A stretch of 11,200 nt of DNA from a virus (taxonomy: Duplodnaviria > Heunggongvirae > Uroviricota > Caudoviricetes), in the IMG/VR virus record IMGVR_UViG_3300037504_000227, positions 1 to 11,200 of that record; one strand, written 5' to 3'. Below are positions 1 to 11,200 of this stretch, piece after piece; the first letter of the stretch is position 1; the number at the start of each line of letters is the position of its first letter. A program made the translations under genes and the position numbers. The notes under the pieces were generated by a model, which saw only the letters and a program-made list of their open reading frames with translations, made no database searches and was not told where the DNA came from.

Positions 1-78
1 GCTTGCGTACACAGGGATGGGGATAGCAAGCACAACATCCTTGTTCAGCGGATCTGGGACATGCTTGTATTCAGGCAT
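1..78 (-). CDS. Hypothetical protein, partial (runs off left edge; MPEYKHVPDPLNKDVVLAIPIPVYAS...)
   Basis: ATG at 78 (or 81) overlaps the end of the upstream gene. GGGG lies upstream, and the frame is open to position 1. Not in the ORF track. Confidence 0.55.
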   Translation of the reverse strand, partial: MPEYKHVPDPLNKDVVLAIPIPVYAS

Positions 79-301
79 CATCAACCCCTAGTGGCGGATC
101 ATCAAAGAAGCCAGTGCAAGCCTCGTCCGCCCCCTTTTGAACTCGCTCGAACTTGAATACACAACAGGGAATTGGGCAGAAGTACAGCGCCTTCTCGTCC
201 CTATCATAGTAAAACCCTATCCAGAAATCATACCACGCAAAGAAGAACGTCACCTTCGGGATTGTCACTATGACACCCCCATCACTCTTCTTCTCATTCA
301 T
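71..301 (-). CDS. Hypothetical phage protein (FAWYDFWIGFYYD...LYFCPIPCC motif)
   Basis: SD GAGGTGA before the ATG; ATGA overlap with the upstream gene; aromatic/Cys motif resembling small phage proteins. Confidence 0.8.
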   Translation of the reverse strand: MNEKKSDGGVIVTIPKVTFFFAWYDFWIGFYYDRDEKALYFCPIPCCVFKFERVQKGADEACTGFFDDPPLGVDDA

Positions 302-570
302 CTTGTCACCTCAGTCAGCATTTGAGCAATAATGTTCAGTGCGTTGACCATCCCTATTACAACCGATTGCTCAATCTCGCCATTGATCGCGGAATTAATG
401 CGCCTCTTTACTTCCTCCAACGCCTTGCGTCGCACAGCCTCCACGGCTTCTTCCTCATGCGCAATAGCGTCGTCTCTTAAAATGAATACGCGCCCGTCGA
501 TGTCAGCAAACGTTACGCCGAACTGTTCATACGTTTTGGCCTTACACATCCAATTCTCAATCTCACTCAC
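298..570 (-). CDS. Hypothetical protein (~90 aa)
   Basis: ORF track 298..696, re-started at GTG 570, which follows SD GGAGGAG and overlaps the upstream stop. The 5' extension to 696 overlaps gene 563..817. Confidence 0.75.
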   Translation of the reverse strand: MSEIENWMCKAKTYEQFGVTFADIDGRVFILRDDAIAHEEEAVEAVRRKALEEVKRRINSAINGEIEQSVVIGMVNALNIIAQMLTEVTR

Positions 571-817
571 CGCTCTCCTCCACAATCTCCTCACATACTC
601 GCACAACACAGTGGACACGGTGTCCACTCGACGGGTGGCACTCACAGAAGTTACACCAGTCGCGCTCGCGAGCAACCTTCTTCGCGTTCTCCACAACGGC
701 CGAGGCGATTCGCTCTAGCTGGCGGCGCGCTTCGTTGCGCTCGACCCTCAATCCTCTGGCGTACCGCCTTACGTATTCAAGCTGGCTCTTTAGATAGTCA
801 GCTTTCTCGCGTTTCAC
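563..817 (-). CDS. Hypothetical protein, N-terminal coiled coil plus C-terminal CxxCxxH...HxxxC putative Zn site
   Basis: GTG start after SD GGAGGAG; WCNFCECHPSSGHRVHC motif. Confidence 0.75.
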   Translation of the reverse strand: MKREKADYLKSQLEYVRRYARGLRVERNEARRQLERIASAVVENAKKVARERDWCNFCECHPSSGHRVHCVVRVCEEIVEESGE

Positions 818-1001
818 CGCTCTCCTCCCTCTGCTCTCCCCAGATCTCAGAATCTATGTCAACGCAAGCAGCAAAATCGCCAATCGCGCCGCATAGTACA
901 GTCGCGCACGCTGGCTTGACGACGTGCGGTCTGCCGTGATAGCAATACTCGCACTCGCCATCGCTACCAGCCTTGTCGCAAATAACTGACCTGTCCATCA
1001 C
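798..1001 (-). CDS. Small Cys/His-rich putative metal-binding protein (paralog of N-terminus of 998..1462)
   Basis: SD GAGGTG; ATGA overlap; CDxAGxDxxCExCxHGxxH...C...CGxIG...CVD motif shared with the neighbouring gene. Confidence 0.8.
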   Translation of the reverse strand: MMDRSVICDKAGSDGECEYCYHGRPHVVKPACATVLCGAIGDFAACVDIDSEIWGEQREESGETRES

Positions 1002-1462
1002 TGCACCTCACCCCGCGCCTTGGCGATTGCGTCCTTGGCCGCTTGCCACTCCTCGACGGCCAGAGACACAATGACAAACTCGTCGCTATGGCTCTGTACG
1101 TTTCGCTCGTCGACGAAAGTCTCGCAACCCGCCAGCAGGTCGGGGGCGACTGCGATGAGGTGGGCGTTGGCGCGAGCGTTGTCGAAATCGCCTTCGAATT
1201 TGTCCCACAGCTGAGCTATCCATCTTCCGTCTGAGTCACGGATGTGAATAGCGCCGCTCTCGTAAAAGCAGGCCCACGTCCCGGGCGTGTGCTCTGTCAT
1301 CTCGTGATCAATACATCGAACTAGGCGCCCTATGCTTCCGCATCCCTCTTGCTCCGTACAAAGCGGATCGTGCCCATCATCCGAGAACGGCTCGTGCTCG
1401 ACGCCGTGCGGGCAGCGCTCGCAATAGTCGTCTTGCCCGGCATGATCGCATAAAACTAACAT
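998..1462 (-). CDS. Fusion: Cys/His domain plus phage HTPGxW...ANAxLIAxAPDLL...AIAKARG family domain
   Basis: SD AGGAGGTGA. Internal MTEHTPGTW, then ANAHLIAVAPDLLAGCE and AIAKARG, match a widespread uncharacterised phage family as I recall it. Confidence 0.85.
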   Translation of the reverse strand: MLVLCDHAGQDDYCERCPHGVEHEPFSDDGHDPLCTEQEGCGSIGRLVRCIDHEMTEHTPGTWACFYESGAIHIRDSDGRWIAQLWDKFEGDFDNARANAHLIAVAPDLLAGCETFVDERNVQSHSDEFVIVSLAVEEWQAAKDAIAKARGEVQ

Positions 1463-1472
1463 CTGTCACCTC

Positions 1473-1727
1473 CTACCCAGCTTGATCGTACCAGCGCATG
1501 AATTTCACCAGCTCGCGTCCGGCGTCGGTGGGGGCCTTGCCGGTGCCTTCGCACTCTATACACCAATGCTCCTCGGTGACGTCGAACCAGTCGTGTCCGC
1601 ATGGCATTTTTCGGTTGTCGACTGCAAAGCCGGCGTCTTTGACTCGCTCTCCACAAACGTCACAGATCGGGTCGTAAATGAATCCCTTGCCGTCGCAGTG
1701 CTCGCAAGTCTCTAGCAGCTTCTCCAT
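1473..1727 (-). CDS. DnaJ-type CxxCxGxG zinc-finger-like small protein
   Basis: SD GGAGGAGGT; CEHCDGKG and CIECEGTG repeats flank CDVCG...CGH. No J-domain (no HPD). Confidence 0.8.
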   Translation of the reverse strand: MEKLLETCEHCDGKGFIYDPICDVCGERVKDAGFAVDNRKMPCGHDWFDVTEEHWCIECEGTGKAPTDAGRELVKFMRWYDQAG

Positions 1728-1752
1728 CTCTACCTCCTCCTAACACAAAATG

Positions 1753-2151
1753 CTATCCCTCGTGTGCCATCTGATCGTTCCCGGCGCATCGACTTGAGCA
1801 GTACAGGCGCGGATTGCTTCTTCCGCCCTGGTAGCGCCAGTTTCTGCTGAAAATTCGCTTCATCACTGCCTTGTCCTCGTCAACGCCGCGCCTGCAATAC
1901 CTACAACGCACCTGACCGGGCTTGAGCGCATATTCCTCGTTTATCTCGTCTGCCTTGACTTGCGCCGTCTCCCTGTCCATCCACCACGCCGATCCCTCAT
2001 CTGATATCGCTCTCGATGCTGTGATCTTGCAGCCCGGCTTGCGCCTGGTGATTCGCAAGCGCCCTTTCTCCTCGTTGATCTCTGATACATCCCACTCTAC
2101 AACGCGGTGATTGTCCAACCGACCCTCAATGGTGTAAATCTTCTTTTTCAT
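1753..2151 (-). CDS. Hypothetical protein with C-terminal YdaE-like (Rac prophage) zinc-binding domain
   Basis: Re-started at ATG 2151 (SD GGAGGTGA, ATGA overlap). The C-terminus CRYCRRGVDEDKAV...PRLYCSSRCAGNDQMAHEG resembles E. coli YdaE (...PRKYCSEACAEKDQMAHEL, recalled from memory). Confidence 0.75.
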   Translation of the reverse strand: MKKKIYTIEGRLDNHRVVEWDVSEINEEKGRLRITRRKPGCKITASRAISDEGSAWWMDRETAQVKADEINEEYALKPGQVRCRYCRRGVDEDKAVMKRIFSRNWRYQGGRSNPRLYCSSRCAGNDQMAHEG

Positions 2152-2495
2152 CTCGTCACCTCCAGGTAACACAAAGCTCCCCCCCTCGCCTTGGCGATTG
2201 CGGCTTCCTCTGCGTCGGCCTTCTCTTCTAGCCAGCGTGCCCACGAGCGGCTGTTTCTGGTTCCTTTTGCCCTCAGCAAAGTGGCAATCTCTCTCAGTGC
2301 GTGCTGTCCGTCGAATGATCCGCGTCGCATCTCACACGCCGCCAGCAGGTCGGGGATCGCCTGGAAGAACCGCGCCTGATCAAGCGATACGTTGCACATG
2401 ATCACATCGACCAGTTCGTCTCCGTAATACTCATGGACATTGTACAATCCGGGATACCCCTCTTCAATTCGGTATTCCTTGGGCTTGTATGTCAT
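2148..2495 (-). CDS. Hypothetical protein with PDLLAxCE...AIAKARG C-terminal module
   Basis: SD GAGGG; ATGA overlaps at both ends; shares its C-terminal module with 998..1462. Confidence 0.8.
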   Translation of the reverse strand: MTYKPKEYRIEEGYPGLYNVHEYYGDELVDVIMCNVSLDQARFFQAIPDLLAACEMRRGSFDGQHALREIATLLRAKGTRNSRSWARWLEEKADAEEAAIAKARGGALCYLEVTR

Positions 2496-2914
2496 TTTCG
2501 TCCCTCTAACTCCTTAATTCTAGCAACTGCCATCTTCAGCTTTACCTTGTACCGGCTCAACTCATACTCCAACTGCCTCACTCTCTGAGTTGCCACTGTA
2601 TCCAGTCGATCAGAAAGCTCCTGCACGAACTCCTCGCCATACACAGCCTCCCACATATCATCCCAGTGAGGATTGAATAAGTGATTCGCCTCACTTCGCT
2701 CAACATTAACTTTAACCACGTTGTCAAACGACTCTGTCGTTGCCTTATACGATTTGGCATGCCTCTCAGTCAATGCAATAGCAGCGAGTGTAACCAAATC
2801 GTTCTTCGTCCTGGCCCATAGTAGCCAAATCGGAATCCTGGATCTCGTTTCGTCAATCATCACACACAACCTCTGAGTCTGCAAGATAACAGCTCTGTAA
2901 CACACCATCGTCAA
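2492..2914 (-). CDS. Hypothetical protein with C-terminal coiled coil
   Basis: 140-codon ORF filling the gap in the operon, coupled to the downstream gene. Start uncertain (TTG 2914 or ATG 2908; weak SD). Confidence 0.7.
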   Translation of the reverse strand: MTMVCYRAVILQTQRLCVMIDETRSRIPIWLLWARTKNDLVTLAAIALTERHAKSYKATTESFDNVVKVNVERSEANHLFNPHWDDMWEAVYGEEFVQELSDRLDTVATQRVRQLEYELSRYKVKLKMAVARIKELEGRK

Positions 2915-2934
2915 ACTGGCAATCTAACTTAACC

Positions 2935-3192
2935 TCACATCCAGCTCCGACAGCAAGCATCTCCCTGGAATATACATTCACGAAAAGACTCTGTGTCCCC
3001 AAGAGCCATCAATCGCACAGGACACCCACTCAGGTGATTGAACCCAACACATGGAACAAGAACCCTCGCCCTAACTTCCCCTCTGCTAATCTCAGCAGAC
3101 CTATTAACCAACCCAATCACCCCTCCAACTATCAAGAAAACAACAAGCAAGGTGAACACCATGCCAATAACTTCCTCGCCACTAAGTCTCAT
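2935..3192 (-). CDS. Putative single-pass membrane protein with Cys-rich C-terminus
   Basis: SD GGAGG; ATGA overlap; hydrophobic VIGMVFTLLVVFLIVGGVIGLV segment. Confidence 0.75.
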   Translation of the reverse strand: MRLSGEEVIGMVFTLLVVFLIVGGVIGLVNRSAEISRGEVRARVLVPCVGFNHLSGCPVRLMALGDTESFRECIFQGDACCRSWM

Positions 3193-3407
3193 TTATATGC
3201 CTCCCTCTTGCGAGCGTGCAGCTCACATAACCCATGCTCAAAGCCCCCAAGGTACACAACAGGCTCTCCCAGTGGGTCCATCTCGATTCCAACACTGCAC
3301 CCCCATCCCACAACATCCTTCCTAGGAAACGCAGCATGATCGAGAACAACAACACGCCGAGCACAACTACAGCAACAACGCCCCATCTTGCCAAGCTGGC
3401 AATTCAT
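3189..3407 (-). CDS. Small Cys-rich protein (CCCSC...GWGC...HGLCELH)
   Basis: SD GGAGGT before ATG 3407 (alternative GTG 3413); its stop overlaps the next ATG (ATGA). Confidence 0.7.
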   Translation of the reverse strand: MNCQLGKMGRCCCSCARRVVVLDHAAFPRKDVVGWGCSVGIEMDPLGEPVVYLGGFEHGLCELHARKREAYK

Positions 3408-3481
3408 CACCACACCTCCCTGCTCTACTACAAAACACTGTCTTTTGCTCCCAGACCCACTCTCCTCGCCACAATATAGGG

Positions 3482-3691
3482 TCAGAAGAGCAGAACACCC
3501 ACCAAAATCAACACGAACCCCGCAATCACTGAGACGAAAACTGTCCTGATCACAATCTTTTCCAACGGAGTCGATCTCTGATATGCTTCATAAATCCGAG
3601 CACCCGTATCCCAAACGATAGCTAAAATCACGACAAGCATCGCCCCAGCCCAAAGGCCCAATCCGGCGCGGATCATATTAATTGCTATCAT
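3482..3691 (-). CDS. Putative two-helix membrane protein (69 aa), first gene of the leftward arm
   Basis: Re-started at ATG 3691 after SD AGGAGGTGA; two hydrophobic segments; lies directly downstream of an extended -10 promoter. Confidence 0.75.
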   Translation of the reverse strand: MIAINMIRAGLGLWAGAMLVVILAIVWDTGARIYEAYQRSTPLEKIVIRTVFVSVIAGFVLILVGVLLF

Positions 3692-3725
3692 TGCTTCACC
3701 TCCTGTATTTCTCTCTCGCATTGCT

Positions 3726-3734
3726 ATTATACCA
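3726..3734 (-). promoter_or_regulatory. Extended -10 promoter (TGgTATAAT) driving the leftward arm
   Basis: The minus strand reads TTTTTGTGGTATAATAGC about 35 nt upstream of ATG 3691. No good -35. Confidence 0.7.
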
Positions 3735-3883
3735 CAAAAACACCCCAGGCGATCTTAAAGGTATCTCAGGTATGATAAAAGGTGATAAAAAGGATTTTGA
3801 GGGTTTTTGTGGGAAGCCAATGATTTACGTATGGCAAATTGAGCTCAAGTTTTTTGAGGGTGGGGGCCTATACACAAATACCA

Positions 3884-3912
3884 TTGCATCCAACAGCTAT
3901 ACACGATATAAT
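3884..3912 (+). promoter_or_regulatory. Near-consensus sigma70/sigmaA promoter TTGCAT-N17-TATAAT pointing into the gene-free spacer
   Basis: TTGCAT 3884-3889, 17-nt spacer, TATAAT 3907-3912. Confidence 0.6.
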
Positions 3913-4035
3913 ACTAATTATATAAACTGAGTGGGCACTCAAAACACGCTGGGTGAGCTATCGCGTCATAGACACCTTGCAAGTATGTATTCAGCCCCTC
4001 TCGCAACCTCAAATAACCCTGCTTTATCTATCCCC

Positions 4036-4103
4036 ATCCTACCAGTATCCTACTCAAATCCCCCTGCAATCTCTTTATACATCCTACCGACTCCACTGCA
4101 ATC
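4036..4103. repeat. Imperfect short direct repeats (ATCCTAC x3; CTGCAATC x2, ~33 nt period)
   Basis: ATCCTAC at 4036, 4047 and 4081; CTGCAATC at 4064 and 4096. Confidence 0.4.
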
Positions 4104-4398
4104 CCACAACACCCCTCTCCTGTCGTTCTAAGCGTCGCTACAAGCTACACCTATATCAATTACCTCTAAGCCATTTAATCGCCTTAGAAACAAACGTCAC
4201 GCCCCTGGCAGCATCCTATGGCATATACCGCGCCACGCTATACCATACAAGTATCTGCAAGGCAGCTTGCGCACAAATTTGGACATACACTTAAGAAATA
4301 GCAGCCTATTTGCCCAAAAACCCCCCATTTTCGGGCCTTTCACTTAAGCTTTCGTCCAAACGAGTTTTCAGAACTTAAGGAAACTGCCCATTATAGGG

Positions 4399-4426
4399 TT
4401 GTGCTTCTAGCGTTACCTGGTATAAT
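4399..4426 (+). promoter_or_regulatory. Promoter TTGTGC-N16-TATAAT with extended -10 (TGg); predicted TSS ~4432-4434
   Basis: TTGTGC 4399-4404, TG 4418-4419, TATAAT 4421-4426. Confidence 0.75.
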
Positions 4427-4432
4427 GCGGAC

Positions 4433-5055
4433 AGTTGGAGTTAACAAGCAGACGCAATCGAGCGGGCAACGCGGAGAAATAGCCCCAGCGGAGCCGAAGC
4501 AACGGCGCGGAAGTTAGCGCACAATCACCGAAACTCTAGGCAAAAGCTTAGTTTCAGCACCTAAACAACCGAATACTGGTAAACTCGGAGCCATTAGCAG
4601 AACCCGGCTCGCGGCTTAGCGAGAAAGAAAGCGAAAGCTTCTACTCATTAGCAATACTAGAACCGGACGAACTACCGCAAGGAGTAACGTTAGCCAAGGC
4701 GTAACCGAGCGCAAGCGAAATGTATCCAAGGCAATGCCAGTATAAGGAGATAAAACGAAAATCACGAGAGTGAGCCTTAGCAATAAGGTTGGCCGGAAGA
4801 AAGAACGCATGCGCCAGAAGGAGACCCTGGCGGAAAGTAAGGGCAAACGGGAGCCCTTGCATGCTGGGATTATTCCAATAAGGGTATTAATCGGATCGAG
4901 ACAACTCCAACTAATACCTAGGATACTAGAATTCTCCGGCTATAGTAGGCCGCAGGTATTCGTAATAACGCGGTATGGGAGGAAGACCCAAAGGGAAGTA
5001 TAAGGAGAATTTCTTATGCTCCCTTGGGCTGGCAATCCCCTAACGAAAGGGGATT
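4433..5055 (+). ncRNA. Putative large, highly structured non-coding RNA (ornate, ROOL/GOLLD-like size class; family unassigned) or long structured leader
   Basis: Starts at the predicted TSS. AGTTGGAGTT (4433-42) is the exact reverse complement of AACTCCAACT (4903-12). More than 12 local hairpins, many capped by GNRA loops: AAGC-GAAA-GCTT 4629-40, CC-GCAA-GG 4675-82, TCAC-GAGA-GTGA 4762-73, GCCTTA-GCAA-TAAGGT 4774-89. Three-way junction at 4807-4864. No credible CDS. The 3' end is uncertain (~4912-5055). Confidence 0.7.
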
Positions 5056-5060
5056 ATAAA

Positions 5061-5258
5061 ATGTATATCATCCAATTTGAAAGCAATGCACAGGCCGCAT
5101 ATGCTACAATGAGACTGGATAAATTTAGTGTGGTAGACGACATAGAAATATACCCTAAAGTTATCCAAGTAAACGAGGATGGGTTGTTCACTCTCCAGAA
5201 GTATTACAATCTGGAGCAGCATGACAGCGAGACGTTCCGCGTGGTTTCGGAAAAGTGA
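5061..5258 (+). CDS. Hypothetical protein (65 aa; 80 aa if started at ATG 5016)
   Basis: SD-like AAAGGGGA before ATG 5061; AAGGAG before the alternative ATG 5016. Ends with TGA TAA TAA. Confidence 0.7.
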   Translation: MYIIQFESNAQAAYATMRLDKFSVVDDIEIYPKVIQVNEDGLFTLQKYYNLEQHDSETFRVVSEK

Positions 5259-5281
5259 TAATAATGGATTGCCAGCCCGAG

Positions 5282-5304
5282 AGAGTGTAAGAACACTCTA
5301 TAAT
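5282..5304 (+). promoter_or_regulatory. Possible promoter/operator of the pilin gene: inverted repeat AGAGTGT-AAGA-ACACTCT abutting TATAAT
   Basis: Inverted repeat 5282-5299; TATAAT 5299-5304; SD AAGGAG 5319-24. TTGCCA at 5269-74 is 24 nt away, too far for a canonical -35. Confidence 0.4.
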
Positions 5305-5330
5305 ATACACTAGTTACAAAGGAGACGAAA

Positions 5331-5504
5331 ATGAGAAACGAAAGCGGCCAAGGTTGCGCTGAATATGCATTGATTCTGTTCTTGGTTGTGTTGGTTGGGT
5401 TGGTTGCGGTAGCAATCGCCGGCGGTACAATCGCTAGTCTATTAGAGGAGGGATTCAATCATCTAGATGATACAATGTCAGCTATCATCATGCTGGCAGT
5501 CTAA
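5331..5504 (+). CDS. flp: Flp/Fap family type IVc (Tad) pilin-like protein, 57 aa
   Basis: MRNESG|QGCAEYALILFLVVLVGLVAVAIAGGTIASLLEEGFNHLDDTMSAIIMLAV: short leader, prepilin-peptidase Gly, Glu+5, Tyr+6 (Flp motif), then a hydrophobic helix. SD AAGGAG. Too short for the ORF track. Confidence 0.85.
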   Translation: MRNESGQGCAEYALILFLVVLVGLVAVAIAGGTIASLLEEGFNHLDDTMSAIIMLAV

Positions 5505-5505
5505 A

Positions 5506-5561
5506 GGAAAGCGAAAGCTTTCCAAACAGTCAACTAACACTGTGTTAGTTGGTTGTTTGGA
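5506..5561. repeat. GAAA-tetraloop hairpin followed by a 41-nt near-perfect palindrome (intergenic)
   Basis: GGAAAGC-GAAA-GCTTTCC 5506-23. TCCAAACAGTCAACTAACAC-T-GTGTTAGTTGGTTGTTTGGA 5521-61 has 20-nt arms whose only two mismatches are G.U wobbles. Confidence 0.8.
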
Positions 5562-5588
5562 GTGCTGACAAAAGAAAGGAAAAGAAAA

Positions 5589-5942
5589 ATGAAATTGACG
5601 ATTGAAGACGTGGTAACTGGCGAGGTAGAATATAGCTACAATATCCGTTGTCACTGTGGTAGCAAATGCATTCTACACGGTGACATGCTAACATACTGCG
5701 GGCGCTGCGAACGCGTCATTATGACAATCGGAGAAGCTTTTGACAGGGCGCGCGGGGGGATTATAGAGTATTGGAAAGACGACAGACTATACGATGTGTT
5801 CCCCATCGGGATAAACGACAGTTTAGCTGACGCATGCGCTTTTGCATATGAGCACGATTGTGATTATATTACAATCGGATCGCCCCATGTATTTGATGAT
5901 GATAGAGTAGTGTTCTGCAAAACAAGCTTTCAGGTGCAATAA
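5589..5942 (+). CDS. Hypothetical protein with Zn-ribbon-like motif (CHCG...CGRC)
   Basis: Re-started at ATG 5589 after AAAGGA; TAATG overlap with the next gene. Confidence 0.75.
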   Translation: MKLTIEDVVTGEVEYSYNIRCHCGSKCILHGDMLTYCGRCERVIMTIGEAFDRARGGIIEYWKDDRLYDVFPIGINDSLADACAFAYEHDCDYITIGSPHVFDDDRVVFCKTSFQVQ

Positions 5943-6355
5943 TGAGAAAGGCGATTCTGATTATTGCGTTGGCTTTTGTGCTGACAAGCGTGGCTTTGCC
6001 AGTTTCAGCAAACGACGGGCCGACTAATTTCGGCCTTCCGTGGTGGTGGTGGGCAATGTCGCCGGAGAAAGCGGAAGTGATAGAGTTTATCAATTATGAG
6101 GATCTGGGGCCGATTGTAGTTACCACGAACGACGGCCCGGTGGTAATCGCTCATTCTACAATGCATGACGTGCTCGATCCTAACGAAATCGCATTGTATA
6201 GGGAAGCCGGAGCGATAGCAATGGTAACATGCTATCCTGGGACACTGCGAGACGTCCCGAGCGACATTAACGTTATTGGCGACTGGAACGTATCCACAGA
6301 ATTCAATATCACGGGCTGGCCGACGAAAAGCCTGGTAGTTTACCCACAAAGTTAA
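5942..6355 (+). CDS. Putative secreted protein (Sec/SPase I signal peptide, WWWW motif)
   Basis: MRK, hydrophobic core, then VSA|N cleavage site; translationally coupled start. Confidence 0.75.
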   Translation: MRKAILIIALAFVLTSVALPVSANDGPTNFGLPWWWWAMSPEKAEVIEFINYEDLGPIVVTTNDGPVVIAHSTMHDVLDPNEIALYREAGAIAMVTCYPGTLRDVPSDINVIGDWNVSTEFNITGWPTKSLVVYPQS

Positions 6356-6360
6356 GGAAC

Positions 6361-6470
6361 AGGTTGGGCATTGTGCCCACCTTGGATACCACAAGCAAAA
6401 TTGCCGATAGTTCGGATAAAATAATAGAAATCCGGTGATAGCTGGCGACTATCTGAAGCTTGTGGTTTTC
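6361..6470 (+). terminator. Structured intergenic element / possible intrinsic terminator
   Basis: Hairpin AGG-T-TGGGCA-TTG-TGCCCA-CCT 6361-82. The 9-bp stem ACCACAAGC (6388-96)/GCTTGTGGT (6458-66) encloses nested stems and is followed by a short T run. Confidence 0.45.
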
Positions 6471-6521
6471 AATGTGCGCATAATGCGCTAAGAAAATTTC
6501 ACTTTGAAAGGAGAAGCGAAA

Positions 6522-7226
6522 ATGAACTGCCGTATTGTTGAACTGAAAGTTGAAGCGTTGCGGAGTGGGAACGTTGCGCTATACGTTCGCAATGAAGACG
6601 AGGAGCGACGGCCCGTTATGCGAGTGCTTTCGCTCGCAGAGATAGAGTTCCTGAATGTCCCAGAACGTGGGTTCACACCGTATTTCGACGACCTTACCCA
6701 CCTGCTACAGTTCCGCCATAATGCCTTGCGAGTGATTGACTTGTCTGGGAACAGACGTGAAGAACACTGGTACGAGCTGCCTTTGAAGGAATGGCTGAAT
6801 ATCCTGAATGAGGCAGCGGAGCATGCTAGCCGTGAAGAGGAGTGGGAGCGTGTATACACTCCTCAAGAATTGCTAGAACTGGCCGTCAAATATTCCCCCA
6901 GCGTCCGGTGGGAATATGCAGAGGGATTCAGCGACTATCTGGACGTCAGGGACCAGATTGCAAAAGACCTTGACGACGAGCGAAGCACCGGGCTGAAGCG
7001 TTGCCTTGACGGGCTGAAGCGGATCGGGCTGAACTATTCGCATGGTGAACCGTCAACTATCAATCTCAGTTACGATATTCTGCCGCGCGACGGCGGCCCA
7101 GCAAGTTACTACTTCAATATCGTGGATAGTGAGGGACGGTCGATCATGCGCGGCGGGATTGTCGCCCACACTCAATATGAAGACGGCGAACCGACCGAGC
7201 GATGGAAGTACTCAACCCATACTTAA
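6522..7226 (+). CDS. Hypothetical protein with DUF4120-like C-terminal domain
   Basis: Re-started at ATG 6522 after AAGGAG. The C-terminus LKRCLDGLK...INLSYD...SYYF...GGIVAH...STHT resembles the recalled DUF4120 pattern (CLERLK...LYYD..PYSF...GGLLYHG...WSIHT). Confidence 0.7.
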   Translation: MNCRIVELKVEALRSGNVALYVRNEDEERRPVMRVLSLAEIEFLNVPERGFTPYFDDLTHLLQFRHNALRVIDLSGNRREEHWYELPLKEWLNILNEAAEHASREEEWERVYTPQELLELAVKYSPSVRWEYAEGFSDYLDVRDQIAKDLDDERSTGLKRCLDGLKRIGLNYSHGEPSTINLSYDILPRDGGPASYYFNIVDSEGRSIMRGGIVAHTQYEDGEPTERWKYSTHT

Positions 7227-7256
7227 AAACAAGCTGACCTATTAAGGAGGATGAAC

Positions 7257-7523
7257 ATGCCTAAAATCAGTATCACTCAATTGCGCCGCTTTGGACATAG
7301 CGGATGGCAATGGGTAGAGAAGTACACTTACCCATATGACGACGCGCCCACGGAACGAACGTGCCGCACCAACCAAAACGGGGCCGGGCTATTTCACTAT
7401 GATCCGATCCGGAGCTACTGGCACCAACAGCAAGGGACATGCCAGTTTTGGCTGCCGAAAGGCAAGGACGCGGCCTATTCGAAAATCCGCCGGCGGATTG
7501 AAAAGGAGGAATTGACCTATTGA
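7257..7523 (+). CDS. Hypothetical phage protein (RTNxNGxGLF...GTCQF motif)
   Basis: SD AAGGAGG 6 nt before ATG 7257. Confidence 0.8.
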   Translation: MPKISITQLRRFGHSGWQWVEKYTYPYDDAPTERTCRTNQNGAGLFHYDPIRSYWHQQQGTCQFWLPKGKDAAYSKIRRRIEKEELTY

Positions 7524-7529
7524 AAAACC

Positions 7530-7573
7530 GGGCAAGTTACGCTTGCCCATAGAGGGCACAAGGAAACTTGTGC
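7530..7573 (+). other. Twin intergenic hairpins
   Basis: GGGCAAG-TTACG-CTTGCCC 7530-48 and GCACAAG-GAAA-CTTGTGC 7556-73; no U-tract. Confidence 0.6.
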
Positions 7574-7605
7574 GCTGTTCAGCAAGCGTAAGAAAGGGAA
7601 GAAAA

Positions 7606-7866
7606 ATGATCTACCTGGTTGAGCCGTATATGGATAAGAATTACTCGATCCAAGCGCATGGCGACATTGAGGCCGTGAAGGCCGCTGCAATCCTACAAGG
7701 CGGGGAAAGCAATATCACCTATTTCTTTCAGGGATATTGTGAACGCTCGCAATGGATCATGATCGAGCTATGGACCGACGATCATGACGCTATCATTGAC
7801 TTTGTAGAAGCAATGGCCGAACGTCTGGGAACCGAGTGGGATCTAGTTGGTTGGGGAGAAATTTAG
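7606..7866 (+). CDS. Hypothetical acidic protein (86 aa)
   Basis: Re-started at ATG 7606 after AAAGGGA; the 5' extension runs through the hairpins. Confidence 0.75.
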   Translation: MIYLVEPYMDKNYSIQAHGDIEAVKAAAILQGGESNITYFFQGYCERSQWIMIELWTDDHDAIIDFVEAMAERLGTEWDLVGWGEI

Positions 7867-7891
7867 CAAGCTATTTGAAAGGAGAAGGAAA

Positions 7892-8248
7892 GTGAAGAGC
7901 CTTGTAAAAGCCTTGAACGATTCTTTGGGCAGCGGGGAGGCCCTAACAAGCAATGATAGGGATGCAATCGTGACACTTTTGGGCAAAATGACAAGCCATG
8001 TCTATTGCCCATACTACACCGCCGGCAAAATGCCAGTGTATCTACTCTACTATGCCCTGAAGGATGAGCGAGAAACGTTTACCCATCTCCAGCATATTCG
8101 GGGGTTGCTTGAGTTCTTGAACCTTGTCTTGAAGGCGACCGAAAAGGTTGGGACACAAGAAAGAGACGTGGCCCGTGCGCTCAGGATGCGATGGGATGAG
8201 GTTCAGGATGCTATCATGGCCCTATACATGACAGGATACATAAAATGA
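7892..8248 (+). CDS. Hypothetical protein (118 aa)
   Basis: GTG 7892 after TTTGAAAGGAGAAG; ATGA overlap with the next gene. Confidence 0.75.
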   Translation: MKSLVKALNDSLGSGEALTSNDRDAIVTLLGKMTSHVYCPYYTAGKMPVYLLYYALKDERETFTHLQHIRGLLEFLNLVLKATEKVGTQERDVARALRMRWDEVQDAIMALYMTGYIK

Positions 8249-8595
8249 AATTCATAACCGACTATAAACACCTATGCGACACTTGCAACATGGTAATAGC
8301 TGAAGTCGCCGCTGTTATGCCAGAATTGCCGGACACTTCCGACAATGAGGCACCCCTGATGATAGCATCGGATAGGGGGATGCTTTGCGGTGGGGCCGGG
8401 TGCCGTAACGGATTCTGCCCTGGCGACAAGGCAAAGCTTGGTAGCTATACAGTTACCCTTCAAGAATTCGAGCAGCATACAGGATGCTGGCGCGTGACTG
8501 GAACGCTGCCCGGATTTACGACAGTGACCGGTGAAGAAATCCCATCGGAGACGTTTGAAGAGTGGGTAAAGTCAAACGAGCTGAAAAAGGAGTGA
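8245..8595 (+). CDS. Hypothetical Cys-containing protein (CDTC...CGGAGCRNGFC)
   Basis: ATGA-coupled start; 116 aa. Confidence 0.75.
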   Translation: MKFITDYKHLCDTCNMVIAEVAAVMPELPDTSDNEAPLMIASDRGMLCGGAGCRNGFCPGDKAKLGSYTVTLQEFEQHTGCWRVTGTLPGFTTVTGEEIPSETFEEWVKSNELKKE

Positions 8596-8600
8596 AGAAA

Positions 8601-8732
8601 ATGGATAAGGACCGTCTGAAGAAAATCGCCGAAAGAGAAGCACGCCACCGACTCAGGGAAGAACGGGCGCGCCTTCACTTGAAGGATGCCCAGCGCACGG
8701 CCCAGCAGTATGGGGCCAAAGTGAAGGGGTGA
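8601..8732 (+). CDS. Small basic helical protein (43 aa, MDKDRLKKIAEREARHRLREERARLHLKDAQRTAQQYGAKVKG)
   Basis: SD AAGGAG 8587-92; ATG 8601; TGA 8730-32. Not in the ORF track. Confidence 0.65.
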   Translation: MDKDRLKKIAEREARHRLREERARLHLKDAQRTAQQYGAKVKG

Positions 8733-8810
8733 CAATCGAGATTAACTTTAACTTTGTGGGTTGCAAGGGAAAAGATTAAGGTTTCCCAGCGACCCAAACG
8801 GGCAAAAGTG

Positions 8811-8819
8811 TGTTATAAT
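8811..8819 (+). promoter_or_regulatory. Internal extended -10 promoter (TGtTATAAT)
   Basis: Lies in a ~120-nt intergenic gap, 35 nt upstream of ATG 8855. Confidence 0.65.
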
Positions 8820-8854
8820 CTCAAGTAGGGATGATCAAGAAAAGGAGAAGAGAA

Positions 8855-9169
8855 ATGTGGTACACGATGGACATGGTTGTGAGAGAGAGCCTTAGCGCTG
8901 GGAACAAGTTCTTCACCGCCGACACCATGCGGGGCTTCAATACCAAGCTATACGAGGTGTATCAAGGATCAAAGAGCGGTCCGGTGTATTTCGTCTACTC
9001 AGATAAGGACAACGGCAAGCACCGCGTTTACAAGGTGCGCCAGTTTAACCCAGAGACGGGGCGCGTCATGGTGCCGACGCTGCACAAGGGTCATAGCCTA
9101 AATGAAGCCCGTGATAAGGCGGAGCGATTCGCAAAAGGAGAGGAAAACCATGCAGAAACTTACGGATAG
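8855..9169 (+). CDS. Hypothetical phage protein (GxxFFxxDTMRxF...YFVxS...RxYxVR family)
   Basis: SD AAGGAG before ATG 8855; motif recalled from uncharacterised phage proteins. Confidence 0.8.
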   Translation: MWYTMDMVVRESLSAGNKFFTADTMRGFNTKLYEVYQGSKSGPVYFVYSDKDNGKHRVYKVRQFNPETGRVMVPTLHKGHSLNEARDKAERFAKGEENHAETYG

Positions 9170-9434
9170 TTACGAGTTTCAGGATCGAGTTGTCAAAGCG
9201 TCATATGATGAGCTGGCAAAGGTGAAAGAGCAACACTACTTTGCTTGTTTCGTCTGGGATAATGACGACGCCGAAGCAGAACCCCTGATGATTGATGCGA
9301 CCACGGCCAACGCTATGGTTTTGGTACACGATGCGCTGAACGAGAAAAATCAGCGCAAATTCAGGGAGTGGGTTGGGAGGTCAAGGGCGCATTTCGTTAA
9401 GATGATGAATTTTTCCTGGAGCCGAATTGGATAA
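9150..9434 (+). CDS. Hypothetical protein (DxxTAxAxxxVxDALNxxNQxKF motif)
   Basis: SD AAGGAG/AGGA before ATG 9150; motif recalled from small phage/plasmid proteins. Confidence 0.8.
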   Translation: MQKLTDSYEFQDRVVKASYDELAKVKEQHYFACFVWDNDDAEAEPLMIDATTANAMVLVHDALNEKNQRKFREWVGRSRAHFVKMMNFSWSRIG

Positions 9435-9443
9435 GGAGGAGCA

Positions 9444-9920
9444 ATGAAAACACGCCACGGCGAATACACTGTATACACCAAGGGAAGATGGGGACTGGAA
9501 CAAGCCGCCGCAATCCTTGGCGGGATGATCTTCAACAATGCCGAAATGACCAAAGAGGAGCGGCGATGGGCAAGGGGGCTGCAATATCCCTTGACGCCAG
9601 AACCGCTTATGCACATGGCAGGCTGGAGCCCAGACAGATACACCCCGATGATTTGGGCCGTGAAGGATCGTGATGCCAAGGTGATGGAATTCAGTCGGGC
9701 GCAATTGCAAAGGGTAAAGTTGTCCCGTCTGCCATTCAGGGTGACAATGAAGCTGTACAATGATGAACAGATTGACCTGGTGCGGTTTTACCACACCTAC
9801 GAACAAGCATGGAAAGACGCTGAAGACTTGACGAGGCGTGACGCTGACTTTGATGAAGTTGTCAGCGTGAAATGGATTGAGCCGGAGGAATTCGAGAAGA
9901 TTAGGAGGGGAGTGCGATGA
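9444..9920 (+). CDS. Hypothetical protein (158 aa)
   Basis: SD AAGGAGGAG; ATGA overlap with the next gene. Confidence 0.8.
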   Translation: MKTRHGEYTVYTKGRWGLEQAAAILGGMIFNNAEMTKEERRWARGLQYPLTPEPLMHMAGWSPDRYTPMIWAVKDRDAKVMEFSRAQLQRVKLSRLPFRVTMKLYNDEQIDLVRFYHTYEQAWKDAEDLTRRDADFDEVVSVKWIEPEEFEKIRRGVR

Positions 9921-10300
9921 TTACCCTTGACGAGATGATGAAAGAATGCCAAGAGGTATATGAGCGTCAAGCTGAAATCCTGGGACATACGCTCACAGGA
10001 TGGCTTTACCCGCTGGGGCACAAGCGTTACGCCTTGAATATCTGCTCTACGTGCGGGACCGTGGCAATCGTGGACCTTGACGACAAAGAAAGCTTCTTTA
10101 ATCAGGGGCGCATTGATTATCAGTGTGGGACTGAGAAAGTTAAGCTTGCCGAAATCCGAAAGGGTGAAGCCTTCCGATGGGGGAATGCGCAATGGGTGAA
10201 GCGTGAGCACAAAAGACTTGCTTCATTCTGTGCTGAGTTGATGGGCGACTATCGCACGGCGTGGATCAAGAATAACTTGCTGGTTGAAAAAATCGAGTGA
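9917..10300 (+). CDS. Hypothetical protein with GH...CxxC...C putative Zn site
   Basis: SD AGGAGGGGAG; GHTL...CSTCG...YQC. Confidence 0.8.
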   Translation: MITLDEMMKECQEVYERQAEILGHTLTGWLYPLGHKRYALNICSTCGTVAIVDLDDKESFFNQGRIDYQCGTEKVKLAEIRKGEAFRWGNAQWVKREHKRLASFCAELMGDYRTAWIKNNLLVEKIE

Positions 10301-10315
10301 AAGGGAGTGAAGAAA

Positions 10316-10918
10316 ATGAAGACAGTTAGCGTTAATCTGTACACGTTTGACGAGCTGGGTGAAGACGCCCAACAAAAGGCAATCGAGGACAATCGAGAAA
10401 TCAACGTAGACTATCATGGATGGTGGGACTTTGTATATTGGCCGTGGGAAGACAAGCTTGAAGAGATGGGATTCTGCGAGCCTGAAATCCGCTTCTCTGG
10501 TTTCGGATCACAAGGTGATGGGGCAAGCTTCACTGCTGGCGTTGATATTGCCAAGTTTGCTAGGTATCACAACTACAACCGCTTCCGCTCGCTTGTGATG
10601 GTGCAGCGCAATGGATGGGACGTTGATGCCCGCATTGTCAGAGTGGGCCATTACTACGTCCACCACAATACGATTAAAGGAGTTGTCGAAGGCCATGGGA
10701 TGTATTACTCAGATGATGAGGAACGCACGGCGCGAGTGTATAGTCAAGGTGAGGAACTAGAAGGGTATATCACTGAAGTTGTGCGCCAAAAGTCAAAGTT
10801 GATTTACAACGATTTGCGAGAAGCTTACTTTGCCTTGACTAGCGATGAGGCGGTTGCTGATACACTCAGGGCGAACGATTATGAGTTCCTTGAAGACGGT
10901 TCGCGTCCAAGAATTTAG
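10316..10918 (+). CDS. Conserved phage/ICE protein with YTFDEL...FSGFxSQGDGASF motif (function unverified)
   Basis: SD GGGAG before ATG 10316. As I recall, members of this motif family are often auto-annotated 'antitoxin of toxin-antitoxin stability system' without experimental support. Confidence 0.8.
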   Translation: MKTVSVNLYTFDELGEDAQQKAIEDNREINVDYHGWWDFVYWPWEDKLEEMGFCEPEIRFSGFGSQGDGASFTAGVDIAKFARYHNYNRFRSLVMVQRNGWDVDARIVRVGHYYVHHNTIKGVVEGHGMYYSDDEERTARVYSQGEELEGYITEVVRQKSKLIYNDLREAYFALTSDEAVADTLRANDYEFLEDGSRPRI

Positions 10919-10926
10919 GAGGGAAA

Positions 10927-11200
10927 ATGAGCAGAGTGAGAATCCGCCACGTCATAGGACAATGGGCCTTCTTAGCTGATGGCCCAAAGGGAGGAACGAT
11001 AGGAGATGATGGGCTTTCATACTCTTGGGTTGTCAAGTATCAAGGCGGGGCAGTCTATGATAGCCTAGCCTTGGCTCTTGAGTGGCCGGACGACTGTGAT
11101 GAGTGGGTTGCGCCTATCCTTGAGGAGTTGCGCCCCTATCTGAAACGGGCCGGGCTTCAACGTCGGGACGTTGTGAAGACACAGTATGGGGCAATAGAGG
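10927..11200 (+). CDS. Hypothetical protein, partial (runs off right edge; MSRVRIRHVIGQWAFLADGPKGG...)
   Basis: SD AGGAGGG; ATG 10927; 91 open codons to the window end. Confidence 0.75.
   Translation, partial: MSRVRIRHVIGQWAFLADGPKGGTIGDDGLSYSWVVKYQGGAVYDSLALALEWPDDCDEWVAPILEELRPYLKRAGLQRRDVVKTQYGAIE

Follow-up and report, generated by a model that had tools for sequence, protein, structure and literature searches.

We tentatively propose, with confidence somewhat below even, that the 583 nt preceding the first rightward gene of this phage (positions 4433-5015, plus strand) form a long, structured, U-depleted 5' leader, which would stabilise and gate an early mRNA. The phage record comprises 110,716 bp at 49.7% GC with an 86-bp terminal repeat, and the window, i.e. 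the whole stretch of DNA analysed here, corresponds to its first 11.2 kb. Genes to the left of ~3721 are oriented leftward, while those from 5016 on are oriented rightward. Between both blocks lies ~1.3 kb without a credible gene, the right half of which is the 4433-5015 stretch. The promoter heading the leftward block belongs to the phage's own class (CTTTAAGGT, 14 nt, TTG, TGGTATAAT), which is present in 9-10 copies genome-wide.

A promoter-like element is located directly upstream of the stretch (4399-4426, plus strand). It combines a -35-like TTGTGC (4399-4404), a 16-nt spacer and the extended -10 box TGGTATAAT (4418-4426), with the predicted start at A4433 positioned 7 nt past the -10 box. 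The promoter noted at 4399-4426 by the first-pass annotation is thus present as a sequence. The genome contains 13 TGNTATAAT sites, this one among them, but the phage's CTTTAAGGT upstream element is missing here. Chance alone would produce ~3.4 TGNTATAAT words in the genome, and four are found outside the phage promoter class, so that the assignment rests on position and orientation and not on the word alone. A generic sigma-70 scan did not list this promoter because its -35 element matches at only 3/6 positions. Hence, the promoter is real as a sequence and plausible in function, yet not proven. For the other 12 extended -10 promoters of the phage, the distance from -10 box to start codon is 4-152 nt (median ~14), making a 583-nt leader a clear outlier in this genome.

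Several of the phage promoters are located only 4-14 nt before a start codon (e.g. 3734 minus, 62761, 70970 and 86465 minus), which implies that leaderless or nearly leaderless mRNAs occur in this phage. The phage promoter word TTTAAGnT-N14-TTGTGGTATAAT is found in the window at 3734-3700 (minus) and at nine other genome sites, as well as on 78 metagenome contigs (L060-L137) and 29 GTDB contigs (L138-L166). Seven of the 29 GTDB contigs belong to Anaerolineae (Chloroflexota) MAGs. About half of the metagenome matches share a much longer conserved block, and therefore represent one conserved host locus. In one such contig (L099) the block is followed by ~110 nt ending in a hairpin and T-run, then by further non-coding sequence and a 474-aa ORF; no Rfam match was obtained in the stretch behind the block. 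This type of locus may be a small RNA or leader of the host lineage, whose promoter the phage copies, and the distribution of the word hints at the identity of the host. The 78 metagenome and 29 genome matches were considered as phage relatives and rejected as such, while a search for the word in IMG/VR returned a single match, attributed to chance.

The first rightward gene is ORF80 (5016-5258, plus strand; codon score 0.29), the 80-aa product of which corresponds to one copy of a DUF11-like repeat domain. From residue 3 it aligns to a ~55-aa repeat that is found in 4-9 copies in giant proteins (800-4000 aa); the repeat is DUF11-like in sequence pattern, and Pfam returned no match for ORF80. 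As the repeat alignment begins at residue 3 and an AAGGAG (5003-5008) precedes ATG 5016, this codon was taken as the start in preference to ATG 5061. It follows that the last 40 nt of the 4433-5055 interval are coding, and that 4433-5015 constitutes a 583-nt 5' leader of ORF80. The ~620 nt originally described as lacking a credible gene can hence be retained for 4433-5015 (583 nt), whereas the end at 5055 overlaps the gene starting at 5016. No terminator-like sites were found on the plus strand from 4433 to 5016.

The ribosome site of ORF80 is predicted to be locked. A hairpin at 4991-5025 pairs the Shine-Dalgarno sequence (5003-5008) with the start codon (5016-5018) at a pair probability of 0.97, and a local fold of 4988-5028 has a dG of -19.8 kcal/mol, with pair probabilities of 0.95-1.0 for the AAGG and AUG (1.0 for AUG). 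The Shine-Dalgarno and AUG would thus be occluded on the same transcript, as expected of a cis-acting leader. Furthermore, ORF80 is bracketed by a 28-nt inverted repeat with arms at 5011-5038 and 5266-5293, of which 27/28 positions pair, 3 as G-U. The duplex has an energy of -46.4 kcal/mol, and forcing it to form in full costs only 3 kcal/mol over the MFE. It is probably long enough to act as an RNase III substrate.

The remainder of the leader is dominated by a closed multi-branched domain of 480 nt (4433-4912, plus strand), the closing helix of which is found in both MFE and centroid folds. This helix is formed by 4433-4442 and 4903-4912, an exact 10-nt inverted repeat, as previously noted for the first 10 nt of the predicted transcript; it has a mean pair probability of 0.68 in the centroid fold and a duplex energy of -13.1 kcal/mol. 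When the first 14 nt were kept and the next kilobase was shuffled, a perfect complement of at least 10 nt, to a segment beginning no later than nt 5, arose in 12 of 5000 shuffles (0.24%, P=0.0024). An inner sub-domain (4573-4743) is closed by a 9-bp helix, 4573-4581/4735-4743 (pair probability 0.96, duplex energy -17.1 kcal/mol), with two short extensions. It is followed by an adjacent pair of GNRA-capped hairpins at 4762-4789, the first with a GAGA loop (4766) and the second with GCAA (4780; pair probabilities 0.66 for 4762-4773 and 0.98 for 4774-4789). A two-hairpin junction is located at 4807-4864, where the MFE fold contains a 4-bp closing stem and hairpins 4812-4832 and 4837-4860 (pair probabilities 0.95 and 0.97); the loop of the former displays AAGGAGACC.

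This junction agrees with the three-way junction proposed for 4807-4864 in the first-pass annotation, and the same applies to part of its list of short stems. Those at 4530-4555, 4608-4623, 4626-4642, 4762-4773 and 4774-4789 are recovered in the MFE or centroid fold (probabilities up to 0.98), whereas 4492-4505, 4672-84 and 4689-4705 amount to stems of 2-3 bp with low weight. A suggested second long-range pairing, CCCAG/CTGGG at 4484-88/4864-68, does exist as a complement, but is used by no fold. The count of at least five GNRA loops proved too high: three are located on stems of at least 3 bp (GAAA 4633, GAGA 4766 and GCAA 4780, all three with stems of at least 4 bp), while a fourth (GCAA 4677) caps an interrupted stem. 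Three GNRA hairpins with stems of at least 4 bp correspond to P=0.0075 compared to shuffles, and to the 99th percentile of genome windows; the same count reaches 6-7 in the group I intron region of the phage. Windows of 623 nt over 6201-7401 (plus strand), overlapping a coding region, contain 6 GNRA-capped hairpins with stems of at least 3 bp.

The domain is also distinguished by its composition, with 34.6% A and 15% U across 4433-4912. Among the 480-nt windows of the genome it has the highest AT skew (0.40, compared to a genome mean of 0.013, sd 0.125) and the lowest T content (0.15). Such a strand-specific A-rich and U-poor bias is hard to square with a neutral spacer, and would fit an RNA under selection against U-rich, nuclease-sensitive single strands. 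In 4433-5015, AAGGAG occurs 4 times (0.6 expected) and GGAG 10 times (4.1 expected), k-mer enrichments that fail correction for all k-mers. Two of the three upstream AAGGAG copies fall in a loop or linker of the predicted fold, and a 12-nt word containing the Shine-Dalgarno sequence is present at both 4739-4750 and 4997-5008 (plus strand, direct repeat D5). A seeming enrichment of TTAGC (6 copies) and ATAAGG (4 copies) was discarded, as it is lost after the all-k-mer correction. A distant phage that has the phrog_5162 gene in common with this one possesses an early leader (L037, 7833-8131) that is also U-poor (14% T) and enriched in CTAGC (4 copies, 0.46 expected), a loose parallel to the six TTAGC seen here; neither survives the all-k-mer correction.

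The 4433-5015 stretch was found to be non-coding. All six frames are closed, with 3-15 stops of mixed types in each, and the ORFs inside the stretch have codon scores of 0.04, -0.10 and -0.18 under a model trained on the phage's long genes, compared to 0.17-0.37 for real genes. A protein-coding reading was rejected on these grounds, and a recoded stop can be dismissed because TAA and TAG both occur in every frame. No tandem repeats of the kind seen in type III antitoxins or CRISPR arrays were detected in the stretch.

Folding of the region is better than chance by every span used, with z-scores ranging from -3.0 to -5.9 when compared to dinucleotide shuffles. For 4433-5055 the z-score is -4.76 on the plus and -3.60 on the minus strand (20 shuffles), and the 4433-4912 domain gives -3.0 and -2.7 respectively (100 shuffles). 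A z-score of -4.1 is found for 4913-5060 (100-200 shuffles) and -5.89 for 4433-5330. Much of the signal stems from the 3' part adjoining ORF80. Among 369 plus-strand windows of 300 nt scanned across the genome, where z averages -0.41 (sd 1.18), window 4801 takes 4th place and window 4501 18th, and coding windows such as 5401 and 6601 score as well as these. The 300-nt windows 6301 and 6601, with z-scores of -2.9 and -3.9, match the strength of the 4433-5055 stretch. Given the moderate z-score of the domain and the equal performance of some coding windows, we consider the fold signal real but moderate.

Searches for relatives of the region in phage GenBank, IMG/VR, metagenomes and protein clusters returned none. 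Neither near nor distant modes of blastn detected a homolog of the stretch in 50,697 phage GenBank records. In IMG/VR no close relatives of the neighbouring proteins were found. Among 5.8 billion clusters the 129-aa and 240-aa neighbours matched only themselves, and the 90% clusters of ten neighbouring proteins each contain only this phage. On sequence comparison, the flanking proteins tested are fast-evolving orphans. The relatives of the phrog_5162 neighbour have at most 46% identity, and nhmmer and blastn found no similarity to the stretch in the phrog_5162 loci L035-L039. One other contig containing the region (Logan SRR12689834) is 100% identical. Relatives reached via terminase and capsid (G001-G009) are fragments that stop short of the region or are too distant, with no match to the stretch, and cultured phages have capsid identities of at most 37%. 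A single-sequence covariance model of 4760-4912 gave no match in 369 kb of loci, the rest of the phage genome and 151 genomes of the candidate host class Anaerolineae, which is a weak negative. A loop/junction DNA pattern search in IMG/VR returned one match, set aside as chance.

Upstream of the promoter, the plus strand of 3915-4432 contains a ~400-nt segment poor in G and rich in C, A and T (GC skew -0.47), downstream of a TTGCAT-17-TATAAT element (3884-3912). It is unstructured (fold z -0.8), contains a 36-nt direct repeat (4008-4043 / 4053-4088) and looks like a Rho-loading (rut-like) tract. A similar G-poor leader follows an early promoter in a distant phage locus (L035, 8460-8842). Three CTTAAG-containing words are located just 5' of the 4399-4426 promoter (4281-4295, 4334-4348 and 4370-4380), two of which form a 15-nt direct repeat; these words look like operators for a regulator.

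The observations above bear on whether the stretch acts as RNA at all. It is conceivable, although doubtful, that 4433-5015 is a spacer without RNA-level function, or a DNA-level element such as an origin, operators or lost-gene remnants, with its structure largely due to chance and composition. This would be in keeping with a position in the main divergent intergenic region, with repeats and CTTAAG words upstream, among neighbouring genes that are all fast-evolving orphans. Moreover, both strands fold below their shuffles, and coding windows reach similar z-scores. Against it stand a closing helix exactly at the predicted start (P=0.0024) and a strand-specific A-rich, U-poor composition that is the genome extreme. 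G-U pairs in several helices favour the plus strand, and the Shine-Dalgarno and AUG are predicted to be tightly paired. One DNA-level variant, an R-loop origin, was set aside because the RNA is A-rich and not G-rich (GC skew ~0.05).

If the stretch does act as RNA, it falls outside the known families. Rfam 15 cmscan of the window gave no match at gathering score, and with permissive filters over 4300-5150 (E<=10) nothing was found within 4433-4912; weak, chance-level matches occur in 4923-5063 (SpF41 E=0.23, Bacillus-plasmid, ylbH), with one further match on the minus strand upstream. The covariance models of ROOL (RF03087) and GOLLD (RF01998) did not match even at E<=10 over 4300-5150, and Rfam models for OLE, HEARO, raiA, RNase P, tmRNA, 6S and group I and II introns gave no match. 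ARAGORN detected no tRNA or tmRNA in the 11.2-kb window. The original statement that the stretch resembles neither tmRNA, RNase P nor a self-splicing intron is thus borne out, whereas the inference of a divergent member of a ROOL/GOLLD-type class finds no Rfam match behind it. ROOL and GOLLD are large ornate RNAs of phages and prophages (PMC12286853, PMC5737381), and RNA-only homo-oligomeric assembly is known for ROOL, GOLLD and OLE (PMC12286853). The 4433-5015 RNA resembles them in size range (~500-800 nt), phage location, multi-branched predicted fold and the presence of some GNRA loops, but differs in having neither a covariance-model match nor a family of homologs. The typical context of ROOL and GOLLD is a prophage or phage next to tRNA genes, while no tRNA is found in the window here.

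A stand-alone large structured RNA of a new class remains an unlikely reading. Cleavage of the early transcript, at sites such as the 27-bp duplex or a point beyond the closing helix, would release a trans-acting RNA of ~480-590 nt. This RNA might bind 30S subunits or a CsrA-like protein as a decoy, or form an RNA-only assembly like ROOL/GOLLD. End-to-end pairing closes the domain, as in many stable RNAs, and the GNRA-capped hairpins, the junction, the accessible GGA/AAGGAG words in loop and linker, and an RNase III-like duplex just downstream are all consistent with such an RNA. Nonetheless, it has no Rfam match and no homolog, so that the 'class' would have one member; there is no terminator or mapped processing site, the GNRA loops number only 3-4, and the fold z-score is moderate. 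That this 480-590-nt RNA founds a new class of large structured phage RNAs, as the first transcript of infection, released by RNase III-type cleavage and acting in trans, is graded improbable; its trans action would be, for instance, Shine-Dalgarno/GGA display to 30S subunits or a CsrA-like regulator, or ROOL/GOLLD-like self-assembly. If true, a new large phage ncRNA would be added to the very short list of ROOL and GOLLD. A cis-acting 5' leader is more economical than a free-standing RNA, since the stretch runs into ORF80 without a terminator and its 3' part contains the ribosome site of that gene.

Finally, a minus-strand product, either an antisense RNA from a promoter-like site at 5081-5053, ending near 4500-4482, or a 73-aa protein from an ORF at 4862-4641, is very improbable: a TTCAAA-17-TATAAT site (10/12), two terminator-like sites on that strand, the calling of the ORF by an automatic gene finder on the Logan contig and the minus-strand z-score of -3.6 speak for it, but promoter-like sites are no commoner than shuffling would give (2 found, 2.6 expected), the codon score of the ORF (-0.10) is that of non-coding sequence, and the plus strand folds better, its G-U pairs being A-C mismatches on the minus strand.

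Returning to the 5' leader, its sequence features, fold statistics and continuity with ORF80 are observed, and from these we infer transcription, stabilisation, gating and processing. Host RNA polymerase would transcribe the leader from the extended -10 promoter, and burial of the 5' end in the 10-bp helix would protect the RNA from 5'-end-dependent decay. Single-stranded AAGGAG words may add to this stabilisation by holding 30S subunits, in the manner of purine-rich 5' stabilisers. The buried 5' end and the purine-rich Shine-Dalgarno-like words hence suggest a stabilised message. The last ~100 nt could act as an expression platform, in which the ORF80 Shine-Dalgarno and AUG are paired with each other, and the near-isoenergetic 27-bp duplex around ORF80 would provide an RNase III-type processing site. 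With the ribosome site paired and a near-isoenergetic duplex available, translation of ORF80 would depend on refolding or processing of the RNA: the locked ribosome site points to gating of this first gene, and the bracketing duplex to processing. The latter could also free the leader as a discrete RNA. Several points weigh against the leader reading. No homologs were found, and hence there is no covariation; the 480-nt domain has a moderate z-score, which some coding windows equal; and the minus strand is likewise more stable than its shuffles (z -2.7 to -3.6). In addition, the promoter word is partly expected by chance (~3.4 genome-wide, four outside the class), and the k-mer enrichments are lost after all-k-mer correction.

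Individual elements of this model have counterparts in known systems. The T7 leader from A1 to gene 0.3 (site R0.3) and the lambda pL-N leader are long structured early leaders with RNase III sites. As in these, the first early transcript here has several hundred non-coding nt before the first gene, and a long duplex is predicted near the ribosome site, where RNase III cutting could alter translation. In contrast, the sequences are not similar, neither nut nor boxA/boxB elements were recognised here, and the T7 and lambda leaders are not known to have a counterpart to the 480-nt closed, U-depleted domain. The succession of an upstream structured domain and a hairpin predicted to occlude the Shine-Dalgarno and AUG is reminiscent of riboswitch and T-box leaders. 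However, the domain is 2-4x larger than any known aptamer or T-box, lacks an Rfam match, and is at most sensor-like, any ligand or alternative anti-sequestrator pairing being hypothetical.

Closest to the proposed stabilising role are the Shine-Dalgarno-like 5' stabilisers. PMC7509114, citing Hue et al. 1995 (PMC177050), documents them in, among others, phage SP82 early RNA, the cryIIIA STAB-SD and the ompA and ermC leaders. Shared features are a purine-rich 5' region, perfect AAGGAG words without a properly spaced start codon, and a 5' end shielded by structure, which is predicted here. The known stabilisers differ in spanning tens of nt, compared to ~500 here, and ribosome binding is putative in the present case.

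As a single-sequence prediction, the 4433-5015 RNA is a well-defined candidate. If real, it would place an RNA device of unusual size in front of a phage's early genes, combining a closed, U-depleted 480-nt domain with a locked ribosome site and a duplex that brackets ORF80. It would then illustrate the way in which the first messages are stabilised and timed in an uncultivated phage lineage with a possible Chloroflexota host.
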